Shown: positions 1 to 64,000 of the stretch, piece by piece | Layout: each line of letters opens with the position of its first letter | How positions within the stretch are numbered: position 1 is the first letter of the stretch | NCBI RefSeq assembly: GCF_053078305.1 | Contig: NZ_CP166879.1 | Direction: 5' to 3' (one strand) | Length of the DNA stretch: 64,000 nucleotides | The notes under the pieces: generated by a model | What the model saw: the letters and a program-made list of their open reading frames with translations, nothing else | What the model was told of the DNA's origin: nothing | Databases searched by the model: none | Program-made: the position numbers and the translations under genes

Positions 1-893
1 ATGCCTTCAGACAGTTTTTCTACCGCCATCGCATCCTGATTGTGCTCCCAACGGAACTCCGCTTCGCTCATGGGAGCTGGGCGTGGGAACGTCTGAGAAG
101 GTGGGATTAATTTACGTACCACTGGCGAAACTTTTTCCTGCAGCTCCTTCAGCAAATTCGGTGCGATAGTCAGTCGATCGCAGCCGGTTAAGGCGAGGAT
201 TTGTTCGGTGCGACGGAAGCTCGCGCCCATCACAATGGTTTCATAGTGGTGTTGCTTATAGTAGTCGTAGATATTGCGCACCGATTTAACGCCCGGATCT
301 TCTTCCACCACATACGGGTCCATCGGCTTGCGTGCCTGATACCAGTCATAAATACGCCCGACAAACGGCGAAATCAGAAAAACGCCTGCTTCTGCACAGG
401 CCCGTGCCTGGGCAAAAGAAAACAGCAGCGTCAGGTTGCAGTTAATACCTTCTTTTTCCAGCTCTTCTGCCGCGCGAATTCCTTCCCAGGTCGAAGCCAG
501 CTTGATCAGAATGCGTGATTTCTCAACGCCTTGTTGCTGATACAAGTCCACCAGATGGCGCGCCTTCTCAATACTCTTTTCTTTATCAAAAGAGAGGCGT
601 GCATCAACTTCTGTTGACACGCGACCGGGTACGATTTTGAGGATTTCAGCACCGAAATTGACCGCCAGTTTGTCACACGCTGCGACCACCTGTTGTTCCT
701 GGGTCTTGCCATTTTTTTTACCCCAGGCGATAGCATCGTCTATTAAATGCTCATATTGTGATAATCCGGCAGCCTTGAGTAACAGCGAAGGATTGGTGGT
801 GGCATCCTGGGGATGATAATGGCGAATGGACTCAATATCGCCGCTGTCTGCCACGACAGTGGTGAACTGTTTGATGCCGTCTAACTCGTTCAT
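1..893 (-). CDS. talA: transaldolase A, N-terminal ~297 codons (gene continues beyond window start)
   Basis: Minus-strand frame from ATG at 893 reads [23 protein letters not shown]... and stays open to position 1; absent from ORF track only because no stop lies in the window. Confidence 0.9.
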
Positions 894-1120
894 AGGAAAT
901 ACTCCTTGAAAAGTAAAGTGTTAGATGAGTGCGTTAATTCACACTTCTGAGAAATTTCGCTAAACGCATCAAAAAAGCATAGCAGACAGGCATGGTATTG
1001 CTGGATTAAGCAGGTAACATCAGTGTTATAGGATTATTACCAAAACATTATATTAATGGTGAGAGTTTGGACTTGCTCAAAGTCTGTAGACTCCGGCAAG
1101 GTAATAATGTGCGCCACGTT

Positions 1121-1142
1121 GTGGGCAGGGGCTGTTGCCCAC
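1121..1142 (+). promoter_or_regulatory. inverted repeat GTGGGCA-N8-TGCCCAC in talA-maeB divergent control region, ~40 nt upstream of maeB start
   Basis: Perfect 7-bp arms seen in sequence; function not established. Confidence 0.3.
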
Positions 1143-1181
1143 ACACTTTATTTGTGAACGTTACGTGAAAGGAACAACCAA

Positions 1182-3461
1182 ATGGATGACCAGTTAAAAC
1201 AAAGTGCACTTGATTTCCATGAATTTCCAGTTCCAGGGAAAATCCAGGTTTCTCCAACCAAGCCTCTGGCAACGCAGCGCGATCTGGCGCTGGCCTACTC
1301 ACCAGGCGTTGCCGCACCTTGTCTTGAAATCGAAAAAGACCCGTTAAAAGCCTACAAATATACCGCGCGCGGTAACCTGGTGGCGGTGATCTCTAACGGT
1401 ACGGCGGTGCTGGGGTTAGGCAACATTGGCGCGCTGGCAGGCAAACCGGTGATGGAAGGCAAGGGCGTTCTGTTTAAGAAATTCGCCGGGATTGATGTAT
1501 TTGACATTGAAGTTGACGAACTCGACCCGGACAAATTTATTGAAGTTGTCGCCGCGCTCGAACCAACCTTCGGCGGTATCAACCTCGAAGACATTAAAGC
1601 GCCAGAATGTTTCTATATTGAACAGAAACTGCGCGAGCGGATGAATATTCCGGTATTCCACGACGATCAGCACGGCACGGCAATTATCAGCACAGCCGCC
1701 ATCCTCAACGGCTTGCGCGTGGTGGAGAAAAACATCTCTGACGTGCGGATGGTGGTTTCCGGCGCGGGCGCCGCAGCAATCGCCTGTATGAACCTGCTGG
1801 TAGCGCTGGGTCTGCAAAAACATAACATCGTGGTTTGCGATTCAAAAGGCGTTATCTATCAGGGCCGTGAGCCAAACATGGCGGAAACCAAAGCCGCATA
1901 TGCGGTGGTGGATGACGGCAAACGTACCCTCGATGATGTGATTGAAGGCGCGGATATTTTCCTCGGCTGTTCCGGCCCGAAAGTGCTGACCCAGGAAATG
2001 GTGAAGAAAATGGCTCGTGCGCCAATGATCCTGGCGCTGGCGAACCCGGAACCGGAAATTCTGCCGCCGCTGGCGAAAGAAGTGCGTCCGGATGCCATCA
2101 TCTGCACCGGTCGTTCTGACTATCCAAACCAGGTGAACAACGTCCTGTGCTTCCCGTTCATCTTCCGTGGCGCGCTGGACGTTGGCGCAACCGCCATCAA
2201 CGAAGAGATGAAACTGGCGGCGGTACGCGCGATTGCAGAACTGGCCCATGCGGAACAGAGCGAAGTGGTGGCTTCAGCGTATGGCGATCAGGATCTGAGC
2301 TTTGGTCCGGAATACATCATTCCAAAACCGTTTGATCCGCGCTTGATCGTTAAGATCGCTCCTGCGGTCGCGAAAGCGGCGATGGAGTCGGGCGTGGCGA
2401 CGCGTCCGATTGCTGATTTCGACGTCTACATCGACAAGCTGACTGAGTTCGTTTACAAAACCAACCTGTTTATGAAGCCGATTTTCTCCCAGGCTCGCAA
2501 AGCGCCGAAGCGCGTAGTTCTGCCGGAAGGGGAAGAGGCGCGCGTTCTGCATGCCACTCAGGAACTGGTAACGCTGGGACTGGCGAAACCGATCCTTATC
2601 GGTCGTCCGAACGTGATCGAAATGCGCATTCAGAAACTGGGCTTGCAGATCAAAGCGGGCGTTGATTTTGAGATCGTCAATAACGAATCCGATCCGCGCT
2701 TTAAAGAGTACTGGACCGAATACTTCCAGATCATGAAGCGTCGCGGTGTCACTCAGGAACAGGCGCAGCGTGCGCTGATCAGTAACCCGACAGTGATCGG
2801 CGCGATCATGGTTCAGCGTGGGGAAGCCGATGCAATGATCTGCGGTACGGTGGGCGATTATCATGAACATTTTAGCGTGGTGAAAAATGTCTTTGGTTAT
2901 CGCGATGGCGTTCACACCGCAGGTGCAATGAACGCGCTGCTGCTGCCGAGTGGTAACACCTTTATTGCCGATACCTACGTCAATGACGAACCAGACGCAG
3001 AAGAGCTGGCGGAGATCACCTTGATGGCGGCAGAAACTGTCCGTCGTTTTGGTATTGAGCCGCGCGTTGCTCTGTTGTCGCACTCCAACTTTGGTTCTTC
3101 TGACTGCCCGTCGTCGAGCAAAATGCGTCAGGCGCTGGAACTGGTCAGGGAACGTGCGCCAGAACTGATGATTGATGGTGAAATGCACGGCGATGCAGCG
3201 CTGGTGGAAGCGATTCGCAACGACCGTATGCCGGACAGCCCTTTGAAAGGTTCCGCCAATATTCTGGTAATGCCAAACATGGAAGCTGCCCGCATTAGTT
3301 ACAACTTACTGCGCGTTTCCAGCTCGGAAGGTGTGACTGTCGGTCCGGTGCTGATGGGCGTGGCGAAACCGGTTCACGTGTTAACGCCGATCGCATCGGT
3401 ACGTCGTATCGTCAACATGGTGGCGCTGGCCGTGGTTGAAGCGCAAACCCAACCGCTGTAA
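1182..3461 (+). CDS. maeB: NADP-dependent malic enzyme (malic enzyme domain fused to phosphotransacetylase-like domain)
   Basis: 759-aa ORF starting [22 protein letters not shown]; recognised as MaeB family. Confidence 0.97.
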
Positions 3462-3478
3462 TTCTTTTTTAACTCTCA

Positions 3479-3506
3479 CGCTTACCCTGAATATTCAGGG
3501 TAAGCG
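3479..3506. terminator. 28-bp perfect palindrome CGCTTACCCTGAAT|ATTCAGGGTAAGCG downstream of maeB; putative terminator or insulator hairpin
   Basis: Exact reverse-complement symmetry read from sequence; the T-run precedes rather than follows it, so not a canonical intrinsic terminator. Confidence 0.45.
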
Positions 3507-3507
3507 G

Positions 3508-3751
3508 TCCAGCTGCAATATATTAGTAAAGCTTATTACTGAGTTTACGAATAATAAAAAAAGCAATATAAAATATCTCGATATTATTTTATTTATATTC
3601 ATGCGTCGCATATGAAAGTTTATTCATAACAGTAAATATCTCTCCATTCTTAGTGATCTACCTCACCTTTTAAACGCGCTTGCCGAATTTTGTTATTTAC
3701 TCTGACGAAAAATTGTCACGATACACGAAAGTTTTTCACAGGCGGCGACTC
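3508..3751 (+). promoter_or_regulatory. AT-rich promoter and regulatory region of the eut operon (expected EutR-dependent promoter)
   Basis: 244-bp AT-rich non-coding stretch immediately upstream of the first eut gene; exact promoter elements not mapped. Confidence 0.4.
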
Positions 3752-4087
3752 ATGGATAAAGAACGCATCATTCAGGAATTTGTGCCCGGCAAACAGGTCA
3801 CGCTGGCGCATCTCATCGCGCATCCCGGCGAGGAACTGGCGAAGAAAATCGGCGTTCCGGATGCGGGCGCAATTGGCATTATGACGCTAACTCCTGGCGA
3901 AACGGCGATGATCGCCGGTGATTTAGCATTGAAAGCCGCTGATGTGCATATCGGTTTTCTCGACCGCTTCAGTGGTGCATTGGTGATTTATGGCTCGGTG
4001 GGCGCAGTAGAAGAAGCGTTATCACAAACCGTCAGTGGCTTAGGTCGCTTATTAAATTATACGCTTTGTGAAATGACCAAAAGTTAA
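3752..4087 (+). CDS. eutS: ethanolamine microcompartment shell protein EutS (BMC domain)
   Basis: In frame of ORF 3680..4087; start placed at internal ATG 3752 ([15 protein letters not shown]...) giving 111 aa. Confidence 0.9.
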
Positions 4088-4099
4088 TACGAGGCATTC

Positions 4100-4579
4100 A
4101 TGAAACGAATTGCGTTTGTGGGTACCGTCGGGGCAGGGAAAACAACGTTATTTAATGCGTTGCAGGGGAATTATACCCTCGCCAGAAAAACACAGGCCGT
4201 GGAATTTAATGATAAGGGCGATATTGATACGCCGGGTGAATATTTTAGCCATCCCCGCTGGTATCACGCCTTAATTACCACGCTACAGGATGTGGACATG
4301 CTGATCTATGTCCACGGCGCGAATGACCCGGAAAGTCGGTTGCCTGCCGGGTTGCTGGATATTGGCGTCAGCAAACGGCAAATCGCCGTCATCAGTAAAA
4401 CGGACATGCCGGATGCTGACGTCGCCGCAACGCGAAAGTTATTGCTTGAGACGGGCTTCGAGGAGCCGATTTTCGAGCTAAACAGCCACGACCCGCAAAG
4501 CGTGCAGCAACTGGTGGATTATCTGGCATCTCTCACCAAACAGGAGGAAGCAGGTGAAAAAACTCATCACAGCGAATGA
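4100..4579 (+). CDS. eutP: EutP, P-loop NTPase / acetate kinase of the eut operon
   Basis: 159 aa, Walker A motif GTVGAGKTT. Confidence 0.93.
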   Translation: MKRIAFVGTVGAGKTTLFNALQGNYTLARKTQAVEFNDKGDIDTPGEYFSHPRWYHALITTLQDVDMLIYVHGANDPESRLPAGLLDIGVSKRQIAVISKTDMPDADVAATRKLLLETGFEEPIFELNSHDPQSVQQLVDYLASLTKQEEAGEKTHHSE

Positions 4580-5255
4580 TATTCGTGAAGCACACGCGCG
4601 CGGCGAACAGGCAATGTCCGTGGTTCTGCGCGCCAGCATTATTACCCCGGAAGCCCGTGAAGTGGCGGATCTACTGGGTTTTACCATCACCGAATGTGAT
4701 GAATCGTCCCCGGTAACGGCGTCCGTTCCCGCCAGCGTGCCAGCCGATAAAACCGAAAGTCAGCGCATCCGCGAAACCATCATTGCCCAGCTGCCGGAAG
4801 GCCAGTTTACCGAAAGCCTGGTCGCGCAGTTGATGGAAAAAGTGATGAAGGAAAAACAGTCGCTGGAGCAGGGTGCAATGCAGCCGAGCTTCAAATCGGT
4901 GACCGGCAAAGGCGGCATCAAAGTGATTGATGGCAGCAGCGTCAAGTTTGGTCGTTTCGACGGCGCAGAGCCGCATTGCGTGGGCTTAACTGACCTTGTG
5001 ACCGGAGACGACGGCAGCAGCATGGCCGCTGGTTTTATGCAGTGGGACAACGCATTCTTCCCGTGGACCCTGAACTACGACGAAATCGACATGGTGCTGG
5101 AAGGGGAGCTGCATGTTCGCCACGAAGGCGAAACCATGATCGCCAAAGCAGGCGACGTAATGTTTATCCCGAAAGGCTCCAGCATCGAATTTGGTACGAC
5201 ATCCAGCGTGAAATTCCTGTATGTCGCCTGGCCGGCTAACTGGCAATCCCTATGA
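4554..5255 (+). CDS. eutQ: EutQ, cupin-fold protein / acetate kinase
   Basis: 233 aa; GTG start preceded by AGGAGG; overlaps eutP 3' end by 26 nt. Confidence 0.9.
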   Translation: MKKLITANDIREAHARGEQAMSVVLRASIITPEAREVADLLGFTITECDESSPVTASVPASVPADKTESQRIRETIIAQLPEGQFTESLVAQLMEKVMKEKQSLEQGAMQPSFKSVTGKGGIKVIDGSSVKFGRFDGAEPHCVGLTDLVTGDDGSSMAAGFMQWDNAFFPWTLNYDEIDMVLEGELHVRHEGETMIAKAGDVMFIPKGSSIEFGTTSSVKFLYVAWPANWQSL

Positions 5256-6055
5256 AAGATTTCATCACCGAAGCATGGCTAAGAGCGAACCATACGCTCA
5301 GCGAAGGCGCAGAGATCCATCTCCCTGCGGACAGTCGCCTGACGCCCTCTGCCCGGGAGTTGCTGGAAAGCCGCCATCTGCGCATCAAGTTTATTGACGA
5401 GCAGGGCCGCCTGTTTGTTGACGATGAACAGCAGCAGCCGCAGCCCGTTCATGGGCTAACCAGTAGCGATGAACATCCGCAGGCGTGCTGCGAACTGTGC
5501 CGCCAGCCGGTGGCAAAAAAGCCGGATACGCTGACTCACCTGTCGGCGGAAAAAATGGTCGCCAAAAGCGATCCGCGTCTGGGTTTTCGCGCGGTTCTCG
5601 ACAGCACCATTGCGCTGGCAGTGTGGCTGCAAATTGAACTGGCGGAACCGTGGCAGCCGTGGCTGGCGGATATCCGTTCGCGTCTTGGCAACATTATGCG
5701 CGCCGATGCGCTGGGGGAACCGCTGGGCTGCCAGGCGATTGTCGGGCTTTCTGACGAAGATCTGCATCGGCTTTCTCATCAGCCGCTGCGCTATCTCGAC
5801 CACGATCATCTGGTGCCGGAAGCGCGCCACGGGCGCGATGCTGCGTTGCTCAATCTGCTACGCACCAAAGTGCGGGAAACCGAAACCGTAGCGGCGCAGG
5901 TGTTTATCACCCGCAGCTTTGAAGTATTACGCCCGGACATCTTGCAGGCGCTGAACCGGCTTTCCAGCACGGTCTACGTGATGATGATCCTGAGCGTAAC
6001 GAAGCCGCCGCTAACGGTGAAGCAGATCCAACAACGACTGGGGGAAACGCAATGA
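5252..6055 (+). CDS. eutT: EutT corrinoid (cobalamin) adenosyltransferase
   Basis: 267 aa; ATGA start/stop overlap with eutQ; cysteine motif CCELC. Confidence 0.93.
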
Positions 6056-7068
6056 TTATTGAACGTTGTCGTGAACTGGCGTTGCGAGCGCCCGCCAGAG
6101 TGGTTTTTCCGGATGCGTTAGATCAACGTGTGCTGAAAGCGGCGCAATATTTACATCAACAAGGTCTGGCAACGCCCATTATGGTCGCCAATCCGTTTGA
6201 ACTTCGTCAGTTTGCGCTCAGTCATGGCGTAGCGATGGACGGGCTACAGGTGATTGATCCGCATGGCAACCTCGCAATGCGGGAAGAATTTGCTCATCGC
6301 TGGCTGGCCCGCGCGGGCGAAAAAACGCCGCCGGATGCGCTGGAAAAACTTACCGATCCGCTGATGTTCGCCGCAGCAATGGTCAGCGCCGGTAAAGCGG
6401 ATGTCTGTATCGCGGGCAACCTCTCTTCCACGGCGAATGTGCTGCGTGCCGGATTACGCATTATCGGCTTGCAGCCAGGCTGTAAAACGCTCTCATCCAT
6501 TTTCCTGATGCTGCCACAGTACAGTGGCCCCGCGTTGGGCTTTGCCGATTGCAGCGTGGTACCACAGCCGACGGCGGCGCAGCTGGCGGATATCGCGCTT
6601 GCCAGCGCCGAAACCTGGCGCGCCATCACCGGAGAAGAGCCGCGCGTGGCGATGCTGTCGTTTTCCAGTAACGGTAGCGCCCGTCACCCCTGCGTTGCCA
6701 ATGTCCAGCAGGCGACAGAAATCGTCCGTGAGCGCGCACCAAAGCTGGTAGTCGATGGCGAGTTGCAGTTTGACGCCGCCTTCGTGCCGGAAGTGGCGGC
6801 GCAAAAAGCGCCTGCCAGCCCGCTACAGGGCAAGGCCAATGTGATGGTTTTTCCGTCGCTGGAAGCCGGAAATATTGGCTACAAAATCGCACAACGACTC
6901 GGCGGATATCGTGCCGTCGGGCCATTGATACAAGGACTTGCCGCGCCGATGCACGATCTCTCTCGTGGTTGTAGCGTGCAGGAAATTATCGAGCTGGCGC
7001 TGGTGGCAGCTGTGCCGCGTCAGACAGAAATGAACCGCGAAAGCAGTTTACAAACACTGGTTGAATGA
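6052..7068 (+). CDS. eutD: EutD phosphotransacetylase
   Basis: 338 aa PTA-family protein; ATGA overlap with eutT. Confidence 0.95.
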
Positions 7069-7106
7069 ACGGTCCCGTTCTGGACCCTGATAAAGAGGAA
7101 AGCACA

Positions 7107-7400
7107 ATGGAAGCATTAGGAATGATCGAAACCCGGGGCCTGGTTGCACTGATTGAGGCTTCTGACGCGATGGTGAAAGCTGCGCGCGTCAAGCTGGTTG
7201 GTGTTAAGCAGATTGGCGGCGGCCTGTGTACTGCCATGGTTCGTGGTGATGTTGCAGCCTGTAAAGCGGCGACCGATGCCGGTGCCGCAGCGGCACAGCG
7301 TATCGGCGAGCTGGTATCTGTACACGTTATCCCGCGTCCGCACGGCGACCTGGAAGAAGTGTTCCCGATCGGCCTGAAAGGCGATAGCAGCAACCTGTAA
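7107..7400 (+). CDS. eutM: microcompartment major shell protein EutM (BMC-H)
   Basis: In frame of ORF 7065..7400; start at ATG 7107 after GAGGAA; 97 aa [26 protein letters not shown]. Confidence 0.93.
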
Positions 7401-7418
7401 TCACCCTGTGTGACGTCG

Positions 7419-7440
7419 ATTCGGGCGTCACGCTCTCTCA
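7419..7440 (+). promoter_or_regulatory. hairpin GTGACG-N10-CGTCAC in eutM-eutN intergenic region (candidate mRNA processing/stability element)
   Basis: Inverted repeat read from sequence in the 106-bp eutM-eutN gap. Confidence 0.3.
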
Positions 7441-7506
7441 TTTTTCATTTTACCTTCCGCGGAGGGTAGGGGGAGCTTTTACCTGAAATACGCCACGGAG
7501 GCGGGT

Positions 7507-7794
7507 ATGAAACTGGCAGTCGTCACTGGACAAATTGTTTGTACCGTACGCCATCACGGACTGGCGCATGACAAATTGCTGATGGTGGAAATGATTGATC
7601 CACAAGGTAATCCTGACGGGCAATGTGCCGTCGCCATCGACAATATTGGCGCGGGAACCGGGGAGTGGGTGTTGCTGGTGAGTGGCAGTTCCGCCCGCCA
7701 GGCGCATAAAAGCGAAACGTCACCGGTCGATCTGTGCGTGATTGGCATCGTCGATGAGGTGGTGTCTGGCGGTCAGGTAATTTTCCACAAATAA
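7507..7794 (+). CDS. eutN: microcompartment vertex protein EutN (CcmL/PduN family)
   Basis: 95 aa MKLAVVTGQIVCTVRHHGLAHDKLLMVEM. Confidence 0.93.
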   Translation: MKLAVVTGQIVCTVRHHGLAHDKLLMVEMIDPQGNPDGQCAVAIDNIGAGTGEWVLLVSGSSARQAHKSETSPVDLCVIGIVDEVVSGGQVIFHK

Positions 7795-7805
7795 GGCAGA
7801 ACATC

Positions 7806-9209
7806 ATGAATCAACAGGATATTGAACAGGTGGTGAAAGCGGTACTGCTGAAAATGCAAAGCAGTGACACGCCGCCCGCCGCCGTTCATGAGATGGGCGT
7901 TTTCGCGTCCCTGGATGACGCTGTTGCGGCAGCCAAAATTGCCCAGCAAGGGTTAAAGAGCGTGGCAATGCGCCAGTTAGCCATTGCTGCCATTCGTGAA
8001 GCAGGCGAAAAACACGCCAGAGATTTAGCGGAACTTGCCGTCAGTGAAACCGGCATGGGGCGCGTTGAAGATAAATTTGCAAAAAACGTCGCTCAGGCGC
8101 GCGGCACACCAGGCGTTGAGTGCCTCTCTCCGCAAGTGCTGACTGGCGACAACGGCCTGACCCTAATTGAAAACGCACCCTGGGGCGTGGTGGCTTCGGT
8201 GACGCCTTCCACTAACCCGGCGGCAACCGTAATTAACAACGCCATCAGCCTGATTGCCGCGGGCAACAGCGTCATTTTTGCCCCGCATCCGGCGGCGAAA
8301 AAAGTCTCCCAGCGGGCGATCACGCTGCTCAACCAGGCGATTGTTGCCGCAGGCGGGCCGGAAAACTTACTGGTTACTGTGGCAAATCCGGATATCGAAA
8401 CCGCGCAACGCTTGTTCAAGTTTCCGGGTATCGGCCTGCTGGTGGTGACCGGCGGCGAAGCGGTAGTAGAAGCGGCGCGTAAACACACCAATAAACGTCT
8501 GATTGCCGCAGGCGCTGGCAACCCGCCGGTAGTGGTGGATGAAACCGCTGACCTCGCCCGTGCTGCTCAGTCCATCGTCAAAGGCGCGTCTTTCGATAAC
8601 AACATCATTTGTGCCGACGAAAAGGTACTGATTGTTGTTGATAGCGTAGCCGATGAACTGATGCGTCTGATGGAAGGCCAGCACGCGGTGAAACTGACCG
8701 CAGAACAGGCGCAGCAGCTGCAACCGGTGTTGCTGAAAAATATCGACGAGCGCGGAAAAGGCACCGTCAGCCGTGACTGGGTTGGTCGCGATGCGGCGAA
8801 AATCGCGGCGGCAATCGGCCTGAACGTGCCGCAAGAAACGCGTTTGCTGTTTGTGGAAACCACCGCAGAACATCCGTTTGCCGTGACTGAACTGATGATG
8901 CCGGTGTTGCCCGTCGTGCGCGTCGCCAACGTGGCGGATGCCATTGCGCTGGCGGTGAAACTGGAGGGCGGTTGCCACCACACGGCGGCAATGCACTCGC
9001 GCAACATCGAAAACATGAACCAGATGGCGAATGCTATTGATACCAGCATTTTCGTTAAGAACGGACCGTGCATTGCCGGGCTGGGGCTGGGCGGGGAAGG
9101 CTGGACCACCATGACCATCACCACGCCAACCGGTGAAGGGGTAACCAGCGCGCGTACGTTTGTCCGTCTGCGTCGCTGTGTATTAGTCGATGCGTTTCGC
9201 ATTGTTTAA
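7806..9209 (+). CDS. eutE: EutE CoA-acylating acetaldehyde dehydrogenase
   Basis: 467 aa aldehyde dehydrogenase family. Confidence 0.95.
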   Translation: MNQQDIEQVVKAVLLKMQSSDTPPAAVHEMGVFASLDDAVAAAKIAQQGLKSVAMRQLAIAAIREAGEKHARDLAELAVSETGMGRVEDKFAKNVAQARGTPGVECLSPQVLTGDNGLTLIENAPWGVVASVTPSTNPAATVINNAISLIAAGNSVIFAPHPAAKKVSQRAITLLNQAIVAAGGPENLLVTVANPDIETAQRLFKFPGIGLLVVTGGEAVVEAARKHTNKRLIAAGAGNPPVVVDETADLARAAQSIVKGASFDNNIICADEKVLIVVDSVADELMRLMEGQHAVKLTAEQAQQLQPVLLKNIDERGKGTVSRDWVGRDAAKIAAAIGLNVPQETRLLFVETTAEHPFAVTELMMPVLPVVRVANVADAIALAVKLEGGCHHTAAMHSRNIENMNQMANAIDTSIFVKNGPCIAGLGLGGEGWTTMTITTPTGEGVTSARTFVRLRRCVLVDAFRIV

Positions 9210-9219
9210 GGAGTAACCG

Positions 9220-10056
9220 ATGGCGCACGACGAACAATGGCTCACCCCACGTCTGCAAACGGCGGCAACGCTGTGTAACCAGACGCCCGCCGCGACGGAA
9301 TCCCCGCTGTGGCTGGGGGTGGATCTGGGCACCTGCGATGTGGTTTCGATGGTTGTCGACCGCGACGGTCAGCCGGTGGCGGTATGCCTCGACTGGGCCG
9401 ATGTGGTCCGCGACGGCATCGTCTGGGATTTCTTCGGCGCTGTCACCATTGTTCGTCGCCATCTCGACACTCTTGAGCAGCAATTCGGTCGCCGTTTTAG
9501 CCATGCGGCGACTTCATTTCCTCCAGGTACGGACCCGCGTATTTCCATCAACGTGCTGGAGTCTGCTGGACTGGAAGTGAGCCATGTGCTGGATGAGCCA
9601 ACCGCAGTCGCGGATCTGCTGCAACTGGACAACGCCGGTGTAGTGGATATCGGCGGCGGCACTACCGGCATTGCCATCGTGAAAAAGGGCAAGGTGACGT
9701 ACTCGGCGGATGAAGCAACCGGCGGACATCACATCTCTCTGACTCTCGCCGGAAATCGCCGTATTTCGCTGGAAGAGGCAGAGCAGTACAAGCGCGGTCA
9801 CGGTGACGAGATTTGGCCCGCGGTGAAACCGGTGTACGAAAAAATGGCGGACATTGTCGCCCGGCATATTGAAGGACAGGGCATTACTGATTTATGGCTG
9901 GCGGGCGGCTCCTGTATGCAGCCGGGCGTGGCGGAACTGTTTCGCAAACAATTCCCGGCGTTACAGGTGCATTTACCGCAGCACAGTTTGTTTATGACCC
10001 CGCTGGCGATCGCCAGTAGTGGGCGAGAGAAAGCGGAGGGGCTATATGCAAAATGA
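9220..10056 (+). CDS. eutJ: EutJ chaperone-like ATPase (actin/Hsp70 fold)
   Basis: 278 aa; AAGGAG upstream of ATG. Confidence 0.93.
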   Translation: MAHDEQWLTPRLQTAATLCNQTPAATESPLWLGVDLGTCDVVSMVVDRDGQPVAVCLDWADVVRDGIVWDFFGAVTIVRRHLDTLEQQFGRRFSHAATSFPPGTDPRISINVLESAGLEVSHVLDEPTAVADLLQLDNAGVVDIGGGTTGIAIVKKGKVTYSADEATGGHHISLTLAGNRRISLEEAEQYKRGHGDEIWPAVKPVYEKMADIVARHIEGQGITDLWLAGGSCMQPGVAELFRKQFPALQVHLPQHSLFMTPLAIASSGREKAEGLYAK

Positions 10057-11233
10057 ATTGCAGACCGCGCTCTTTCAGGCGTTCGATACCCTGAATCTGC
10101 AACGGGTAAAAACATTTAGCGTTCCACCGGTGACGCTTTGCGGTCCGGGCTCGGTGAGCAGTTGCGGGCAGCAAGCGCAAACGCGTGGGCTGAAACATCT
10201 GTTCGTGATGGCAGACAGCTTTTTGCATCAGGCAGGGATGACCGCCGGGCTGACGCGTAGCCTGGCCGTTAAAGGTATCGCCATGACGCTCTGGCCATGT
10301 CCGGTGGGCGAACCTTGCATTACCGACGTGTGTGCAGCCGTGGCGCAGTTGCGTGAGTCAGGCTGTGATGGGGTGATCGCGTTTGGCGGCGGCTCGGTGC
10401 TGGATGCGGCGAAAGCCGTGACGTTGCTGGTGACGAACCCGGATAGCACGCTGGCAGAGATGTCAGAAACCAGCGTTCTGCAACCGCGCTTGCCGCTGAT
10501 TGCCATTCCAACTACCGCCGGAACCGGCTCTGAAACCACCAATGTAACGGTGATTATCGACGCGGTGAGCGGGCGCAAGCAGGTGTTAGCCCATGCCTCG
10601 CTGATGCCGGATGTGGCGATCCTCGACGCCGCATTGACCGAAGGTGTGCCGTCGCATGTCACGGCGATGACCGGCATTGATGCGTTAACCCATGCCATTG
10701 AAGCATACAGCGCCCTGAACGCTACACCGTTTACCGACAGTCTGGCGATTGGTGCCATTGCGATGATTGGCAAATCGCTGCCGAAAGCGGTGGGCTACGG
10801 TCACGACCTTGCCGCGCGCGAGAGCATGTTGCTGGCTTCATGTATGGCGGGAATGGCGTTTTCCAGTGCGGGTCTTGGGTTGTGCCACGCGATGGCGCAT
10901 CAGCCGGGCGCGGCGCTGCATATTCCGCACGGTCTGGCGAACGCTATGTTGCTGCCAACGGTGATGGAGTTTAACCGGATGGTTTGTCGCGAACGCTTTA
11001 GTCAGATTGGTCGGGCACTGCGAACTAAAAAATCCGACGATCGTGACGCTATTAACGCGGTAAGTGAGCTGATTGCGGAAGTTGGGATTGGTAAACGACT
11101 GGGCGATGTTGGCGCGACATCTGCGCATTACGGTGCATGGGCGCAGGCCGCGCAGGAAGATATTTGTCTGCGCAGCAACCCGCGTACCGCCAGCCTGGAA
11201 CAGATTGTCGGCCTGTACGCAGCGGCGCAATAA
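10046..11233 (+). CDS. eutG: EutG iron-containing alcohol dehydrogenase
   Basis: In frame of ORF 10019..11233; start at ATG 10046 after GGAGGG (MQNELQTALFQ...), 395 aa; overlaps eutJ 3' end by 11 nt. Confidence 0.93.
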   Translation: MQNELQTALFQAFDTLNLQRVKTFSVPPVTLCGPGSVSSCGQQAQTRGLKHLFVMADSFLHQAGMTAGLTRSLAVKGIAMTLWPCPVGEPCITDVCAAVAQLRESGCDGVIAFGGGSVLDAAKAVTLLVTNPDSTLAEMSETSVLQPRLPLIAIPTTAGTGSETTNVTVIIDAVSGRKQVLAHASLMPDVAILDAALTEGVPSHVTAMTGIDALTHAIEAYSALNATPFTDSLAIGAIAMIGKSLPKAVGYGHDLAARESMLLASCMAGMAFSSAGLGLCHAMAHQPGAALHIPHGLANAMLLPTVMEFNRMVCRERFSQIGRALRTKKSDDRDAINAVSELIAEVGIGKRLGDVGATSAHYGAWAQAAQEDICLRSNPRTASLEQIVGLYAAAQ

Positions 11234-11235
11234 AT

Positions 11236-11417
<182 letters not shown>

Positions 11418-11449
11418 TAATAAATAACAACTAACAGGGAGTAAAGGCG

Positions 11450-12676
11450 ATGGGAATTAACGAAATCATCATGTACATCATGATGTTCTTTATGCTGATA
11501 GCTGCCGTAGACAGGATCCTGTCGCAGTTCGGCGGTTCTGCTCGTTTCCTCGGTAAGTTCGGTAAAAGTATCGAAGGATCAGGCGGTCAGTTCGAAGAAG
11601 GCTTTATGGCAATGGGCGCACTGGGCCTGGCGATGGTCGGTATGACCGCGCTGGCACCGGTACTGGCTCACGTACTCGGGCCGGTAATTATCCCGGTTTA
11701 CGAAATGCTCGGCGCAAACCCGTCAATGTTCGCCGGAACGCTGCTGGCGTGCGATATGGGCGGCTTCTTCCTCGCCAAAGAGCTGGCGGGCGGCGACGTA
11801 GCAGCGTGGCTATACTCAGGGTTAATTCTCGGGTCGATGATGGGGCCAACGATTGTGTTTTCCATTCCGGTGGCGCTCGGCATTATCGAACCTTCTGACC
11901 GTCGTTATCTGGCGCTCGGCGTGCTGGCGGGCATTGTGACCATTCCGATTGGCTGTATTGCTGGTGGTCTGGTAGCTATGTACTCCGGTGTTCAGATCAA
12001 CGGCCAGCCGGTGGAATTCACTTTCGCCCTGATCCTGATGAACATGATCCCGGTGATCATTGTTGCGATTCTGGTGGCGCTGGGGCTGAAATTCATCCCG
12101 GAAAAAATGATCAACGGCTTCCAGATCTTCGCCAAATTCCTCGTTGCATTGATCACCCTCGGTCTTGCCGCTGCGGTAGTGAAATTCCTGCTTGGCTGGG
12201 AACTGATCCCCGGTCTGGATCCTATCTTTATGGCCCCTGGCGATAAACCCGGTGAGGTGATGCGCGCCATTGAAGTTATCGGTTCTATCTCCTGCGTTCT
12301 GTTAGGGGCGTATCCGATGGTGCTGCTGCTGACCCGCTGGTTTGAAAAACCGCTGATGAGCGTCGGTAAGGTGCTGAATATGAACAACATCGCGGCAGCC
12401 GGCATGGTGGCAACGCTTGCCAACAACATCCCGATGTTCGGCATGATGAAGCAGATGGATACCCGCGGCAAAGTCATCAACTGCGCCTTCGCCGTTTCCG
12501 CTGCTTTCGCCCTGGGCGACCACTTAGGCTTCGCCGCTGCCAACATGAATGCCATGATCTTCCCGATGATTGTCGGCAAGTTGATCGGCGGCGTAACGGC
12601 GATTGGCGTGGCGATGATGCTGGTGCCAAAAGACGACGCGACCGCGGCTAAAACCGAAGCGGAGGCACAATCGTGA
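11450..12676 (+). CDS. eutH: EutH ethanolamine permease
   Basis: 408 aa polytopic membrane protein. Confidence 0.95.
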   Translation: MGINEIIMYIMMFFMLIAAVDRILSQFGGSARFLGKFGKSIEGSGGQFEEGFMAMGALGLAMVGMTALAPVLAHVLGPVIIPVYEMLGANPSMFAGTLLACDMGGFFLAKELAGGDVAAWLYSGLILGSMMGPTIVFSIPVALGIIEPSDRRYLALGVLAGIVTIPIGCIAGGLVAMYSGVQINGQPVEFTFALILMNMIPVIIVAILVALGLKFIPEKMINGFQIFAKFLVALITLGLAAAVVKFLLGWELIPGLDPIFMAPGDKPGEVMRAIEVIGSISCVLLGAYPMVLLLTRWFEKPLMSVGKVLNMNNIAAAGMVATLANNIPMFGMMKQMDTRGKVINCAFAVSAAFALGDHLGFAAANMNAMIFPMIVGKLIGGVTAIGVAMMLVPKDDATAAKTEAEAQS

Positions 12677-14076
12677 ACACTCGCCAGCTACTGAGCGTCG
12701 GTATCGATATCGGCACCACCACCACCCAGGTGATTTTCTCCCACCTGGAACTGGTTAACCGTGCGGCGGTGTCGCAGGTGCCGCGCTACGAATTCATCAA
12801 ACGCGAAATTAGCTGGCAAAGCCCGGTGTTCTTTACCCCTGTCGATAAACAGGGTGGTTTAAAAGAAGCGGAACTGAAATCGCTGATTTTAGAGCAATAT
12901 CAGGCTGCGGGCATTGCGCCGGAAAGCGTTGATTCTGGTGCCATCATCATCACCGGTGAAAGCGCGAAAACCCGCAATGCTCGCCCGGCGGTGATGGCGC
13001 TCTCTCAGTCGCTGGGCGATTTTGTCGTCGCCAGCGCCGGGCCGCACCTCGAATCCGTGATCGCCGGTCACGGTGCCGGGGCGCAAACCCTTTCTGAACA
13101 ACGGCTGTGTCGGGTACTGAATATCGACATCGGCGGTGGCACCGCGAACTACGCTCTGTTCGATGCCGGAAAAATCAGCGGCACTGCCTGCCTCAACGTC
13201 GGTGGTCGCCTGCTGGAAACCGACAGCCAGGGGCGCGTGGTTTACGCTCATAAACCGGGGCAGATGATTGTGGATGAGTGCTTCGGTGCAGGCACTGACG
13301 TCCGTTCGCTGACCGGCGCGCAGCTGGTGCAGGTTACCCGGCGGATGGCAGAGCTGATTGTCGAAGTGATTGACGGAACGCTTTCGCCGCTCGCGCAGGC
13401 ATTAATGCAAACCGGTTTGCTGCCCGCAGGTGTTACGCCCGAAATCATTACGCTTTCTGGCGGCGTGGGCGAATGTTATCGCCACCAGCCCGCCGACCCG
13501 TTCTGTTTTGCCGATATTGGCCCGCTTCTGGCAACGGCGCTGCATGACCATCCGCGCCTGCGTGAGATGAACGTGCAGTTTCCGGCGCAAACCGTACGCG
13601 CCACGGTGATTGGCGCGGGTGCACATACCCTTTCGCTCTCTGGCAGCACAATCTGGCTGGAGGGCGTACAACTGCCGCTGCGCAATTTGCCGGTGGCGAT
13701 CCCGATTGATGAAACGGATCTGGTGAGTGCCTGGCAACAGGCGCTGCTTCAGCTGGATCTTGATCCTAAAACTGACGCGTACGTGCTGGCGCTTCCCGCC
13801 TCGCTGCCTGTGCGTTACGCCGCGGTACTGACGGTCATCAACGCGCTGGTCGATTTCGTCGCGCGTTTTCCGAATCCGCATCCCCTGCTGGTGGTGGCCG
13901 GGCAGGACTTTGGTAAAGCTCTGGGCATGTTGTTGCGCCCACAGCTACAACAACTCCCGTTGGCAGTCATTGACGAAGTGATTGTCCGCGCGGGGGACTA
14001 TATCGACATTGGTACGCCTCTTTTTGGCGGATCGGTTGTGCCGGTGACGGTGAAATCACTCGCATTTCCTTCCTGA
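12673..14076 (+). CDS. eutA: EutA ethanolamine ammonia-lyase reactivase
   Basis: 467 aa; GTG start overlapping eutH stop. Confidence 0.93.
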   Translation: MNTRQLLSVGIDIGTTTTQVIFSHLELVNRAAVSQVPRYEFIKREISWQSPVFFTPVDKQGGLKEAELKSLILEQYQAAGIAPESVDSGAIIITGESAKTRNARPAVMALSQSLGDFVVASAGPHLESVIAGHGAGAQTLSEQRLCRVLNIDIGGGTANYALFDAGKISGTACLNVGGRLLETDSQGRVVYAHKPGQMIVDECFGAGTDVRSLTGAQLVQVTRRMAELIVEVIDGTLSPLAQALMQTGLLPAGVTPEIITLSGGVGECYRHQPADPFCFADIGPLLATALHDHPRLREMNVQFPAQTVRATVIGAGAHTLSLSGSTIWLEGVQLPLRNLPVAIPIDETDLVSAWQQALLQLDLDPKTDAYVLALPASLPVRYAAVLTVINALVDFVARFPNPHPLLVVAGQDFGKALGMLLRPQLQQLPLAVIDEVIVRAGDYIDIGTPLFGGSVVPVTVKSLAFPS

Positions 14077-14087
14077 GGGAACGACTT

Positions 14088-15449
14088 ATGAAACTAAAGA
14101 CCACATTGTTCGGCAATGTATATCAGTTTAAGGATGTAAAAGAGGTGCTGGCTAAAGCCAACGAACTGCGTTCGGGGGATGTGCTGGCGGGCGTCGCAGC
14201 GGCAAGCTCACAGGAGCGCGTGGCAGCAAAGCAGGTGTTGTCGGAAATGACCGTAGCGGACATCCGCAATAATCCGGTGATTGCCTATGAAGATGACTGC
14301 GTTACGCGGTTGATTCAGGACGACGTTAACGAAACGGCCTATAACCAGATTAAAAACTGGAGCATCAGCGAACTGCGTGAGTATGTGCTGAGCGACGAAA
14401 CCAGCGTGGACGACATTGCCTTTACCCGCAAAGGGCTGACTTCGGAAGTGGTTGCGGCGGTAGCGAAGATTTGCTCCAACGCGGACCTGATCTACGGCGC
14501 GAAGAAAATGCCGGTGATCAAAAAGGCCAATACCACTATCGGTATTCCGGGCACCTTCAGCGCCCGTTTGCAACCGAACGATACCCGTGACGACGTGCAA
14601 AGTATCGCCGCGCAAATCTACGAAGGGCTTTCCTTCGGGGTGGGCGATGCGGTGATCGGCGTCAACCCGGTAACTGACGACGTGGAAAACTTAAGCCGCG
14701 TGCTGGACACCATCTATGGCGTGATCGACAAATTCAACATCCCAACTCAGGGCTGCGTACTGGCGCACGTCACCACCCAGATCGAAGCGATTCGTCGCGG
14801 CGCGCCTGGCGGACTGATTTTCCAGAGTATCTGTGGCAGCGAAAAAGGGCTGAAAGAGTTTGGCGTGGAACTGGCGATGCTCGACGAAGCGCGCGCAGTG
14901 GGCGCAGAGTTCAACCGTATCGCCGGGGAAAACTGCCTCTACTTCGAAACCGGACAAGGCTCAGCGCTATCCGCTGGCGCTAACTTCGGCGCAGACCAGG
15001 TGACGATGGAAGCACGTAACTATGGGCTGGCGCGTCATTACGATCCGTTTATCGTCAACACCGTGGTCGGCTTTATTGGGCCGGAGTATCTCTACAACGA
15101 CCGCCAGATTATCCGTGCGGGCTTAGAAGATCACTTTATGGGCAAGCTGAGCGGCATCTCTATGGGCTGTGACTGCTGTTACACCAACCACGCTGACGCT
15201 GACCAGAACCTCAACGAAAACCTGATGATCCTGCTCGCCACCGCAGGCTGCAACTACATCATGGGGATGCCGCTGGGTGATGACATCATGCTCAACTACC
15301 AGACCACCGCATTCCACGATACCGCCACTGTGCGTCAGTTACTCAACCTGCGCCCGTCACCGGAGTTTGAACGCTGGCTGGAAAGCATGGGCATTATGGC
15401 AAACGGTCGCCTGACCAAACGGGCGGGCGATCCGTCACTGTTCTTCTGA
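14088..15449 (+). CDS. eutB: ethanolamine ammonia-lyase large subunit
   Basis: 453 aa MKLKTTLFGNVYQFKDVKEVLAKANE; starts 11 nt after eutA stop. Confidence 0.97.
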   Translation: MKLKTTLFGNVYQFKDVKEVLAKANELRSGDVLAGVAAASSQERVAAKQVLSEMTVADIRNNPVIAYEDDCVTRLIQDDVNETAYNQIKNWSISELREYVLSDETSVDDIAFTRKGLTSEVVAAVAKICSNADLIYGAKKMPVIKKANTTIGIPGTFSARLQPNDTRDDVQSIAAQIYEGLSFGVGDAVIGVNPVTDDVENLSRVLDTIYGVIDKFNIPTQGCVLAHVTTQIEAIRRGAPGGLIFQSICGSEKGLKEFGVELAMLDEARAVGAEFNRIAGENCLYFETGQGSALSAGANFGADQVTMEARNYGLARHYDPFIVNTVVGFIGPEYLYNDRQIIRAGLEDHFMGKLSGISMGCDCCYTNHADADQNLNENLMILLATAGCNYIMGMPLGDDIMLNYQTTAFHDTATVRQLLNLRPSPEFERWLESMGIMANGRLTKRAGDPSLFF

Positions 15450-15469
15450 TGACGCGGAGATAACACATC

Positions 15470-16357
15470 ATGGATCAAAAACAGATTGAAGAAATTGTAC
15501 GCAGCGTGATGGCGTCAATGGGACAAGTGGCCCCCGCGCCGTCAGAAGCAAAGTGCGCCACCACCAACTGTGCGGCACCGGTGACCTCGGAAAGCTGCGC
15601 GCTGGATTTAGGTTCTGCGGAAGCAAAAGCGTGGATTGGTGTTGAAAACCCACATCGCGCAGACGTATTAACAGAACTGCGCCGCAGCACCGTGGCCCGC
15701 GTTTGTACCGGTCGTGCCGGTCCGCGTCCGCGTACCCAGGCGCTGCTGCGTTTCCTGGCCGATCACTCTCGTTCGAAAGATACCGTACTTAAAGAAGTGC
15801 CGGAAGAGTGGGTGAAAGCGCAGGGCTTGCTGGAAGTACGCTCTGAAATTAGCGACAAAAATCTCTACCTGACTCGCCCGGATATGGGCCGCCGCCTGTG
15901 TGCAGAAGCTGTTGAAGCGCTGAAAGCGCAGTGTGTTGCCAATCCGGACGTGCAGGTCGTTATTTCTGATGGCCTGTCAACTGATGCGATCACCGTGAAC
16001 TACGAAGAGATCCTGCCACCGCTGATGGCGGGCCTGAAACAGGCCGGGCTGAAAGTCGGTACACCATTCTTTGTTCGTTATGGTCGCGTGAAGATTGAAG
16101 ATCAGATCGGTGAGATCCTCGGCGCGAAAGTGGTGATCCTGCTGGTGGGCGAACGTCCGGGGTTGGGTCAGTCAGAAAGCCTCTCCTGCTACGCCGTTTA
16201 CTCGCCACGTATGGCGACCACCGTTGAGGCCGATCGCACCTGTATCTCTAACATTCACCAGGGCGGCACGCCGCCGGTTGAAGCCGCAGCCGTCATTGTG
16301 GATTTGGCGAAACGTATGCTGGAGCAGAAAGCATCCGGCATCAACATGACCCGATAA
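15470..16357 (+). CDS. eutC: ethanolamine ammonia-lyase small subunit
   Basis: 295 aa. Confidence 0.97.
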
Positions 16358-16366
16358 GGAGGCATC

Positions 16367-17026
16367 ATGCCAGCTTTAGATTTGATTCGACCGTCTGTCA
16401 CCGCTATGCGGGTGATTGCCTCCGTTAACGCCGATTTTGCGCGTGAACTGAAATTGCCGCCGCATATTCGTAGCCTCGGTCTGATTTCTGCCGATTCTGA
16501 CGACGTAACCTACATTGCGGCTGACGAAGCGACCAAGCAGGCGATGGTGGAAGTGGTGTATGGCCGCTCGCTGTATGCGGGCGCTGCACACGGCCCGTCA
16601 CCGACTGCCGGTGAAGTGCTGATTATGCTTGGTGGGCCAAACCCGGCGGAAGTGCGTGCCGGTCTGGATGCGATGGTTGCGCATATTGAAAATGGCGCAG
16701 CTTTCCAGTGGGCTAATGACGCGCAAGATACGGCATTCCTGGCACATGTAGTTTCGCGTACCGGTTCTTATCTCTCATCAACCGCCGGGATCACGCTTGG
16801 CGATCCGATGGCGTATCTGGTGGCACCGCCGCTGGAAGCGACCTATGGCATTGATGCAGCCCTGAAGTCTGCCGACGTACAGCTGGTGACCTATGTCCCG
16901 CCACCGTCTGAAACCAACTACTCGGCAGCATTTTTAACCGGTAGCCAGGCCGCGTGTAAAGCAGCCTGTAACGCCTTTACCGATGCAGTGCTGGAAATCG
17001 CGCGTAATCCAATCCAGCGTGCGTAA
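16367..17026 (+). CDS. eutL: microcompartment shell protein EutL (tandem BMC domains)
   Basis: 219 aa. Confidence 0.95.
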
Positions 17027-17038
17027 TGGAGGTTGCCG

Positions 17039-17539
17039 ATGATCAATGCACTGGGATTGCTGGAAGTGGACGGCATGGTCGCTGCGATAGATGCAGCGGA
17101 TGCCATGCTCAAAGCAGCTAACGTTCGTCTGCTCAGTCACGAAGTGCTTGACCCTGGTCGCTTAACGCTGGTGGTGGAAGGCGATCTGGCGGCGTGTCGT
17201 GCTGCGCTGGACGCAGGTTGTGCTGCCGCGATGCGTACCGGGCGTGTCATCAGCCGTAAGGAGATCGGTCGGCCAGACGATGACACCCAGTGGCTGGTTA
17301 CTGGCTTTAACCGCCAGCCGAAGCAACCCGTAAAGGAACCCGACGCGCCAGTTATCGTCGCGGAATCTGCTGACGAGTTGTTGGCGCTGTTAACATCAGT
17401 ACGTCAGGGAATGACGGCAGGAGAAGTGGCTGCCCACTTTGGCTGGCCGCTGGAAAAAGCCAGAAATGCGCTCGAACAGCTCTTTTCTGCCGGGACGTTA
17501 CGTAAACGCAGTAGTCGTTATCGTCTCAAGCCCCATTAA
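17039..17539 (+). CDS. eutK: microcompartment shell protein EutK (BMC domain with C-terminal helix-turn-helix-like extension)
   Basis: ORF track begins at TTG 17033; ATG at 17039 follows GGAGG at proper spacing, giving 166 aa. Confidence 0.9.
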   Translation: MINALGLLEVDGMVAAIDAADAMLKAANVRLLSHEVLDPGRLTLVVEGDLAACRAALDAGCAAAMRTGRVISRKEIGRPDDDTQWLVTGFNRQPKQPVKEPDAPVIVAESADELLALLTSVRQGMTAGEVAAHFGWPLEKARNALEQLFSAGTLRKRSSRYRLKPH

Positions 17540-17550
17540 CCTGTCGGAGG

Positions 17551-17577
17551 TGCCGGGTGTCCTACAACACCCGGCAT
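17551..17577 (+). promoter_or_regulatory. hairpin TGCCGGGTG-N8-CACCCGGCA immediately upstream of eutR start codon
   Basis: 9-bp perfect stem read from sequence; no obvious Shine-Dalgarno between it and the eutR ATG. Confidence 0.35.
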
Positions 17578-17584
17578 TAACATC

Positions 17585-19544
<1,960 letters not shown>

Positions 19545-20414
19545 TTATCGCTTTTTCGAATGTGCTTTCTGGTTGTCGAACCAGTGGAAATAACTGATCA
19601 CGCCTTCAGCAATCGCTGTGGCGATTTTCTGACGAAACGCCGCCGTGCCTAACAGCCGCTCTTCTTCCGGGTTGGTGATAAACGAGGTTTCCACCAGCAC
19701 CGAAGGAACCGACGGCGATTTCAACACCACAAACGCGGCTTGTTCGGTGTTGCGGCTGTGCAGTTTATGCACCGGCTTAATCTTTTTCAGAATATGCGAG
19801 CCAAGCGTCAGGCTGTTTTTAATAGTATCGGTTTGCACCAGATCAAACAGCACTTGCTGCAATAGGTGATCCTTGTCAGTCGCCTTTTTACCGGCAACTT
19901 CATCGGCGCGGTTTTCGCGTTCAGACAGGTATTTCGCCATTGCGCTACTTGCCCCACGGTTAGAGAGGGCAAATACCGAAGCACCGGCAGCTTTCGGGTT
20001 GGTAAAGCCATCGGCATGAATTGACATAAACAGATCTGCGCCATGTTTATGGGCGATTTCAACGCGATCGTAAAGTGGGATAAACGTATCGCCAGAACGC
20101 GTTAAACGCGCATCAATCCCATGATTACGCAAAATGGAACGGACGTTTTTAGCAATCGCCAGCACCACATGTTTTTCTTTCGAACCGTTGCGCCCGATCG
20201 CTCCGGTATCAATCCCGCCGTGGCCTGGATCGAGAACAACGACACGTTTGCCGCCAGATTTTTTAGCTTTCGGCTTGCTGTGTCCATTGCTGGTTTTTAA
20301 AGGTTCGTCTTTGGCGATGGCTTGCGACATTCCTGACAACGTCAGGGCAGCCAAACCGGCTTTCAGCACCTGGCGGCGCGAAGTGAGTGTTTTTAGTGGT
20401 TTAAAAGTGCTCAT
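19545..20414 (-). CDS. amiA: N-acetylmuramoyl-L-alanine amidase AmiA
   Basis: 289 aa; twin-arginine signal (SRRQVLK); amidase_3 domain; 3 nt upstream of hemF. Confidence 0.97.
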   Translation of the reverse strand: MSTFKPLKTLTSRRQVLKAGLAALTLSGMSQAIAKDEPLKTSNGHSKPKAKKSGGKRVVVLDPGHGGIDTGAIGRNGSKEKHVVLAIAKNVRSILRNHGIDARLTRSGDTFIPLYDRVEIAHKHGADLFMSIHADGFTNPKAAGASVFALSNRGASSAMAKYLSERENRADEVAGKKATDKDHLLQQVLFDLVQTDTIKNSLTLGSHILKKIKPVHKLHSRNTEQAAFVVLKSPSVPSVLVETSFITNPEEERLLGTAAFRQKIATAIAEGVISYFHWFDNQKAHSKKR

Positions 20415-20627
20415 ACGGCCTGAGTTGTAATAATAAAGTTCCAGATGTTATATCGTATCGCGTAATCCGTTACGACCGTTTGCTGTTGAGAATTGTTTTA
20501 CTTTTCATTTCAATAGTTGACAACTCCCCATTATGCCACTTTTTCAACCGATTTTCGTCAGATATTGGCTAATTCGACCGTTCACGCCATAATCAGCCTT
20601 TTAACCCGCAAAAAGGTAACGAATACC

Positions 20628-21053
20628 ATGGAGATACGCGTATTTCGCCAGGAAGATTTCGAAGAGGTCATCACCCTTTGGGAGCGTTGCGACTTGCTGC
20701 GTCCGTGGAACGATCCGGAAATGGACATCGAGCGTAAGATGAACCATGACGTCAGTTTGTTTCTGGTCGCTGAGGTAAACGGTGAAGTGGTCGGAACGGT
20801 GATGGGCGGTTATGACGGGCATCGCGGGTCTGCTTATTATCTTGGCGTGCATCCAGAGTTTCGTGGGCGTGGAATTGCCAATGCGTTGCTTAACCGGCTG
20901 GAGAAAAAGCTGATTGCTCGCGGCTGCCCGAAAATTCAGATCAACGTGCCGGAAGATAACGACATGGTGCTCGGAATGTATGAACGCCTGGGATATGAAC
21001 ACGCCGACGTGCTGAGTCTGGGTAAGCGTTTGATTGAAGATGAAGAGTACTGA
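20628..21053 (+). CDS. ypeA: GNAT-family N-acetyltransferase
   Basis: In frame of ORF 20517..21053; start at ATG 20628 ([14 protein letters not shown]...), 141 aa. Confidence 0.9.
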
Positions 21054-21489
21054 GTTTCATCCTGTCCATTATGATGCGCACGGTCGCCTGCGTTTACCCT
21101 TGCTCTTCTGGCTTGTGCTATTGCTTCAGGCGCGAACCTGGGTGCTGTTTGTCATTGCCGGTGCGTCGCGCGAGCAGGGTACTGCGCTGCTAAATCTGTT
21201 TTATCCCGATCACGATAATTTCTGGCTGGGGCTGATTCCTGGCATTCCGGCGGTGCTGGCGTTTTTGCTGAGTGGTCGGCGGGCTACGTTTCCTCGCACC
21301 TGGCGTGTACTCTATTTTCTGTTGCTGTTGGCGCAGGTGGTTTTACTTTGCTGGCAACCGTGGCTGTGGCTGAACGGTGAATCCGTTAGCGGTATCGGTC
21401 TGGCGCTGGTAGTGGCGGATATTGTGGCGTTAATCTGGCTGCTGACCAATCGACGTTTACGCGCTTGTTTTAATGAAGAAAAAGAATAA
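21040..21489 (+). CDS. yfeZ: inner membrane protein YfeZ
   Basis: 149 aa hydrophobic protein; overlaps ypeA 3' end; alternative start at 21034. Confidence 0.85.
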
Positions 21490-21511
21490 CGCAGAGGTGC
21501 GCTTTGTTTAT

Positions 21512-21608
21512 GCCGGATGCGGCGTGAACGCCTTATCCGGCCTACAAAATTTCGCAAATTCAATATATTGCAGGAAAAAGTAGGCCTGATAAGCGTAGCG
21601 CATCAGGC
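21512..21608. repeat. REP pair (BIME) downstream of yfeZ
   Basis: GCCGGATGCGGCGTGAACGCCTTATCCGGCCTAC (21512-21545) and inverted GTAGGCCTGATAAGCGTAGCGCATCAGGC (21580-21608). Confidence 0.85.
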
Positions 21609-21695
21609 AATTTTGTGTTTGTCATCAGCCTCTGGCGGCACTTTTTTGCAAATTAGCACTCCAAGCAACGTTATTGAATAACCAAAGGAAGTGAC

Positions 21696-22271
21696 ATGAA
21701 ATCGCTGCGTTTAATGTTATGCGCTATGCCATTGATGCTGACCGGCTGTTCCACGATGTCGTCAGTTAACTGGTCTGCCGCTAACCCGTGGAACTGGTTT
21801 GGGTCGTCCACCAAAGTGAGCGAGCAGGGAGTTGGTGAATTAACGGCGTCCACACCACTGCAAGAACAAGCCATTGCCGATGCGCTTGATGGCGATTATC
21901 GCCTGCGAAGCGGAATGAAAACCGCGAACGGCAACGTGGTGCGCTTTTTTGAAGTGATGAAGGGCGACAACGTGGCGATGGTGATTAACGGCGATCAAGG
22001 CACGATCAGTCGCATTGACGTGCTGGATAGCGATATTCCTGCTGACACCGGTGTTAAAATCGGTACACCGTTTAGCGACCTTTACAGCAAAGCATTTGGC
22101 AATTGCCAAAAAGCTGATGGTGATGATAATCGTGCCGTCGAATGTAAAGCCGAAGGCAGTCAACATATTAGCTACCAGTTCAGCGGGGAATGGAGTGGTC
22201 CTGAAGGGTTAATGCCTTCGGACGATACCCTGAAAAACTGGAAAGTCAGTAAAATTATCTGGCGGCGTTAA
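21696..22271 (+). CDS. yfeY: lipoprotein YfeY
   Basis: 191 aa; signal peptide with lipobox LTGC. Confidence 0.9.
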   Translation: MKSLRLMLCAMPLMLTGCSTMSSVNWSAANPWNWFGSSTKVSEQGVGELTASTPLQEQAIADALDGDYRLRSGMKTANGNVVRFFEVMKGDNVAMVINGDQGTISRIDVLDSDIPADTGVKIGTPFSDLYSKAFGNCQKADGDDNRAVECKAEGSQHISYQFSGEWSGPEGLMPSDDTLKNWKVSKIIWRR

Positions 22272-22282
22272 TTTGCGTCTGA

Positions 22283-23266
<984 letters not shown>

Positions 23267-23286
23267 GCGTTTCTGATTCGATGATG

Positions 23287-23320
23287 AAAGGCCAGGCAGT
23301 ATCACAACTGACTGGCCTTT
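23287..23320. terminator. bidirectional intrinsic terminator between convergent yfeX and yfeW
   Basis: AAAGGCCAGGCAGT-loop-ACTGACTGGCCTTT with flanking A/T runs. Confidence 0.7.
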
Positions 23321-23323
23321 TTA

Positions 23324-24628
23324 TTACTTCTGCTTTAACGCCGCATACACTTGATCAACCACCCAACCATAAGTTGCAATCGGCAACTGACCGCTTTCAA
23401 ACATATTGGGATTTTTTTGTGGATCGGCTACTGGCGAATGGGGCTTGTTGCTTAACATCACAATCGCCATGTGATTCACCGGATCGATAACGGTTACCGT
23501 CCCGGTCCAGCCCGTGTGACCGTAGGTTTGCGGGCTTGCCAGCGTGCCAAACGTCGGTGTCATGGTGGCATTACCATTCACGCGCCAGCCGAGGCCAAAA
23601 GTGGCGTCTTCCTTAGAGCTGGTGGTGAACATCTTCACCGTTTCCGCACTGAACAGCTGCACATCGCCATAGCCCCCGCCGTTCAGCATCGTTTGCATTA
23701 ACACCGCAATATCGCCGGTATTGGAAAACAAACCTGCGTGACCGGAAACGCCGCCCATCGAATAAAAGGCTTTTTCATCGTGCACCTGACCCCAGAGAGT
23801 GGAGGTGCGGATATTCGGGAAGTGGATCACTCCATCGCGGGTATTGCCGTTCAATTCCGTGGCGGCAATTTGTTGCGGTTTAAAGCCTTTCAGCAGCGGG
23901 TTAAATACCGTATGTGTCAGGCCGAGCGGGCGATAAATCGACTCTTCAACATAGCGGTCAAGCGGCTGACCGGTGACCGACTCGACGATAAATCCAAGCA
24001 GCATATAATCGACATCACTGTAAATATGCTTGCTGCCGGGCTGATACTCTAGCGGCGTGCGCTTGATCATCTCCAGCGTCTGGCCTTTATCCTGGGAATA
24101 TAACGCGCCCGCGACCGCTTTATTCGGATATTGTGGGTCCGCCGGGAAACCGCCGCTGTGATGCAGCAGGTCAGAAATCCGCAGCGTGTTTTTGCCTTTG
24201 ATGGTGTCATTTGGACTATCGGCAAATCCCGGAATATATTTCGCAATCCGATCGTCAGGATGCAGCTTGCCTTCGCTCATTAGCTTTTGCAGAGCAAAGT
24301 TAGTGGCGTACATCTTGGTATTGGAAGCCAGGTCATACAGCGTCCCGGTGGTGGCTTTGACAGGCTGTTCCATCAATACGCTGCCATCGTACTTTTTCGC
24401 CGCTCCCCAGGCTTTGCGATACACAATCTGATTATCTTTTATAATCAGCAGGTTTACGCCGGGATAACCGGCGTCCACTTGCTGGCTAATCCAGCGATCC
24501 ATCTGGTTAAGCCGTTCGACGTTGAACCCTGCTTTCTCTGGCGAACTTTCTGTCAGAACAGGGTATTTTGCGGCGCTGACGCTATAGCTGACAGCCAGCA
24601 GAGAAAGATAGAGCATTGTCCGTTTCAT
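23324..24628 (-). CDS. yfeW: penicillin-binding protein 4B / serine beta-lactamase-fold DD-peptidase
   Basis: In frame of ORF 23324..24715; start at ATG 24628 (MKRTMLYLSLLAV signal peptide), 434 aa. Confidence 0.9.
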   Translation of the reverse strand: MKRTMLYLSLLAVSYSVSAAKYPVLTESSPEKAGFNVERLNQMDRWISQQVDAGYPGVNLLIIKDNQIVYRKAWGAAKKYDGSVLMEQPVKATTGTLYDLASNTKMYATNFALQKLMSEGKLHPDDRIAKYIPGFADSPNDTIKGKNTLRISDLLHHSGGFPADPQYPNKAVAGALYSQDKGQTLEMIKRTPLEYQPGSKHIYSDVDYMLLGFIVESVTGQPLDRYVEESIYRPLGLTHTVFNPLLKGFKPQQIAATELNGNTRDGVIHFPNIRTSTLWGQVHDEKAFYSMGGVSGHAGLFSNTGDIAVLMQTMLNGGGYGDVQLFSAETVKMFTTSSKEDATFGLGWRVNGNATMTPTFGTLASPQTYGHTGWTGTVTVIDPVNHMAIVMLSNKPHSPVADPQKNPNMFESGQLPIATYGWVVDQVYAALKQK

Positions 24629-24632
24629 AATA

Positions 24633-26057
<1,425 letters not shown>

Positions 26058-26060
26058 GGG

Positions 26061-26957
26061 TTATTCCTTGTCTAAAACCTGACGAATAAAGCCGCCGTGT
26101 TGATCCAGGCGTTTTTTAGCTTCTGCGGCATCGAGATTTTTCAGCACCATCACAATGGCCGTTTTACAGTTGCGCTCGCAGGCAATTAACGCTGCTTCCG
26201 CTTGTTCGGCATTACATCCGGTGGCGTTTTTAACGATATTGACCTGGCGTACATGCAGTTTTTCGTTGGTGGCGACCACATCGACCATCAGGTTGCCGAA
26301 CACTTTGCCGGATTTAATCATCAGCCCGGTGGAGAGCATATTGAGCACCAGTTTCTGCGCTGTACCTGCTTTCATTCGCGAAGAACCAGTGACCACTTCG
26401 GCACCTACAATCGGTGTAATGGCAAACTCGGCGGTGGTTGAAACGGCACTCCCCGGATTACAGGAAATTCCCACTGTGCGGCAGCCGAGCTGGCGTGCGT
26501 ATTCCAGTCCGGCAATTACATACGGCGTGCGACCACTGGCCGCAATGCCAACCACCACATCCTGCGCGGTTAAGCCGATGTTTTTCAGATCATTAACACC
26601 GCCTTCCCGGCTATCTTCAGCGCCTTCCACCGCGTGCTGAATGGCATATTCGCCGCCAGCAATTAATCCAACCACCAAACCCGGTTTCACGCCGTAGGTG
26701 GGCGGACATTCGCTGGCATCCAGAATCCCCAGACGACCGGATGTTCCCGCACCGAGATAAATCAGACGACCGCCGCCGCTTACCTGGGCGTGGATAACAT
26801 CGATCGCCGCGGCGATATCCGGCAGTACGCGCTCAACGGCAAGCGGTACGGTTTTATCTTCATCGTTGATAATCCGGCACATTTCCAGCGTTGATACGCG
26901 GTCAATTTCAGCCGAGGCGGCGTTCGAGCCTTCGGTAATCATCTTTTCAAGTTGCAT
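26061..26957 (-). CDS. murQ: N-acetylmuramic acid 6-phosphate etherase
   Basis: 298 aa SIS-domain protein. Confidence 0.95.
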
Positions 26958-27120
26958 CGGTGGTGACCTTACTATTTACGATCAAATAATTGCAGATGTA
27001 TGGAATCATATATCCCGAATTGACAGACTTAAAGGAATCATTGAGTCTACACTCGCAGAGTGTGAAGAGCGTCATAAGAACTTAAGCGGAATTTTTGCTG
27101 CCAGCCCAGGAGAGTGGAAG

Positions 27121-27978
27121 ATGTTGTACCTGACGAAAATACGCAATGCGGAAAGTGAATTTACCGAGAACGAGCAAAAAATTGCTGACTTTCTGCGGGC
27201 CAACGTGAGTGAGCTGAAATCCGTCTCTTCGCGCAAGATGGCGAAACAGCTCGGCATCAGCCAGTCGAGTATTGTGAAGTTTGCCCAGAAGCTCGGCGCA
27301 CAAGGATTTACTGAATTGCGTATGGCGTTAATAGGCGAATACAGTGCCAGCCGGGAGAAAACGAATGCCACGGCGCTGCACCTGCACAGTTCGATTACCA
27401 GTGATGATTCGCTGGAAGTGATCGCCCGTAAACTGAATCGCGAAAAAGAGCTGGCGCTGGAGCAAACCTGCGCGTTGTTTGACTTCGCGCGGCTGCAAAA
27501 AATCATTGAGGTCATCAGTAAAGCACCGTTTATCCAGATAACGGGCCTGGGCGGATCGGCGCTGGTGGGGCGCGATCTGTCGTTCAAACTGATGAAAATT
27601 GGATATCGCGTGGCCTGCGAAGCCGACACGCACGTACAAGCCACCGTTTCCCAGGCGTTGAAAAAAGGCGATGTACAAATCGCTATCTCTTACAGCGGCA
27701 GTAAAAAAGAGATTGTCTTGTGCGCAGAAGCGGCACGAAAGCAGGGGGCAACGGTGATTGCCATTACTTCTCTGGCTGACTCTCCGCTGCGGCGGCTGGC
27801 GCATTTCACGCTCGATACCGTTTCCGGTGAAACCGAATGGCGTAGCTCGTCGATGTCTACCCGCACGGCGCAAAATTCTGTTACCGATTTACTGTTTGTT
27901 GGTCTTGTGCAACTCAATGATGTGGAGTCATTGAAAATGATTCAGCGCAGCAGTGAGCTAACACAACGCCTGAAATGA
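27121..27978 (+). CDS. murR: RpiR-family transcriptional regulator MurR (HTH + SIS domain)
   Basis: In frame of ORF 26866..27978; start at ATG 27121 ([14 protein letters not shown]...), 285 aa; divergent from murQ. Confidence 0.9.
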
Positions 27979-28106
27979 TGCATAAAGCAGCGACTGGATT
28001 GAGATTTTCCTGAATTAGTGAGCTGATCCGCAGCAATATTTTGTTTATCCTGTATTTTCAGAGGGAATGGAGTGTAACGCTCTGTATTAACAAGGAGAGC
28101 ATTAAA

Positions 28107-28898
28107 ATGGGTAAACTCACGGGCAAGACAGCACTGATTACGGGCGCATTGCAGGGAATTGGCGAAGGAATTGCCAGAACTTTTGCGCGTCATGGCGCAA
28201 ACCTAATCTTGCTGGATATCTCCCCTGAGATCGAAAAGCTGGCGGACGAACTGTGTGGTCGTGGTCATCGCTGTACGGCGGTTGTCGCCGATGTGCGTGA
28301 CCCGGCGTCGGTAGCCGCAGCTATCAAACGCGCGAAGGAAAAAGAAGGGCGCATTGATATCCTGGTGAATAACGCAGGCGTTTGTCGTCTGGGCAGTTTC
28401 CTCGATATGAGCGATGACGATCGCGATTTCCATATTGATATCAATATTAAAGGCGTATGGAACGTCACGAAGGCGGTGCTGCCGGAGATGATTGCCCGCA
28501 AAGATGGTCGCATTGTGATGATGTCTTCAGTCACTGGCGATATGGTGGCCGATCCGGGTGAAACGGCGTATGCCTTAACGAAAGCGGCGATTGTTGGCCT
28601 GACTAAATCGCTGGCGGTGGAGTACGCGCAGTCTGGTATTCGCGTTAACGCCATCTGCCCGGGATACGTTCGCACGCCAATGGCGGAAAGCATTGCCCGC
28701 CAGTCGAATCCGGAAGATCCAGAGTCGGTGCTGACTGATATGGCAAAAGCAATCCCGCTGCGTCGCCTCGCCGATCCGCTGGAAGTCGGCGAACTGGCGG
28801 CCTTCCTCGCATCGGATGAATCCAGCTATTTAACCGGTACACAGAATGTGATTGATGGCGGCAGCACACTGCCGGAGACGGTCAGCGTCGGTATCTGA
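28107..28898 (+). CDS. ucpA: short-chain dehydrogenase/reductase UcpA
   Basis: In frame of ORF 28041..28898; start ATG 28107; 263 aa with TGALQGIG cofactor motif. Confidence 0.9.
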   Translation: MGKLTGKTALITGALQGIGEGIARTFARHGANLILLDISPEIEKLADELCGRGHRCTAVVADVRDPASVAAAIKRAKEKEGRIDILVNNAGVCRLGSFLDMSDDDRDFHIDINIKGVWNVTKAVLPEMIARKDGRIVMMSSVTGDMVADPGETAYALTKAAIVGLTKSLAVEYAQSGIRVNAICPGYVRTPMAESIARQSNPEDPESVLTDMAKAIPLRRLADPLEVGELAAFLASDESSYLTGTQNVIDGGSTLPETVSVGI

Positions 28899-28910
28899 TT
28901 CACCTCTGTT

Positions 28911-28945
28911 TCCTCCCTGCATGTGTGGGGAGGATTTCGTCTTAT
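28911..28945 (+). terminator. intrinsic terminator after ucpA
   Basis: TCCTCCC-loop-GGGGAGGA followed by U-rich tract. Confidence 0.5.
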
Positions 28946-29055
28946 TCCCTTTTCAACTTCCAAATCACCAAACGGTATATAAAACCGTTACTCCTTTCAC
29001 GTCCGTTATAAATATGATGGCTATTAGAAAGTCATTAAATTTATAAGGGTGCGCA

Positions 29056-30072
29056 ATGGCCGTTAACTTACTGAAAAAGAACTCACTCGCGCTGGTCGCT
29101 TCTCTGCTGCTGGCGGGCCATGTACAGGCAACGGAACTGCTGAACAGTTCTTATGACGTCTCCCGCGAGCTGTTTGCCGCCCTGAACCCGCCGTTTGAGC
29201 AACAATGGGCCAAAGATAACGGCGGCGACAAACTGACGATAAAACAATCTCATGCCGGGTCATCAAAACAGGCGCTGGCGATTTTGCAGGGCTTAAAAGC
29301 CGACGTTGTAACTTATAACCAGGTGACCGACGTACAAATCCTGCATGACAAAGGCAAGCTGATCCCGGCGGACTGGCAAACGCGCCTGCCGAATAATAGC
29401 TCGCCGTTCTACTCCACCATGGGCTTCCTGGTGCGTAAGGGTAACCCGAAGAATATCCACGACTGGAACGACCTGGTGCGCTCCGACGTGAAGCTGATTT
29501 TTCCGAACCCGAAAACGTCTGGTAACGCGCGTTACACCTACCTTGCGGCATGGGGCGCAGCGGACAAAGCTGACGGTGGCGACAAAGCCAAAACCGAACA
29601 GTTTATGACTCAGTTCCTGAAAAACGTTGAAGTGTTCGATACCGGCGGTCGTGGCGCGACCACCACCTTCGCCGAGCGCGGTCTGGGCGATGTATTGATC
29701 AGCTTCGAGTCGGAAGTGAACAACATCCGCAAACAGTACGAAGCGCAGGGCTTTGAAGTGGTGATTCCGAAAACCAACATTCTGGCGGAATTCCCGGTGG
29801 CGTGGGTCGATAAAAACGTGCAGGCCAACGGTACGGAAAAAGCCGCAAAAGCCTACCTGAACTGGCTCTACAGCCCGCAGGCGCAGACCATCATCACCGA
29901 CTATTACTACCGCGTAAATAACCCGGAAGTCACGGACAAACTGAAAGATAAATTCCCGCAGACCGAACTGTTCCGTGTGGAAGACAAATTTGGCTCCTGG
30001 CCGGAAGTGATGAAAACCCACTTCACCAGCGGCGGCGAGTTAGACAAGCTGTTAGCGGCGGGGCGTAACTGA
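29056..30072 (+). CDS. cysP: periplasmic thiosulfate-binding protein
   Basis: 338 aa with signal peptide. Confidence 0.97.
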
Positions 30073-30905
30073 TGTTTGCAGTTTCATCAAGACGCGTGCT
30101 GCCGGGCTTTACCTTAAGCCTCGGCACCAGTCTGCTGTTTGTTTGCCTGATTTTGCTCCTGCCACTCTCCGCGCTGGTGATGCAGCTGGCCCAGATGAGC
30201 TGGGCGCAGTACTGGGAGGTGATCACCAACCCGCAGGTGGTCGCAGCCTACAAAGTGACGCTGCTGTCGGCGTTTGTGGCATCGATTTTTAACGGCGTTT
30301 TCGGCCTGCTGATGGCGTGGATCTTAACTCGTTATCGCTTCCCTGGCTGCACGCTGCTTGATGCGCTGATGGATTTACCCTTTGCGCTGCCAACGGCAGT
30401 CGCCGGTTTAACGCTGGCCTCGCTCTTTTCCGTGAACGGTTTTTACGGTGAATGGCTGGCGAAGTTTGATATCAAAGTCACCTACACCTGGCTTGGGATT
30501 GCGGTGGCGATGGCCTTTACCAGCATTCCGTTTGTGGTACGTACCGTGCAGCCGGTGCTGGAAGAGTTAGGCCCGGAATATGAAGAGGCGGCAGAAACGC
30601 TTGGCGCAACGCGCTGGCAGAGTTTCTGCAAAGTGGTGCTGCCGGAGCTTTCTCCGGCGCTGGTGGCGGGCGTGGCGTTGTCGTTTACCCGTAGCCTCGG
30701 TGAGTTTGGCGCGGTGATTTTTATCGCCGGGAATATCGCGTGGAAGACGGAAGTGACGTCGCTGATGATTTTTGTGCGCTTGCAGGAGTTTGATTACCCG
30801 GCGGCGAGCGCGATTGCCTCGGTGATCCTCGCGGCATCTCTGCTGCTGCTGTTCTCAATTAACACTCTGCAAAGTCGCTTTGGTCGGCGTGTGGTAGGTC
30901 ATTAA
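30072..30905 (+). CDS. cysU: sulfate/thiosulfate ABC transporter permease
   Basis: 277 aa; start overlaps cysP stop. Confidence 0.95.
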   Translation: MFAVSSRRVLPGFTLSLGTSLLFVCLILLLPLSALVMQLAQMSWAQYWEVITNPQVVAAYKVTLLSAFVASIFNGVFGLLMAWILTRYRFPGCTLLDALMDLPFALPTAVAGLTLASLFSVNGFYGEWLAKFDIKVTYTWLGIAVAMAFTSIPFVVRTVQPVLEELGPEYEEAAETLGATRWQSFCKVVLPELSPALVAGVALSFTRSLGEFGAVIFIAGNIAWKTEVTSLMIFVRLQEFDYPAASAIASVILAASLLLLFSINTLQSRFGRRVVGH

Positions 30906-31780
30906 TGGCGGAAGTGACACAGTTGAAGCGTTATGACGCGCGCCCGATTAACTGGGGCAAATGGTTTCTGATTGGCACCGGGATGCTGGTTTCGGCGTTC
31001 ATCCTGCTGGTGCCGATGGTTTACATCTTCGTGCAGGCATTCAGCAAGGGGCTGATGCCGGTTTTACAGAATCTGGCCGATCCGGACATGCTGCACGCCA
31101 TCTGGCTGACGGTGATGATTGCGCTGATTGCCGTACCGGTAAACCTGGTGTTCGGCATTCTGCTGGCGTGGCTGGTGACGCGATTTAACTTTCCCGGACG
31201 CCAGTTACTGCTGACACTGCTGGATATTCCGTTTGCCGTATCGCCGGTGGTTGCCGGTCTGGTGTATCTGCTGTTCTACGGCTCCAACGGCCCGCTGGGT
31301 GGCTGGCTGGATGAACATAATCTGCAAATTATGTTCTCCTGGCCGGGGATGGTGCTGGTCACCATCTTCGTGACGTGTCCGTTTGTGGTGCGCGAACTGG
31401 TGCCGGTGATGTTAAGCCAGGGCAGCCAGGAAGACGAAGCGGCGATTTTGCTTGGCGCGTCTGGCTGGCAGATGTTCCGCCGCGTCACATTGCCGAACAT
31501 CCGCTGGGCGCTGCTGTATGGCGTAGTGCTGACCAACGCCCGCGCGATTGGCGAGTTTGGCGCGGTGTCGGTGGTTTCCGGCTCGATTCGTGGCGAAACA
31601 CTTTCGCTGCCGTTACAGATTGAATTGCTGGAGCAGGACTACAACACCGTCGGCTCCTTTACCGCCGCCGCGCTGTTGACGCTGATGGCGATTATCACCC
31701 TGTTTTTAAAGAGTATGTTGCAGTGGCGCCTGGAAAATCAGGAAAAACGCGCGCAGCAGGAGGAACATCATGAGCATTGA
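30905..31780 (+). CDS. cysW: sulfate/thiosulfate ABC transporter permease
   Basis: 291 aa; start overlaps cysU stop. Confidence 0.95.
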
Positions 31781-32867
31781 GATTGCCAATATTAAGAAGT
31801 CGTTTGGTCGCACCCAGGTGCTGAACGATATCTCACTGGATATTCCTTCTGGTCAGATGGTCGCGTTGCTGGGGCCGTCTGGTTCCGGGAAAACCACGCT
31901 GCTGCGCATTATTGCCGGGCTGGAGCATCAAACCAGCGGGCATATTCGCTTCCACGGCACCGACGTCAGCCGTCTGCACGCACGCGATCGCAAGGTCGGT
32001 TTCGTGTTCCAGCATTACGCGCTGTTCCGCCATATGACGGTATTCGACAATATCGCTTTTGGCCTGACGGTGCTGCCGCGTCGCGAGCGCCCGAATGCCG
32101 CGGCGATCAAAGCGAAAGTGACAAAATTGCTGGAGATGGTGCAGCTTGCTCATCTGGCGGATCGTTATCCGGCGCAGCTTTCCGGCGGCCAGAAACAGCG
32201 TGTGGCGCTGGCGCGTGCGCTGGCTGTGGAACCGCAAATTCTGCTGCTTGATGAACCGTTTGGCGCGCTGGATGCGCAGGTGCGTAAAGAGCTGCGTCGC
32301 TGGCTGCGTCAACTGCATGAAGAGCTGAAATTCACCAGCGTATTCGTGACCCACGACCAGGAAGAAGCGACCGAAGTAGCTGATCGTGTAGTGGTGATGA
32401 GCCAGGGCAATATTGAACAGGCTGACGCGCCGGATCAGGTATGGCGCGAACCGGCGACCCGTTTTGTGCTCGAATTTATGGGCGAAGTGAACCGCCTGCA
32501 GGGAACCATTCGCGGCGGGCAGTTCCATGTTGGCGCACATCGCTGGCCGCTGGGCTACACACCTGCGTATCAGGGGCCGGTGGATCTCTTTCTGCGCCCT
32601 TGGGAAGTGGATATCAGCCGCCGTACCAGCCTCGATTCGCCGCTGCCGGTACAGGTACTGGAAGCCAGCCCGAAAGGTCACTACACCCAATTAGTGGTGC
32701 AGCCGCTGGGGTGGTACAACGAACCGCTGACGGTCGTGATGCATGGCGACGATGCCCCGCAGCGTGGCGAGCGTTTATTCGTTGGTCTGCAACATGCGCG
32801 GCTGTATAACGGCGACGAGCGTATCGAAACCCGAGATGAGGAACTTGCTCTCGCACAAAGCGCCTGA
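31770..32867 (+). CDS. cysA: sulfate/thiosulfate ABC transporter ATP-binding protein
   Basis: 365 aa; Walker [10 protein letters not shown]; overlaps cysW 3' end by 11 nt. Confidence 0.97.
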
Positions 32868-32887
32868 TAGGTTGAGTGAATGTTAAC

Positions 32888-32920
32888 GCCCGGAGGCGCT
32901 TCCCGCGATCCGGGCTTTTT
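32888..32920 (+). terminator. intrinsic terminator after cysA
   Basis: GCCCGGA-loop-TCCGGGC followed by TTTTT. Confidence 0.6.
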
Positions 32921-32927
32921 AATGGTG

Positions 32928-32962
32928 TAGGCCTGATAAGACGCGCAAGCGTCGCATCAGGC
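32928..32962. repeat. REP element between cysA and cysM
   Basis: GTAGGCCTGATAAGACGCGCAAGCGTCGCATCAGGC. Confidence 0.85.
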
Positions 32963-32985
32963 AACACCACGTATGGATAGAGATC

Positions 32986-33897
32986 GTGAGTACATTAGAA
33001 CAAACAATAGGCAATACGCCTCTGGTGAAGTTGCAGCGAATGGGGCCGAATAACGGCAGTGAAGTGTGGTTAAAACTGGAAGGCAATAACCCGGCAGGTT
33101 CGGTAAAAGATCGTGCGGCGCTTTCGATGATCGTCGAGGCGGAAAAGCGCGGGGAAATTAAACCGGGTGATGTGTTAATCGAAGCCACCAGTGGTAACAC
33201 CGGCATTGCGCTGGCAATGATTGCCGCGCTTAAAGGCTATCGCATGAAATTGCTGATGCCCGACAACATGAGCCAGGAACGCCGTGCGGCGATGCGTGCT
33301 TATGGTGCGGAACTGATTCTTGTCACCAAAGAGCAGGGCATGGAAGGTGCGCGCGATTTGGCGCTGGAGATGGCGAATCGTGGTGAAGGAAAGCTGCTCG
33401 ATCAGTTCAACAATCCCGATAACCCTTACGCCCATTACACCACTACCGGGCCGGAAATCTGGCAGCAGACTGGCGGGCGCATTACCCATTTTGTCTCCAG
33501 CATGGGAACAACCGGCACTATCACCGGCGTGTCACGCTTTATGCGCGAACAATCCAAACCGGTGACCATTGTCGGCCTGCAACCGGAAGAGGGCAGCAGC
33601 ATTCCCGGCATTCGCCGCTGGCCTACGGAATATCTGCCGGGGATTTTCAACGCTTCTCTGGTGGATGAGGTGCTGGATATTCATCAGCGCGATGCGGAAA
33701 ACACCATGCGCGAACTGGCGGTGCGGGAAGGAATATTCTGTGGCGTCAGCTCCGGCGGCGCGGTTGCCGGAGCACTGCGGGTGGCAAAAGCTAACCCTGG
33801 TGCGGTGGTGGTAGCGATCATCTGCGATCGTGGCGATCGCTACCTTTCCACCGGGGTGTTTGGGGAAGAGCATTTTAGTCAGGGGGCGGGGATTTAA
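32986..33897 (+). CDS. cysM: cysteine synthase B (O-acetylserine sulfhydrylase B)
   Basis: 303 aa PLP enzyme. Confidence 0.97.
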   Translation: MSTLEQTIGNTPLVKLQRMGPNNGSEVWLKLEGNNPAGSVKDRAALSMIVEAEKRGEIKPGDVLIEATSGNTGIALAMIAALKGYRMKLLMPDNMSQERRAAMRAYGAELILVTKEQGMEGARDLALEMANRGEGKLLDQFNNPDNPYAHYTTTGPEIWQQTGGRITHFVSSMGTTGTITGVSRFMREQSKPVTIVGLQPEEGSSIPGIRRWPTEYLPGIFNASLVDEVLDIHQRDAENTMRELAVREGIFCGVSSGGAVAGALRVAKANPGAVVVAIICDRGDRYLSTGVFGEEHFSQGAGI

Positions 33898-33899
33898 GA

Positions 33900-34359
<460 letters not shown>

Positions 34360-34372
34360 GAGAAAAAATTAA

Positions 34373-35224
34373 ATGAGTAGTTTGTTGTTGTTTAACGATA
34401 AGAGCAGGGCACTGCAGGCGGATATCGTCGCCGTGCAGTCGCAGGTAGTGTACGGCAGCGTAGGCAACAGCATTGCCGTGCCTGCTATCAAACAGAACGG
34501 CCTGAATGTCTTTGCCGTGCCGACGGTATTGCTGAGCAATACGCCGCATTATGACACTTTCTACGGTGGTGCGATTCCGGACGAATGGTTTAGCGGCTAT
34601 TTGCGTGCGCTTCAGGAGCGTGATGCGCTGCGCCAACTTCGAGCTGTAACCACGGGCTATATGGGAACGGCATCGCAAATCAAAATCCTTGCCGAGTGGC
34701 TGACTGCGCTACGCAAAGACCATCCTGACCTATTGATCATGGTCGATCCGGTGATTGGCGATATTGATAGCGGAATTTATGTCAAACCTGACCTTCCCGA
34801 GGCGTATCGACAATATTTACTGCCGCTGGCGCAGGGAATTACCCCCAATATCTTTGAGCTGGAAATCCTGACCGGTAAAAATTGCCGCGATCTCGACAGT
34901 GCCATTGCTGCCGCAAAAAGTCTGCTTTCAGACACATTAAAATGGGTGGTGATTACCAGCGCCTCCGGTAATGAAGAAAATCAGGAGATGCAGGTGGCGG
35001 TGGTCAGTGCCGACAGCGTGAATGTCATTTCCCATTCAAGGGTAAAAACCGACCTGAAAGGGACTGGCGACCTGTTTTGTGCTCAGCTTATCAGTGGTTT
35101 GCTGAAAGGGAAGGCATTAAACGATGCGGTGCACCGCGCGGGGTTGCGCGTACTGGAAGTGATGCGCTACACCCAGCAGCATGAGAGCGATGAATTGATT
35201 TTGCCGCCGCTGGCGGAAGCATAA
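34373..35224 (+). CDS. pdxK: pyridoxal/pyridoxine/pyridoxamine kinase
   Basis: 283 aa. Confidence 0.95.
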
Positions 35225-35252
35225 AAAAATGGCGCCGATGGGCGCCATTTTT
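35224..35252. terminator. bidirectional intrinsic terminator between convergent pdxK and crr
   Basis: AAAAAAATGGCGCC-GATG-GGCGCCATTTTT. Confidence 0.8.
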
Positions 35253-35266
35253 CACTGCGGCAAGAA

Positions 35267-35776
35267 TTATTTCTTGATGCGGATAACCGGGGTTTCACCC
35301 ACAGTCACGCTACCGGACAGTTTGATCAGTTCTTTGATTTCGTCCATGTTGGAGATAACAACCGGAGTCAGGGTAGACTTGGCTTTCTCTTCCAGCAGCG
35401 GCAGATCAAATTCAATGACAGTATCGCCAACTTTCACGCGCTGACCTTCTTCAGCAATACGCTTGAAGCCTTCGCCTTTCAGTTCAACGGTGTCGATACC
35501 GAAGTGGACGAACAGTTCAACGCCGCTATCAGATTCGATAGAGAATGCGTGGTTGGTTTCAAAGATTTTACCAATGGTGCCGTCTACAGGCGCGACCATT
35601 TTGTTACCCGTTGGTTTGATAGCAATACCATCACCAACGATTTTTTCCGCAAAAACGACATCCGGCACGTCTTCGATATTGACGATCTCGCCAGAGAGCG
35701 GAGCAATGATCTCAATAGTTCCGGTATCCTTCTTGTCGTCGGAAACCAGAGATTTCAGTTTATCGAACAAACCCAT
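35267..35776 (-). CDS. crr: PTS glucose-specific EIIA (EIIA-Glc)
   Basis: 169 aa [32 protein letters not shown]. Confidence 0.98.
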
Positions 35777-35816
35777 GATCTTCTCCTAAGCAGTAAATTG
35801 GGCCGCATCTCGTGGA

Positions 35817-37544
35817 TTAGCAGATTGTTTTTTCTTCAATGAACTTGTTAACCAGCGTCATTAACTCGTCCGTTGTCGGTTGAGCAAGAGCCTGCTCTGC
35901 TAACACCTTCGCATCTTCGAAGTTCGTGTTACGGATAATCTTCTTAATGCGCGGGATAGAAATGGCGCTCATAGAGAATTCGTCCAGACCCATCCCCAGC
36001 AACAGAAGTGTAGCACGTTCATCGCCAGCAAGCTCACCACACATGCCAGTCCATTTGCCTTCAGCATGAGAAGCATCAATAACTTGCTTGATCAAGTTCA
36101 GCACGGACGGTGACATTGGCTGGTAAAGGTGTGAAATCATATCATTACCACGGTCAACTGCCAGAGTGTACTGCGTTAAATCATTGGTGCCGATACTAAA
36201 GAAATCAACTTCTTTGGCTAAATGACGTGCAATTGTTGCGGCAGCCGGTGTTTCCACCATTACGCCGATTTCAATTGACTCGTCAAACGCTTTACCTTCG
36301 TCGCGCAGTTCCTGTTTGTAAATTTCGATCTCTTTGCGCAGTGCACGCACTTCTTCAACAGAGATGATCATCGGGAACATAATGCGCAATTTACCGAAAG
36401 CCGAGGCACGCAGGATAGCGCGGAGCTGATCGCGCAGGATCTCTTTACGATCCATCGCGATACGGATAGCGCGCCAGCCGAGGAACGGGTTCTCTTCTTT
36501 CGGGAAGTTCATGTATGGCAGCTCTTTGTCGCCGCCGATGTCCATGGTACGAACGATAACCGCCTGCGAGCCACACGCTTCAGCCACTGCTTTGTAAGCA
36601 GCAAACTGTTCTTCTTCAGTGGGCAGCGCGTCGCGGTCCATGAACAGGAACTCAGTACGATACAGACCAACGCCTTCAGCGCCGTTACGCTCTGCACCTT
36701 CAACGTCACGAACCGTACCAATGTTAGCGCATACTTCTACCTGGTGACCGTCCAGCGTAATAGCTGGCAGATCTTTCAGTTTAGCAAGCTCTGCTTTTTC
36801 AGAAGCCACTTGCTCCTGAACAGCGCGCATTTTATCAATAACTTCGTTGGTTGGATTGACGTAAACCTGATTATTTACGGCATCCAGAATCAGATAGTCG
36901 TCATTTTTCACCTGAGAGGTGACGCTACCGGTACCCACGATAGCAGGCAGTTCCAGAGAACGCGCCATGATAGAGGTGTGGGAAGTACGGCCACCCGCGT
37001 CGGTGATGAAACCCAGCACCTTCTTCAGGTTCAGCTGTGCGGTTTCGGACGGCGTCAGGTCAGCGGCAACCAGAATGACTTCATCCTGAATGGCGCTCAG
37101 GTCGATAATCTTCAGGCCCAGGATGTTGCGCAGCAGGCGCTTACCGATATCACGTACGTCAGCCGCACGTTCTTTCAGGTATTCATCATCCAGCTCTTCC
37201 AGGGCAGAAGCCTGACCTTCGATAACTTCATGAGCAGCTGCGTCAGCAGTCATGTGTTTATCTTTAATCAGGGCTATGATTTCCTGCTCCAGCTCCTCAT
37301 CTTCGAGCAGCATAATATGCCCTTCAAAGATGGCTTCTTTTTCTTCACCGAACGTTTCACCAGCTTTCGTTTTGATCGTTTCCAGCTGGGCTGATGCCTT
37401 GGCACGACCGCTCAGAAAACGTTCAACTTCCTGATCAACCTGGTCGGCAGAAATTTTTTTCCGGTCAATGACAATTTCGTCTTCTTTCAGAAGCAGAGCT
37501 TTACCGAAAGCGATACCCGGGGATGCTAAAATGCCTGAAATCAT
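35817..37544 (-). CDS. ptsI: PTS enzyme I
   Basis: 575 aa [19 protein letters not shown]. Confidence 0.98.
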
Positions 37545-37588
37545 AACCCTACCTTACTTGTGACTGATTTTTAAAAGAACCCGGGAAA

Positions 37589-37846
37589 TTACTCGAGTTC
37601 CGCCATCAGTTTAACCAGATGTTCAACCGCTTTCTGCTCGTCTTCGCCTTCTGCGGAGATAGTCACAACGGTACCTTGAGTCAGGCCCAGAGTCTGCAGT
37701 TTAAACAGGCTTTTCGCGCTGGCGCTTTTGCCGTTGGAAGTCACAGTAATTTCAGAAGTGAAGCCCTTAGCTTCTTTTACAAACTGGGCAGCAGGGCGGG
37801 TGTGCAGACCGTTCGGAGCGGTAATGGTAACTTCTTGCTGGAACAT
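37589..37846 (-). CDS. ptsH: phosphocarrier protein HPr
   Basis: 85 aa [22 protein letters not shown]. Confidence 0.98.
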
Positions 37847-38083
37847 TGTATTTCCCCAACTTATAGGTTTAGTGTTGTGGAACTAAAGTCTAGCCTGGCG
37901 GTTCGACTTTAGCCTGTATTGTTAGCGCCAGTTTTTAACAGACGCGACGCACGAAGAGCGCAATACAGTCCATTGCTGGCGGGTGTTGACCGCTGACGTT
38001 TCGTACGTCATTAAACATTATGCCGCTAAAGGAAGAATTGAACCAAATCATAAAATCGATTCAGCTTTGGCTTTTCCTGTAAC

Positions 38084-38107
38084 GATTAATTTCGCGCATC
38101 AAAATAA
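38084..38107 (-). promoter_or_regulatory. Mlc operator in the ptsH upstream (P0) region
   Basis: Minus-strand sequence TTATTTTGATGCGCGAAATTAATC matches the Mlc/NagC-type operator recalled for ptsHI P0. Confidence 0.55.
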
Positions 38108-38179
38108 TTAGTCTGGTTAAATACCAGTTCCGACAGGCTGAATCAATGCCAGGAGGGGCGAAAGTTTGAAGCAGGCCAC

Positions 38180-38207
38180 AAAAAAGCACCTAAAAAGGTG
38201 CTTTTTT
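38180..38207. terminator. intrinsic terminator downstream of cysK (bidirectional form)
   Basis: AAAAAAGCACC-TAAAAA-GGTGCTTTTTT. Confidence 0.8.
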
Positions 38208-38229
38208 ACGCATTTTTAACAAGCTGGCA

Positions 38230-39201
38230 TTACTGTTGCAATTCTTTCTCCGTGAAGAGATCGGCAAACAATGCGGTGCTTAAATAACGCTCACCCGATG
38301 ACGGTAGAATAACCACAATATTCTTGTTGGTAAAGCTTTCATCTTCTTGTAGTTTCAACGCCGCAGCAACAGCTGCTCCAGAAGAGATACCTGCAAGAAT
38401 ACCTTCTTCTTCCATCAGACGACGCGCGGTAGAAATCGCTTCTTCATTGGTTATGCCAATGACTTTATCGACCAGCTTGAGATCGAGGTTAGCCGGGATA
38501 AAACCAGCGCCAATACCCTGAATTTTATGCGGGCCAGGTTTAATCTCTTCACCTGCCAGCGCCTGGGCGATAACTGGAGAATCGGTTGGCTCAACGGCGA
38601 CAGAGATAAGATCGGTCTTACCTTTGGTGCCTTTAATGTAGCGGCTGACGCCAGTCAGCGTACCGCCAGTCCCAACGCCAGCAATAAATACATCAACCTG
38701 ACCGTCGGTATCTTCCCAGATCTCCGGACCGGTGGTTTTTTCGTGAATTTCAGGGTTTGCCGGATTGCTGAATTGTTGCAGCAGCAGGTATTTCTCTGGA
38801 TTGCTGGCGACAATTTCTTCTGCTTTTTGGATTGCGCCTTTCATGCCTTTAGCACCTTCGGTCAGCACCAGGTTTGCACCTAACGCTTTCAGCAGCTTGC
38901 GGCGTTCAATACTCATGGTTTCTGGCATGGTCAGGGTGAGTTTGTAACCGCGAGCGGCAGCGACATAGGCCAGTGCAATCCCGGTATTACCGCTGGTTGG
39001 TTCAACCAGTTCAACGCCTGGTTTCAGCACGCCGCGCTTTTCGGCATCCCAAATCATGTTGGCACCGATACGGCACTTAACGCTGAAGCTGGGGTTACGA
39101 GATTCCACCTTCGCCAGAATGCGTCCGTTACCGATGCGATTCAGGCGAACCAGCGGCGTGTGACCGATAGTCAGCGAGTTATCTTCAAAAATCTTACTCA
39201 T
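38230..39201 (-). CDS. cysK: cysteine synthase A (O-acetylserine sulfhydrylase A)
   Basis: 323 aa [26 protein letters not shown]. Confidence 0.98.
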
Positions 39202-39385
39202 GGCCTGTCCTTAACTGTATGAAATTGGGATACAACAGGTAGCATACCCGCTCAGAGAATATGCGGAAGTAAGGATTTAGCATATCTATATACAGAAGGG
39301 AAATAATGACATGAAAGATGGAATAAGGGGCGGCATAAGCCACCCCTGTTTCACACAAACGGTTTACAAAATAACCGGTAGATTG

Positions 39386-40147
39386 TTACCGCCACATCGC
39401 GTGTTTATCGCGATAGCAATCGACCCACATCGCCGTCGCGCCACAAACGGCAACGGGCATGATGAACAGATTAAGCAGCGGGATCATCGTAAACAGGCTG
39501 GTTAAAGCACCAAACTGCATATTGGTGATTTTGCGTGTGCGCAGGGCGGTGCGCATCTCTTTAAACGGCACTTTGTGGTTATCGAAGGGGTAATCGCAAT
39601 ACTGGATGGCTAACATCCAGGCGCTAAACAGGAACCACAGTACCGGCGCGACGGTTTGCCCAATACCAGGGATGAAGTAAAGAATTAGTAATACAATTGC
39701 GCGCGGCAGATACCAGGCAAATTTTTGCCATTCGCGTTTCATGATTCGCGGCACATCTTTCATGATACCGAAAATCCCGGTATCTGGCGGTGTAGCGCCA
39801 GTCAATCGTGCTTCCAGTTGTTCAGCCAATAAACCGTTAAACGGAGCGGCAATCCAGTTAGCAATCGTGGAGAAGAAATAGCCAAACACTAACAGCACAG
39901 AGATGACAGCCAGAGGCCACAACAGATAGCTCAGCCATTGTAACCAGTCCGGAACATAACTCATGAGAGTCGGGATCCAGACATCGAGTTGCGTAAAGAG
40001 CCACCAGAATGCGCCCCCCATCAACAAAATATTGACCAGCAGCGGTAAAATAACGAAACGCCGAATCCCAGGTTGCGAGACGAGCTTCCAGCCTTGCGCA
40101 AAATAGTAAAAACCGCTGCGTGGGGCAGATGTGAATGATGAAACCAT
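39386..40147 (-). CDS. cysZ: sulfate transporter CysZ
   Basis: 253 aa membrane protein. Confidence 0.95.
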
Positions 40148-40376
40148 AATCAGGATGAGCTCCTTTTGACCAATCCCAGGAAAATTGTGCGTATTTTACC
40201 GGGTAATTGCGCAATGGACAGTTAGGATATGTTCGAAAAAACAGCAAAAAGCACGATTTCATCTATCTTTGTGCTGTGAAAGTTAATAGTGCACTTGCAC
40301 TTGAGGTAATCGGCAAATACTCTTAGTGAGTAAATGTTTGCCGTGGTGGCAAGGTGTTAGAACAACAGAGAATATA

Positions 40377-41375
40377 ATGATGCAGGATTTGCGTCTGATA
40401 TTAATCATTGTTGGCGCGATCGCCATAATCGCTTTACTGGTACATGGTTTCTGGACCAGCCGTAAAGAACGATCTTCTATGTTCCGCGATCGGCCATTAA
40501 AACGAATGAAGTCAAAACGTGACGACGATTCTTATGACGAGGATGTCGAAGATGATGAGGGCGTTGGTGAGGTTCGTGTTCACCGCGTGAATCATGCCCC
40601 GGCTAACGCCCAGGAGCATGAGGCTGCTCGTCCGTCGCCGCAACACCAGTACCAACCGCCTTATGCGTCTGCGCAGCCGCGTCAACCGGTCCAGCAGCCG
40701 CCTGAAGCGCAGGTACCGCCGCAACATGCTCCGCGTCCAGCGCAGCCGGTGCAGCAACCCGTGCAGCAGCCTGCCTATCAGCCGCAGCCTGAACAGCCGT
40801 TGCAGCAGCCAGTTTCGCCACAGGTCGCGCCAGCGCCGCAGCCAGTGCATTCAGCACCGCAACCGGCACAACAGGCTTTCCAGCCTGCAGAACCCGTAGC
40901 GGCACCACAGCCTGAGCCTGTAGCGGAACCGGCTCCAGTTATGGATAAACCGAAGCGCAAAGAAGCGGTGATTATCATGAACGTCGCGGCGCATCACGGT
41001 AGCGAGCTAAACGGTGAACTGCTTCTTAACAGCATTCAACAAGCGGGCTTCATTTTTGGCGATATGAATATTTACCATCGTCATCTTAGCCCGGATGGCA
41101 GCGGCCCGGCGTTATTCAGCCTGGCGAATATGGTGAAACCGGGAACCTTTGATCCTGAAATGAAGGATTTCACTACTCCGGGCGTCACTATCTTTATGCA
41201 GGTACCGTCTTACGGTGACGAGCTGCAGAACTTCAAGCTGATGCTGCAATCTGCGCAGCATATTGCCGATGAAGTGGGCGGTGTCGTGCTTGACGATCAG
41301 CGCCGTATGATGACTCCGCAGAAATTGCGCGAGTACCAGGACATCATCCGCGAAGTTAAAGACGCCAACGCCTGA
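40377..41375 (+). CDS. zipA: cell division protein ZipA (FtsZ membrane tether)
   Basis: In frame of ORF 40326..41375; start at ATG 40377 ([23 protein letters not shown] anchor); long Pro/Gln-rich linker; C-terminal FtsZ-binding domain. Confidence 0.93.
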
Positions 41376-41404
41376 TACACTTAAGGCAAATTAACTCCTC
41401 TTCG

Positions 41405-41428
41405 AACCCCCGCTTGTCGGGGGTTTTT
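41405..41428 (+). terminator. intrinsic terminator / attenuator between zipA and ligA
   Basis: ACCCCCG-CTTGT-CGGGGGT followed by TTTTT. Confidence 0.7.
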
Positions 41429-41436
41429 AGCATTGA

Positions 41437-43461
<2,025 letters not shown>

Positions 43462-43462
43462 G

Positions 43463-43666
43463 ATGGAAAAAGAGCAGCTGATTGAAATAGCCAATACGAT
43501 AATGCCGTTTGGCAAATACAAAGGGCGTCGCTTAATCGACCTGCCGGAGGAGTATCTGCTGTGGTTTGCCCGCAAAGATGAGTTCCCGGCAGGGAAGCTC
43601 GGTGAGCTAATGCAAATCACGCTGCTGATTAAAACCGAGGGGCTGACGCAACTGGTCCAGCCCTGA
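43463..43666 (+). CDS. ypeB: small protein YpeB (DUF3820 family)
   Basis: In frame of ORF 43370..43666; start at ATG 43463, 2 nt after ligA stop; 67 aa. Confidence 0.8.
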   Translation: MEKEQLIEIANTIMPFGKYKGRRLIDLPEEYLLWFARKDEFPAGKLGELMQITLLIKTEGLTQLVQP

Positions 43667-43676
43667 AGCGTCCGCT

Positions 43677-44675
43677 TTAAGCTTTATCGGTGCTGCTTTC
43701 CTGCTGCGCCTGTAACTGTTCGGTCTGGCGTTTGTATCGACGCGCCAGCACCGCACAGACCATCAATTGGATCTGATGGAAAATCATCAGGGGCAGCACC
43801 ATCATACCGATCACCGATGTGGGGAACAGAATGTTTGCCATCGGGATGCCATTTGCCAGACTCTTTTTCGAACCACAAAAGACGATAGTAATTTCATCTG
43901 CCTTATTGAAGCCCAGTCGGCGTGCCATAAAGACGTTAACTACAATCACGATAGCCAGAAGAACGCAGCTGACCACCACGATAAACAGCAATGATCCCCA
44001 GCCAACTTTATGCCAGATACCATTAACGACGGCTTCGCTGAACGCTGTATAAACCACCAACAGAATGGACGTCTGGTCAGTTTTCGCAATCCATTTTTTA
44101 TTGCGCGACACCCAGTCACCAATCCACGGCCGGGAAAGATGCCCCAACACAAACGGCAGCAGCAGTTGCAGCATAATTTTACCGACCTGCTCAAGGCTGC
44201 CCCCTGCACCGTGAACATTCATCACCAGACCAACCAGCAATGGTGAAAGGAAAATCCCCAGCAGGCTGGATGCTGACGCAGAACAAACCGCCGCCGCGAC
44301 GTTACCGCCCGCCATTGACGTGAAGGCGATTGCAGACTGCACGGTAGCCGGGAGAATGCACAAGTAGAGAAAACCGGAGTAGAGCATCGGGTCGACATTT
44401 ACCGGTTTCCACCAGGCAAACAGTACACCCAGAATCGGAAACAGCACGAAGGTGCTGCACATTACCCACAAATGCAGTCGCCAGTGACCACCGCCAGCAA
44501 TAATCGCCTCACGCGACAACTTCGCGCCGTGCATAAAGAACAGCAGGGCAATAGCTGCGGTGGTCAGATTTTCAAAGAAGGGGACGAAATCGCCTCTGGC
44601 CGGAAAGAAAGAGGCCAGCAACACCACCGTGATCAGGGTTAAGGTGAAAGGATCGAGGATACGAAAAAGTTTCAT
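43677..44675 (-). CDS. yfeH: bile acid:sodium symporter-family inner membrane protein
   Basis: 332 aa polytopic membrane protein. Confidence 0.93.
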   Translation of the reverse strand: MKLFRILDPFTLTLITVVLLASFFPARGDFVPFFENLTTAAIALLFFMHGAKLSREAIIAGGGHWRLHLWVMCSTFVLFPILGVLFAWWKPVNVDPMLYSGFLYLCILPATVQSAIAFTSMAGGNVAAAVCSASASSLLGIFLSPLLVGLVMNVHGAGGSLEQVGKIMLQLLLPFVLGHLSRPWIGDWVSRNKKWIAKTDQTSILLVVYTAFSEAVVNGIWHKVGWGSLLFIVVVSCVLLAIVIVVNVFMARRLGFNKADEITIVFCGSKKSLANGIPMANILFPTSVIGMMVLPLMIFHQIQLMVCAVLARRYKRQTEQLQAQQESSTDKA

Positions 44676-44764
44676 AAAGACTCCAGATGATCGATGGTTC
44701 TATTGTGCTTCTTCCAGTTTGAGAAATAAAATTGATTTATTGCATCCATTCATGAAGAAAACAG

Positions 44765-45691
44765 ATGAATTATTCTTTAAAACAATTAAAGGTTTTCGTC
44801 ACAGTAGCGCAGGAGAAAAGTTTTAGTCGTGCAGGAGAGCGTATCGGCCTGAGCCAGTCGGCAGTGAGTCACAGTGTGAAGGAGCTGGAAAATCATACTG
44901 GTGTTCGCCTGCTGGACAGAACCACGCGTGAAGTGGTGCTTACAGATGCAGGGCAGCAGTTGGCTTTGCGTCTTGAGCGACTGCTGGATGAACTTAACAG
45001 CACGTTGCGCGATACCGGGCGTATGGGGCAACAACTGAGCGGAAAAGTTCGGGTCGCTGCCAGCCAGACCATTTCCGCGCATCTTATTCCGCAATGCATT
45101 GCTGAAAGCCATCGCCGCTATCCAGATATTCAGTTTGTCCTGCACGATCGTCCGCAGCAGTGGGTGATGGAAAGTATTCGCCAGGGAGATGTCGACTTTG
45201 GCATCGTCATCGATCCAGGCCCAGTGGGCGATCTGCAATGTGAAGCGATTCTTTCCGAGCCTTTCTTTCTGCTTTGCCATCGCGATAGCGCTTTGGCCGC
45301 GGAAGATTATGTACCCTGGCAGGCATTACAGGGAGCGAAATTGGTGTTGCAGGATTACGCGTCAGGCAGCCGACCGCTGATTGACGCAGCGCTGGCGCGC
45401 AATGGTATTCAGGCGAATATTGTGCAGGAGATTGGACATCCGGCGACGCTGTTCCCGATGGTAGCCGCAGGCATCGGCATCAGTATTCTTCCCGCACTGG
45501 CGCTACCATTGCCTGAAGGTAGCCCACTGGTGGTAAAGCGCATTACGCCGGTTGTTGAACGCCAGTTGATGCTGGTGCGCAGGAAGAACCGTTCACTTTC
45601 CACCGCCGCTGAAGCGTTATGGGACGTGGTACGAGACCAGGGCAATGCGCTAATGGCTGGGCGGGAAGGGGATCCGTTGTATCAGATATAG
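44765..45691 (+). CDS. yfeR: LysR-family transcriptional regulator
   Basis: 308 aa; N-terminal HTH ([38 protein letters not shown]); divergent from yfeH. Confidence 0.93.
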
Positions 45692-46023
45692 ATATCGATA
45701 TGAGTCGTATTTTCAACAGGATTTAGAAGGGATACATTCAGAGACAAACGCTGCTCTTTCTCCTGCGCCTTTTCTGCCTGCTGTCTCTGCAACTGCGCCA
45801 GTTGTGTTTCCAGTAGGGTGACTTGCTGTTGAATCAATTCGGCCTGTTTTTGCTTGTCTTCAGCACTGCCGCTAGTGTCTACAATCTCTTTAATTTGTTG
45901 AGTGAGTTTGATGATTTGCTGACTTATCCGCGCGATTTGTGAAGCAACATCGCTACCTTGTGATGCCCTGTTACTACTCTGTGTTTGTATGGAAGGAATT
46001 GAAGTTGAAGAGATAGTGGCCAT
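45682..46023 (-). CDS. FlxA-like small protein: Ser/Thr-rich N-terminus followed by Gln-rich predicted coiled coil
   Basis: 113-aa ORF with GAGGA 7 nt upstream of ATG; composition and the [12 protein letters not shown]...QLQRQQAEK segment resemble the FlxA family; family assignment from memory, not searched. Confidence 0.55.
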
Positions 46024-46112
46024 TGTTCAGTCCTCGTCACTGTACGAGGTAATATCGGTAGAAGAACAAGGAACTTGAGAAGAAAAATCAATCTTACAAA
46101 TCGCAGATAGCA

Positions 46113-46139
46113 AAAAAGCGCCTTTAGGGCGCTTTTTTA
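46113..46139 (-). terminator. intrinsic terminator of the valU-valX-valY-lysV tRNA operon
   Basis: AAAAAAGCGCC-TTTA-GGGCGCTTTTTT immediately 3' of lysV. Confidence 0.85.
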
Positions 46140-46142
46140 CAT

Positions 46143-46218
46143 TGGTGGGTCGTGCAGGATTCGAACCTGCGACCAATTGATTAAAAGTCAACTGCTCTAC
46201 CAACTGAGCTAACGACCC
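46143..46218 (-). tRNA. lysV: tRNA-Lys (anticodon UUU)
   Basis: Reverse complement reads GGGTCGTTAGCTCAGTTGGTAGAGCAGTTGACTTTTAATCAATTGGTCGCAGGTTCGAATCCTGCACGACCCACCA. Confidence 0.97.
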
Positions 46219-46222
46219 GAAG

Positions 46223-46298
46223 TGGTGGGTGATGACGGGATCGAACCGCCGACCCCCTCCTTGTAAGGGAGGTGCTCTCCCAGCTGAGCTAATCACCC
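46223..46298 (-). tRNA. valY: tRNA-Val (anticodon UAC)
   Basis: Reverse complement reads GGGTGATTAGCTCAGCTGGGAGAGCACCTCCCTTACAAGGAGGGGGTCGGCGGTTCGATCCCGTCATCACCCACCA. Confidence 0.97.
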
Positions 46299-46344
46299 AC
46301 TTCGGTACTTCACATTTTTACAAGAAATTTAGCTGGTGAGAAAG

Positions 46345-46420
46345 TGGTGGGTGATGACGGGATCGAACCGCCGACCCCCTCCTTGTAAGGGAGGTGCTCT
46401 CCCAGCTGAGCTAATCACCC
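46345..46420 (-). tRNA. valX: tRNA-Val (anticodon UAC)
   Basis: Identical 76-nt sequence to valY. Confidence 0.97.
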
Positions 46421-46464
46421 ACTTCTCAATTTCTTGCTACACGGCGGAGACTACATAAAGTAGT

Positions 46465-46540
46465 TGGTGGGTGATGACGGGATCGAACCGCCGACCCCCT
46501 CCTTGTAAGGGAGGTGCTCTCCCAGCTGAGCTAATCACCC
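46465..46540 (-). tRNA. valU: tRNA-Val (anticodon UAC)
   Basis: Identical 76-nt sequence to valY; first gene of the tRNA operon. Confidence 0.97.
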
Positions 46541-46557
46541 CCGCTGTGTGGAGTCGC

Positions 46558-46585
46558 ATTATAGGGAGAGTTCAAAATGAGTCAA
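46558..46585 (-). promoter_or_regulatory. sigma70 promoter of the valU tRNA operon (-35 TTGACT, 16-nt spacer, -10 TATAAT, GC-rich discriminator)
   Basis: Minus strand reads TTGACTCATTTTGAACTCTCCCTATAATGCGACTCC just upstream of valU; AT-rich UP/Fis-like region further upstream. Confidence 0.7.
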
Positions 46586-46798
46586 CGCATTTTCTAAAGA
46601 AATTGTTCGTTCGTCGTAAATTTAAGCAAGATGATCGCAAAACAGACTGTGTTGCGCAATTTGTCAACGAAAACAATAATGCGTAAGGTTGCAACCCGAA
46701 CTACATTGAGGAATCAGGCGGGAGTGATAGAATATCGCCCACTCAATTTTTCCAGGATTTGCCGGTTGTCGGCATCTTTCTAAACGTAAGGCCATTTC

Positions 46799-48214
46799 AT
46801 GAAAATCAAAACTCGCTTCGCGCCAAGCCCAACAGGCTATCTGCACGTTGGCGGCGCGCGTACTGCTCTTTACTCCTGGCTTTTTGCACGTAACCACGGC
46901 GGTGAGTTCGTGCTGCGTATTGAAGACACCGATCTTGAGCGTTCCACGCCGGAAGCTATCGAAGCCATTATGGATGGCATGAACTGGCTGAGCCTGGAGT
47001 GGGATGAAGGTCCGTACTACCAGACCAAACGTTTTGATCGCTACAACGCAGTGATCGATCAGATGCTGGAGGAGGGCACTGCTTATAAATGCTATTGCTC
47101 TAAAGAGCGCCTGGAAGCGCTGCGCGAAGAACAAATGGCGAAAGGTGAGAAGCCGCGTTATGACGGTCGCTGCCGCCACAGTCATGAGCATCACGCTGAT
47201 GATGAGCCGTGTGTCGTACGTTTTGCTAACCCGCAGGAAGGTTCTGTTGTTTTTGACGATCAGATCCGTGGTCCGATCGAGTTCAGCAACCAGGAGCTGG
47301 ATGATCTGATTATCCGCCGTACCGATGGTTCCCCAACCTATAACTTCTGTGTGGTTGTCGATGACTGGGATATGGAAATCACCCACGTTATCCGTGGCGA
47401 AGACCATATCAACAACACGCCACGCCAGATCAACATTCTTAAAGCCCTGAAAGCGCCGGTACCGGTTTACGCGCACGTTTCTATGATCAACGGCGATGAC
47501 GGCAAAAAACTGTCCAAACGTCACGGGGCAGTCAGCGTAATGCAGTATCGTGATGACGGTTATTTGCCAGAAGCACTGCTGAACTATCTGGTGCGTCTGG
47601 GCTGGTCCCACGGCGATCAGGAAATCTTCACTCGTGAAGAGATGATCAAATACTTCACTTTGAATGCCGTCAGCAAATCTGCCAGTGCGTTCAACACCGA
47701 CAAGTTGCTGTGGCTGAACCATCACTACATTAATGCGCTGCCGCCGGAGTATGTTGCTACTCACTTACAGTGGCACATTGAGCAGGAAAATATCGATACC
47801 CGTAACGGCCCGCAGCTGGCTGATCTGGTGAAACTGCTGGGCGAACGCTGCAAGACGCTGAAAGAGATGGCACAGAGCTGCCGTTATTTCTACGAAGATT
47901 TTGCTGAGTTCGATGCCGATGCCGCGAAAAAACATCTGCGTCCGGTAGCGCGTCAGCCGCTGGAAGTAGTTCGTGACAAACTGGCCGCGATTACTGACTG
48001 GACAGCTGAAAACGTTCATCACGCTATTCAGGCGACGGCGGATGAGCTGGAAGTGGGTATGGGTAAAGTTGGTATGCCGCTGCGTGTCGCCGTAACCGGT
48101 GCGGGGCAGTCTCCGGCACTGGATGTTACCGTTCACGCAATCGGTAAGACACGTAGCATTGAGCGTATCAACAAAGCGCTGGCCTTTATTGCTGAACGCG
48201 AAAACCAGCAGTAA
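46799..48214 (+). CDS. gltX: glutamyl-tRNA synthetase
   Basis: 471 aa; HIGH-type motif ([14 protein letters not shown]) and KMSKS-type motif (KLSKR). Confidence 0.98.
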
Positions 48215-48231
48215 TTAGCGTGTAAAAAGAT

Positions 48232-48263
48232 AAACGGCAGGAGATAATATCCTGCCGTTTTTT
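48232..48263. terminator. bidirectional intrinsic terminator between convergent gltX and yfeD
   Basis: AAACGGCAGGA-GATAATA-TCCTGCCGTTTTTT. Confidence 0.8.
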
Positions 48264-48265
48264 AT

Positions 48266-48658
48266 TTATGCTGATTCGTCAATATCGAGACGGGCGAGGA
48301 AATTGCGAATTCCTTCACGTGACAAAAATTGCGCGACTTTTTCCTGCTCAATGTCTGTCATATTATCTATCGCGTTGATGATTTGTCGATACGCCGGGGC
48401 GCGTGCTCCAGGAGCGTATTCAGCAATTCTCTCTTCAGCTTCCATCAACATTGGTGTGTTATGGAACGCAGGCGTGTTCTGAATAAACTCGCAAACTTGC
48501 GTATCGACCAGAATAAGTCTGGCACGACCGCCTTTCACGCCGGGAAATTTTTCCGTTTTCCAGCCTTTTTCTCTGATCCAACGGTTAACAGTTTGTTTAG
48601 CCACACCGAGGCATTCAGCCAGTTCTTCGGTGGTCATTTTATTGCGTAATCTTTTCAT
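48266..48658 (-). CDS. yfeD: putative DNA-binding protein YfeD (HTH, DUF1323-type)
   Basis: 130 aa; N-terminal segment TTEELAECLGVAKQTVNRWIREKGW paralogous to YfeC. Confidence 0.88.
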   Translation of the reverse strand: MKRLRNKMTTEELAECLGVAKQTVNRWIREKGWKTEKFPGVKGGRARLILVDTQVCEFIQNTPAFHNTPMLMEAEERIAEYAPGARAPAYRQIINAIDNMTDIEQEKVAQFLSREGIRNFLARLDIDESA

Positions 48659-48659
48659 A

Positions 48660-49004
48660 TTATTTGCTATCGCGAATCCCTAAGCGTTGTAACAATCCGA
48701 TAATCCCTTCCCGCAGAAGCAAGGATGTAAACTGTTTTTGTTCAACTGGCGTCATCTCTTTCGCCAGTGTCACCAGCAATACTTCAAGCGGCGCATCACC
48801 AGAAAGGGCAGGCGCTTCTCCCTGACCTTCTGGACGTTCAGCATTACGAATATATTCACGAACCTGTTCATTGACGTGAACCAGTCGGGCTTTGCCACCC
48901 TGGACGCCTGGTTTTGGTGACGTCGTCCAGCCTTCCTTGCGTACCCATTTATTAATGGTCTGGCGGCTATAGCCGGTCAGTCTGGCAAGTTCATCTGGCG
49001 TCAT
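48660..49004 (-). CDS. yfeC: putative DNA-binding protein YfeC (HTH, DUF1323-type)
   Basis: In frame of ORF 48660..49019; start chosen at second ATG (MTPDELARLTGYSRQTINKWVRKEGW), 114 aa; alternative start at 49019. Confidence 0.85.
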   Translation of the reverse strand: MTPDELARLTGYSRQTINKWVRKEGWTTSPKPGVQGGKARLVHVNEQVREYIRNAERPEGQGEAPALSGDAPLEVLLVTLAKEMTPVEQKQFTSLLLREGIIGLLQRLGIRDSK

Positions 49005-49178
49005 CCTCTCCTTGAACATAACAATTCCCTGAATGTATGTGGGTCTATTAGTAGTTCATTTTATAGCACCACTTTACAGGAAACCGTGACATGAATAACT
49101 ACTGAATGCGAGCGGTTTTCCAAAATTGTTCATTTGCCTGATTTTTCAGCGATTGAAACTACACGTTGCAATTTGCCG

Positions 49179-49207
49179 TTGACACATTCGGGCGGAATTC
49201 ATATGAT
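49179..49207 (+). promoter_or_regulatory. sigma70 promoter of the tRNA-Ala operon (-35 TTGACA, 17-nt spacer, -10 TATGAT, GC-rich discriminator)
   Basis: TTGACACATTCGGGCGGAATTCATATGATGCCGCCCGTC about 30 nt upstream of the first tRNA-Ala. Confidence 0.7.
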
Positions 49208-49239
49208 GCCGCCCGTCAACTCGACAAGCTTTACGTGAC

Positions 49240-49315
<76 letters not shown>

Positions 49316-49354
49316 AATTTTGCACCCAGCAAATTTGGTACGTAAACGCATCGT

Positions 49355-49430
<76 letters not shown>

Positions 49431-49469
49431 AATTTTGCACCCAGCAAATTTGGTACGTAAACGCATCGT

Positions 49470-49545
<76 letters not shown>

Positions 49546-49552
49546 AATTTCC

Positions 49553-49580
49553 AACCCTCGCTGCAAAGCGGGGGTTTTTT
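49553..49580 (+). terminator. intrinsic terminator after the tRNA-Ala array
   Basis: CCCTCGCT-GCAA-AGCGGGGG followed by TTTTTT. Confidence 0.75.
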
Positions 49581-49752
49581 GTCTCTGCTTTTTGCCGCTT
49601 TTGTAATACAGTCTACGTCCGGGTTAGCGCCGCCTGGTGAAAGCATCATTGGATGAAAAATCGGCAACAGGCTGGCCCTTGTTTGCTTCGCGATGCGAAT
49701 AAACTTATTATTTGTGTGCCTGAAAACCCCGATCAGTGAGAGTAGTGTACTC

Positions 49753-51942
49753 ATGTTTGTGGAGCATAACCTGATAAAAAATATCAAGATATTCACACTA
49801 GCGTTTACGCTCACCGTGGTACTTATTCAGCTTTCCCGTTTTATTTCGCCACTTGCCATTATCCATTCCAGTTATATCTTTCTGGCGTGGATGCCACTGT
49901 GCGTAATGCTGTCAATCTTGTTTATCTTTGGCTGGCGCGGTGTCGTTCCCGTTTTATGCGGGATGTTTTGCACCAATCTGTGGAACTTTCATCTCTCTTT
50001 TTTACAGACTGCGGTCATGCTCAGCAGCCAGACGTTTGTCGTGTTATGTGCCTGCGCAATATTACGCTGGCAGCTGGGGACGCGTTGGCGTTATGGATTG
50101 ACCAGCCGATATGTCTGGCAACGTCTGTTCTGGCTTGGTTTGGTGACGCCGATCGGCATCAAATGCAGCATGTATCTTGTGGGGAGCTTCTTTGATTTCC
50201 CGCTAAAGATATCCACCTTTTTCGGCGATGCGGATGCCATTTTCACGGTCGTTGATTTGCTAAGCCTTTTCACCGCGGTGCTGATTTACAACATGCTTTT
50301 CTACTATCTCACTCGCATGATTGTAAGTCCCCACTTTGCGCAGATATTGTGGCGCAGGGATATCGCTCCGTCGTTGGGCAAAGAGAAACGCGCATTTACC
50401 TTAAGCTGGCTGGCAGCGTTAAGCGTGCTGCTACTTCTGTTGTGCACACCTTATGAAAACGACTTTATTGCCGGTTACCTGGTACCCGTTTTCTTCATCA
50501 TCTTTACCCTCGGGGTCGGTAAGCTTCGCTATCCGTTTTTAAATCTCACCTGGGCTGTTTCAACGCTTTGCCTGCTGAATTACAACCAGAACTTTTTGCA
50601 AGGGGTGGAAACCGAATATTCGCTGGCATTTATTCTTGCGGTGCTGATTTCCTTTAGCGTTTGCCTGCTCTATATGGTGCGCATTTATCATCGCAGTGAA
50701 TGGCTTAATCGCCGCTGGCATTTGCAGGCGCTGACCGATCCGTTAACGCTCCTGCCCAACTTTCGTGCGTTGGAACAAGCGCCGGAGCAAGAGGCGGGCA
50801 AGAGTTTTTGCTGCCTGCGCATTGATAATCTTGAGTTTATGAGTCGTCATTACGGGTTAATGATGCGCGTTCACTGTATCCGATCAATTTACCGTACGCT
50901 GCTGCCGTTGATGCAGGAAAACGAAAAGTTGTATCAATTGCCGGGTAGTGAACTGCTGTTAGTGCTGAGCGGGCCGGAAACGGAAGGGCGACTCCAGCAT
51001 ATGGTTAACATCCTGAATAGTCGGCAAATTCACTGGAACAATACCGGGCTGGATATGGGCTATGGTGCTGCCTGGGGGCGTTTTGATGGAAATCAGGAAA
51101 CCCTGCAACCCTTGTTGGGGCAGTTAAGCTGGCTGGCGGAGCAATCCTGCGCACATCATCATGTGCTGGCGCTGGATAGCCGAGAGGAGATGGTTTCCGG
51201 GCAGACCACTAAACAGGTGCTATTGCTGAATACCATTCGCACGGCGTTAGATCAGGGTGATTTGCTGCTCTACGCCCAGCCAATTCGCAACAAAGAGGGT
51301 GAAGGTTATGATGAGATCCTCGCGCGACTGAAATATGACGGCGGCATTATGACCCCGGATAAGTTTCTGCCCCTTATTGCTCAGTTTAATCTTAGCGCGC
51401 GTTTTGATTTGCAAGTGCTGGAATCCTTGTTGAAGTGGCTGGCAACACACCCTTGCGACAAAAAAGGCCCGCGCTTTTCAGTTAATTTAATGCCGCTCAC
51501 GCTGCTGCAAAAGAATATTGCCGGGCGGATTATTCGTCTATTTAAGCGTTATCACATCTCCCCGCAGGCGGTCATTCTTGAGATCACCGAGGAGCAGGCG
51601 TTTTCTAACGCAGAAAGCAGCATGTACAACATCGAGCAGCTGCATAAGTTTGGTTTCCGGATTGCGATTGATGACTTTGGCACCGGCTATGCCAACTACG
51701 AACGGTTAAAGCGTTTGCAGGCTGATATCATCAAAATTGATGGCGTCTTTGTGAAAGATATCGTCACGAATACGCTGGATGCGATGATTGTGAGATCAAT
51801 TACCGATCTGGCGAAAGCGAAGTCATTGAGTGTGGTCGCGGAGTTTGTCGAGACGCAACAGCAACAGGCGCTATTGCATAAGCTCGGGGTGCAATATCTG
51901 CAAGGGTATTTGATTGGTCGCCCGCAGCCATTAGCTGATTAA
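49753..51942 (+). CDS. pdeA: c-di-GMP phosphodiesterase PdeA/YfeA (N-terminal MASE1-like membrane domain, degenerate GGDEF, EAL)
   Basis: In frame of ORF 49693..51942; start at ATG 49753 (MFVEHNLIKNIK...), 729 aa; EAL-domain motifs near C-terminus. Confidence 0.93.
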   Translation: MFVEHNLIKNIKIFTLAFTLTVVLIQLSRFISPLAIIHSSYIFLAWMPLCVMLSILFIFGWRGVVPVLCGMFCTNLWNFHLSFLQTAVMLSSQTFVVLCACAILRWQLGTRWRYGLTSRYVWQRLFWLGLVTPIGIKCSMYLVGSFFDFPLKISTFFGDADAIFTVVDLLSLFTAVLIYNMLFYYLTRMIVSPHFAQILWRRDIAPSLGKEKRAFTLSWLAALSVLLLLLCTPYENDFIAGYLVPVFFIIFTLGVGKLRYPFLNLTWAVSTLCLLNYNQNFLQGVETEYSLAFILAVLISFSVCLLYMVRIYHRSEWLNRRWHLQALTDPLTLLPNFRALEQAPEQEAGKSFCCLRIDNLEFMSRHYGLMMRVHCIRSIYRTLLPLMQENEKLYQLPGSELLLVLSGPETEGRLQHMVNILNSRQIHWNNTGLDMGYGAAWGRFDGNQETLQPLLGQLSWLAEQSCAHHHVLALDSREEMVSGQTTKQVLLLNTIRTALDQGDLLLYAQPIRNKEGEGYDEILARLKYDGGIMTPDKFLPLIAQFNLSARFDLQVLESLLKWLATHPCDKKGPRFSVNLMPLTLLQKNIAGRIIRLFKRYHISPQAVILEITEEQAFSNAESSMYNIEQLHKFGFRIAIDDFGTGYANYERLKRLQADIIKIDGVFVKDIVTNTLDAMIVRSITDLAKAKSLSVVAEFVETQQQQALLHKLGVQYLQGYLIGRPQPLAD

Positions 51943-51949
51943 CAGGCGT

Positions 51950-51981
51950 AAAAAAACCGGGGAATTATCCCCGGCTTTTTT
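51950..51981. terminator. bidirectional intrinsic terminator between convergent pdeA and nupC
   Basis: AAAAAAACCGGGGA-ATTA-TCCCCGGCTTTTTT. Confidence 0.85.
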
Positions 51982-51991
51982 ATGTATGGTC

Positions 51992-53194
51992 TTACAGCAC
52001 CAGTGCTGCGATTGACGCAGACAGCACACTCACCAGGGTAGAGCCGTAAACCAGCTTCAGACCGAAGCGAGAAACCACGTTACCTTGCTCTTCATTCAGG
52101 CCTTTAACTGCACCTGCGATAATCCCGATTGAAGAGAAGTTAGCGAAGGAAACCAGGAACACAGAGATGATGCCTTCAGCACGTGGAGAGAGTGTAGAGG
52201 CAATTTTCTGCAGATCCATCATCGCAACGAACTCGTTGGAAACCAGTTTGGTCGCCATGATACTGCCCACTTGCAGTGCTTCACTGGAAGGAACACCCAT
52301 CACCCATGCAATCGGATAGAAGATGTAGCCCAGGATGCCCTGGAAGGAGATGCTGTAGCCAAACCAGCCAGTCACGGTAGCAAACAGTGCGTTCAGCGCG
52401 GCGATCAGGGCGATAAAGCCGATCAGCATCGCGGCAACGATAATGGCAACTTTGAAACCTGCCAGAATGTATTCACCCAGCATTTCGAAGAAGCTCTGAC
52501 CTTCGTGCAGGTTGGACATCTGAATGTTTTCTTCACTGGCATCAACACGGTAAGGGTTGATCAGCGACAGCACGATAAAGGTGCTGAACATATTCAGTAC
52601 CAGCGCTGCAACGACATATTTCGGCTCCAGCATGGTCATGTATGCACCAACGATGGACATAGAAACGGTGGACATCGCCGTTGCTGCCATGGTGTACATA
52701 CGATTACGGGAGATTTTGCCGAGGATATCTTTATAGGCAATAAAGTTTTCAGACTGACCCAGAATCAGAGAGCTGACGGCGTTAAAGGATTCCAGTTTGC
52801 CCATACCGTTGACTTTGGAGAGCAGGAAACCAATTGCGCGGATAATCACCGGTAACACGCGAATGTGCTGGAGAATACCGATCAGTGCAGAGATAAAGAC
52901 GATTGGGCACAGCACTTTCAGGAAGAAGAATGCCAGGCCTTGATCATTCATGCTACCAAAGACGAAGTTAGTCCCTTCGTTGGCAAATCCGAGCAGTTTT
53001 TCGAACATTTCGGAGAAGCCTTTCACGAAGCCTAAACCAACGTCGGAGTTCAGGAAGAACCACGCCAGTAACACTTCGATAACAAGCAATTGAATAACAT
53101 AACGGATACGAATTTTTTTGCGGTCGCTGCTTACCAGCAGTGCGAGAATCGCAACAACGGCAAGTGCCAGTACAAAATGAAGGACGCGGTCCAT
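51992..53194 (-). CDS. nupC: nucleoside:H+ symporter NupC
   Basis: In frame of ORF 51992..53233; start at ATG 53194 ([17 protein letters not shown]), 400 aa. Confidence 0.95.
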
Positions 53195-53289
53195 ATTTGC
53201 TCCAAATATGAGGCAGGTTAAATTTCCGTGCACATTCTATGTAACATGGTTAAGGAAAACGAGATCTGACACACACTATAATGACGTCC

Positions 53290-53305
53290 TGTGACAAGCT
53301 TCAAA
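53290..53305. promoter_or_regulatory. candidate CRP site (TGTGA-N6-TCAAA) in nupC upstream region
   Basis: One-mismatch match to TGTGA-N6-TCACA about 100 nt upstream of nupC; nupC is a known CRP/CytR-controlled gene. Confidence 0.3.
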
Positions 53306-53464
53306 AATAGTGAGCTGTCATACATTTCTGCTATGTTGTGTATGGAAGCTGAAAGTTATGTAAATGTGCTAACATTAAACATAACCATAACATTCAAGTC
53401 ATCAATCTTTTCGTAGTCATAATCCTGGTCTATCAGAGAAATCACCACAATCCATTTAAATGAA

Positions 53465-53481
53465 TTTGATAATCATTCTCG
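53465..53481. promoter_or_regulatory. Fur box-like sequence upstream of mntH
   Basis: TTTGATAATCATTCTCG resembles GATAATGATAATCATTATC. Confidence 0.5.
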
Positions 53482-53495
53482 TTTGACATAGCATG

Positions 53496-53517
53496 AAACA
53501 TAGCAAAGGCTATGTTT
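53496..53517. promoter_or_regulatory. MntR operator (perfect inverted repeat AAACATAGC-N4-GCTATGTTT) just upstream of mntH
   Basis: Palindrome read directly from sequence 13 nt before the mntH start; matches the MntR box recalled for mntH. Confidence 0.8.
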
Positions 53518-53520
53518 TAG

Positions 53521-54768
<1,248 letters not shown>

Positions 54769-54795
54769 TTGAATGAGCGTCGCATCTGGCACTAT

Positions 54796-54886
<91 letters not shown>

Positions 54887-54908
54887 TGTGCTCCATTGGC
54901 GAATGTGT

Positions 54909-55235
54909 TTAATGGCGGTGTCCATGTCCGCGGCCTTTTCCGCGATGATCGTCACGATCGCGCCAGCCTTCACGATAGCCACGCTCATATGCTTTACGCT
55001 TATCCCAGCCACGATGGTAGCCATTATCATGACGCCACCAGCGGTTTTTACGCCATTCATAATTGCGATGCCAGTAGTCACGGTCGCGCCAGTGACCACC
55101 GTCCCAGTAATTACCGTAATGATCGCGATCGCCAATTTGTAATTTGATTGATGGCAGTAGGGTGATTTCGCCTGCGTTTGCTGCAAGCGGGGTAAATGCC
55201 ATCAGGGCGGCCGCCAGAAACAGTGACCTGAACAT
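54909..55235 (-). CDS. ypeC: secreted Arg/Asp/His/Trp-rich protein YpeC (DUF2502-type)
   Basis: 108 aa; signal peptide [21 protein letters not shown]; C-terminal [10 protein letters not shown]. Confidence 0.85.
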
Positions 55236-55285
55236 TGTTATTCTCCTTCACGATCGAAGCCGTCAGCGGCCTGTTAACGCAATAT

Positions 55286-55307
55286 TACGGGGAGGTAAAG
55301 CCCCGTA
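55286..55307 (-). terminator. putative terminator hairpin after yfeO
   Basis: TACGGGG-N8-CCCCGTA inverted repeat in the yfeO-ypeC gap. Confidence 0.4.
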
Positions 55308-55349
55308 TCATCGCCATAACTCTTAAATCATAAAGGAGAGCATTTTTTG

Positions 55350-56606
55350 CTAAACGTTATCGTGGGGGGGCTGTTGCTTCGGACGATTGACCATCATCAT
55401 CGGCTTACCTGCTAATAACAGCCATGCCGGAAGCATGACGATACAGAGCAGCGGTAGCAATGTGGTATTGGGTACAACGACTGCCGCCATAAAAAGGCTT
55501 AACCAGCCATCGCGTGTTACCACCAGCACGATGCCGAGAATAGCGCAGGAAACGGTTATTGCCGCTGGAACGGCGGGGACGTGCTCATGCAGCATCAACC
55601 CTAATGCCACGCCGACGAACACTGCCGGGAAAATTCGTCCACCGCGAAAGCCACTGGCGGCAGCAACGACCAGGGCGGTCAGTTTAATCACCGCCAGCAA
55701 AAAGTAATCGCTGGTGCTGAAAGCCTGATTTGCCACCATCTGCTGCATCTCATCCAGCCCTTTAAACAGCGAAACTGGTCCACCAATAACCCCCAGAATA
55801 CCGAGAATAAATCCGCCAATACCCAGCACGAGCACCGGATTTTTCATTTGATGCATCATCGCGTGCAACCGTGGTAAGCACCATACGGCGACCATCCCTG
55901 CTGCGATGGCAATCGCCGCGACAATTGCACCGCTGAGAATATCGGTCATTTCCATCTGTCCGTAATGCGCAATGGGCAGTGAAAAATGGGGATGGAAAAA
56001 TAATCCGGTAGTAAGTGCACCAGCTGCTGCCGCCATTAACGGCGCAAAAAGACGATCCCATAGCGGAACTTCACTACTGCCATTTAAGGTTTGCGAAAAT
56101 ATCAACGCCGCCGCAACAGGTGTACCAAACAGCGCGCCGATGGTTCCGGCAGAGGCTAAAATAGTCCACTCCATTCGGTTGACGCGCGGTAACAGACGAG
56201 CGCCAATGGCAACCGCAAGGGCGATATTGACGGTCATGATCGGATGTTCCGGCCCCAGGCTGACGCCGCCAGCAAGACCGAGAATTAATGCTACGATAAG
56301 TCCTGGTAGCGCAGAGGGCGGAACCGGTGCGCCGATCAGCGGTTCACAGGCGGGGTCTGGTCCGGCATGACCCTGGCTGAAACGGATAACCAACCCCACC
56401 GCAATACCCGTTAGCGTTAATACACCGATGATCCAGAGGGGTGAATCCTGGGCTATCCCCAGAGTTCCCGGCAGTCGTTGCCAGAGCAAATTCTGTAATA
56501 CCGAGGCGATTTTCATCACCACAATCAGAATAAGACTGGACGCAATCCCAATTGCCACGGCGGGGAGCGATAATAACAACATGGTTCTGGCTCGCGGATG
56601 GAGCAT
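55350..56606 (-). CDS. yfeO: putative ion-channel / transporter membrane protein YfeO (ClC-like fold)
   Basis: 418 aa highly hydrophobic. Confidence 0.93.
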
Positions 56607-56809
56607 GTTCTATTCCTTATGCGGGGTCAGATACTTAGTTTGCCCAGCTTGCAAAAAGGCATCGCTGCAATTGGTGCTGAAACGATAAAGTAATTGTGTG
56701 ACCCAGATCGATATTTACAGGGAGCCTGCCTTTCCGGCGTTGTTGTTATGCCCCCAGGTATTTACAGTGTGAGAAAGAATTATTTTGACTTTAGCGGAGC
56801 AGTTGAAGA

Positions 56810-57775
56810 ATGACAAAGTATGCATTAGTCGGTGATGTGGGCGGCACCAACGCACGTCTTGCTCTGTGTGATATTGCCAGTGGTGAAATCTCGCAGGCTA
56901 AGACCTATTCAGGGCTTGATTACCCCAGCCTCGAAGCGGTCATTCGCGTTTATCTTGAAGAACATAAGGTCGAGGTGAAAGACGGCTGTATTGCCATCGC
57001 TTGCCCAATTACCGGTGACTGGGTGGCAATGACCAACCATACCTGGGCGTTCTCAATTGCCGAAATGAAAAAGAATCTCGGTTTTAGCCATCTGGAAATT
57101 ATTAACGATTTTACCGCTGTATCGATGGCGATCCCGATGCTGAAAAAAGAGCATCTGATTCAGTTTGGTGGCGCAGAGCCGATAGAAGGTAAGCCTATTG
57201 CGGTTTACGGTGCCGGAACGGGGCTTGGGGTTGCGCATCTGGTCCATGTCGATAAGCGTTGGGTAAGCTTGCCGGGCGAAGGCGGTCACGTTGATTTTGC
57301 GCCGAATAGTGAAGAAGAGGCCATTATCCTCGAAATATTGCGTGCGGAAATTGGTCATGTTTCGGCGGAACGCGTGCTTTCTGGCCCAGGGCTGGTGAAT
57401 TTGTATCGCGCAATTGTGAAAGCTGACAACCGCCTGCCAGAAAATCTCAAGCCAAAAGATATTACCGAACGCGCGCTGGCTGACAGCTGCACCGATTGCC
57501 GCCGTGCGTTGTCGCTGTTTTGCGTCATTATGGGCCGTTTTGGCGGCAATCTGGCGCTCAATCTCGGGACATTTGGCGGCGTGTTTATTGCGGGCGGTAT
57601 CGTGCCGCGCTTCCTTGAGTTCTTCAAAGCCTCTGGTTTCCGTGCCGCATTTGAAGATAAAGGGCGCTTTAAAGAATATGTCCATGATATTCCGGTGTAT
57701 CTCATCGTCCATGACAATCCGGGTCTTCTCGGTTCCGGTGCACATTTACGCCAGACCTTAGGTCACATTCTGTAA
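56810..57775 (+). CDS. glk: glucokinase
   Basis: 321 aa [21 protein letters not shown]. Confidence 0.98.
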
Positions 57776-57790
57776 ATCCTTCCTGTTATA

Positions 57791-57819
57791 TCGGGAGGTA
57801 ACTCTCCCGATAATCTTTT
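57791..57819 (+). terminator. intrinsic terminator after glk
   Basis: TCGGGAG-GTAACT-CTCCCGA followed by TAATCTTTT. Confidence 0.6.
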
Positions 57820-57993
57820 AAATCATACAGTTAATTCAATTTTTCTTTGTGTCCCCTCACAAGGCCGACCTGCGTCACACTTCCGTACAGCGGGATTAAT
57901 TCTCCAGTAAATGCATTATTTGTCTGGTAACGGCGATTTGTTTTGCACGTTCATAATTTCACTCGTCAACTATCACTGAACGAGGAATTAACG

Positions 57994-58320
57994 ATGAGTA
58001 AGAAACTGATTGCCTTATGTGCCTGCCCGATGGGCCTGGCTCACACCTTTATGGCCGCTCAGGCGCTGGAAGAAGCAGCGGTAGAAGCCGGTTATGAAGT
58101 GAAAATTGAAACCCAGGGCGCGGACGGTATCCAGAATCGCCTGACGGCGCAGGATATCGCCGAAGCGACCATCATCATCCACTCCGTGGCAGTTACCCCG
58201 GAAGATAACGAACGTTTCGAATCACGCGACGTTTATGAAATCACTTTGCAGGACGCAATTAAAAACGCTGCGGGCATCATCAAAGAAATCGAAGAGATGA
58301 TTGCCTCTGAACAACAGTAA
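57994..58320 (+). CDS. fryB: PTS fructose-like EIIB component
   Basis: In frame of ORF 57943..58320; start at ATG 57994 (MSKKLIALCACPMGLAHTFMAA, active-site Cys), 108 aa. Confidence 0.9.
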   Translation: MSKKLIALCACPMGLAHTFMAAQALEEAAVEAGYEVKIETQGADGIQNRLTAQDIAEATIIIHSVAVTPEDNERFESRDVYEITLQDAIKNAAGIIKEIEEMIASEQQ

Positions 58321-58341
58321 TATTCGACAGGGATAATTGTT

Positions 58342-59589
58342 ATGGCCATTAAAAAACGCAGTGCAACCGTTGTGCCTGGCGCATCCGGTGCGGCAGCGGC
58401 AGTTAAGAATCCGCAGGCCTCTAAAACCAGCTTCTGGGGTGAACTCCCGCAGCATGTGATGTCAGGGATTTCACGCATGGTGCCGACCTTAATTATGGGC
58501 GGTGTGATCCTCGCTTTCAGCCAGTTGATTGCTTATAGCTGGCTTAAAATTCCTGCTGAGATCGGCATCATGGATGCTCTTAATAGCGGGAAATTCTCCG
58601 GTTTCGACCTCTCCTTACTTAAATTTGCCTGGCTGTCGCAGTCCTTCGGCGGCGTGTTGTTTGGTTTTGCCATTCCGATGTTTGCTGCATTTGTGGCGAA
58701 CTCTATCGGTGGCAAACTGGCGTTCCCGGCTGGTTTTATCGGCGGCTTGATGTCTACCCAGCCGACGCAACTGCTGAACTTCGATCCCAGCACTATGCAA
58801 TGGGCGACCTCTTCGCCGGTGCCGTCCACCTTCATTGGTGCGCTGATTATATCTATCGTTGCTGGTTACCTTGTGAAATGGATGAACCAGAAAATCCAGT
58901 TACCGGATTTCCTGTTAGCGTTCAAAACCACATTTTTGCTACCGATTCTTTCCGCCATTTTTGTCATGCTGGCGATGTACTACGTCATCACCCCCTTTGG
59001 GGGCTGGATCAACGGCGGTATCCGTACTGTGCTGACTGCCGCAGGTGAGAAGGGCGCGCTGATGTACGCAATGGGGATCGCCGCGGCGACAGCAATCGAC
59101 CTTGGTGGCCCGATCAACAAAGCCGCAGGTTTTGTTGCCTTCAGCTTTACCACTGACCACGTATTACCGGTCACCGCACGTTCTATCGCTATCGTTATTC
59201 CGCCGATTGGTCTGGGTCTGGCGACCATTATCGACCGTCGTTTAACCGGCAAACGCCTGTTCAGCGCACAACTTTATCCGCAGGGTAAGACCGCGATGTT
59301 CCTTGCCTTTATGGGGATCAGTGAGGGTGCGATTCCGTTTGCGCTGGAAAGCCCCATCACCGCCATTCCGTCGTATATGGTCGGCGCGATTGTCGGCTCA
59401 ACCGCCGCTGTCTGGCTGGGCGCAGTGCAATGGTTCCCGGAATCCGCTATCTGGGCATGGCCGCTGGTCACTAACCTGGGCGTCTATATGGCGGGGATCG
59501 CGCTGGGGGCAGTCATAACTGCGCTGATGGTGGTGTTCCTGCGTCTGATGATGTTCCGTAAAGGCAAATTGTTAATCGATAGCCTGTAA
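58342..59589 (+). CDS. fryC: PTS fructose-like EIIC permease
   Basis: 415 aa polytopic membrane protein. Confidence 0.93.
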
Positions 59590-59603
59590 GAAGGAAAATC
59601 CAG

Positions 59604-60689
59604 ATGACATTACTCGCTTCGCTGCGCGACTGGCTTAAGGCGCAACAACTGGATGCGGTGCTTCTCTCCTCACGGCAGAACAAACAGCCGCATCTGGGGA
59701 TCTCCACCGGATCAGGCTATGTGCTGATTAGCCGTGAAAGTGCGCACATTCTGGTGGACTCGCGCTATTACGCGGATGTAGAAGCCCGCACGCAAGGTTA
59801 CCAGCTGCATTTGCTTGACGCGACGCACACGCTTACAACCATCGCCAGGCAAATCATTGCCGATGAGCAGTTGCAAACGCTCGGTTTTGAAGGCCAGCAG
59901 GTGAGTTGGGAAACCGCGCACCGCTGGCAGTCTGAACTCAATGCGAAACTGGTAAGCGCCACGCCGGATGTGCTGCGGCAAATCAAAACGCCAGAGGAGG
60001 TGGAGAAAATCCGCCTTGCCTGTGGGATTGCCGATCGCGGTGCAGAGCATATTCGCCGCTTTATTCAGGCGGGGATGAGCGAGCGCGAGATAGCCGCTGA
60101 ACTGGAGTGGTTTATGCGCCAGCAGGGCGCAGAAAAAACCTCTTTTGACACCATTGTCGCCAGTGGCTGGCGTGGGGCGCTGCCGCACGGCAAAGCCAGC
60201 GACAAGATTGTTGCAGCGGGCGAGTTTGTCACTCTCGATTTCGGTGCGCTGTATCAGGGCTACTGCTCTGATATGACGCGCACCTTGCTGGTGAATGGCG
60301 AAGGGGTGAGCGCCGAATCTCATCCGCTGTTTAACGTCTATCAGATTGTTTTGCAGGCACAGCTCGCAGCAATCTCTGCAATTCGCCCCGGCGTGCGCTG
60401 CCAGCAGGCTGACGACGCCGCGCGCCGGGTGATTACCGAGGCAGGATTTGGCGACTATTTTGGTCACAACACCGATCATGCTATTGGCATTGAAGTACAC
60501 GAAGATCCGCGCTTTTCACCGCGGGATACCACGACGCTACAGCCAGGCATGTTACTGACCGTGGAGCCGGGGATTTATTTGCCAGGGCAAGGGGGCGTGC
60601 GCATCGAGGATGTTGTGCTGGTCACCCCGCAAGGCGCAGAAGTGCTCTACGCCATGCCGAAAACAGTGTTGCTCACGGGAGAGGCATAA
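59604..60689 (+). CDS. ypdF: Xaa-Pro aminopeptidase (M24 family)
   Basis: 361 aa; creatinase/prolidase N-domain plus metal-binding C-domain. Confidence 0.93.
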
Positions 60690-61726
60690 TGGATTTATCG
60701 CTATTAAAAGCGTTGAGCGAGGCAGATGCGATCGCCTCCTCGGAACAGGAAGTGCGGCAGATCCTGCTGGAAGAAGCGGATCGCCTGCAAAAAGAAGTGC
60801 GATTTGATGGTCTGGGATCGGTGCTGATCCGCCTCAATGAATCGACAGGTCCGAAAGTGATGATCTGTGCGCATATGGACGAAGTTGGATTTATGGTGCG
60901 CAGTATCTCCCGCGAAGGCGCAATTGATGTGCTGCCGGTTGGCAACGTGCGCATGGCTGCCCGCCAGCTGCAGCCGGTGCGCATCACCACCCGTGAAGAG
61001 TGCAAAATTCCAGGCCTGCTTGACGGCGACCGGCAGGGGAATGATGTCAGCGCCATGCGCGTGGATATTGGCGCGCGCTCGTATGACGAAGTGATGCAGG
61101 CGGGAATTCGTCCAGGCGATCGCGTCACGTTCGATACCACTTTTCAGGTTCTCCCCCACCAGCGGGTGATGGGGAAAGCCTTTGATGACCGCCTCGGTTG
61201 CTATCTGCTGGTGACGTTACTACGTGAGCTGCACGACGCCGAACTGCCTGCGGAAGTGTGGCTGGTGGCAAGTTCCAGCGAAGAGGTGGGATTACGCGGC
61301 GGGCAAACTGCCACCCGCGCGGTGTCGCCGGACGTCGCCATTGTCCTTGATACCGCCTGCTGGGCGAAAAACTTTGATTATGGCGCGGCTAACCATCGCC
61401 AGATTGGTAACGGCCCGATGCTGGTGTTAAGCGACAAGTCACTGATTGCGCCGCCAAAACTCACCGCCTGGATCGAAACCGTGGCGGCAGAAATTGGCGT
61501 GCCGTTACAGGCGGATATGTTCAGTAACGGCGGCACGGACGGTGGAGCGGTGCACTTAACCGGTACCGGCGTACCCACAGTGGTGATGGGGCCTGCCACC
61601 CGCCACGGACATTGCGCCGCGTCGATTGCCGATTGCCGCGACATTTTGCAGATGCAGCAGCTTTTATCTGCCCTTATTCAACGTCTTACGCGTGAGACGG
61701 TTGTTCAACTGACGGATTTCAGATGA
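60689..61726 (+). CDS. ypdE: M42-family metallo-aminopeptidase
   Basis: 345 aa; start overlaps ypdF stop. Confidence 0.93.
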
Positions 61727-61750
61727 TCTCCTGATTAACCCGGAGCGGTT

Positions 61751-64000
61751 ATGTTAACGATTCAATTTCTCTGTCCTTTGCCAAATGGTCTACATGCTCG
61801 TCCGGCGTGGGAGCTTAAAGAGCAGTGCAGCCAGTGGCAAAGCGAAATCACTTTTATTAACCATCGCCAGAACGCAAAGGCCGATGCCAAAAGCTCGCTG
61901 GCGCTGATTGGCACCGGCACCTTATTTAATGACAGTTGCAGCCTGAACATTAGCGGCAGCGATGAAGAGCAGGCGCGGCGCGTGCTGGAAGAGTACATCC
62001 AGGTGCGCTTTATCGACAGCGACAGCATCCAGCCAACGCAGGCAGAACTGACGGCGCATCCGCTGCCGCGTTCATTAAGTCGCCTGAACCCTGATTTACT
62101 GTATGGCAATGTGCTGGCAAGCGGCGTCGGTGTGGGGACGCTGACCCTGTTACAGAGCGACAGCCTCGACAGTTACCGGGCGATCCCCGCCAGTGCGCAA
62201 GATTCCACCCGGCTGGAGCACAGCCTGGCAACGCTTGCCGAGCAATTGAACCAGCAATTGCGTGAGCGTGACGGCGAAAGCAAAACTATCCTCAGCGCCC
62301 ATTTGTCGCTGATTCAGGATGATGAATTCGCGGGCAATATCCGTCGCCTGATGACAGAACAACATCAGGGGCTGGGGGCGGCGATTATCAGCAATATGGA
62401 GCAGGTTTGCGCCAAACTTTCTGCTTCTGCCAGTGATTATCTGCGCGAACGTGTTAGCGACATTCGCGATATCAGCGAACAGTTACTGCATATCACCTGG
62501 CCGGAACTGAAGCCGCGCAACAATCTGGTGCTGGAAAAACCGACTATTCTGGTGGCCGAGGATTTAACCCCAAGCCAGTTTTTAAGCCTGGATTTAAAAA
62601 ATCTTGCGGGCATGATTCTGGAGAAAACCGGGCGCACCTCGCATACCCTGATTCTGGCCCGCGCCTCGGCGATCCCGGTACTGAGCGGCCTGCCGCTGGA
62701 TGCGATTGCCCGTTATGCCGGGCAACCTGCAGTGCTTGACGCCCAGTGCGGCGTGCTGGCGATTAACCTGAATGACGCGGTGAGCGGTTATTATCAGGTC
62801 GCGCAGACGCTGGCGGATAAACGCCAAAAACAACAGGCGCAGGCTGCCGCGCAGCTGGCTTATTCCCGTGATAACAAGCGTATTGATATCGCGGCGAATA
62901 TTGGCACCGCTCTGGAAGCGCCTGGCGCGTTTGCCAACGGCGCGGAAGGCGTCGGGCTGTTCCGTACCGAAATGCTCTATATGGATCGCGACAGCGCGCC
63001 GGACGAGCAGGAGCAATTTGAAGCCTACCAGCAGGTGCTACTGGCAGCGGGCGACAAGCCGATTATCTTCCGCACAATGGACATCGGAGGCGATAAAAGC
63101 ATTCCTTATCTGAATATTCCCCAGGAAGAGAACCCGTTCCTCGGCTATCGCGCGGTACGTATTTACCCGGAATTTGCTGGCCTGTTCCGCACTCAACTGC
63201 GGGCCATTTTGCGCGCCGCCAGTTTCGGCAACGCCCAGTTGATGATCCCGATGGTCCACAGCCTCGATCAGATCTTATGGGTGAAGGGCGAGATCCAAAA
63301 AGCGATCGTTGAGCTTAAGCGCGATGGCCTGCGTCATGCAGAGACGATTACGCTGGGTATCATGGTGGAAGTGCCGTCGGTGTGCTACATCATCGATCAC
63401 TTCTGCGATGAGGTCGATTTCTTCAGTATCGGCTCCAACGATATGACCCAGTATCTGTATGCGGTCGATCGTAATAACCCGCGCGTATCGCCGCTATATA
63501 ACCCGATTACGCCATCGTTCCTGCGCATGTTGCAGCAAATAGTTACCACTGCGCATCAGCGGGGCAAATGGGTAGGCATTTGCGGTGAACTGGGCGGTGA
63601 AAGCCGTTATCTGCCGCTACTGCTTGGGCTGGGCCTGGATGAGCTGAGTATGAGTAGCCCGCGCATTCCGGCGGTGAAAAGCCAGCTTCGTCAACTGGAT
63701 AGCGAGGCGTGTCGGGAACTGGCACGTCAGGCGTGTGAATGTCGCAGCGCGCAGGAAATTGAAGCGTTACTCACCGCCTTTACGCCGGAAGAAGACGTTC
63801 GCCCGCTGCTGGCGCTGGAGAATATCTTCGTTGATCAGGCCTTTAGCAATAAAGAGCAGGCGATCCAGTTCCTGTGCGGTAACCTCGGCGTTAACGGGCG
63901 CACTGAACATCCGTTCGAGCTGGAAGAGGATGTCTGGCAGCGGGAAGAGATTGTCACCACTGGCGTTGGTTTTGGCGTGGCGATCCCGCACACCAAATCT
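61751..64000 (+). CDS. fryA: PTS multiphosphoryl transfer protein (fused HPr-like, EI-like and EIIA-like domains), N-terminal 750 codons; continues past window end
   Basis: ATG 61751 (MLTIQFLCPLPNGLHARPAWELKEQ...), frame open to position 64000; not in ORF track because no stop in window. Confidence 0.9.
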   Translation, partial: MLTIQFLCPLPNGLHARPAWELKEQCSQWQSEITFINHRQNAKADAKSSLALIGTGTLFNDSCSLNISGSDEEQARRVLEEYIQVRFIDSDSIQPTQAELTAHPLPRSLSRLNPDLLYGNVLASGVGVGTLTLLQSDSLDSYRAIPASAQDSTRLEHSLATLAEQLNQQLRERDGESKTILSAHLSLIQDDEFAGNIRRLMTEQHQGLGAAIISNMEQVCAKLSASASDYLRERVSDIRDISEQLLHITWPELKPRNNLVLEKPTILVAEDLTPSQFLSLDLKNLAGMILEKTGRTSHTLILARASAIPVLSGLPLDAIARYAGQPAVLDAQCGVLAINLNDAVSGYYQVAQTLADKRQKQQAQAAAQLAYSRDNKRIDIAANIGTALEAPGAFANGAEGVGLFRTEMLYMDRDSAPDEQEQFEAYQQVLLAAGDKPIIFRTMDIGGDKSIPYLNIPQEENPFLGYRAVRIYPEFAGLFRTQLRAILRAASFGNAQLMIPMVHSLDQILWVKGEIQKAIVELKRDGLRHAETITLGIMVEVPSVCYIIDHFCDEVDFFSIGSNDMTQYLYAVDRNNPRVSPLYNPITPSFLRMLQQIVTTAHQRGKWVGICGELGGESRYLPLLLGLGLDELSMSSPRIPAVKSQLRQLDSEACRELARQACECRSAQEIEALLTAFTPEEDVRPLLALENIFVDQAFSNKEQAIQFLCGNLGVNGRTEHPFELEEDVWQREEIVTTGVGFGVAIPHTKS

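Follow-up and report, generated by a model that had tools for sequence, protein, structure and literature searches.

In E. coli, transcripts terminated by Rho were found to have their steady-state ends just after stable, terminator-sized stem-loops that carry neither a U-tail nor an A-tract (Dar and Sorek, 2018, NAR 46:6797; PMC6061677). Termination itself takes place diffusely further downstream, after which these stem-loops shield the transcript against PNPase and RNase II (PMC6061677). In the same study, switching between terminator types through a change in U content was proposed, and possible "transition states" were described, in which Rho serves as a backup for an intrinsic terminator of low efficiency (PMC6061677). 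The element analyzed here is a palindrome at the E. coli maeB-eutS junction, located in a stretch of 64,000 nucleotides that is referred to as the window. It is likened to the described class by its sequence; the class itself is characterized by mapped 3′ ends just after the stem, by more read-through under bicyclomycin and by longer tails in pnp or rnb mutants. The stem-loop following maeB is stable, of terminator size, positioned just 3′ of the CDS and followed by U-poor sequence. No A-tract precedes it, and the spacer upstream is U-rich. Unlike in the described class, no immediate downstream enrichment of C over G was seen within the first 80 nt (3507-3586, GC 25%), in which the C/G ratio is about 1.0, whereas it is about 2 further on (approximately 3590-3720). 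The element is probably the 3′-end stem-loop of the maeB mRNA, a decayed intrinsic terminator that would now mainly define and protect the 3′ end, with Rho or leakage acting downstream.

The palindrome comprises positions 3479-3506 of the window (CGCTTACCCTGAATATTCAGGGTAAGCG) and is composed of the halves CGCTTACCCTGAAT and ATTCAGGGTAAGCG, located at 3479-3492 and 3493-3506, respectively. Both arms are 14 nt in length and 100% complementary with a spacer of 0 nt, which confirms the exact 28-bp palindrome of the preliminary description. Its placement 18 nt after the maeB stop was also correct, as 17 nt lie in between and the first base of the palindrome is the 18th. It represents the longest inverted repeat of the 64-kb window. 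No loop-free palindrome obtained in 30 first-order Markov simulations had an arm longer than 9 nt, compared to 14 nt in the window. A search with the 28-mer allowing up to 3 mismatches identified the palindrome itself as the sole match in the window and returned none in 100 shuffles.

A 38-nt query centred on the palindrome matched 5,409 of the 5,426 complete E. coli genomes perfectly or near-perfectly. Two places were reported per matching genome, which correspond to one site read on both strands and hence to a single copy. The perfect palindrome was present in approximately 4,050 E. coli records and a version with one mismatch in approximately 1,200. In the one-mismatch type, found for example in K-12, the final G is replaced by an A, by which the outermost pair is lost and a 26-bp core is left. 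A dispersed repeat was rejected, since there is one site per E. coli genome and one match in the window. Like REP/BIME elements, the maeB palindrome is intergenic, can be folded in the mRNA and could block 3′ exonucleases, whereas it is single-copy per genome, contains no REP-like sequence and belongs to no repeat family.

In the K-12 RefSeq record, no feature is annotated on the palindrome. A scan with Rfam 15 (window 3000-4200, E up to 10) revealed no family at the gathering score; the sole hit, a miRNA model with 21.5 bits compared to a gathering score of 86 (E = 0.6), is at chance level. A scan for consensus promoters and terminators called nothing at the palindrome. The features of the junction are listed in Table 1.

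Table 1. Features of the maeB-eutS junction in the window and the basis of their assignment.
Feature	Position	Strand	Basis
maeB CDS (NADP-dependent malic enzyme), TAA at 3459-3461	1182..3461	+	ORF list and RefSeq annotation of E. coli records with the same or nearly the same sequence
17-nt U-rich spacer TTCTTTTTTAACTCTCA from stop codon to hairpin	3462..3478	+	Sequence, comparison of 80 loci
Palindrome/hairpin: 5′ arm 3479-3490, loop AUAU 3491-3494, 3′ arm 3495-3506	3479..3506	+	Fold, conservation
Tail GTCCAGCTG, degraded U-tract, rare and evidently derived allele	3507..3515	+	Allele comparison
AT-rich, Escherichia-specific spacer, GC 17-26%	3516..3648	n/a	Comparison with other genera
Conserved box GTGATCTACCTCAC, GTGA-N6-TCAC, CRP-like half-sites	3653..3666	n/a	Cross-genus conservation 5′ of eutS
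eutS CDS, gene 1 of the eut operon, ATG at 3752	3752..4087	+	Translation and RefSeq annotation

As RNA, the palindrome folds into a stem of 12 bp and a loop of 4 nt at −20.4 kcal/mol, and the fold of its 101-nt context had a z-score of −3.65. The absence of a central loop, as stated in the preliminary description, thus holds for the DNA but not for the RNA, in which AUAU serves as the loop. These dimensions are in the range of stable stem-loops 3′ of a stop codon (stem of about 5-14 bp, loop of 3-8 nt). A self-complementary loop of 4 nt is expected in 1 of 16 hairpins. In the related Escherichia lineages the loop is not self-complementary; it varies between AAUAUU, GAUUAUU, AGUAAUU and UUUAUU and the element is 28 or 29 nt in length, with the stem being kept (Table 2).

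Table 2. Hairpin and tail alleles after maeB. The RNA:DNA hybrid ΔG of the first 8 nt of the tail was calculated with nearest-neighbour parameters after Sugimoto et al. (1995); absolute values are approximate and serve for relative comparison only.
Locus or group	Hairpin	Tail	First 8 nt	U in first 8 nt	Hybrid ΔG (kcal/mol)
Other genera, canonical terminators			e.g. UUUUUAUU	7	−1.8 to −2.5
L010 (E. whittamii)	CGCTTACCCTGAGTAATTCGGGGTAAGCG	ATTTTTATA	AUUUUUAU	6	−3.2
L008	CGCTTACTCTGGATTATTCGGGGTAAGCG	GTTTTATTG	GUUUUAUU	6	−3.4
L124/L131/L160 group	CGCTTACCCTGTTTATTCGGGGTAAGCG	GTTTTGCTG	GUUUUGCU	5	−6.9
Most E. coli, L009, L128	Perfect palindrome	Varies	GUUUAGCU (most E. coli)	4	−7.5
L110/L166	K-12-type hairpin with C7 to T	GTTTAGCTG			
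Window	Perfect palindrome	GTCCAGCTG	GUCCAGCU	2	−11.0

For the analysis of the same position in other genera, the C-terminus of MaeB was used to fetch 80 species-representative loci of the Enterobacteriaceae, and the best hairpin after the stop codon was scored for each locus. The scoring covered the loci preceding L079, which has too little sequence downstream of maeB. Among the non-Escherichia, all those in which maeB is followed by eutS (Citrobacter, the K. oxytoca group, Pseudocitrobacter and Yokenella) have a canonical terminator that starts 18-20 nt past the stop, typically GGCGCGGGTTTCTCCCGCGCC followed by TTTTTATTTT. Salmonella subspecies have a GC-rich hairpin with a T-tract at the same offset after maeB. 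The terminators of the other genera had T-tract scores between 4.5 and 5.7 and terminator scores d of +33 to +58, whereas the Escherichia hairpins, with an offset of 17 nt and a stem of at least the same strength (−16 to −20 kcal/mol), had T-tract scores of 0.6-2.65 and d values below 0 (−36 for the window); the formula follows d'Aubenton-Carafa et al. (1990) and allows relative comparison only, with the orthologous terminators as internal positive controls.

The 17-nt spacer preceding the Escherichia hairpin resembles the AT-rich pre-terminator spacer at the equivalent position in the other genera. In terms of slot, strand and stable hairpin, the element agrees with the canonical intrinsic terminators of Citrobacter, Klebsiella, Salmonella and Yokenella, and 5-6 U's are retained after the hairpin in the sister Escherichia species. 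Unlike these terminators, the window has a tail without the defining U-tract, and the stem sequence of the Escherichia hairpin is unrelated to the stems of the other genera. Since the offset after the maeB stop matches that in other genera, the palindrome evidently sits at the site of the maeB terminator, whose stem appears to have been exchanged for another sequence in the Escherichia lineage.

Within Escherichia, further alleles were gathered by a metagenome scan with an Escherichia-specific anchor within the maeB CDS, in which the hairpin itself was not selected on. Among five divergent Escherichia lineages, which are 3-10% diverged in maeB, the stem differed at 4 of 110 positions, compared to 23 of 89 in the adjacent spacer (3462-3478; Fisher p = 5e-6) and 25 of 45 in the tail (p = 8e-13 versus the stem). 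The stem is therefore about 7-fold better conserved than the adjacent spacer, which indicates that it is under purifying selection.

On the plus strand, 95.2% of the cells were paired and 4 pairs were changed on one side, all of which remained G.U. On the minus strand the same substitutions appear as A.C mismatches, resulting in 90.5% paired cells with 5 pairs broken and 1 kept. All substitutions in the interior of the stem preserve the pairing on the maeB-sense strand. The fold energies differ accordingly between the strands, with −16.3 (plus) versus −7.5 kcal/mol (minus) for L008 and −19.6 versus −15.6 kcal/mol for L010. Among the Escherichia alleles no double compensatory substitutions were found, and the covariation consists of one-sided wobble changes alone. 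Of the wobble changes 4 favour the plus strand and 1, the terminal pair of K-12, the minus strand, an asymmetry that is not significant by itself. The substitutions are consistent with a hairpin formed by the maeB-sense RNA, for which the 4-to-1 asymmetry is suggestive.

The tail behaves differently from the stem. It differs in almost every lineage, and a short initial U-run is present in all of them except the window. At least 3 tail alleles were identified within E. coli; most E. coli have GTTTAGCTG, and the other Escherichia have GTTTTATTG or ATTTTTATA. The allele of the window, in which TT is replaced by CC, is rare: with a 60-nt query that includes it, 113 records reached an identity of 99% or more. 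It is evidently derived. A U-tract of about 7-8 nt, mostly U, is absent from the window, partly present in the major E. coli allele (4 of 8) and present in L008 and L010 (6 of 8). Taken together, the alleles indicate that the U-tract decays while the terminator hairpin is kept. The preliminary description had noted that no U-tract follows the palindrome, which is correct for the window strain with its tail GTCCAGCTG and agrees with the silent terminator scan. Its further reading, that this is not a textbook intrinsic terminator, applies to this strain as well, but it overlooks the apparent descent from such a terminator and that the tail is a rare, derived one.

Downstream of the hairpin, the organization of Escherichia differs from that of other genera. 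About 140 bp of AT-rich DNA are added between the hairpin and the conserved box, whereas in Citrobacter and Klebsiella no such sequence is present and the terminator abuts the box. In other genera the box TTAGTGATCYACYTCACC directly follows the terminator, and the same box is located at 3650-3667 of the window. The box GTGATCTACCTCAC was found 5′ of eutS in all eutS-bearing loci but two (L038 and L043), which vary in the last half-site. This GTGA-N6-TCAC box is probably the actual protein-binding element of the eut promoter region. CRP is a candidate ligand by likeness to its consensus TGTGA-N6-TCACA. The AT-rich spacer (window 3507-3650) contains internal direct repeats at 3542-3561/3617-3636 and 3571-3588/3634-3651. 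In L009 (E. coli SCPM-O-B-8794), the identity to the window is approximately 90% over maeB-eutS and the spacer between the two genes is 236 nt in length, compared to 290 nt in the window. Based on this identity and the shorter spacer, L009 probably belongs to another Escherichia species.

In 84 of the 5,426 complete E. coli genomes, a two-gene island of 2.2 kb on the minus strand is located between the palindrome and the eut promoter. It is also present in several metagenome contigs. Its coordinates are 3852-5838 in L147 and 1553-4316 in L169. The island is absent from the window; its site lies between 3515 and 3619, where it replaces about 100 bp of the AT-rich spacer. Its genes, which converge on maeB, encode a GT1/GT4 glycosyltransferase and a protein of the GINT1_N family (Pfam PF24793, E = 4e-35). 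The GINT1-like gene takes its last codon and TAA from the complement of GTTTAGCTG, 2 nt off the palindrome, and the tail holding this stop codon is also present in island-free E. coli. According to the RefSeq annotation, the convergent stop codons are 47 nt apart in the island strains. A degraded copy of the island was found in a divergent lineage (L160, L131). A tblastn search of plasmids for homologues of the island yielded distant matches only (identity of 42% or less) from sphingomonads and rhizobia, which are uninformative on an arrival of the palindrome together with the island. The local alignment of the AT-rich spacer with the whole downstream part of L147, island included, scored 25, compared to 23 ± 2.8 for shuffled sequences, and thus gave no indication that the spacer is a decayed remnant of the island.

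In the island strains the symmetric hairpin can, judging from its fold, cap both convergent transcripts. This raises the question of a strand-symmetric boundary element without a U-tract, serving both strands where the GT/GINT1-like island converges on maeB, which we consider very improbable as the function of the palindrome. As in the bidirectional terminators of convergent genes, the palindrome lies between convergent stops in the 84 island-bearing genomes and folds equally on both strands; unlike these, it has no A-tract upstream and no U-tract downstream in either direction. Textbook bidirectional terminators with A-tract, GC hairpin and T-tract occur elsewhere in the window, at 38180-38207, 35225-35252 and 46112-46138 (e.g. 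AAAAAAGCACCTAAAAAGGTGCTTTTTT). If the palindrome were such a boundary, its symmetry in E. coli (U-A, versus U.G in the sister lineages) would have been selected for an equal fold in both transcripts. It would then act as a 3′-end stabiliser of convergent genes or as a terminator by polymerase collision, and could possibly be a favoured breakpoint for cassette exchange and IS insertion.

Rearrangements seem to cluster at the maeB-eutS junction, making it a small hot spot. In strain LCP30S3_I3 (L170:2389-2397, 3726-3734), ISVsa5 of the IS10 family is inserted in the left arm, at a position equivalent to window 3479-3487, with a target duplication of 9 bp (CGCTTACCC). As a result, maeB is now located 1.3 kb from the intact copy of the hairpin. 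The target duplication is one mismatch away from NGCTNAGCN, the hot-spot consensus of IS10. Among the metagenome contigs, L107 carries the end of an inserted IS1 some 20 nt 3′ of the palindrome (about window 3527), and L154 has a 15-nt deletion in the tail region (about window 3512-3526).

An alternative explanation for the palindrome is a weak Rho-independent terminator that is still working in the window strain, in which the very stable 12-bp hairpin forces termination in spite of the poor tail, perhaps together with NusA, NusG or a pause. Both its position and its ancestry speak for a terminator, the stem energy ranks among the strongest, the proximal UUU is kept in most E. coli, and transition states with Rho as backup were considered possible by Dar and Sorek (PMC6061677). 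In the window, however, the tail has 2 U's in 8 nt and a hybrid ΔG of −11 compared to about −2.5 kcal/mol for canonical terminators, as a relative comparison, while the consensus scan is silent and the terminator score falls far below those of the orthologues. Termination of this kind is thus unlikely in the window strain. The same drift of the U-tract, with its at least 3 tail alleles in E. coli, could also be read as the neutral decay of a functionless relic, left by the former terminator or by the 3′ end of the convergent island gene. The loss of the outermost pair in the K-12 group would fit this, as would the IS10-family insertion in the left arm of one strain, which has no obvious consequence. 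A relic is nevertheless quite improbable in view of the stem, which has diverged far less than the spacer next to it and is perfect or nearly so in almost all complete genomes, and the interior substitutions of which all keep the sense-strand pairing.

An action at the DNA level, with the eut promoter being insulated or regulated by an operator for a dimeric protein or by a cruciform, would account for a perfect 28-bp dyad without spacer in most E. coli and for its location upstream of the eut promoter region. Yet the promoter box common to the genera is located about 170 bp downstream, and the other genera with this box have no palindrome. In L008, L010 and the L160 group the arms are asymmetric and the centres non-palindromic; the centre spacing of the sister lineages shifts from 28 to 29 nt with the RNA pairing being kept. 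Moreover, the palindrome stays with maeB when the 2.2-kb island splits off the eut promoter, and the E. coli genomes have no second similar site. An element of this type is extremely unlikely, and the site for an insulating dimeric protein suggested in the preliminary description found no support, given that the dyad is broken in sister lineages and the genera sharing the box have an unrelated hairpin. Similarities to the box consensus sequences of ArgR, the Cra/LacI family and LexA were dismissed on account of a mismatch in the spacing of the half-sites.

The 3′-end stem-loop of the maeB mRNA therefore remains the preferred explanation. The hairpin would be the functional successor, in Escherichia, of the Rho-independent terminator of maeB, the U-tract of which would have eroded stepwise from GUUUUAUU or AUUUUUAU in the Escherichia other than E. 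coli, through GUUUAGCU in the majority of E. coli, to GUCCAGCU in the window. In most Escherichia, the hairpin would act as a weak-to-moderate intrinsic terminator. In the window strain, the hairpin alone is expected to terminate little or nothing, since its tail is without a U-tract. The polymerase would come to a halt only beyond the hairpin, in the AT-rich spacer that is not translated and presumably through Rho, and the hairpin would then set the 3′ end of the mature maeB mRNA and shield it from the 3′-to-5′ exonucleases PNPase and RNase II. The structure, its position, the single copy, the strand-biased conservation and the decay of the tail were observed, whereas we infer the protection from exonucleases, the involvement of Rho and the low efficiency of intrinsic termination. 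Of the functions suggested in the preliminary description, a stabiliser of the transcript 3′ end is the option best supported by the sense-strand conservation of the stem, the terminator position and the missing U-tract.

A Rho-assisted termination signal, also suggested in the preliminary description, would be compatible with the observations. With regard to Rho, neither a bias of C over G nor an evident rut site was found in the first 80 nt immediately 3′ of the hairpin. The C/G ratio increases to about 2 at approximately +90 to +200 (approximately 3590-3720), a weakly rut-like composition. In K-12 (NC_000913.3), the tail (about window 3507-3515) corresponds to about 2,576,045-2,576,053 on the minus strand. 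Neither maeB nor eutS nor talA is listed among the curated Term-seq 3′ ends and Rho regions of Adams et al. (2021), and none of the listed coordinates falls within K-12 2,576,030-2,576,069, which is weak evidence either way as these lists are thresholded. Similarly, the supplements of TERMITe (2025) have no entry for the maeB site, which may be explained by expression thresholds, and full-text searches on maeB yielded no relevant transcript 3′-end or Rho evidence. In uninduced K-12 W3110, Eut proteins were barely or not detectable, whereas MaeB was quantifiable and unchanged (PMC11334477). This is indirect functional evidence of insulation, in that eut evidently gains no productive expression from maeB, although the study does not place the end of the maeB transcript.

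The maeB stem-loop is most likely an ordinary element of a described class, of which this copy is apparently unannotated. An annotation of terminators that requires a U-tract will miss the 3′ end of maeB. The locus would illustrate, in a clean natural case, how an intrinsic terminator sheds its U-tract stepwise, from other genera to the genus Escherichia and to a rare E. coli allele, with the hairpin remaining under selection. As in the proposal of Dar and Sorek, the series leads from an intrinsic to a U-poor form by the loss of uridines. The natural tails ATTTTT, GTTTT, GTTTA and GTCCA form a series in which the need of a strong hairpin for a U-tract may be followed, and this series lends support to the proposed drift of terminators from Rho-independent to Rho-dependent or protective types and back.

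Follow-up and report, generated by a model that had tools for sequence, protein, structure and literature searches.

The 106-nt gap between eutM and eutN in the eut operon of Escherichia coli holds a conserved, structured RNA, and we propose with moderate confidence that it is a cis-acting module on the eut polycistronic mRNA, separating the expression of eutM from that of eutN onward. Most likely, the stem-loops of this gap help express EutM and EutN at very different levels. As judged from sequence comparison, the gap and its first hairpin are subject to purifying selection. Control from within an operon is a known class of mechanism, and for the eut operon it has not previously been described. 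Full-text literature searches returned no description of the gap element; the original Salmonella eut reports (Stojiljkovic 1995; Kofoid 1999), which lie beyond the coverage of those searches, may mention a REP between cchA/eutM and cchB/eutN.

The window, the whole 64-kb stretch of DNA that was analysed, comes from E. coli O157:H7, and its positions 7350-7560 are 100% identical to O157:H7 chromosomes, in which RefSeq names the flanking genes eutM and eutN. All of the features described here lie on the plus strand. The eutM gene (7107..7400) encodes the 97-aa major hexameric shell protein, matches the O157:H7 RefSeq eutM at 100% and ends in a TAA stop codon (7398-7400), and eutN (7507..7794) encodes the 95-aa pentameric vertex protein. 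The intercistronic gap thus spans 7401..7506, confirming the 106-nt separation given in the preliminary description. That description also called the operon otherwise tightly packed, which holds for 12 of the 16 junctions, where genes overlap or lie no more than 20 nt apart, but it missed a larger gap of 216 nt between eutG and eutH, which is a four-unit REP/BIME cluster. The other wider junctions are eutD-eutM (38 nt) and eutK-eutR (about 45 nt).

Within E. coli the gap is nearly universal, being found at ≥95% identity in 5406 of 5426 complete genomes, K-12 MG1655 included, and it is unannotated there. Used as a query against the same 5426 genomes (blastn, word 11, E up to 10), it hits a median of one place per genome. 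An Rfam cmscan covering both strands of positions 6800-8000 at E up to 10 returned no matches, and neither strand of the gap holds a promoter-like site. A small ORF or stop-codon read-through was considered and rejected, as the gap has no plus-strand ORF of at least 20 aa and loop indels of lengths not divisible by three disrupt any read-through frame; the minus-strand ORFs at the gap are antisense overlaps of eutM and eutN.

The anatomy of the module is that of two adjacent stem-loops straight after the eutM stop codon, followed by an unpaired linker and then by a weakly structured but strong eutN Shine-Dalgarno sequence. Hairpin 1 (7408..7433) has a 10-bp stem and a 6-nt loop (GTGTGACGTC-GATTCG-GGCGTCACGC, or GUGUGACGUC-GAUUCG-GGCGUCACGC as RNA), with a folding energy of -16.2 kcal/mol and a conserved core at 7410-7431. 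The GTGACG-N10-CGTCAC hairpin noted earlier is present within it, its arms lying at 7410-7415 and 7426-7431, and extends to the full 10 bp. This 26-nt palindrome, in which 6 of 10 pairs are G-C, starts 7 nt past the eutM stop codon in E. coli, and the onset falls 5-9 nt past the stop codon in all 23 hairpin-1-type sequences. The GC-rich segment that had also been pointed out is real and corresponds to a second, bulged stem-loop, hairpin 2 (7434..7476; -18.2 kcal/mol for 7431-7476). Its outer stem pairs UCUCUC (7434-7439) with GGGGGA (7469-7474) and can be extended by G7432-C7476 and C7433-G7475, so that its G-rich strand covers 7469-7476. An 11-nt bulge (7440-7450) leads into the inner stem, UACCUUC (7451-7457) with GAGGGUA (7462-7468), which is closed by a CGCG loop.

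Downstream of the two stem-loops, the A/U-rich linker CUUUUACCUGAAAUA (7477..7490) is predicted to be unpaired in both the MFE and the centroid structures, and carries an ACCUGAA motif (7481-7487) whose DNA form, ACCTGAA, is invariant or nearly so in Escherichia, Citrobacter, Klebsiella, Buttiauxella and Entomohabitans. We infer a role in cleavage for the linker, as a candidate entry site for an endonuclease of the RNase E type. The eutN translation-initiation region (7491..7506) forms a 4-bp hairpin, CGCC (7491-7494) with GGCG (7500-7503) around the loop ACGGA, and the Shine-Dalgarno sequence GGAGG (7497-7501), 5 nt before the ATG, lies partly inside it. This small hairpin is also a helix of the RNAalifold consensus, and CGGAGG is invariant. 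GGA motifs are found both at the apex of hairpin 2 and in the loop of the Shine-Dalgarno hairpin. Two further features of this region were examined and set aside. A ACCTGAAAT linker as a duplicate of the eutM 3′ end (AACCTGTAAT) is confined to E. coli and K. spallanzanii, and a long-range pairing of the 5′ arm of hairpin 1 with CGUCAC in eutN codons 5-7 was rejected, as CGUCAC is equally conserved in species that carry REPs in the gap and is absent from Buttiauxella and Yokenella.

The predicted cost of opening the initiation regions differs markedly between the two shell genes. At 2.2 kcal/mol, eutM has the lowest opening energy of the 13 eut genes tested, and eutN, at 10.7 kcal/mol, is among the most closed. 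Across species the eutN initiation region is predicted to be harder to open than that of eutM in 39 of 42 loci, with means of 8.95 and 4.98 kcal/mol. For the other eut genes, opening energy tracks protein level poorly, and EutQ, with 8.05 kcal/mol and a GTG start, is nonetheless the most abundant.

By folding energy, the gap does not stand apart from the rest of the operon. The whole-gap fold reaches -41.9 kcal/mol (z = -2.3; the gap alone gives z = -3.2, in both cases for the sense strand against shuffles), and the antisense strand folds no better than shuffles (z = -0.9). The 15 most stable 45-nt windows of the operon include neither hairpin, and hairpin 1 ranks only in the top ~5% of such windows on the operon sense strand. 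As the thermodynamics of the gap are by themselves unexceptional, the case for something more than chance rests on conservation. At the level of sequence, GTGACGYC-N3-24-GRCGTCAC has a single match in the 64-kb window, where shuffles predict 0.00, and the pattern is found once per locus, at the eutM-eutN gap.

For the comparison across species, one genome per species was scanned with EutN, which gave 48 loci, 42 of them with a eutM homologue directly upstream; together with the window these make 43 junctions, Pseudomonas and two Rhodocyclaceae included. All 43 retain a gap between eutM and eutN, of 52-211 nt, and none has collapsed below 52 nt; the gaps fold with a median z-score of -2.4. The contents of the gap vary. 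In 25 of the 43, the GTGACGYC...GRCGTCAC hairpin is present (Escherichia, the Citrobacter freundii group and relatives, Klebsiella spallanzanii, Buttiauxella, Entomohabitans and Yokenella, the last with one compensated change). REP/BIME palindromes occupy another 14 (Salmonella, C. koseri, the C. amalonaticus group, K. pneumoniae, the K. oxytoca group, Pseudocitrobacter and Pluralibacter), and the remaining 4 hold other GC-rich hairpins. Since the hairpin-1 type is found in the most divergent genera, it is probably ancestral, and REPs would have replaced it several times.

The E. coli element shares with REPs that it belongs to the class of transcribed, extragenic imperfect palindromes of ~20-40 nt near the 3′ end of a gene. 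A REP/BIME identity was nonetheless rejected for it, as it is single copy and lacks the REP consensus. Allowing one mismatch, the REP tail TTATCCGGCCTAC has 7 sites in the window against 0.06 expected, the eutG-eutH gap included, and no site in 7401-7506. The REP consensus, of the GCCGGATG...CTTATCCGGCCTAC type, appears in the orthologous gap of the 14 other species. The RepRanger supplement has no eut entries.

Where the hairpin-1 type is present, its stem is strongly constrained. Across 22 sequences from 5 genera, 14 of the 16 positions in the core arms (eight core pairs) are invariant, and the single variable core pair covaries as C-G, U-G or U-A. As a neutral yardstick, invariance within this set of 22 is seen at only 4 of 79 fourfold-degenerate sites of eutM and eutN and at 22 of 192 of their third codon positions. 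Hairpin 2, which is present in Escherichia, Citrobacter and K. spallanzanii, has instead changed in a way that keeps its pairs, with compensatory double changes in 4 of the 7 pairs of the inner stem and 2 of the 6 of the outer stem (6 of 13 in total) and 93% of cells paired. Buttiauxella and Entomohabitans have a second hairpin of a different kind. Run with no structure supplied, RNAalifold recovers hairpin 1, the inner stem of hairpin 2 and the Shine-Dalgarno hairpin. The structure described above pairs 91.6% of alignment cells, compared with 45-64% when the partners are slid by 1-3 columns, and it outscores all 500 column shuffles on 4 of 5 measures. A switch by alternative pairing of GGGUAGGGG with the downstream CUUUUACCU is possible in E. 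coli and was rejected as it is lost in Citrobacter R56 and K. spallanzanii.

This pattern of conservation bears on the possibility that the gap is a functionally neutral spacer, a tolerated landing pad on which palindromic elements settle; hairpins 1 and 2 would then be what is left of one such element after decay, and nothing but the Shine-Dalgarno region of eutN would matter. The repeated swapping of gap content, between hairpin 1, REPs and other hairpins, and the unexceptional stability are what such a spacer would show. In addition, E. coli TCACCC, right after the stop codon, and ACGGAGGCGGGT resemble the halves of a short CACCCACGGAGGCGGGT unit, which in the REP-type species is contiguous and adjoins the eutN ATG upstream, as if ~85 nt had been inserted in E. 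coli. However, the invariance of the arms at 14 of 16 positions, where 95% of fourfold-degenerate sites vary, and the compensatory changes would not arise in neutral sequence; moreover, 0 of 43 junctions fall below 52 nt. The element is also single copy and not a dispersed repeat. We consider a functionally neutral gap unlikely.

Published expression data fit the reading of the gap as a cis-acting module loosely. In W3110 grown on ethanolamine, relative protein levels were EutQ 100, EutM 96, EutL 39, EutB 37, EutE 27, EutC 24, EutD 10 and EutN 1, which makes EutM the most abundant shell protein (96 ± 14) and EutN the least abundant (1 ± 1) of the Eut shell proteins (PMC11334477). RNA-seq of strain LF82 gave, for eutS, P, Q, T, D, M, N, E, J, G and H respectively, RPKM values of 20, 39, 24, 13, 108, 55, 5, 14, 13, 35 and 106 without bile salts, and of 76, 166, 192, 83, 357, 177, 62, 149, 147, 168 and 514 with bile salts (PMC6379400). 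From these values, the largest downward step of the operon falls at eutM to eutN in both conditions, 11-fold uninduced and 2.9-fold induced, although the dip at eutN may be a read-counting artefact of a short gene. The eutM:eutE mRNA ratio is 3.9-fold uninduced and 1.2-fold induced, with eutE and eutJ nearly at the eutM level after induction (PMC6379400), so that any polar step under induction is small. Steps of similar size occur elsewhere in the same data, with a rise of 4-8 fold from eutT to eutD and of 3 fold from eutG to eutH across the BIME (PMC6379400); the latter is the opposite of what a REP stabiliser would predict. In O157:H7 EDL933 arrays comparing intestinal content with M9-glucose, induction peaked at eutM (17.1-fold) and was 9.4 for eutN, 3.65 for eutE, 2.76 for eutJ and 2.04 for eutG (PMC4041753). 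In MG1655 Term-seq of cells in which eut was uninduced (Adams et al., 2021), eut is represented by a single entry, a weak antisense end within eutM, and no sense end is listed in the gap.

The preliminary description had suggested an mRNA processing, stability or attenuation element that sets shell-protein stoichiometry. Part of this stands: where the gene of the most abundant shell protein meets that of the rarest, a structured RNA has been conserved and is retained at 43 of 43 junctions, with a covarying second hairpin, REPs in its place elsewhere and, in published E. coli data, the largest downward mRNA step of the operon after a local mRNA maximum at eutM. What does not stand is that this element sets the stoichiometry by itself, as an mRNA-level element alone cannot set an EutM:EutN ratio of ~100:1 when the downstream EutE, EutB, EutC and EutL reach 24-39% of the top level. 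Given that the downstream Eut proteins are abundant and that induced eutE and eutJ mRNA is close to that of eutM, most of the EutN deficit must be specific to eutN, arising in translation or in local mRNA decay.

We propose two effects of the gap. The stem-loops may form a barrier to 3′-to-5′ exonucleases and perhaps a leaky terminator for a minority of transcripts. An mRNA cut in the linker or at a point beyond it, or one that ended at the gap, would then leave a stable upstream fragment ending in eutM, raising eutM mRNA relative to the genes downstream. The long structured spacer would also keep ribosomes leaving the heavily translated eutM from re-initiating on eutN, and EutN output may be set independently, and low, by its own GC-rich and partly sequestered initiation region, as the predicted opening energies suggest. 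In Salmonella, Klebsiella and several Citrobacter, the REP/BIME palindromes at the same position would serve the same role; REP palindromes are the textbook intercistronic mRNA stabiliser.

Several known systems resemble this arrangement. The REP between malE and malF was reportedly described as an intercistronic stabiliser by Newbury and colleagues in 1987. Like that REP, and like the protective 3′ structures of differentially decaying E. coli operons (Dar and Sorek, 2018, PMC5927463), the eut gap has a stable intercistronic stem-loop directly 3′ of the higher-expressed and more heavily translated gene, conserved among Enterobacteria, and in Salmonella, Klebsiella and some Citrobacter it is actual REP/BIME elements that fill the eutM-eutN site. 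It differs from these in that the E. coli element is a single copy without the REP consensus, the putatively stabilised gene is sixth in the operon and not first, and the downstream genes are well expressed. A second parallel is the cip-cel operon of Clostridium cellulolyticum, where stem-loops of -14 to -24 kcal/mol in intergenic regions of 92-116 bp set the stoichiometry of cellulosome subunits (Xu et al., 2015, PMC4423207). As in this case of selective RNA processing and stabilisation (SRPS), the eut operon encodes a large assembly of very unequal subunits, with conserved stem-loops 3′ of the gene for the abundant subunit, also in orthologues, and the dimensions are alike, at 106 nt with stem-loops of -16 and -18 kcal/mol. 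The trait common to protective stem-loops and SRPS, a conserved intercistronic stem-loop 3′ of the more abundant cistron, is thus found at the eut gap. The differences are that cip-cel is processed by a Gram-positive RNase set, compared with RNase E in E. coli, and that the eut mRNA step is modest under induction.

One observation on the position of hairpin 1 sits oddly beside the abundance of EutM. REPs close to stop codons are described as stalling terminating ribosomes, and a hairpin closer than 16 nt to the stop codon reportedly lowers expression of the upstream gene (Liang, Rudd and Deutscher, 2015, as relayed in PMC12306157). The eut hairpin is likewise close, at 5-9 nt; the effect as relayed there is to lower the upstream protein, and EutM is instead the most abundant shell protein. 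Another RNA class, the ANTAR (EutV-type) target, consists of two short stems with conserved hexaloops that have A at position 1 and G at position 4. An ANTAR dual-hexaloop antiterminator target was rejected here, as E. coli has GAUUCG as the loop of hairpin 1, a loop that ranges from 4 to 22 nt among species, and the loop of hairpin 2 is a tetraloop.

If transcription itself were interrupted at the gap, it would act as a leaky attenuator that lowers all of the downstream genes, either with hairpin 1 and the pyrimidine/U-rich tract behind it serving as a partial intrinsic terminator, or with the untranslated, G-poor CU tract serving as a Rho loading site. Hairpin 1 does share with intrinsic terminators a GC-rich 8-10-bp stem-loop that leads into a pyrimidine/U-rich tract, and with its 10 pairs and the tail UCUCUCAUUU it is the best terminator-like site in a consensus scan of the 16-kb operon. 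In 22 of 23 sequences, the 12 nt past the stem contain 10-12 pyrimidines, and the Buttiauxella stem runs into UUUCUUUA or CUUCUUUU, where U fills 5-6 of the first 8 positions. The uninduced LF82 data, with a lasting 4-8 fold drop from eutD/eutM to eutN/E/J, and the polarity gradient past eutM on the arrays also point this way. However, the U-tract is interrupted in Escherichia (4 U of the first 8) and Citrobacter (3-4) and absent in Yokenella (2), and terminator-like sites in the operon show no excess, with a total of 20 compared with 17.9 in shuffles. The CU tract is paired within hairpin 2 and is missing from the REP-type gaps. Ten essential downstream genes need read-through, induced eutE and eutJ mRNA about equals that of eutM and the downstream proteins are abundant, and Term-seq, in uninduced cells, lists no sense 3′ end. 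Hairpin 1 is not convincing as a terminator in E. coli, and only Buttiauxella looks like a proper one; attenuation as the main function of the gap strikes us as improbable.

A barrier of the generic kind requires pairing and not a particular sequence, and the sequence-level invariance of the hairpin 1 arms is unexplained by it. With these arms frozen and hairpin 2 covarying, a factor that reads a specific sequence could be at work. On this account a trans-acting factor, which might be an RNA-binding protein, a nuclease or a small RNA, would recognise hairpin 1 and possibly ACCUGAA as well, and would control eutN translation or the fate or localisation of the eut mRNA; the structure would be the scaffold, and the sequence what the factor reads. 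That 14 of 16 positions of the GUGACGYC/GRCGUCAC arms are invariant where ~95% of fourfold-degenerate sites vary, and that hairpin 2, present in a narrower clade, covaries freely, argues for such a site, as does the loop, whose range of 4 to 22 nt marks the stem as the constrained part. ACCTGAA and CGGAGG are also kept at fixed positions before the ATG, and the two GGA motifs, at the apex of hairpin 2 and in the loop of the Shine-Dalgarno hairpin, match the arrangement employed by CsrA-type regulators. On the other hand, there is no Rfam family and no known candidate factor, the motif shows no enrichment near the eutS promoter or in the rest of the window, and at least 14 species with the same eut gene set have swapped the whole element for REPs, which argues against an indispensable specific partner. 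We give a site of this kind a low probability overall. The more specific suggestion, that a dedicated trans-acting reader of hairpin 1, and perhaps of ACCUGAA, tunes the supply of vertex protein or tethers or processes the eut mRNA during microcompartment assembly, is one we would regard as quite improbable. Its possible identities are speculative: the shell protein EutK, which has a nucleic-acid-binding C-terminal domain, or a CsrA-like regulator acting through the GGA motifs.

Finally, an element acting as DNA, whether as an inverted repeat that a transcription factor binds like an operator or as a promoter inside the operon driving eutN and the genes downstream, is very improbable, for although the arms form a perfect inverted repeat of conserved sequence, with TGTGA...TCAC superficially like CRP half-sites, their spacing varies from 4 to 22 bp, which is harmless for a hairpin and incompatible with a dimeric DNA-binding protein, the gap is without a promoter-like site on either strand and the eut promoter shows no enrichment of the half-site motif.

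How shell protein ratios of ~100:1 arise from one transcript in microcompartment operons is poorly understood, which limits the engineering of synthetic compartments, and a conserved RNA module sitting precisely where the hexamer gene gives way to the pentamer gene offers a concrete, testable handle. eutM-eutN constructs cloned with or without the gap may behave differently. The replacement of the element by REPs in other genera suggests that REPs and unique hairpins may be interchangeable, and provides a natural test of their equivalence. As the class of mechanism is well known, the element would refine the picture of how such operons are controlled and not overturn it.

In published RNA-seq of E. 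coli LF82, eut mRNA rises 4-8 fold between eutT and eutD (5252-7068, with the gene boundary at ~6052), from 13 to 108 RPKM without bile salts and from 83 to 357 RPKM with them (PMC6379400). This rise points to a promoter within the operon or to a stable sub-transcript of eutD-eutM, and such a sub-transcript, if present, could have its 3′ end at the two hairpins of the 106-nt eutM-eutN gap (7401-7506). Further downstream, eutE mRNA exceeds eutN mRNA in the same data (14 versus 5 RPKM without and 149 versus 62 RPKM with bile salts) (PMC6379400). The sole plus-strand promoter-like match in a consensus scan of the operon, ATGACA-16 nt-AATGAT, lies inside eutN (7568-7595); it is a consensus match only, and this candidate promoter might account for part of the difference.

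The widest gap of the operon, 216 nt between eutG and eutH (11234-11449), holds a BIME of four REP units arranged as two inverted pairs, with a folding energy of -100.6 kcal/mol (z = -4.9). The K-12 feature table lists no feature in this gap. While a classic REP element stabilizes the transcript upstream of it, the pattern in LF82 is reversed, with eutH, 3′ of the BIME, expressed 3-fold higher than eutG, 5′ of it (PMC6379400).

The opposite strand of the eutM-eutN gap also appears to be transcribed. Among the RNA 3′ ends in Term-seq of MG1655, with the eut operon uninduced, is a weak one, with 946 reads, that lies antisense within the 3′ part of eutM (Adams et al., 2021, supplement), at K-12 position 2572217 on the plus strand, corresponding to ~7330-7340 on the minus strand here, which implies that some antisense transcription crosses the gap under these conditions.

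Within the gap, the direct repeat TTTTACCT occurs at 7448-7455 and 7477-7484, on either side of GGAGGGTAGGGGGAG, and the G-rich strand could therefore pair with either copy as a potential switch. Only the upstream copy is backed by covariation, seen in Citrobacter R56 and in K. spallanzanii, and the downstream copy was rejected as a partner.

Three loci from the EutN scan (L019, L033 and L044) lie on very short contigs, 269-466 nt long and labelled Gemelliphila, Prolixibacteraceae and Caballeronia. Their EutN is 87-100% identical to that of E. coli, in assemblies from taxa unrelated to it, and most likely reflects contamination of these assemblies with enterobacterial DNA. In species with REP/BIME palindromes at the eutM-eutN junction (noted at loci L006, L011, L017 and L026), CACCCACGGAGGCGGGT is contiguous and immediately 5′ of the eutN ATG. 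Its halves are resembled in E. coli by TCACCC, directly after the eutM stop (7401-7406), and ACGGAGGCGGGT, before the eutN ATG (7495-7506), which are joined by ACCC/GGGU pairing in the MFE structure. It looks as though insertion of the ~85-nt hairpin module had split a short ancestral hairpin that covered the Shine-Dalgarno sequence.

Follow-up and report, generated by a model that had tools for sequence, protein, structure and literature searches.

In E. coli K-12 MG1655, the cryptic prophage CPZ-55 separates two neighboring genes of the ethanolamine utilization (eut) operon, eutA and eutB, which raises the question of whether the eut locus found in a 64,000-nt stretch of contig NZ_CP166879.1 (hereafter the window) is interrupted in the same way, and what its eutA-eutB junction represents. 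A first-pass annotation had claimed that 17 co-directional genes are present with no insertion at this junction, and had stated that MG1655 carries the prophage there. The locus, eutSPQTDMNEJGHABCLKR, spans 3752-18658 on the + strand, between maeB and hemF. All 17 products cover their NCBIfam models end to end, with zero internal stops, which bears out the claimed gene content and orientation. The features are as follows.

3462-3751 (+): maeB-eutS intergenic region, where the main, EutR-dependent promoter is presumed to lie on the basis of the Salmonella/E. coli literature
3752-4087 (+): eutS, shell protein (NF012012, 246 bits, model 1-111 of 111; 100% identical to five references)
4100-4579 (+): eutP (NF012011, 352 bits, model 1-159 of 159)
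4554-5255 (+): eutQ (NF012001, 501 bits, model 1-233 of 233)
5252-6055 (+): eutT, corrinoid adenosyltransferase (NF011595, 568 bits, model 1-267 of 267)
6052-7068 (+): eutD, phosphotransacetylase (NF007233, 410 bits; 338 aa, same length as references)
7107-7400 (+): eutM, hexameric (BMC-H) shell protein (NF012018, 212 bits, model 1-97 of 97; 100% identical to six references)
7507-7794 (+): eutN, pentameric vertex protein (NF011992, 210 bits, model 1-95 of 95)
7806-9209 (+): eutE, acetaldehyde dehydrogenase (NF011927, 738 bits, full length)
9220-10056 (+): eutJ (NF011660, 402 bits)
10046-11233 (+): eutG, alcohol dehydrogenase (NF011998, 889 bits, model 1-395 of 395)
11288-11369 (+): REP-type element (Rfam naRNA4/CssrE) in the eutG-eutH spacer of 216 nt (RF02564, 65.3 bits vs a gathering score of 59.5)
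11450-12676 (+): eutH, ethanolamine permease (NF011665, 874 bits, model 1-408 of 408)
12673-14076 (+): eutA, ethanolamine ammonia-lyase reactivase (NF007991, 1073 bits, model 1-467 of 467)
14069-14076 (+): empty attB core CTTCCTGA, with the stop codon of eutA inside it (the same 8 bp flank CPZ-55 and two other intZ islands)
14077-14087 (+): 11-nt eutA-eutB spacer GGGAACGACTT, read from the sequence
14088-15449 (+): eutB, ethanolamine ammonia-lyase large subunit (NF011649, 665 bits; 453 aa, ATG start)
15470-16357 (+): eutC, ethanolamine ammonia-lyase small subunit (NF003971, 340 bits)
16367-17026 (+): eutL, trimeric shell protein (NF011934, 401 bits)
17039-17539 (+): eutK, shell protein (NF012010, 362 bits, model 1-166 of 166)
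17585-18658 (+): eutR, AraC-type activator (NF007522, 790 bits, residues 1-350 on model 1-350 of 350)

The 16 junctions between these genes measure, in order, 12, −26, −4, −4, 38, 106, 11, 10, −11, 216, −4, 11, 20, 9, 12, and 45 nt, so that five gene pairs overlap, seven are 9-20 nt apart, and four are separated more widely. The description of the genes as mostly coupled is therefore fair. A scan of the operon returned 2 promoter-like sites (8.6 expected) and 19 terminator-like sites (18.1 expected). Three opposite-strand open reading frames inside eutA/eutB (12889-13251, 13402-13881, and 14208-14615) are entirely contained in conserved coding sequence that is itself strongly supported.

The gene set is that of a standard EUT1 locus. 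It encodes both subunits of the signature enzyme (EutB and EutC, with the scores listed above), a shell set in which the BMC-domain proteins EutS, EutM, EutK, and EutL as well as EutN match equivalog or subfamily models over their full length, and the pathway and cofactor-recycling proteins EutE, EutD, EutG, EutA, EutT, EutP, and EutQ, plus EutH and EutJ, all full length and above the curated cut-offs. The regulator is an AraC-type EutR encoded at the 3′ end, rather than an EutVW two-component system. Salmonella enterica LT2, although a different species, has an eut operon with the same gene content, gene order, and EutR-type regulation; this operon was reportedly described by Kofoid et al. 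in 1999 as comprising 17 genes. For the Eut proteins of E. coli K-12 W3110 and LT2, identities have been given only as >73% (PMC11334477). The N-terminal encapsulation peptides of EutC and EutE were recognized by identity to the N termini of MG1655 (residues 1-19 in EutC, where A20V is the single difference, and residues 1-23 in EutE); that these residues act as a targeting signal comes from the literature, in which EutC1-20 has been used (PMC11334477).

At the junction itself, eutA (467 aa, GTG start, TGA stop, eight substitutions vs MG1655) is followed after only 11 nt by eutB, as had been claimed. The eutA stop codon and the spacer together form a Shine-Dalgarno-like GAGGG 8-9 nt 5′ of the eutB ATG, for which we infer a role in ribosome binding. 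The spacer and its flanks are identical in W3110, A16, 042, O2:H6, and EDL933. MG1655 and BW25113 (eut::CPZ-55) have the same genes, a 100% identical EutB protein, and the same eutA stop codon and 11 nt upstream of eutB, but in MG1655 6,790 bp of prophage follow the eutA stop codon, whereas none do in the window. According to the MG1655 annotation, CPZ-55 (record 2558691-2565480; intZ and yffL-yffS, on the opposite strand) lies between eutB (b2441) and eutA (b2451), and comparison of the junctions shows that the insertion point is immediately 3′ of the eutA TGA; the 8-bp repeat CTTCCTGA stands on both sides, and ...CTTCCTGAGGGAACGACTTATG is kept next to eutB. The statement on MG1655 was thus correct, and eutA and eutB are not contiguous in MG1655. 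The 8-bp duplication at the insertion site has been published (PMC6379469), and the eutA-eutB site is already described as a prophage insertion hot spot.

Neither CPZ-55 DNA (blastn with CPZ-55) nor an IntZ homologue (tblastn with IntZ) was found in the window, and its junction corresponds base for base to the left flank of attL joined to the right flank of attR, as deduced from MG1655, 1604D011, and F374. The window therefore holds the prophage-free arrangement, and, as judged from this match to the exact target of CPZ-55 and its relatives (core and flanks identical), its eutA-eutB junction is an unoccupied attB for IntZ-type tyrosine-integrase islands. Such islands are a family: the intZ end of CPZ-55 has matches in 413 of 5426 complete E. 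coli genomes, all four of the intZ-type islands examined sit at the eutA-eutB junction, and the three with both ends available are inserted at the same base. Two of them, of 10.4 and 12.4 kb, share with CPZ-55 the insertion base and the CTTCCTGA repeat, and the islands differ in cargo and size (6.8, 10.4, and 12.4 kb).

The prophage-free reading comes with a caveat. Contiguous eutA-eutB is the rule and not the exception, being found in 4964 of the 5426 complete genomes (∼91%), including K-12 W3110. The presence of CPZ-55 in W3110 was considered and rejected, as the reference sequence of this strain has contiguous eutA-eutB, consistent with PMC11334477. The operon is thus an ordinary uninterrupted eut locus in the common, presumably ancestral, state, and both this arrangement and the use of the site are already known in the literature.

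Among complete RefSeq genomes, the best identity to the window DNA is 98.9-99.1%, and loci retrieved by their exact EutR/EutT protein are 96.6-99.1% identical to it; the source is thus an E. coli-like lineage without a close representative among the genomes compared. W3110, Nissle 1917, uropathogenic (UPEC) isolates, and EDL933 have the same 17 genes in the same order and maeB-hemF setting, with an identical eutA-eutB junction. In this group, ethanolamine use or Eut microcompartments have been shown (PMC11334477, PMC7617246, and PMC6652756). The window differs from them in alleles only, including an EutR of 357 aa vs 350 aa. Unlike the window, EDL933 has no REP element in its eutG-eutH spacer (99 nt, compared with 116 nt in strains 042 and 102651), and its eutT is shorter (732 nt). 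EutT S192R and Q252P are absent from a small six-strain reference panel, as is EutD V327M from the small reference panel; 551 blocks of public assemblies nevertheless contain the exact EutT protein. The EutB protein is shared at 100% identity with MG1655, EDL933, and A16, and this identity, despite an eutB DNA only 97.65% identical to that of MG1655 (2.35% divergence), indicates purifying selection.

The first-pass annotation had also suggested checking that no eut gene is frameshifted. No internal stop is present in any of the 17 genes, but a 1-nt deletion at the last codon of eutR had been overlooked. In the G-run at 18630-18633, the window has GGGG where A16 and MG1655 have GGGGG. The stop codon is consequently lost and seven residues (EGVTPNP) are added, which yields 357 instead of 350 aa and a convergent overlap of 17 nt with the 3′ end of hemF (18642). 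A homopolymer sequencing error was rejected as the cause, since thousands of assemblies contain the exact protein and the O145 strain RM9872 matches a 201-nt stretch at 100% identity. None of the 350 native residues is missing or differs from A16, and 5345 blocks of public assemblies contain the exact 357-aa protein. Because this widespread natural allele is annotated as intact by RefSeq, e.g. in PapRG-06-5, the extension is probably harmless.

Upstream of the operon, the mean column identity of the maeB-eutS region to five reference strains is 98%, and the 185 nt nearest to eutS are the same as in EDL933. Relative to all five references, 2 nt are deleted near 3565/3566, a deletion also present in four other loci (L015-L018). 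No convincing promoter was found upstream of eutS by a simple sigma-70 scan, which is ill-suited to an activator-dependent promoter. For both Salmonella and E. coli, a main promoter has been described together with an internal eutR promoter that is weak (PMC7617246).

We consider it very likely that the window holds a standard uninterrupted EUT1 locus, with an unoccupied attB at the eutA-eutB junction and read-through from the eutS promoter into eutBCLKR. As extrapolated from the literature, the EutR-dependent promoter upstream of eutS would, with no insertion in the way, drive transcription through eutA into eutBCLKR. The insertion in MG1655 spares the stop codon of eutA as well as the ribosome-binding region of eutB, so the damage would lie in the 6.8 kb of DNA on the opposite strand, which cut eutBCLKR off from the main promoter. 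With the prophage in place, the phenotype of BW25113 resembles that of an eut deletion (the interrupted form is Eut-minus), and scarless removal of the prophage from BW25113 restores the use of ethanolamine as nitrogen source (PMC11334477). In K-12, this use thus depends on an uninterrupted operon, and restoring the operon is enough to regain it (PMC11334477). In BW25113 eutB is not induced, and growth on ethanolamine as sole carbon source is strain-dependent (PMC7617246). Growth of the source strain on ethanolamine, like the fully functional microcompartment proposed by the first-pass annotation, is a prediction from sequence. Ethanolamine use also requires exogenous cobalamin, and the genes for cobalamin uptake and salvage lie outside the window.

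Could the junction have been emptied rather than never filled? Site-specific excision regenerates attB scar-free, and precise loss of an IntZ island from an ancestor would fit the situation within K-12, where the island is present in MG1655 but absent from the W3110 reference, whose junction is base-identical to that of the window. Wild strains also carry diverse islands, in which intZ is 80-90% identical to that of K-12. However, both histories leave an identical sequence, which the data cannot separate, and with ∼91% of genomes unoccupied and no remnant of island DNA in the window, a never-occupied site is more economical; we regard excision as improbable. It is equally doubtful that an operon intact in sequence is impaired in its regulation, whether by the EutR extension, by the overlap of 17 nt between eutR and hemF, or by the loss of 2 nt upstream of eutS. 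The lost eutR stop codon, the location of the DNA-binding helix-turn-helix in the C-terminal part of AraC-family proteins, and the departure of the eutS upstream region from five references speak for impairment, but the native EutR residues are all kept, the exact 357-aa protein is abundant in public assemblies and annotated as intact, the 2-nt deletion is lineage-wide, and the structural genes look to be under purifying selection, which is unexpected with a dead activator.

A more far-reaching proposal, to which we likewise give little credence, is that the junction is one state of a reversible switch, with the window in the ON state, and, separately, that the 357-aa EutR alters eut regulation or interferes with hemF via the convergent overlap. 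IntZ islands enter at a base that spares the stop codon of eutA as well as the ribosome-binding site of eutB, and they excise scar-free; in a given lineage, integration would thus turn eutBCLKR expression off and excision turn it on, as suggested by the contrast between MG1655 and W3110.

Beyond correct annotation, the significance of the standard, uninterrupted locus that we favor is small, with the stop-loss EutR allele and the island family at the eutA-eutB attB as minor leads. MG1655 and BW25113 are atypical, Eut-minus references, and MG1655 is not the norm for the eut locus, a lesson already in the literature. The nutrient ethanolamine, which derives from the gut and urine, has been linked to competitive fitness in E. 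coli pathogens and commensals alike.

The window holds a complete EUT1-type ethanolamine utilization locus with an empty attB, the chromosomal attachment site for IntZ-type islands at the eutA-eutB junction. All 17 eut genes are present and co-directional, as proposed in the first-pass annotation, and every product matches its family model with a score above the curated cut-off. As in other E. coli, the operon is flanked by maeB upstream and by hemF and amiA downstream on the opposite strand.

Genes of the eut operon (+ strand; full-length matches to NCBIfam models, with details for eutA and eutB)
3752-4087, +, eutS
4100-4579, +, eutP
4554-5255, +, eutQ
5252-6055, +, eutT
6052-7068, +, eutD
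7107-7400, +, eutM
7507-7794, +, eutN
7806-9209, +, eutE
9220-10056, +, eutJ
10046-11233, +, eutG
11450-12676, +, eutH
12673-14076, +, eutA, 467 aa, GTG start; NF007991, 1073 bits, model 1-467 of 467
14088-15449, +, eutB, 453 aa; NF011649, 665 bits, match essentially end to end
15470-16357, +, eutC
16367-17026, +, eutL
17039-17539, +, eutK
17585-18658, +, eutR

Of the 16 gene junctions, five are overlaps, seven are gaps of 9-20 nt, and four are wider gaps (38, 45, 106, and 216 nt), which makes the description of the genes as mostly coupled a fair one. No internal stop was found in any eut gene of the window, but a 1-nt deletion in eutR, by which the stop is lost, had been missed. EutB is 100% identical to its counterparts in MG1655, EDL933, and A16, with eutB DNA differing by 2.35% from MG1655. 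Residues 1-19 of EutC and 1-23 of EutE, N-terminal regions regarded in the literature as encapsulation signals (PMC11334477), are unchanged relative to MG1655. These comparisons support the integrity of the operon.

The eutA stop and eutB start are separated by an 11-nt spacer, GGGAACGACTT, read directly from the sequence and in agreement with the ORF map. A Shine-Dalgarno-like GAGGG, which spans the eutA stop and lies 8-9 nt ahead of the eutB start, is a putative eutB ribosome-binding element. The RefSeq record of MG1655 places "cryptic prophage CPZ-55", whose genes intZ and yffL-yffS lie on the opposite strand, at 2558691-2565480 between eutB (b2441) and eutA (b2451), just as the first-pass annotation states. 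In an alignment of the window with the MG1655 junctions, CPZ-55 starts directly after the eutA TGA, both its ends carry the repeat CTTCCTGA, and its eutB-side end keeps ...CTTCCTGAGGGAACGACTT-ATG; the insertion therefore leaves both the eutA frame and GAGGG undamaged. Neither CPZ-55 DNA (blastn) nor an IntZ homologue (tblastn) was found anywhere in the 64-kb window, and its junction is base-for-base that of five unoccupied strains (W3110, A16, 042, an O2:H6 strain, and EDL933).

Of 5426 complete genomes of E. coli, 4964 have a contiguous site, as assessed with a 1011-nt probe centred on the eutA-eutB junction. W3110 is among the contiguous strains (NC_007779.1, locus positions 12126-12138) and lacks CPZ-55, unlike MG1655. 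The insertion is thus not universal even in K-12, and the two standard K-12 references differ in it. The intZ end of CPZ-55 was matched in 413 genomes of the complete set. The match was at least 99% identical in 216, nearly all of those sampled being laboratory K-12 derivatives, and 80-90% identical in ∼194, from human, pig, cattle, poultry, and environmental isolates. All four diverged islands inspected lie at the eutA-eutB junction. The two with both ends available, in 1604D011 (12.4 kb) and F374 (10.4 kb), are inserted at the same base and flanked by CTTCCTGA; the cargo of the other two differs. Among the few dozen other genomes without a contiguous junction, the only one inspected, strain 102651, has an island together with IS elements (IS903B and IS3) truncating eutA.

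Islands sharing this attB in loci from other genomes (L020, 14177-26415; L021, 16178-26394; L004, 1-8844; L003, 9357-17300) are roughly 7-12 kb, with intZ 80-90% identical to the K-12 copy. Their variable cargo includes HTH regulators, a terminase-small-subunit-like protein, an HNH endonuclease, and a yffS homologue, joined in two strains by gadC, murI, and a decarboxylase remnant. They resemble phage-satellite-type elements.

The window is collinear with E. coli chromosomes, and the best complete RefSeq genomes are only 98.9-99.1% identical to it over 24-kb stretches. In the stretch 1-24000 these are A16 (otter), ETEC6335, and PapRG-06-5; in 40000-64000 they are an environmental isolate and PapRG-06-5, followed by O157:H7. 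Loci found through exact-protein matches of EutR and EutT are likewise only 96.6-99.1% identical to the window. These identities and differing best matches suggest a sparsely sampled or mosaic lineage. None of the six strains in the reference panel carries EutT S192R or Q252P, or EutD V327M; public assemblies nevertheless contain the exact EutT in 551 blocks. The eutT of EDL933 is shorter (732 versus 804 nt). The 216-nt eutG-eutH spacer contains a REP-type element at 11288-11369 (Rfam naRNA4 (CssrE), 65.3 bits). In EDL933 this spacer is just 99 nt long, and in 042 and 102651 it is 116 nt; the element is therefore a presence/absence polymorphism within the operon. Outside the operon, an Rfam ES036 (CssrF) match at 21546-21587 falls in the yfeZ-yfeY gap, which measures ∼206 nt in the window, A16, and PapRG-06-5 versus ∼60 nt in 042, the O2:H6 strain, and W3110; the match is probably a further mobile insert of the REP-like kind. 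Tandem tRNA arrays vary in copy number between the window and PapRG-06-5, with three versus two tRNA-Ala(GGC) at 49240-49545, and three tRNA-Val(TAC) plus tRNA-Lys(TTT) versus one Val plus Lys at 46143-46540.

The eutR product is 357 rather than 350 aa. A G-run at 18630-18633 reads GGGG, versus GGGGG in A16 and MG1655, which retains the last glycine codon, puts TGA out of frame, and adds seven residues (EGVTPNP; 18630-18658), so that eutR overlaps the 3' end of convergent hemF (18642) by 17 nt. A sequencing error was ruled out, as 5345 blocks of public assemblies encode exactly this protein and STEC O145 strain RM9872 matches the 201 nt around the deletion at 100% identity. RefSeq annotates the 357-aa EutR of PapRG-06-5 as intact. 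It is a common natural allele, and the extension is probably not a defect. Relative to A16, EDL933, MG1655, 042, and the O2:H6 strain, the window also lacks 2 nt at ∼3565/3566, in an AT-rich stretch of the maeB-eutS spacer ∼185 nt ahead of eutS; this deletion is common to the lineage of four other-genome loci (L015-L018). Impairment of the operon through either change is possible but disfavoured, since both alleles are widely distributed and the structural eut genes bear signs of purifying selection. That the site was once occupied and then precisely vacated we rate as low, given the 91% frequency of unoccupied sites, although excised and never-occupied histories leave the same sequence and are not separable.

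The prophage-free reading is supported. An 8-bp duplication and a prevalence of 8% among 638 genomes were already reported (PMC6379469), and Dadswell et al. labelled the site a "prophage insertion hot spot", with the operon conserved in 47/47 sequenced UPEC and a novel prophage at the site in one (PMC6652756). Clare et al. found neither eutB induction nor compartments in BW25113, and both in Nissle 1917, whose operon is intact (PMC7617246). According to Jallet et al., BW25113 acts like a eut deletion and regains growth on ethanolamine as nitrogen source when the prophage is removed scarlessly; ethanolamine as the only source of both carbon and nitrogen did not support growth of any K-12 strain they used (PMC11334477).

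From the cited work, transcription from an EutR-dependent promoter upstream of eutS would proceed through eutA into eutBCLKR, so that lyase, reactivase, shell proteins, and regulator would be made together in the presence of ethanolamine and cobalamin. The 6.8 kb of opposite-strand DNA in MG1655 would uncouple eutBCLKR from that promoter. It is established that E. coli is incapable of de novo cobalamin synthesis, and any ethanolamine phenotype therefore needs external corrinoid; cobalamin-related genes lie outside the window. The prophage-free reading is textbook-level knowledge for the eut locus, and the operon in the window has the arrangement that is usual in E. coli, shared by most genomes and already described.

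What the first reader, a model, noticed from the sequence alone, without database searches (positions are those of the whole stretch)
17540..17590. Hairpin and missing Shine-Dalgarno immediately upstream of eutR
A perfect 9-bp stem (TGCCGGGTG / CACCCGGCA) ends 8 nt before the eutR ATG, and no SD-like sequence lies between them. This would keep translation of the positive regulator low and could mark the weak internal promoter or processing site that gives basal EutR expression, as described in Salmonella.
Basis: partly seen in the sequence, partly recalled or inferred. Interest (0 to 1): 0.25.

Follow-up and report, generated by a model that had tools for sequence, protein, structure and literature searches.

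The report
Split ribosome-binding site of eutR
The hairpin in front of the E. coli ethanolamine regulator gene eutR is a real, evolutionarily conserved RNA structure, and the "missing" ribosome-binding signal (GGAGG) sits just before it, so folding probably brings that signal next to the start codon, as in two phage T4 genes.

Summary
A perfect 10-bp stem (17551-17560 / 17567-17576, 6-nt loop) ends 8 nt before the eutR ATG (17585), and no Shine-Dalgarno (SD) lies in between.

Two points change the reading:
- **The hairpin (HP1) is a conserved sense-strand RNA structure.** In 29 distinct sequences from Escherichia, Salmonella, Citrobacter, Klebsiella, Phytobacter and others, 91.6% of cells pair. 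Eight of 12 pairs show compensatory double changes.
- **An invariant GGAG(G) (17546-17550) abuts the 5' side of the stem.** Folding cuts the GGAGG-to-AUG distance from 34 nt to about 8 nt.

Relatives without a hairpin (Buttiauxella, Hafnia, Pectobacterium and others) carry the SD at normal spacing. Intestinirhabdus has a 77-nt hairpin in place of the 26-nt one, yet keeps GGAGG at its base and 9 nt to the AUG.

Best reading, at confidence about 0.5: a split ribosome-binding site of the phage T4 gene 25/38 type.

A second hairpin (17583-17628) pairs the AUG with codons 12-15. That stretch is the most synonymously constrained part of eutR, so low translation remains plausible.

The promoter or processing-site idea has no sequence support. 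Some relatives have the hairpin plus a downstream SD, so the hairpin may also act at the mRNA level. All functional claims need experiments.

The parts
17537..17539 (+). eutK stop codon (TAA), 6 nt upstream of the GGAGG
   Evidence: ORF list, RefSeq annotation of an identical E. coli region. Invariant in the alignment.
17546..17550 (+). GGAGG, the proposed eutR Shine-Dalgarno, immediately 5' of the stem
   Evidence: Sequence. GGAG is invariant in 31 of 31 distinct sequences while the five intergenic columns before it vary. Anti-SD duplex -10 to -10.8 kcal/mol in most of the clade, -9.5 in Intestinirhabdus and -5.6 to -6.6 for the two GGAG-only taxa, against -0.9 to -2.4 for anything in the proximal 20 nt.
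17551..17576 (+). HP1, the reported hairpin: 5' arm 17551-17560, loop 17561-17566, 3' arm 17567-17576
   Evidence: Inverted repeat, 100% complementary. Fold of -23.6 kcal/mol for the 65-nt segment, z -3.6. Covariation in 29 sequences: 91.6% paired, 8 of 12 pairs with double changes, slid controls 38-46%. G.U polarity points to sense-strand RNA. Single copy in the window. No Rfam family.
17577..17584 (+). A/U-rich unpaired spacer (TTAACATC) between HP1 and the AUG; no SD
   Evidence: The stem-to-AUG distance is 8-11 nt in 31 distinct sequences.
17585..17587 (+). eutR start codon
   Evidence: ORF. RefSeq annotation starts eutR at the same ATG. N-terminus MKK... is conserved across genera.
17583..17628 (+). 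HP2, an AU-rich hairpin that pairs the AUG with codons 12-15 (arms 17583-17594 and 17617-17628)
   Evidence: Inverted repeat. Fold -9.7 kcal/mol, z -4.0. RNAalifold consensus in 22 species. 98% paired but nearly invariant, with only one-sided changes, so no covariation proof.
17612..17647 (+). eutR codons 10-21, a zone of extreme synonymous-site conservation
   Evidence: The 6-codon window starting at codon 11 has the lowest synonymous diversity in the gene: 0.012 against a mean of 0.31, rank 1 of 316, from 35 distinct CDS.
17544..17547 (+). Candidate helix P0, 5' strand (UCGG, overlapping the first two G of the SD). It would pair with 17637-17640. Unproven.
   Evidence: Predicted in the 101-nt fold. 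93% paired, but only 4 bp and no double changes.
17637..17640 (+). Candidate helix P0, 3' strand (CCGA in codons 18-19). Unproven.
   Evidence: Lies within the synonymously constrained zone.

Best explanation
HP1 is a conserved RNA stem-loop that sits inside the eutR ribosome-binding site.

The gene's only Shine-Dalgarno (GGAGG, 17546-17550) lies directly 5' of the stem and the AUG lies 8 nt 3' of it. When the stem folds, 26 nt are looped out. The GGAGG-to-AUG distance then drops from a non-functional 34 nt to about 8 nt, so a 30S subunit can hold the SD and the start codon at once. This is a split (noncontiguous) ribosome-binding site of the kind shown experimentally for phage T4 genes 38 and 25.

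A second, weaker hairpin (HP2) pairs the AUG with codons 12-15 and probably limits how often initiation succeeds, keeping EutR output modest.

**Shown here:** both structures exist in the sequence. HP1 is maintained by compensatory evolution. GGAG, its adjacency to the stem and the stem-to-AUG spacing are conserved. No proximal SD exists. Codons 11-16 are frozen at synonymous sites.

**Inferred:** the ribosome uses the upstream GGAGG across the folded hairpin. HP2 reduces initiation. Ribosomes terminating at the eutK stop, 6 nt upstream of the SD, may feed the site.
For: 1. **HP1 covaries.** 29 distinct sequences give 91.6% paired cells against 38-46% in slid controls. Eight of 12 pairs carry double changes, a value reached by 0 of 500 shuffles, in 56 compensatory cells (for the first 24 sequences).
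2. **GGAG position is fixed.** GGAG is invariant and sits 1-3 nt from the core stem in 31 of 31 distinct sequences. The stem-to-AUG distance is 8-11 nt. The total unpaired GGAG-to-AUG distance is 9-14 nt (mode 11), against 35-39 nt linear. In the 5' flank only the stop codon and GGAG are invariant.
3. **No proximal SD in the clade.** Proximal values are -0.9 to -2.4 kcal/mol. The upstream site gives -10 to -10.8 in most of the clade, -9.5 in Intestinirhabdus and -5.6 to -6.6 in the two taxa that keep only GGAG.
4. **Complementary distribution.** Relatives without HP1 (Buttiauxella-like L074, L031, L033; Hafnia L034, L073; Pectobacterium, Lonsdalea, Brenneria, Dickeya) have GGAG(G) at normal spacing. 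Taxa lacking a stem-adjacent upstream GGAG (L071; L070, where it sits in the loop) have a downstream SD. No taxon sampled has a hairpin with no SD on either side.
5. **Natural experiment.** Intestinirhabdus alba replaces the 26-nt hairpin with one 77-nt hairpin (-50.3 kcal/mol, z -4.3). GGAGG stays at its base and 9 nt remain to the AUG, for a linear distance of 86 nt.
6. **Precedent.** T4 gene 38 goes from 22 to 5 nt and gene 25 from 27 to 11 nt, with mutational support and the same pattern of close relatives having the hairpin and distant ones not (PMC3014915; PMC7297116).
7. **HP2.** Fold z -4.0, consensus fold, and the strongest synonymous constraint in the gene.
Against: - There is no experimental evidence for eutR. 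Nothing here shows that the ribosome uses the upstream GGAGG.
- A hairpin also exists in relatives that have a canonical SD downstream of it (L071, L070) or on both sides (L069, Yokenella L030). The hairpin therefore has, or once had, a role that does not depend on bridging SD and AUG.
- HP1 (10-12 bp; 77 nt in one genus) is larger and more stable than the T4 hairpins. Whether it fits between the SD helix and the P site is inferred, not shown.
- The effective spacing of 8-13 nt from GGAGG is on the long side of optimal.
- In MFE folds the last two G of GGAGG can form G.U pairs, and a 4-bp helix P0 could sequester the first two.
- The predicted unpaired probability of GGAG is low in many species. 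It is equally low for canonical SDs of outgroups, so this measure does not discriminate.
- HP2 and P0 lack compensatory changes.
Confidence: 0.5

Rival explanations
1. Translation dampener without SD. eutR is translated weakly and SD-independently from the A/U-rich spacer. HP1, together with HP2, merely hinders ribosome access. The upstream GGAGG is not used as an SD.
For: No proximal SD. The AUG is predicted to be paired, at about 5-8 kcal/mol to open in most clade species. EutR is a low-abundance autoregulated activator with a weak constitutive P2 (PMC5821096). The A-rich spacer and AAA AAG second and third codons could support SD-independent initiation (established knowledge, not tested here).
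Against: It leaves several facts unexplained: GGAG invariant in 31 of 31 sequences, its fixed adjacency to the stem, its retention with a 77-nt hairpin in Intestinirhabdus, and the appearance of a proximal SD exactly where the stem-adjacent upstream GGAG is absent.
Confidence: 0.2
2. mRNA-level element. HP1 is an intercistronic stability or processing hairpin. It could be a 3'-exonuclease barrier that stabilises the upstream eutS-eutK message after termination or cleavage. It could instead be a 5' stem-loop that stabilises a processed or P2-derived eutR transcript. On this view its position relative to the SD is incidental.
For: A stable GC-rich hairpin sits just after the eutK stop. A hairpin at this junction persists in relatives whose SD lies downstream of it (L071, L070), so it does not need to be inside the RBS. 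Stem sequence is free to vary while pairing is kept, as expected for a purely structural barrier. The eutR mRNA is known to be RNase E-sensitive (PMC8565329).
Against: It does not explain the conserved GGAG adjacency, the constant 8-11 nt to the AUG, or the absence of any other SD. No 3'-end or 5'-end data are available. It is not exclusive of the split-RBS model.
Confidence: 0.2
3. DNA-level element: part of the weak internal promoter P2, or a palindromic operator for a DNA-binding protein.
For: P2 is said to precede eutR in Salmonella (PMC5821096). The element is a perfect palindrome in E. coli.
Against: No sigma-70-like site in 17000-17800. The stem sequence changes between genera while complementarity is kept, with 28 sense-strand G.U cells against 8 A.C cells. 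That fits RNA and not a protein-recognised DNA sequence. Reduced synonymous variation that could mark P2 lies further upstream, in eutK codons at about 17459-17520.
Confidence: 0.04
4. Intrinsic terminator or attenuator that limits read-through from the main eut promoter into eutR.
For: A GC-rich stem at the end of a long operon segment. Reduced read-through would fit low EutR levels.
Against: No U-tract. AUUAACAUC follows the stem in E. coli and UUAAAAGAUC in Citrobacter. The terminator scan finds nothing. Autoinduction requires read-through from P1 into eutR (PMC5821096).
Confidence: 0.03
5. The GGAGG serves a mini-ORF inside the hairpin (GTG 17557 to TAA 17578-17580 in E. coli) that is translationally coupled to eutR.
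For: In E. coli a GTG lies 6 nt after GGAGG and opens a 7-codon ORF ending 4 nt before the eutR ATG.
Against: Not conserved. Twelve of 31 distinct sequences have no start codon 4-15 nt after GGAG. Where one exists, its position, frame and length differ, even within Escherichia, where E. whittamii lacks it.
Confidence: 0.03

Closest known systems
Split (noncontiguous) ribosome-binding sites of phage T4 genes 38 and 25 (Gold 1988; Nivinskas et al. 1999; Malys & Nivinskas 2009; summarised in PMC3014915 and PMC7297116)
   Same: The SD is too far from the AUG in linear sequence: 22 and 27 nt in T4, 34 nt here. A stable hairpin between them reduces the spacing to a functional value: 5 and 11 nt in T4, about 8 nt here. 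Close relatives share the hairpin and distant relatives have a contiguous site. Both lie at an intercistronic junction (gene 26-25 in T4, eutK-eutR here).
   Different: This is a cellular regulator gene, not a phage gene. The hairpin is larger (26 nt, 10-12 bp, and 77 nt in Intestinirhabdus). The AUG is additionally masked by a second hairpin. No mutational or probing data exist for eutR. Some relatives have the hairpin outside the RBS.
E. coli thrS, rpmE and fis noncontiguous initiation regions (Sacerdot et al. 1998; PMC7297116)
   Same: These are cellular mRNAs in which a stable hairpin within the ribosome-binding track is tolerated and helps arrange initiation elements.
   Different: In those cases the hairpin separates an upstream enhancer or AU-rich element from the SD. 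Here it separates the SD from the start codon. In thrS and rpmE the hairpin is an operator bound by the gene's own product. No such ligand is known here.
Start-codon or SD-masking hairpins and standby-site initiation (de Smit & van Duin; tisB standby site, cited in PMC7297116)
   Same: HP2 pairs the AUG with early coding sequence. An SD exposed next to a stable helix could hold a 30S until HP2 opens.
   Different: Standby binding is not shown here. HP2 has no covariation support, only invariance and synonymous constraint.
Intercistronic mRNA-stabilising hairpins in polycistronic operons (general class; from established knowledge, not examined here)
   Same: A GC-rich stem-loop directly after a stop codon, between highly expressed structural genes and a weakly expressed distal gene.
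   Different: Such elements need no fixed relation to the downstream SD or AUG. HP1 has one.

Membership tests
Split RBS of T4 gene 25/38 type | SD separated from the start codon by a linear distance too long for direct use (more than about 15 nt) | tested here: met
   34 nt from GGAGG to AUG in E. coli. 35-39 nt from GGAG in 31 distinct sequences. 86 nt in Intestinirhabdus.
Split RBS of T4 gene 25/38 type | The intervening sequence forms a stable hairpin that restores a functional spacing | tested here: met
   Met in silico. HP1 is -18.6 kcal/mol and shows covariation. The unpaired GGAG-to-AUG distance is 9-14 nt, mode 11. The T4 values are 5 and 11 nt.
Split RBS of T4 gene 25/38 type | No alternative SD at canonical spacing | tested here: met
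   The best anti-SD duplex in the proximal 20 nt is -0.9 to -2.4 kcal/mol in all hairpin-clade species tested.
Split RBS of T4 gene 25/38 type | Relatives lacking the hairpin have a contiguous SD-AUG site | tested here: met
   Buttiauxella-like, Hafnia, Pectobacterium, Lonsdalea, Brenneria and Dickeya. Caveat: some relatives have a hairpin plus a proximal SD.
Split RBS of T4 gene 25/38 type | Hairpin-destabilising mutations lower translation and compensatory mutations restore it; the upstream SD is required | not testable with these tools
   Needs reporter fusions or toeprinting.
Intrinsic (Rho-independent) terminator | GC-rich stem followed by a U-tract | tested here: not met
   Stem present, no T-run. 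The terminator scan found 0 sites in 17000-17800.
Sigma-70 promoter (P2) | -35 and -10 hexamers with 16-18 nt spacing at or near the element | tested here: not met
   0 sites at the scan threshold in 17000-17800. A weak promoter below threshold cannot be excluded.
Repetitive extragenic palindromes (REP/BIME-like) | Many dispersed copies per genome | tested here: not met
   One copy in the window at up to 3 mismatches. The 261-nt region has a median of one place per E. coli genome.
Any curated Rfam family | Covariance-model match at gathering score | tested here: not met
   Only chance-level hits, E of 4 or more, far below gathering scores.
RNA thermometer (for HP2) | A weak helix masking the SD or AUG that melts between about 30 and 42 C | tested here: inconclusive
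   Predicted HP2 pair probabilities stay at 0.8 or above from 20 to 45 C. Prediction only.

The most novel reading that the evidence does not exclude
The eutR initiation region (SD, HP1, HP2 and possibly a closing helix P0) is a regulated translational switch rather than a fixed-strength site.

One version makes EutR synthesis depend on ribosomes arriving from eutK. These terminate 6 nt before the SD and would open P0 and HP2. Long transcripts from the induced promoter would then be translated far better than basal P2 transcripts, adding a translational layer to the autoinduction loop.

A second version has a trans-acting factor bind the invariant GCCGG/CCGGC stem base. One candidate is the unexplained helix-turn-helix C-terminal domain of EutK, which is encoded immediately upstream.
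Probability: 0.12. Interest if true: 0.7.

Novelty: new member of a known kind. Interest (0 to 1): 0.5.

Why it matters
EutR controls the ethanolamine utilisation operon and also virulence genes in EHEC, Salmonella and Citrobacter. Its level is set by a positive-feedback loop whose behaviour depends on how much EutR is made per transcript.

If the split site is real, eutR would be a chromosomal, phylogenetically well-supported example of an SD-hairpin-AUG arrangement. The papers I read describe that arrangement only for phage T4. In the cellular cases they cite (thrS, rpmE, fis), the hairpin lies upstream of the SD.

The finding also has three practical consequences:
- It cautions against calling genes 'SD-less' from the proximal 15-20 nt alone.
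- It explains why gene callers mis-start EutR inside the hairpin in some genomes.
- It gives concrete, cheap experiments (SD, stem and compensatory mutants) to measure how EutR output is set.

Tried and rejected
- **Within-species comparison.** 5,377 of 5,417 E. coli records are at least 99% identical, so they carry no information on structure.
- **Plain MAFFT alignment of the intergenic region (A1).** It put the inner stem out of register between genera. I replaced it with a neutral symmetric N-padded alignment anchored on the stem base. No folding was used, but indels are forced to be symmetric, which should be kept in mind.
- **MFE-derived SD-to-stem and stem-to-AUG distances.** These were noisy because of weak outer pairs. 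I replaced them with core-stem geometry.
- **Unpaired probability of GGAG in a -80..+80 context.** It is low both here and for canonical SDs of outgroups, so it does not discriminate. Dropped.
- **Rfam and the promoter/terminator scan.** Nothing found.
- **Mini-ORF in the hairpin.** Not conserved.
- **Repeated-element idea.** Single copy.
- **MavR sRNA.** It binds the 3' part of the eutR CDS and is unrelated to this element.
- **Thermometer reading of HP2.** No predicted melting in the physiological range.
- **Helix P0.** Only 4 bp and no double changes, so it stays a candidate.
- **Kofoid et al. 1999 (tried as PMC94038).** Not held in the library. I could not check whether the original eut sequence paper mentions the hairpin or the position of P2.
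- **Two paper queries** failed on term length.

Full report
**1. What is in the sequence.**

The window is E. coli. The 261 nt around the finding match 5,417 E. coli records, and 5,377 of them are at least 99% identical. The local genes are eutB, eutC, eutL, eutK (17039-17539) and eutR (from 17585), followed by hemF and amiA on the opposite strand.

The reported arms are present. The perfect stem is 10 bp rather than 9: TGCCGGGTGT at 17551-17560 pairs with ACACCCGGCA at 17567-17576, with a 6-nt loop. The MFE fold adds two G.U pairs.

The isolated hairpin folds at -18.6 kcal/mol. The 65-nt segment folds at -23.6 kcal/mol with z = -3.6. Eight nt (TTAACATC) separate the stem from the ATG.

Perfect 10-bp hairpins with short loops occur at six distinct loci in the 64 kb. 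The scan counted 14 nested registers, against 0.63 expected. There is no Rfam match. There is no promoter-like or terminator-like site in 17000-17800. There is no second copy in the window.

**2. The hairpin is a conserved RNA structure.**

E. coli genomes are uninformative here, so I fetched EutR loci from one genome per species (63 loci). I added ten more contigs through protein look-ups.

In Escherichia, Salmonella, Citrobacter, Klebsiella, Pseudocitrobacter, Phytobacter and several unnamed Enterobacteriaceae, a hairpin occupies the same place. Its stem sequence differs between genera:
- Citrobacter: GCCGGGGGCTTC / GAAGCTTCCGGC
- Klebsiella: GCCGGGAGCGT / ACGCTCCCGGT
- Phytobacter: GTCGGGGG / CACCCGAC
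- L072: GCCGAATGCC / GGCATTCGGC

These sequences are shown.

MAFFT misregistered the inner stem. I therefore built a symmetric alignment anchored on the stem base, without using any folding.

On 29 distinct sequences, 91.6% of cells form standard pairs, against 38-46% when the 3' partner is slid by 1-3 columns. Eight of 12 pairs carry compensatory double changes, a value reached by 0 of 500 shuffles, in 56 compensatory cells. The covariation score is 0.46, against 0.06-0.11 in the slid controls (for the first 24 sequences).

G.U cells (28) far outnumber A.C cells (8). The helix is therefore selected in the sense-strand RNA, not in DNA or an antisense transcript.

**3. The 'missing' Shine-Dalgarno is immediately 5' of the stem.**

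GGAGG lies at 17546-17550. GGAG is invariant in all 31 distinct hairpin-clade sequences and sits 1-3 nt from the core stem. The five intergenic columns between the eutK stop and GGAG all vary.

The stem-to-AUG distance is 8-11 nt. The total unpaired GGAG-to-AUG distance is 9-14 nt (mode 11), against 35-39 nt in linear sequence.

The proximal 20 nt contain no SD in any of these species: the best anti-SD duplex is -0.9 to -2.4 kcal/mol. The upstream site gives -10 to -10.8 kcal/mol in most of the clade. It gives -9.5 in Intestinirhabdus and -5.6 to -6.6 in the two taxa that keep only GGAG.

More distant relatives without a hairpin place GGAG(G) at ordinary spacing, with proximal duplexes of -8 to -10.2 kcal/mol where measured. 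These are Buttiauxella, Hafnia, Pectobacterium, Lonsdalea, Brenneria and Dickeya. Buttiauxella-like L074 still has a EutK with its C-terminal domain directly upstream, followed by an 18-nt spacer.

Intestinirhabdus alba first looked like an exception. It keeps TAAccagtcGGAGG but has 77 nt where others have 26. Those 77 nt fold into one long hairpin (-50.3 kcal/mol, z = -4.3). Its base closes right after GGAGG and ends 9 nt before the AUG. What is conserved, then, is the closed-base geometry and not the insert.

**4. Best mechanism.**

These facts match the split ribosome-binding sites of phage T4 genes 38 and 25. There a hairpin between SD and AUG reduces 22 nt to 5 and 27 nt to 11. Destabilising mutations lower translation. 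Close relatives share the hairpin while distant ones have contiguous sites (PMC3014915; PMC7297116).

The cellular examples cited in those papers (thrS, rpmE, fis) split an upstream enhancer from the SD, not the SD from the AUG.

I infer that eutR uses the upstream GGAGG across the folded HP1. This inference is not tested.

**5. A second layer.**

A weaker hairpin (HP2, 17583-17628; -9.7 kcal/mol, z = -4.0) pairs the AUG with codons 12-15. RNAalifold predicts it as the consensus structure in 22 species.

Both arms are almost invariant, so HP2 has no covariation support. It is 98% paired, and the few changes are one-sided, half of them wobble-compatible.

However, codons 11-16 form the most synonymously constrained 6-codon window of the whole gene. 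Their diversity is 0.012 against a gene mean of 0.31, rank 1 of 316, from 35 distinct CDS. The constraint continues to codon 21.

A 4-bp helix between UCGG (17544-17547) and CCGA (17637-17640) would close a three-way junction and touch the SD. It remains unproven.

Opening the AUG region costs 4.6-7.8 kcal/mol in most hairpin-clade species, against 0.6-5.2 in outgroups. HP2 is not predicted to melt between 20 and 45 C.

**6. What weakens the split-RBS reading.**

A hairpin at the eutK-eutR junction also exists where a canonical SD lies downstream of it (L071, Entomohabitans L070). It also exists where SDs lie on both sides (L069, Yokenella L030). So the hairpin has, or once had, a role that does not require bridging.

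An mRNA-stability or processing function is the obvious candidate, and it can coexist with the split site. eutR mRNA is RNase E-sensitive (PMC8565329). The sRNA MavR described there binds the 3' part of the CDS, not this region.

The other rivals fare poorly:
- Terminator: there is no U-tract.
- Promoter or operator: the element shows an RNA-type covariation pattern.
- Mini-ORF: the candidate ORF is not conserved.
- Repeated element: the hairpin is single-copy.

**7. Literature.**

The EutR papers I could read describe P1, the weak constitutive P2 that precedes eutR, and the autoinduction loop. They do not mention this hairpin or the SD arrangement. I could not access Roof & Roth 1992 or Kofoid et al. 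1999, so prior notice of the stem-loop cannot be excluded.

**8. Verdict.**

- **Observation:** confirmed and extended.
- **Interpretation:** partly supported.
- **Structure:** near certain.
- **Split-RBS function:** about 0.5.
- **Novelty:** a new member of a known kind, namely a T4-type split ribosome-binding site in a cellular regulator gene.
- **Interest:** moderate (0.5).

Noticed in passing
window 18630-18658: The eutR ORF here is 357 aa instead of the usual 350. A 1-bp deletion in a G-run (GGGGG to GGGG) just before the normal TGA shifts the frame. This adds EGVTPNP and makes eutR overlap the 3' end of hemF by 17 nt. It could be a real strain polymorphism or a homopolymer sequencing error; a database cluster of 129 member sequences, 100% identical over 98% of the query, may carry the same longer form (not checked).
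   Followed up: partly
window 17459-17520 (eutK codons about 125-145), including inverted repeat 17461-17472 / 17478-17489: The last 25 or so codons of eutK show low synonymous diversity, mostly 0.00-0.17 against a mean of 0.28. This could mark the weak internal promoter P2 or another RNA element. A weak TTACGT...TATCGT pair is visible by eye but is below the scan threshold.
   Followed up: partly
L011, L016, L029 (Citrobacter FP75, Res13, C. gillenii) and L066, upstream of eutR: In these taxa an ATG, GTG or TTG in the HP1 loop is in frame with eutR and not followed by a stop, because the usual TAA after the stem is changed to TGC or TTC. An EutR extended by 7-8 residues is therefore formally possible. 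A gene caller used such a TTG for the 357-aa protein P0013.
   Followed up: no
L030 (Yokenella) and L069, eutK-eutR junction: These taxa carry GGAG(G) on both sides of the hairpin. The Yokenella stem is bulged. They look like evolutionary intermediates between contiguous and split layouts.
   Followed up: partly
proteins P0002, P0004, P0009, P0057, P0077, P0078: Database 'EutR' entries are fused to BMC/EutK, EutB or EutC domains. They probably reflect frameshifts, deletions or annotation artefacts in individual E. coli assemblies.
   Followed up: no
window 49312-49339 and 49427-49454: An identical 9-bp-stem hairpin (ACCAAATTT TGCACCCAGC AAATTTGGT) occurs twice, 115 nt apart. This suggests a tandemly repeated unit.
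   Followed up: no
window 3479-3506, 35225-35252, 38180-38207, 46112-46138, 48232-48260: These are the other perfect hairpins of 10 bp or more in the window. Several have A-run and T-run flanks typical of bidirectional intrinsic terminators.
   Followed up: no
E. coli record NZ_CM184352.1 (H30): In this genome only the last 71 nt of the query match, and the neighbouring feature is a tyrosine recombinase/integrase. A mobile element may have replaced eutK and the hairpin upstream of eutR.
   Followed up: no

What the first reader, a model, noticed from the sequence alone, without database searches (positions are those of the whole stretch)
38084..38107. Mlc operator at ptsH P0
The minus-strand sequence TTATTTTGATGCGCGAAATTAATC in the ptsH upstream region matches the Mlc operator architecture known for ptsHI P0. 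This is a known element, recorded for completeness.
Basis: partly seen in the sequence, partly recalled or inferred. Interest (0 to 1): 0.15.

Follow-up and report, generated by a model that had tools for sequence, protein, structure and literature searches.

The report
Known Mlc operator at ptsH P0
This is the textbook binding site for the glucose-responsive repressor Mlc in front of the E. coli ptsHI-crr sugar-uptake operon; the sequence is really there, is far better than chance and is conserved across enteric bacteria, but it is already known.

Summary
It lies in the 383-bp cysK-ptsH intergenic region of an E. coli chromosome, which is identical to K-12 MG1655.

The site meets every published sequence rule for an Mlc operator: TT-N9-AA at positions ±5,6, AT-rich arms at ±7-11, and A/T rather than G/C at ±11. 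A matrix built from ten independent published NagC operators makes it the best hit in the 64-kb window, and 0 of 100 shuffles reach its score. The orthologous site is the best hit upstream of ptsH in all 80 Enterobacterales species sampled, with invariant arms flanked by unconserved DNA.

It sits just downstream of a conserved TGn-TATTTA -10 element. A conserved CRP-like site lies 49.5 bp upstream of that hexamer. This places the operator at about +4 to +26 of promoter P0, where bound Mlc would occlude RNA polymerase.

The primary footprint papers were not readable here, and no P0 start site was found in the one TSS table that listed ptsH.

The parts
38086..38108 (-). 23-bp Mlc operator core ATTATTTTGATGCGCGAAATTAA. 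It is a quasi-palindrome centred on 38097, so strand matters little. TT is at -6,-5 and AA at +5,+6.
   Evidence: Top matrix hit of the window. Listed at ptsH in the FITBAR paper. Arms invariant in 80 species. Most conserved 23-mer of the aligned region.
38118..38126 (-). Inferred P0 extended -10 element TGgTATTTA (hexamer 38123..38118).
   Evidence: Read from the sequence. TGGTATTTA or TAGTATTTA occurs in 75 of 80 species. Block GGTATTTAAC is at least 95% conserved. Assignment to P0 is inferred, not measured.
38141..38146 (-). Inferred P0 -35 hexamer TTGATT, 17-bp spacer to the -10.
   Evidence: Read from the sequence. TTGATT or TTGCTT in 66 of 80 species at the same spacing. The simple sigma-70 consensus scan found no promoter here, as expected for a weak, activator-dependent promoter.
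38109..38112 (-). Inferred P0 transcription start, 6-9 nt after the -10 hexamer and 61.5 bp from the CRP-site centre if at 38111.
   Evidence: Inference. No P0 start site is listed in the Kim et al. 2012 TSS table.
38165..38180 (-). CRP-like site TGTGGcctgctTCAAA, centre 38172.5.
   Evidence: Two mismatches to TGTGA-N6-TCACA. Half-sites are conserved with a variable spacer in 80 of 80 species, and lie 49.5 bp from the -10 hexamer in 76 of 80.
38180..38207 (-). cysK terminator hairpin AAAAAAGCACC-loop-GGTGCTTTTTT. Its T-run abuts the CRP-like site and it bounds the ptsH control region.
   Evidence: Terminator scan. At least 95% conserved in the alignment.
38050..38065 (-). Cra/FruR-like site GCTGAATCGATTTTAT, 39.5 bp downstream of the operator centre. 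It is a separate regulator site and not part of the Mlc operator.
   Evidence: Left half matches the GCTGAAWCG consensus, which I wrote from memory. Present in 72 of 80 species. Cra repression of ptsHI is stated in PMC2759082 and PMC8085971.
38009..38009 (-). Mapped P1-type ptsH transcription start (MG1655 v2 coordinate 2531623, 163 nt upstream of the ATG). The operator centre is at -88 relative to it.
   Evidence: Table S1 of Kim et al. 2012, PMC3415461, with coordinate conversion from the ptsH ATG.
35267..37846 (-). Regulated operon ptsH (37846..37589), ptsI (37544..35817) and crr (35776..35267).
   Evidence: ORF list and RefSeq annotation of an identical region.

Best explanation
The 23-bp quasi-palindrome at 38086-38108 is the operator for the ROK-family repressor Mlc (DgsA) at the upstream promoter P0 of the ptsHI-crr operon. 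P0 is a weak, CRP-cAMP-activated promoter: -35 TTGATT, TGn-extended -10 TATTTA, and a CRP site centred near -61.5. The operator starts 9 bp after the -10 hexamer and covers roughly +4 to +26. That lies inside the DNA normally held by RNA polymerase, so bound Mlc blocks polymerase binding or open-complex formation at P0. The downstream P1-type promoters, about 90 bp away, would not be affected. When glucose is transported, dephosphorylated EIICB-Glc (PtsG) sequesters Mlc at the membrane. The operator is then vacated and P0 transcription of the general PTS proteins rises. Shown here: the sequence, its statistical distinctness, its fit to published operator rules, its conservation, and the conserved promoter and CRP geometry. 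Taken from the literature: that Mlc represses ptsHI and is sequestered by PtsG. Inferred: the exact P0 start and the occlusion mechanism.
For: The exact sequence and gene context are confirmed and the intergenic region is identical to MG1655. The site is the best NagC/Mlc-type matrix hit in 64 kb, and 0 of 100 shuffles reach it. The FITBAR paper lists the same 23-mer at ptsH among the top genome-wide hits. It meets the rules TT/AA at +-5,6 and A/T at +-11 that mark Mlc rather than NagC sites (PMC4288165), and TT-9bp-AA with AT-rich +-7-11 (PMC1874608). It is 18/23 identical to the best hit upstream of mlc itself, and similar to the best hits upstream of ptsG (two), manX and malT. The orthologous site is the top hit in 80 of 80 Enterobacterales species; positions -10..-5 and +5..+8 are invariant and +-11 is A/T in 159 of 160 cases. 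Mean information is 1.70 bits per column, against 0.86 and 0.40 in the immediate flanks. The CRP-like site and the -10 element are conserved at a fixed 49.5-bp spacing in 76 of 80 species. The 61 bp around the site are at least 99% identical in 5413 of 5427 E. coli records. Literature: Mlc represses ptsHI and is sequestered by dephosphorylated EIIB-Glc. ptsHI expression peaks on glucose and lactose together with the other Mlc targets.
Against: No binding or expression experiment can be done here, and the primary footprint papers could not be read, so the match to the published footprint rests on my memory of an abstract. The Kim et al. 2012 TSS table lists three ptsH start sites but none at the inferred P0 position. 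P0 is therefore placed only by conserved motifs and geometry. The simple sigma-70 consensus scan finds no promoter in the region. The matrix was built from NagC sites, not Mlc sites, so the score alone does not distinguish the two paralogues. Only the +-11 rule and the literature do that.
Confidence: 0.93

Rival explanations
1. The site is primarily an operator for NagC, the N-acetylglucosamine repressor and paralogue of Mlc, whose operator logo is almost indistinguishable.
For: The site scores highest with a matrix built only from NagC operators. It was returned by a NagC genome scan in the FITBAR paper.
Against: High-affinity NagC sites carry G/C at +-11, whereas this site has A/A there, or T/T in the other register. 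That position is A/T in 159 of 160 cases across 80 species. [quoted passage not shown] The literature assigns ptsHI to Mlc.
Confidence: 0.03
2. It is a chance AT-rich quasi-palindrome or a generic promoter element (for example a -10 or UP-like sequence) with no specific repressor.
For: Symmetry is imperfect: 6 of 11 arm positions are complementary by my own count on the sequence. The region is AT-rich promoter DNA. A weaker overlapping TT-N9-AA match exists at 38103-38125.
Against: 0 of 100 shuffled windows reach the score. The arms are invariant in 80 species while the 9 bp upstream and 20 bp downstream are poorly conserved. The overlapping secondary match is not conserved.
Confidence: 0.02
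3. The conserved sequence acts at the RNA level, as a hairpin in the 5' leader of the P0 transcript.
For: The site would be transcribed from P0 if the start is near 38111, and it is a quasi-palindrome.
Against: The predicted fold is only -2.9 kcal/mol, with z = +0.33, and 118 of 200 shuffles fold at least as well. The conserved arms are invariant rather than covarying. No Rfam family matches here.
Confidence: 0.01

Closest known systems
Mlc operator of ptsHI P0 in E. coli K-12 (from my own knowledge: Plumbridge 1999 Mol Microbiol; Kim et al. 1999 JBC; Tanaka et al. 1999 Genes Cells; none readable here)
   Same: The whole 383-bp intergenic region is identical to MG1655. The same 23-mer is printed for ptsH in the FITBAR paper. 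The inferred position of about +4 to +26 agrees with the remembered '+1 to +25' footprint.
   Different: Nothing differs in sequence.
Best NagC-type matrix hits upstream of the other Mlc-regulon genes (ptsG P1 and P2, manX, malT, mlc), taken to be their Mlc operators; not checked against the published site list
   Same: All are 23-bp AT-rich-armed quasi-palindromes. TT-N9-AA falls at the +-5,6 positions in the scanned register for manX and mlc, and after a 1-bp register shift for the two ptsG hits and malT. The ptsH site is 18/23 identical to the mlc hit ATTATTTCGGAGCGCGAAAATAT.
   Different: The ptsH site scores higher on the shared matrix than the others (19.1 against 8.9-15.0 bits). It is a single site, whereas ptsG shows two hits.
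NagC operators (nagE-nagB, chbB, glmU, fimB, chiP and others)
   Same: Same length, same TT-N9-AA core and same CGAAA right arm. The logos are described as essentially indistinguishable.
   Different: High-affinity NagC sites have G/C at +-11; this site has A/T.

Membership tests
Mlc operator (ROK-family Mlc/NagC type) | 23-bp quasi-palindrome with invariant TT at -6,-5 and AA at +5,+6 (TT-9 bp-AA) | tested here: met
   ATTATTTTGATGCGCGAAATTAA has T,T at positions 6,7 and A,A at 17,18. The rule is from PMC4288165 and PMC1874608. These positions are invariant in 80 of 80 species.
Mlc operator (ROK-family Mlc/NagC type) | AT-rich arms at positions +-7 to +-11 with imperfect dyad symmetry | tested here: met
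   The left arm is ATTAT and the right arm ATTAA, all A/T. Six of 11 positions are symmetric by my own count on the sequence.
Mlc operator (ROK-family Mlc/NagC type) | A or T at +-11 (Mlc type), as opposed to G/C (high-affinity NagC type) | tested here: met
   A/A in the 38108..38086 register, T/T in the 38107..38085 register. A/T in 159 of 160 positions across 80 species.
Mlc operator (ROK-family Mlc/NagC type) | Overlaps the promoter or start-site region of a CRP-dependent glucose/PTS-related gene, so that binding excludes RNA polymerase | tested here: inconclusive
   The conserved TGnTATTTA and the CRP-like site at a fixed 49.5-bp spacing place the operator at about +4 to +26. However, the P0 start site was not found in the available TSS table and is inferred.
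Mlc operator (ROK-family Mlc/NagC type) | Direct protection or retardation by purified Mlc (footprint, EMSA) | not testable with these tools
   Published according to my own knowledge (Kim 1999; Plumbridge 1999; Tanaka 1999), but the papers are not held. PMC4288165 refers to six native Mlc sites without listing them in readable text.
Mlc operator (ROK-family Mlc/NagC type) | mlc-dependent repression relieved by glucose through PtsG sequestration of Mlc | not testable with these tools
   Stated for ptsHI in PMC1156936, PMC10100716 and PMC8085971. No expression data can be generated here.
Mlc operator (ROK-family Mlc/NagC type) | Evolutionary conservation as a discrete site upstream of the orthologous gene | tested here: met
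   It is the top matrix hit in 80 of 80 species from several Enterobacterales families. It is the most conserved 23-mer in the aligned 203 nt. Presence of mlc in those genomes was not checked.
NagC operator | G/C at +-11 in high-affinity sites; regulation of amino-sugar genes | tested here: not met
   A/T at +-11. The gene context is the general PTS operon, not an amino-sugar gene.

The most novel reading that the evidence does not exclude
The operator is more constrained than the Mlc logo alone requires. The central 9 bp, which the published rules do not constrain, still average 1.49 bits per column across 80 species, and the arms are completely invariant. That leaves room for a second conserved function on the same DNA: another factor sharing the site, or a role for the GC-rich centre in P0 promoter escape. 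Nothing here demonstrates this. The central bases may simply tune Mlc affinity.
Probability: 0.04. Interest if true: 0.3.

Novelty: already known. Interest (0 to 1): 0.06.

Why it matters
The site matters only as correct annotation. It links expression of the general PTS proteins HPr and Enzyme I to glucose availability through the Mlc-PtsG sequestration circuit. It is a useful positive control showing that the first-stage reader can recognise a real operator from sequence alone. The comparative data add a small refinement: the operator, the CRP site and the -10 element of P0 form a conserved module across Enterobacterales. The CRP-to-(-10) spacing is strictly fixed, but the promoter-to-operator spacing is loose (±2 bp), as expected for simple steric repression.

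Tried and rejected
1. I tried to read the primary papers and none is held: Plumbridge 2001 NAR, El Qaidi and Plumbridge 2008, and Kim 1999 JBC by DOI. Full-text searches for 'ptsHp0' and for 'pts P0' plus Mlc returned nothing.

2. I looked for a mapped P0 start site.
- Kim et al. 2012 Table S1 lists only starts at 163, 69 and 30 nt upstream of the ptsH ATG.
- The Cappable-seq and Mendoza-Vargas supplements held no ptsH entries; the stored copies may be incomplete, which I did not check.
- Thomason 2015 is not held.

3. The RNA-hairpin reading was rejected: -2.9 kcal/mol, z = +0.33.

4. A second, overlapping NagC/Mlc-like match at 38103-38125 (12.8 bits) was rejected as a site. Its right half falls in unconserved DNA, and the spacing between the -10 element and the operator varies from 6 to 10 bp between species.

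5. An alternative P0 with a -10 inside the operator (TATTTT at 38106..38101) was rejected. It has no -35 and would put the CRP site at -78.5, off the usual class I spacings. This is reasoning on the sequence.

6. The Cra-like matches at 38152-38137 and 38091-38076 (5 mismatches each) were dismissed as noise. Only 38065-38050 is conserved.

7. Reviews and systems papers gave no positional information.

Full report

The minus strand here carries these genes:
- cysK (39201..38230)
- a 383-bp intergenic region
- ptsH (37846..37589)
- ptsI (37544..35817)
- crr (35776..35267)

RefSeq annotation of an identical E. coli region gives the same gene names. The intergenic region has no mismatch to K-12 MG1655. 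It is at least 99% identical in 5417 of 5428 matching E. coli records. The 61 bp around the site are at least 99% identical in 5413 of 5427 records.

**Is it more than chance?** I built a symmetrised position matrix from ten published NagC operators, none of them from ptsH (FITBAR paper Table 1, PMC3098098). NagC is the paralogue of Mlc, and the two operator logos are described as essentially indistinguishable (PMC4288165).
- The best hit in the whole 64-kb window is 38086-38108, ATTATTTTGATGCGCGAAATTAA, at 18.2 bits. Without the ±11 positions it scores 20.2 bits.
- The runners-up score 16.2 and 15.2 bits.
- No position in 100 Markov-shuffled windows reached the site's score.
- The FITBAR paper prints this same 23-mer for ptsH among its top genome-wide hits.
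- A degenerate pattern hits only here, against 0.04 expected, but I wrote that pattern after seeing the site.

The operator register is therefore 38108..38086. The register 38107..38085 also satisfies the core rule, so a 1-bp ambiguity remains.

**Fit to the published operator rules.**
- PMC4288165 gives TT and AA at ±5,6 as the only invariant positions. It gives A/T at ±11 as the mark of Mlc sites, against G/C in high-affinity NagC sites.
- PMC1874608 gives TT-9 bp-AA with AT-rich ±7-11 and imperfect dyad symmetry.

The site meets all of these in either register.

With the same matrix I scanned upstream of the other Mlc-regulon genes in MG1655. The best hits are one each for manX, malT and mlc and two for ptsG. 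Together with ptsH this makes six, the number of native Mlc sites cited in PMC4288165. The ptsH site is 18/23 identical to the mlc hit. I could not check these five hits against the published list.

**Comparative evidence.** A scan of one genome per species with the HPr protein returned 80 Enterobacterales species. They include Escherichia, Salmonella, Klebsiella, Enterobacter, Hafnia, Serratia, Yersinia, Rahnella, Pectobacterium, Dickeya, Erwinia and Sodalis.
- In all 80, the best matrix hit in the 600 bp upstream of ptsH is the orthologous operator, wTTATTTyGa..gCgyrAAATTAw.
- Positions -10 to -5 and +5 to +8 are invariant.
- Position ±11 is A/T in 159 of 160 cases.
- In an alignment of 79 distinct sequences, the operator is the most conserved 23-mer of the 203 aligned columns. 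It averages 1.70-1.74 bits per column.
- The 9 bp upstream average 0.86 bits and the 20 bp downstream average 0.40 bits.

This is the signature of a protein-binding site, not of general promoter AT-richness.

**Promoter anatomy (inferred).**
- Nine bp upstream of the operator lies TGgTATTTA, an extended -10. TGGTATTTA or TAGTATTTA occurs in 75 of 80 species.
- TTGATT sits 17 bp further upstream.
- A CRP-like site, TGTGGcctgctTCAAA (38180..38165), has conserved half-sites and a variable spacer in 80 of 80 species.
- The CRP-site centre is 49.5 bp from the first base of the -10 hexamer in 76 of 80 species. That is exactly the geometry of a class I CRP site at -61.5.

This puts the P0 start near 38111 and the operator at about +4 to +26. 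That agrees with my recollection of the Kim et al. 1999 abstract (footprint 'around +1 to +25', Mlc inhibits polymerase binding at P0 and does not affect P1), but the paper could not be read here.

The spacing from the CRP-site centre to the operator centre varies from 72.5 to 76.5 bp between species. This fits steric occlusion rather than a helical-phase-dependent mechanism.

The simple sigma-70 scan finds no consensus promoter, as expected for an activator-dependent promoter.

The one TSS table that listed ptsH gives starts only at 163, 69 and 30 nt upstream of the ATG. The operator centre lies 88 bp upstream of the first of these, too far to repress it directly. The P0 start therefore remains unconfirmed here.

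**Mechanism.** Open-access papers state three things:
- Mlc represses ptsHI, ptsG, manXYZ, malT and mlc.
- Dephosphorylated EIIB-Glc sequesters Mlc during glucose uptake (PMC1156936; PMC1874608; PMC10100716).
- ptsHI expression peaks on glucose and lactose together with ptsG and manXYZ (PMC8085971).

Combined with the anatomy above, the best explanation is as follows. Without glucose, Mlc sits on +4..+26 of P0 and excludes RNA polymerase. With glucose, it is titrated to the membrane and the operator is vacated. CRP-cAMP is the activator P0 depends on, so P0 output reflects both signals.

**Rivals.**
- NagC as the main regulator is disfavoured by the A/T at ±11 and by the reported lack of cross-regulation.
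- Chance is excluded by the shuffles and the conservation.
- An RNA hairpin is excluded by a fold of -2.9 kcal/mol with z = +0.33, by invariant rather than covarying arms, and by no Rfam match at this position.
- A weaker overlapping match at 38103-38125 is not conserved.

**Verdict.** The element is already known, so interest is low. The only additions are the 1-2 bp register correction and the demonstration that the P0 module (CRP site, -10 element, operator) is conserved across Enterobacterales.

Noticed in passing
window 38050-38065 (minus strand): GCTGAATCGATTTTAT, a Cra/FruR-like half-palindrome 39.5 bp downstream of the Mlc operator centre, is conserved in 72 of 80 Enterobacterales species. 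It fits the reported Cra repression of ptsHI.
   Followed up: partly
window 38037-38052 (minus strand): A second CRP-like match, TATGATTTGGTTCAAT (3 mismatches), lies about 35 bp upstream of the mapped P1-type start at 38009. It falls in a conserved block.
   Followed up: no
window 3618-3640 and 3692-3714: Two NagC-type matrix hits with G/C at the ends: GATATTTACTGTTATGAATAAAC (16.2 bits) and GTTATTTACTCTGACGAAAAATT (12.0 bits). They are 74 bp apart in the maeB-eutS intergenic region, just upstream of the eutS start near 3753. The second is listed as a predicted NagC site in the FITBAR paper. A NagC link to the eut operon may be worth a look.
   Followed up: partly
window 49682-49704: Another NagC/Mlc-type matrix hit, GTTTATTCGCATCGCGAAGCAAA (15.6 bits), lies just after the tRNA-Ala cluster, toward the pdeA side by MG1655 gene order. 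It was not examined further.
   Followed up: no
window 49240-49545: Three tandem tRNA-Ala(GGC) genes at 115-bp spacing, where K-12 MG1655 has two (alaX, alaW). This is a copy-number difference in this strain.
   Followed up: yes
between window 3692 and 38086: The distance from the eutS-proximal site to the ptsH operator is 34.4 kb here, against 42.4 kb by MG1655 coordinates in the FITBAR table. The window strain therefore lacks about 8 kb present in K-12. From memory this is probably the CPZ-55 prophage in the eut operon; I did not check.
   Followed up: no
window 11288-11369 and 21546-21587: Rfam matches above gathering score to naRNA4 (65.3 bits) and ES036 (48.3 bits), both on the plus strand. 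Neither was examined further.
   Followed up: no
locus L083 (Candidatus Sodalis sp. SoCistrobi), upstream of ptsH: This is the only species of the 80 with a visibly degraded operator: ATTATTTCTTGGTATGAAATTGC, 13.9 bits, with C at +11. That would be consistent with relaxed selection in an insect symbiont. Whether mlc is intact there was not checked.
   Followed up: no
E. coli records outside the window: The cysK-ptsH intergenic region also matches 2-3 records typed as plasmids, for example NZ_CP098226.1 (50 kb). These may be misassigned chromosomal contigs or captured segments.
   Followed up: no

Follow-up and report, generated by a model that had tools for sequence, protein, structure and literature searches.

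zipA, its neighbors and the domains of its product

The window (the whole stretch of 64,000 nucleotides that was analyzed) includes zipA, which lies between a CysZ-like ORF on its 5' side and a LigA-like ORF on its 3' side. This cysZ-zipA-ligA order is the synteny seen, based on RefSeq annotations, in every homologous locus that we fetched. Within the translated gene, Pfam ZipA_C (PF04354) is matched at aa 198-321 (E 3.2e-46), and the TIGR02205 "septum_zipA" (cell division protein ZipA) equivalog scores 417.6 bits across aa 4-324, against a cut-off of 119.65. In addition, annotated zipA is matched by the window DNA at 100%. Each feature tested places the window gene in the ZipA family. The gene is listed as ancestrally essential in Enterobacteriaceae (PMC11481867). 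The features of the locus are as follows:

39386-40147, minus strand: CysZ-like ORF, the 5' neighbor of zipA
40377-41375, plus strand: zipA CDS, 332 aa plus stop (Pfam, TIGRFAM, and the RefSeq start)
40395-40460, plus strand: transmembrane anchor, aa 7-28 (hydrophobic aa 7-26; K-12 boundaries from PMC6904479)
40461-40631, plus strand: charged domain, aa 29-85 (acidic/basic stretch; boundaries from PMC6904479; identical to K-12)
40632-40943, plus strand: P/Q-rich linker, aa 86-189, K-12 aa 86-185 (composition, GC, indels)
40944-41372, plus strand: C-terminal FtsZ-binding globular domain, aa 190-332 (Pfam ZipA_C; solved structures)
41446-43461, plus strand: LigA-like ORF, the 3' neighbor of zipA

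A mechanically called ORF starts at a GTG at 40326, 51 nt before the ATG (40326-40376), and would encode 349 aa. We rejected this GTG as the zipA start, given that RefSeq and the family models both point to the ATG at 40377; the identical zipA of strain YZMc3-1 has the same RefSeq start. It should be noted that a genuine allele with a 17-aa duplication (P0003) happens to be 349 aa long as well, so length alone can mislead tables of ZipA size. The upstream GTG is one annotation trap at zipA, and the off-frame ORFs described below are another.

Between the zipA stop codon (41373-41375) and the ligA start there is a G+C-rich hairpin at 41404-41428 (CCCCCG-CTTGT-CGGGGG) followed by TTTTT, with a fold of -15.5 kcal/mol (z -3.3). 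It resembles an intrinsic terminator or attenuator, and was not among the matches of the terminator pattern scan.

The K-12 domain map, as given in the part of PMC6904479 that cites Ohashi et al. 2002, places aa 1-6 in the periplasm, with a transmembrane segment at aa 7-28, a charged domain at aa 29-85, a P/Q domain at aa 86-185, and the FtsZ-binding domain at aa 186-328. The same order is found in the window protein, in which a single N-terminal transmembrane anchor is followed by a charged region and then a linker that is 56% P+Q. Solved structures (1F46, 1F47, 1F7W) cover the C-terminal domain from aa 189/193 to aa 332 of the window protein, and all structure matches are constructs of this domain only, except 9iue, for which the full 328-aa chain was deposited. 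Incidentally, 9iue is an entry with 18 chains, and may reveal any order that the linker has in a complex. The P/Q domain is described as a flexible tether where PMC6904479 cites Ohashi et al. 2002, and the structural study itself found the domain to be more compact than a free-ranging peptide (PMC6904479). The composition of the window linker suggests that it, too, would be a disordered Pro/Gln-rich tether, the role as a tether being taken from this literature.

The earlier note had assigned positions 40590-40960 (aa 72-195) to a repetitive Pro/Gln-rich linker of ZipA. Pfam ZipA_C and TIGR02205 bear out the assignment, and the peptide that it quoted (PQHQYQPP...) is present in the window protein. 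The coordinates cover the linker, with a slight overshoot on both sides. None of this is new: the gene, the domain architecture, and the role of the P/Q tether are already known and are textbook material, and the feature is ordinary. The window allele is also common to thousands of sequenced genomes, so the value of the locus for discovery is small.

Composition and repeats of the linker DNA

The linker is low in complexity and rich in proline (31% P, 25% Q, 15% A, 10% V), without hydrophobic core residues, a composition that fits a disordered linker. At the DNA level, GC content is 0.63-0.69, compared with about 0.45-0.53 in the flanks, and T makes up 13%. The commonest codons are CAG (19) and CCG (16), in agreement with the description of the segment in the earlier note as low-complexity, CAG/CCG-rich DNA.

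Tandem Repeats Finder (TRF), even at a minimum score of 30, identified no tandem array in the linker. A repeat search returned five diverged copies (76-100%) of a 17-nt motif, CARCCGGTNCAGCAGCC (the PVQQ motif), as well as a few repeats of 10-12 nt. All repeat spacings in the linker are multiples of 3. The repeats that matter for what follows, all on the plus strand, are

40636-40645 and 40717-40726: 10-nt perfect direct repeat CGCCGCAACA, copies 81 nt apart (repeat search)
40671-40679 and 40740-40748: 9-nt perfect direct repeat GCGCAGCCG, copies 69 nt apart (junction of the 309-aa deletion allele)
40683-40876: five dispersed copies of the 17-nt PVQQ-type motif, starting at 40683, 40743, 40755, 40794, and 40860 (repeat search)
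40749-40772: two tandem 12-nt units, GTGCAGCAACCC and GTGCAGCAGCCT, encoding PVQQPVQQ (sequence)

The pair of 12-nt units is the sole head-to-tail repeat in the linker, and its two copies are 10/12 identical, with 8 nt of identity (GTGCAGCA) at the unit boundary. Several of the dispersed repeats coincide with the ends of length changes found in other strains. Copies 1 and 4 of the 17-nt motif mark the ends of a 111-nt deletion in strain EM10-18-28, copy 1 and copy 2/3 do so for the 308-aa allele, and the 10-nt repeat bounds the inferred 81-nt tandem duplication of the 355-aa allele P0002.

A VNTR would be expected to comprise several near-identical head-to-tail units, and to vary in copy number between strains. 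The linker lacks an array of that kind, whereas the 12-nt unit does vary between strains (one, two, or three copies). A reading of the linker as a true VNTR was dropped because TRF found nothing even at its lowest threshold. The linker DNA is compositionally biased and has dispersed short repeats, and it is not a true tandem array. Thus, the word "repetitive" in the earlier note is weakly true: it is appropriate for the five diverged 17-nt copies and the two 12-nt units, but finds no counterpart in TRF.

Length alleles in E. coli and their junctions

The window zipA is 999 bp in length, compared with 987 bp (328 aa) in the K-12 derivative MC4100. The window protein has one additional 12-nt PVQQ unit (+4 aa) and R120 instead of H120, and the remainder is identical. 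The impression of a linker slightly longer than that of K-12 was therefore correct, by exactly this one unit.

Allele frequencies were determined for 5,427 E. coli records holding zipA, using two independent searches. With a 200-nt query placed across the indel, 3,042 records matched at 90-95% (all sampled rows in this class span 188 nt) and 2,384 at 95% or more, and coverage was below 80% in 62. The second count made use of a synthetic query with three units, which separated the classes cleanly: one copy of the PVQQ unit in 3,040 records, two in 2,316, three in a single record, and some other arrangement in ~70. In other words, ~56% of records searched have the one-unit allele (K-12 type, 328 aa) and ~43% have the two-unit allele of the window (332 aa). 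The three-unit allele, read at the DNA level, is that of strain 700481 (336 aa, full length). Linker length had been proposed as something to tabulate across E. coli genomes, and it is clearly not identical, given the one-, two-, and three-unit states and the larger indels described below.

Records sampled by name from the two-unit class include O157:H7, O55:H7, UTI89, S88, APEC O1, IAI39, SMS-3-5, CE10, and ST648, and those from the one-unit class include K-12, ATCC 8739, O111:H8, and O91. Judged from these names and their phylogroups, the 12-nt state appears to track deep lineages, and this argues against rapid switching. The one- versus two-unit state could serve as a clean typing marker, apparently a lineage-linked one.

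A few placements of the gene are odd. Among 5,426 "complete" E. coli genomes, one has no megablast match to the essential zipA, two matches are on records labeled as plasmids, and one genome has zipA in two places. Possible causes are mis-assembly, mislabeled replicons, or a divergent lineage.

The direction of the change was established by parsimony, using the named outgroup proteins from E. albertii (331 aa) and E. marmotae (330 aa). At the PVQQ position both have QPVQQPQPV(P/Q)QP, and the DNA at this position comprises two 18-nt units. Here the window spans 30 nt and K-12 spans 18 nt, both shorter than the outgroup form. Parsimony therefore makes the one-unit state of K-12 a derived contraction and puts the window nearer to the ancestral length, rather than making it an expansion. 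K-12 may have arisen either from the window form by loss of 12 nt or directly from a two-unit ancestor by loss of 18 nt. Consequently, the expectation that such repeats expand and contract is right in that copy number ranges from one to three among strains, but the extra length of the window is not an expansion.

The same two species provide a measure of constraint. Relative to them, the linker has 15 nonsynonymous codon changes and the FtsZ-binding domain just one, with 29-35 synonymous changes in the latter. Overall, the linker accounts for 15 of the 16-18 interspecies nonsynonymous differences, plus all of the indels, and it evolves faster in both sequence and length than the folded domains that flank it. 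Nevertheless, ZipA is 328-332 aa long in ~98.7% of the records searched, and 330-331 aa in both sister species, which hints that total length may be under stabilizing selection.

Larger changes are much rarer: alleles other than those of 328 and 332 aa together make up ~1.3% of complete genomes, and all but ~9-14 of about 65-70 atypical complete-genome records could be assigned to an allele. The deletion alleles counted in these records are

300 aa: 96 nt deleted relative to the window, with the junction on CGCAGCC; 30 records, one of them labeled O103
309 aa: 69 nt deleted between the GCGCAGCCG copies at 40671 and 40740; 22 records, including an O25:H4 strain
308 aa: deletion between PVQQ motif copies, with the junction CAGCAGCC; 3 records
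295 aa: 111 nt deleted between motif copies 1 and 4; 1 record (EM10-18-28)

For these counts, we used junction queries of 56-57 nt and counted rows that aligned in a single piece. Junction queries of 200 nt are unsuited to this purpose because flanking pieces of normal alleles get joined.

A large protein collection gave 2,076 matches at E<=1e-60, of which the best 120 were examined. Because this collection is clustered at 90% identity, small indels are hidden. Among the matches listed, ZipA named as E. coli ranges from 301 to 375 aa, and the complete genomes add the proteins of 295 and 300 aa. In total, there are at least 21 distinct deletion classes (19 from the protein collection, and two, those of ML775 and EM10-18-28, from complete genomes) and at least seven duplication classes among the listed E. 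coli ZipA. Alleles found only once, in draft or metagenome assemblies, may in some cases be assembly errors. Based on pairwise and multiple alignment, essentially all of the length differences are within the linker, except in a few proteins that appear to be artefacts of frameshift or truncation. Rare small in-frame indels (+EDV, 335 aa; -DED, 323 aa; +E, 333 aa) are also present in the acidic portion of the charged domain (aa 54-56 and 79; nt about 40536-40544 and 40611-40613), and thus length change is not wholly confined to the P/Q domain.

The duplications that could be read at the DNA level are perfect. The 349-aa allele has a 51-nt tandem duplication bounded by CAGCCG, and the 354-aa allele has a 39-nt unit, bounded by TGCAGCAGCC, in three copies; duplications of 9, 69, 81, and 141 nt were seen at the protein level. 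The 309-aa allele (OZ039818.1; protein P0081) occurs in 1,861 indexed blocks of an assembly collection (827 contigs), and looks like the marker of a successful clone.

Deletion junctions coincide with direct repeats of 5-11 nt much more frequently than chance would predict. Across the 21 classes, mapped onto two parental DNAs, the median junction microhomology is 7 nt, compared with a mean of ~0.9 for a null that comprises all in-frame deletions of the same size within the linker (a "best equivalent breakpoint" rule was applied to both observed and null deletions). Individually, 14 of 21 classes have P<=0.05, and the Fisher combined P is ~4e-14; seven of 21 have microhomology of 3 nt or less. 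Most of these junctions were inferred from proteins, as only the alleles of 295, 300, 308, 309, 336, 349, and 354 aa were read at the DNA level.

A mechanism that would account for these observations starts with codon usage. Since the linker is written nearly entirely in CAG, CCG, CCN, and GCN codons, its DNA is GC-rich and poor in T, and holds many short (5-17 nt) direct repeats, all in a single codon phase. The natural deletions and duplications have their ends on such repeats and are in frame in every case. Misalignment between such repeats, either by replication slippage or by short-homology recombination, could generate both deletions and tandem duplications, and repeats that share a phase would make these indels in frame automatically. 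Length variants presumably survive because a flexible tether tolerates a change in length, as it depends on being roughly long and flexible enough and not on a particular sequence, and frameshifts are never seen, presumably because zipA is essential. Both the mechanism (slippage versus recombination) and the tolerance of length change are inferred. The lack of any array detectable with TRF means that classical microsatellite or VNTR slippage is the wrong picture for most events. The proposal of expansion and contraction by slippage is thus retained in part: misalignment at repeats is supported by junction microhomology and by perfect tandem duplications, but there is no array, and the locus does not appear to be a fast-switching one.

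Alternative readings and comparison with known systems

Taken together, we consider it very probable that the segment is a disordered P/Q linker that gains and loses in-frame pieces by misalignment of short repeats, that the window has a common two-unit allele, and that the K-12 state is derived. Length polymorphism is in itself unsurprising for a low-complexity linker. We found no literature on natural variation in zipA linker length, although literature coverage was incomplete; an mBio 2021 paper on ZipA has the globular domain, not the linker, as its subject.

It could be argued instead that lineages carry specific, selected linker lengths because tether length affects how the Z ring is anchored, when the cell divides, or how susceptible it is to stress or phage. 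There are reasons to take this seriously. The two large deletions of 96 and 69 nt each occur with identical junctions in many independent complete genomes (30 and 22 records), the 309-aa protein is widely indexed (the 1,861 blocks noted above), ZipA keeps to 328-332 aa in the large majority of E. coli and to 330-331 aa in the two sister species although its sequence is prone to indels, and tolA offers a precedent (PMC3477136). However, sharing within a lineage is predicted equally well by neutral hitch-hiking in successful clones, no literature was found that ties zipA linker length to a phenotype, and alleles other than 328/332 make up only the ~1.3% of complete genomes noted above. We thus regard selected lengths as an unlikely explanation overall. 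The specific claim that the tether-length alleles (~295-375 aa), some fixed in epidemiologically successful clones (309 aa in the lineage with O25:H4 strains, 300 aa in the one with an O103 strain), are selected variants seems to us slightly less probable again. If it were true, the alleles could alter the attachment of FtsZ filaments to the membrane, with effects on division or stress phenotypes, and zipA would join tolA as an example of adaptive variation in the length of an intragenic region, in this case in an essential gene. Whichever way this falls, the alleles amount to a natural in-frame deletion and duplication series for the tether of an essential division protein, and can be used to ask how length matters.

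A second alternative is that the PVQQ unit behaves as a contingency locus, its copy number flipping often within clones in the manner of phase variation. States with one, two, and three copies of the 12-nt unit do exist, and the unit boundary has the 8-nt identity noted above. Against this, there are just two copies, imperfect ones that fall under any TRF threshold, copy number appears to be fixed by lineage in every sampled named record, and three copies occur in only one of the 5,427 records. We consider frequent switching very improbable.

The least credible alternative is that one of the off-frame ORFs over the linker is a real overlapping gene. Five ORFs that are not in the zipA frame, of 48-112 aa, occur on both strands across 40512-40997 in the ORF list, and we judged them spurious, as the earlier note did:

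40512-40850, minus strand: 112 aa
40594-40899, plus strand: from the ORF list
40603-40908, minus strand: from the ORF list
40778-40978, minus strand: from the ORF list
40851-40997, minus strand: from the ORF list

No stop codon interrupts four of the six frames over a stretch of at least 240 nt (40606-40850, ~245 nt), and indels in multiples of three would leave an off-frame gene (e.g., the 112-aa ORF) intact, but an equal number of open frames is found at 7.4% of all window positions (the density over the linker is not exceptional), the translations are low-complexity (R/L-rich or A/G-rich), a Pfam search with the four largest gave no match, stop counts in the off-frames are not the same in E. 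coli, E. albertii, and E. marmotae, RefSeq annotates nothing besides zipA over the linker in the fetched loci, and the low T content fully accounts for the open frames, because stop codons need T and A. On the open-frame background, the interspecies stop counts, and the Pfam result, an overlapping gene across the linker was rejected, and we give it almost no credence.

The preferred reading, in-frame misalignment between short repeats in a tolerant tether, can be set beside several known systems. The nearest is ZipA of K-12 itself, which has the same gene, the same order of domains (transmembrane, charged, P/Q, and FtsZ-binding), and the same neighbors, cysZ and ligA, and differs in that the window has one extra PVQQ (332 vs. 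328 aa) and R120 rather than H120. The disordered C-terminal linker of FtsZ and the P/Q-rich linker of FtsK are likewise low-complexity, length-variable, and sequence-tolerant spacers in division proteins, each separating a globular domain from a partner close to the membrane, but these are different proteins from ZipA. As regards the polymorphism, the closest analogue is tolA, in which the length of a true tandem array differs from one E. coli strain to another and modulates stress tolerance (Zhou, Michiels & Aertsen 2012, PMC3477136), with array contraction at ~7e-5 and dependent on RecA (PMC3477136). Like zipA, tolA encodes an envelope/division protein with a low-complexity, extended middle domain that gains and loses repeats in frame among strains, and its variants are all functional to some degree. 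Unlike tolA, zipA has only dispersed repeats of 5-17 nt and a two-copy 12-nt unit, and far fewer variant alleles per genome set.
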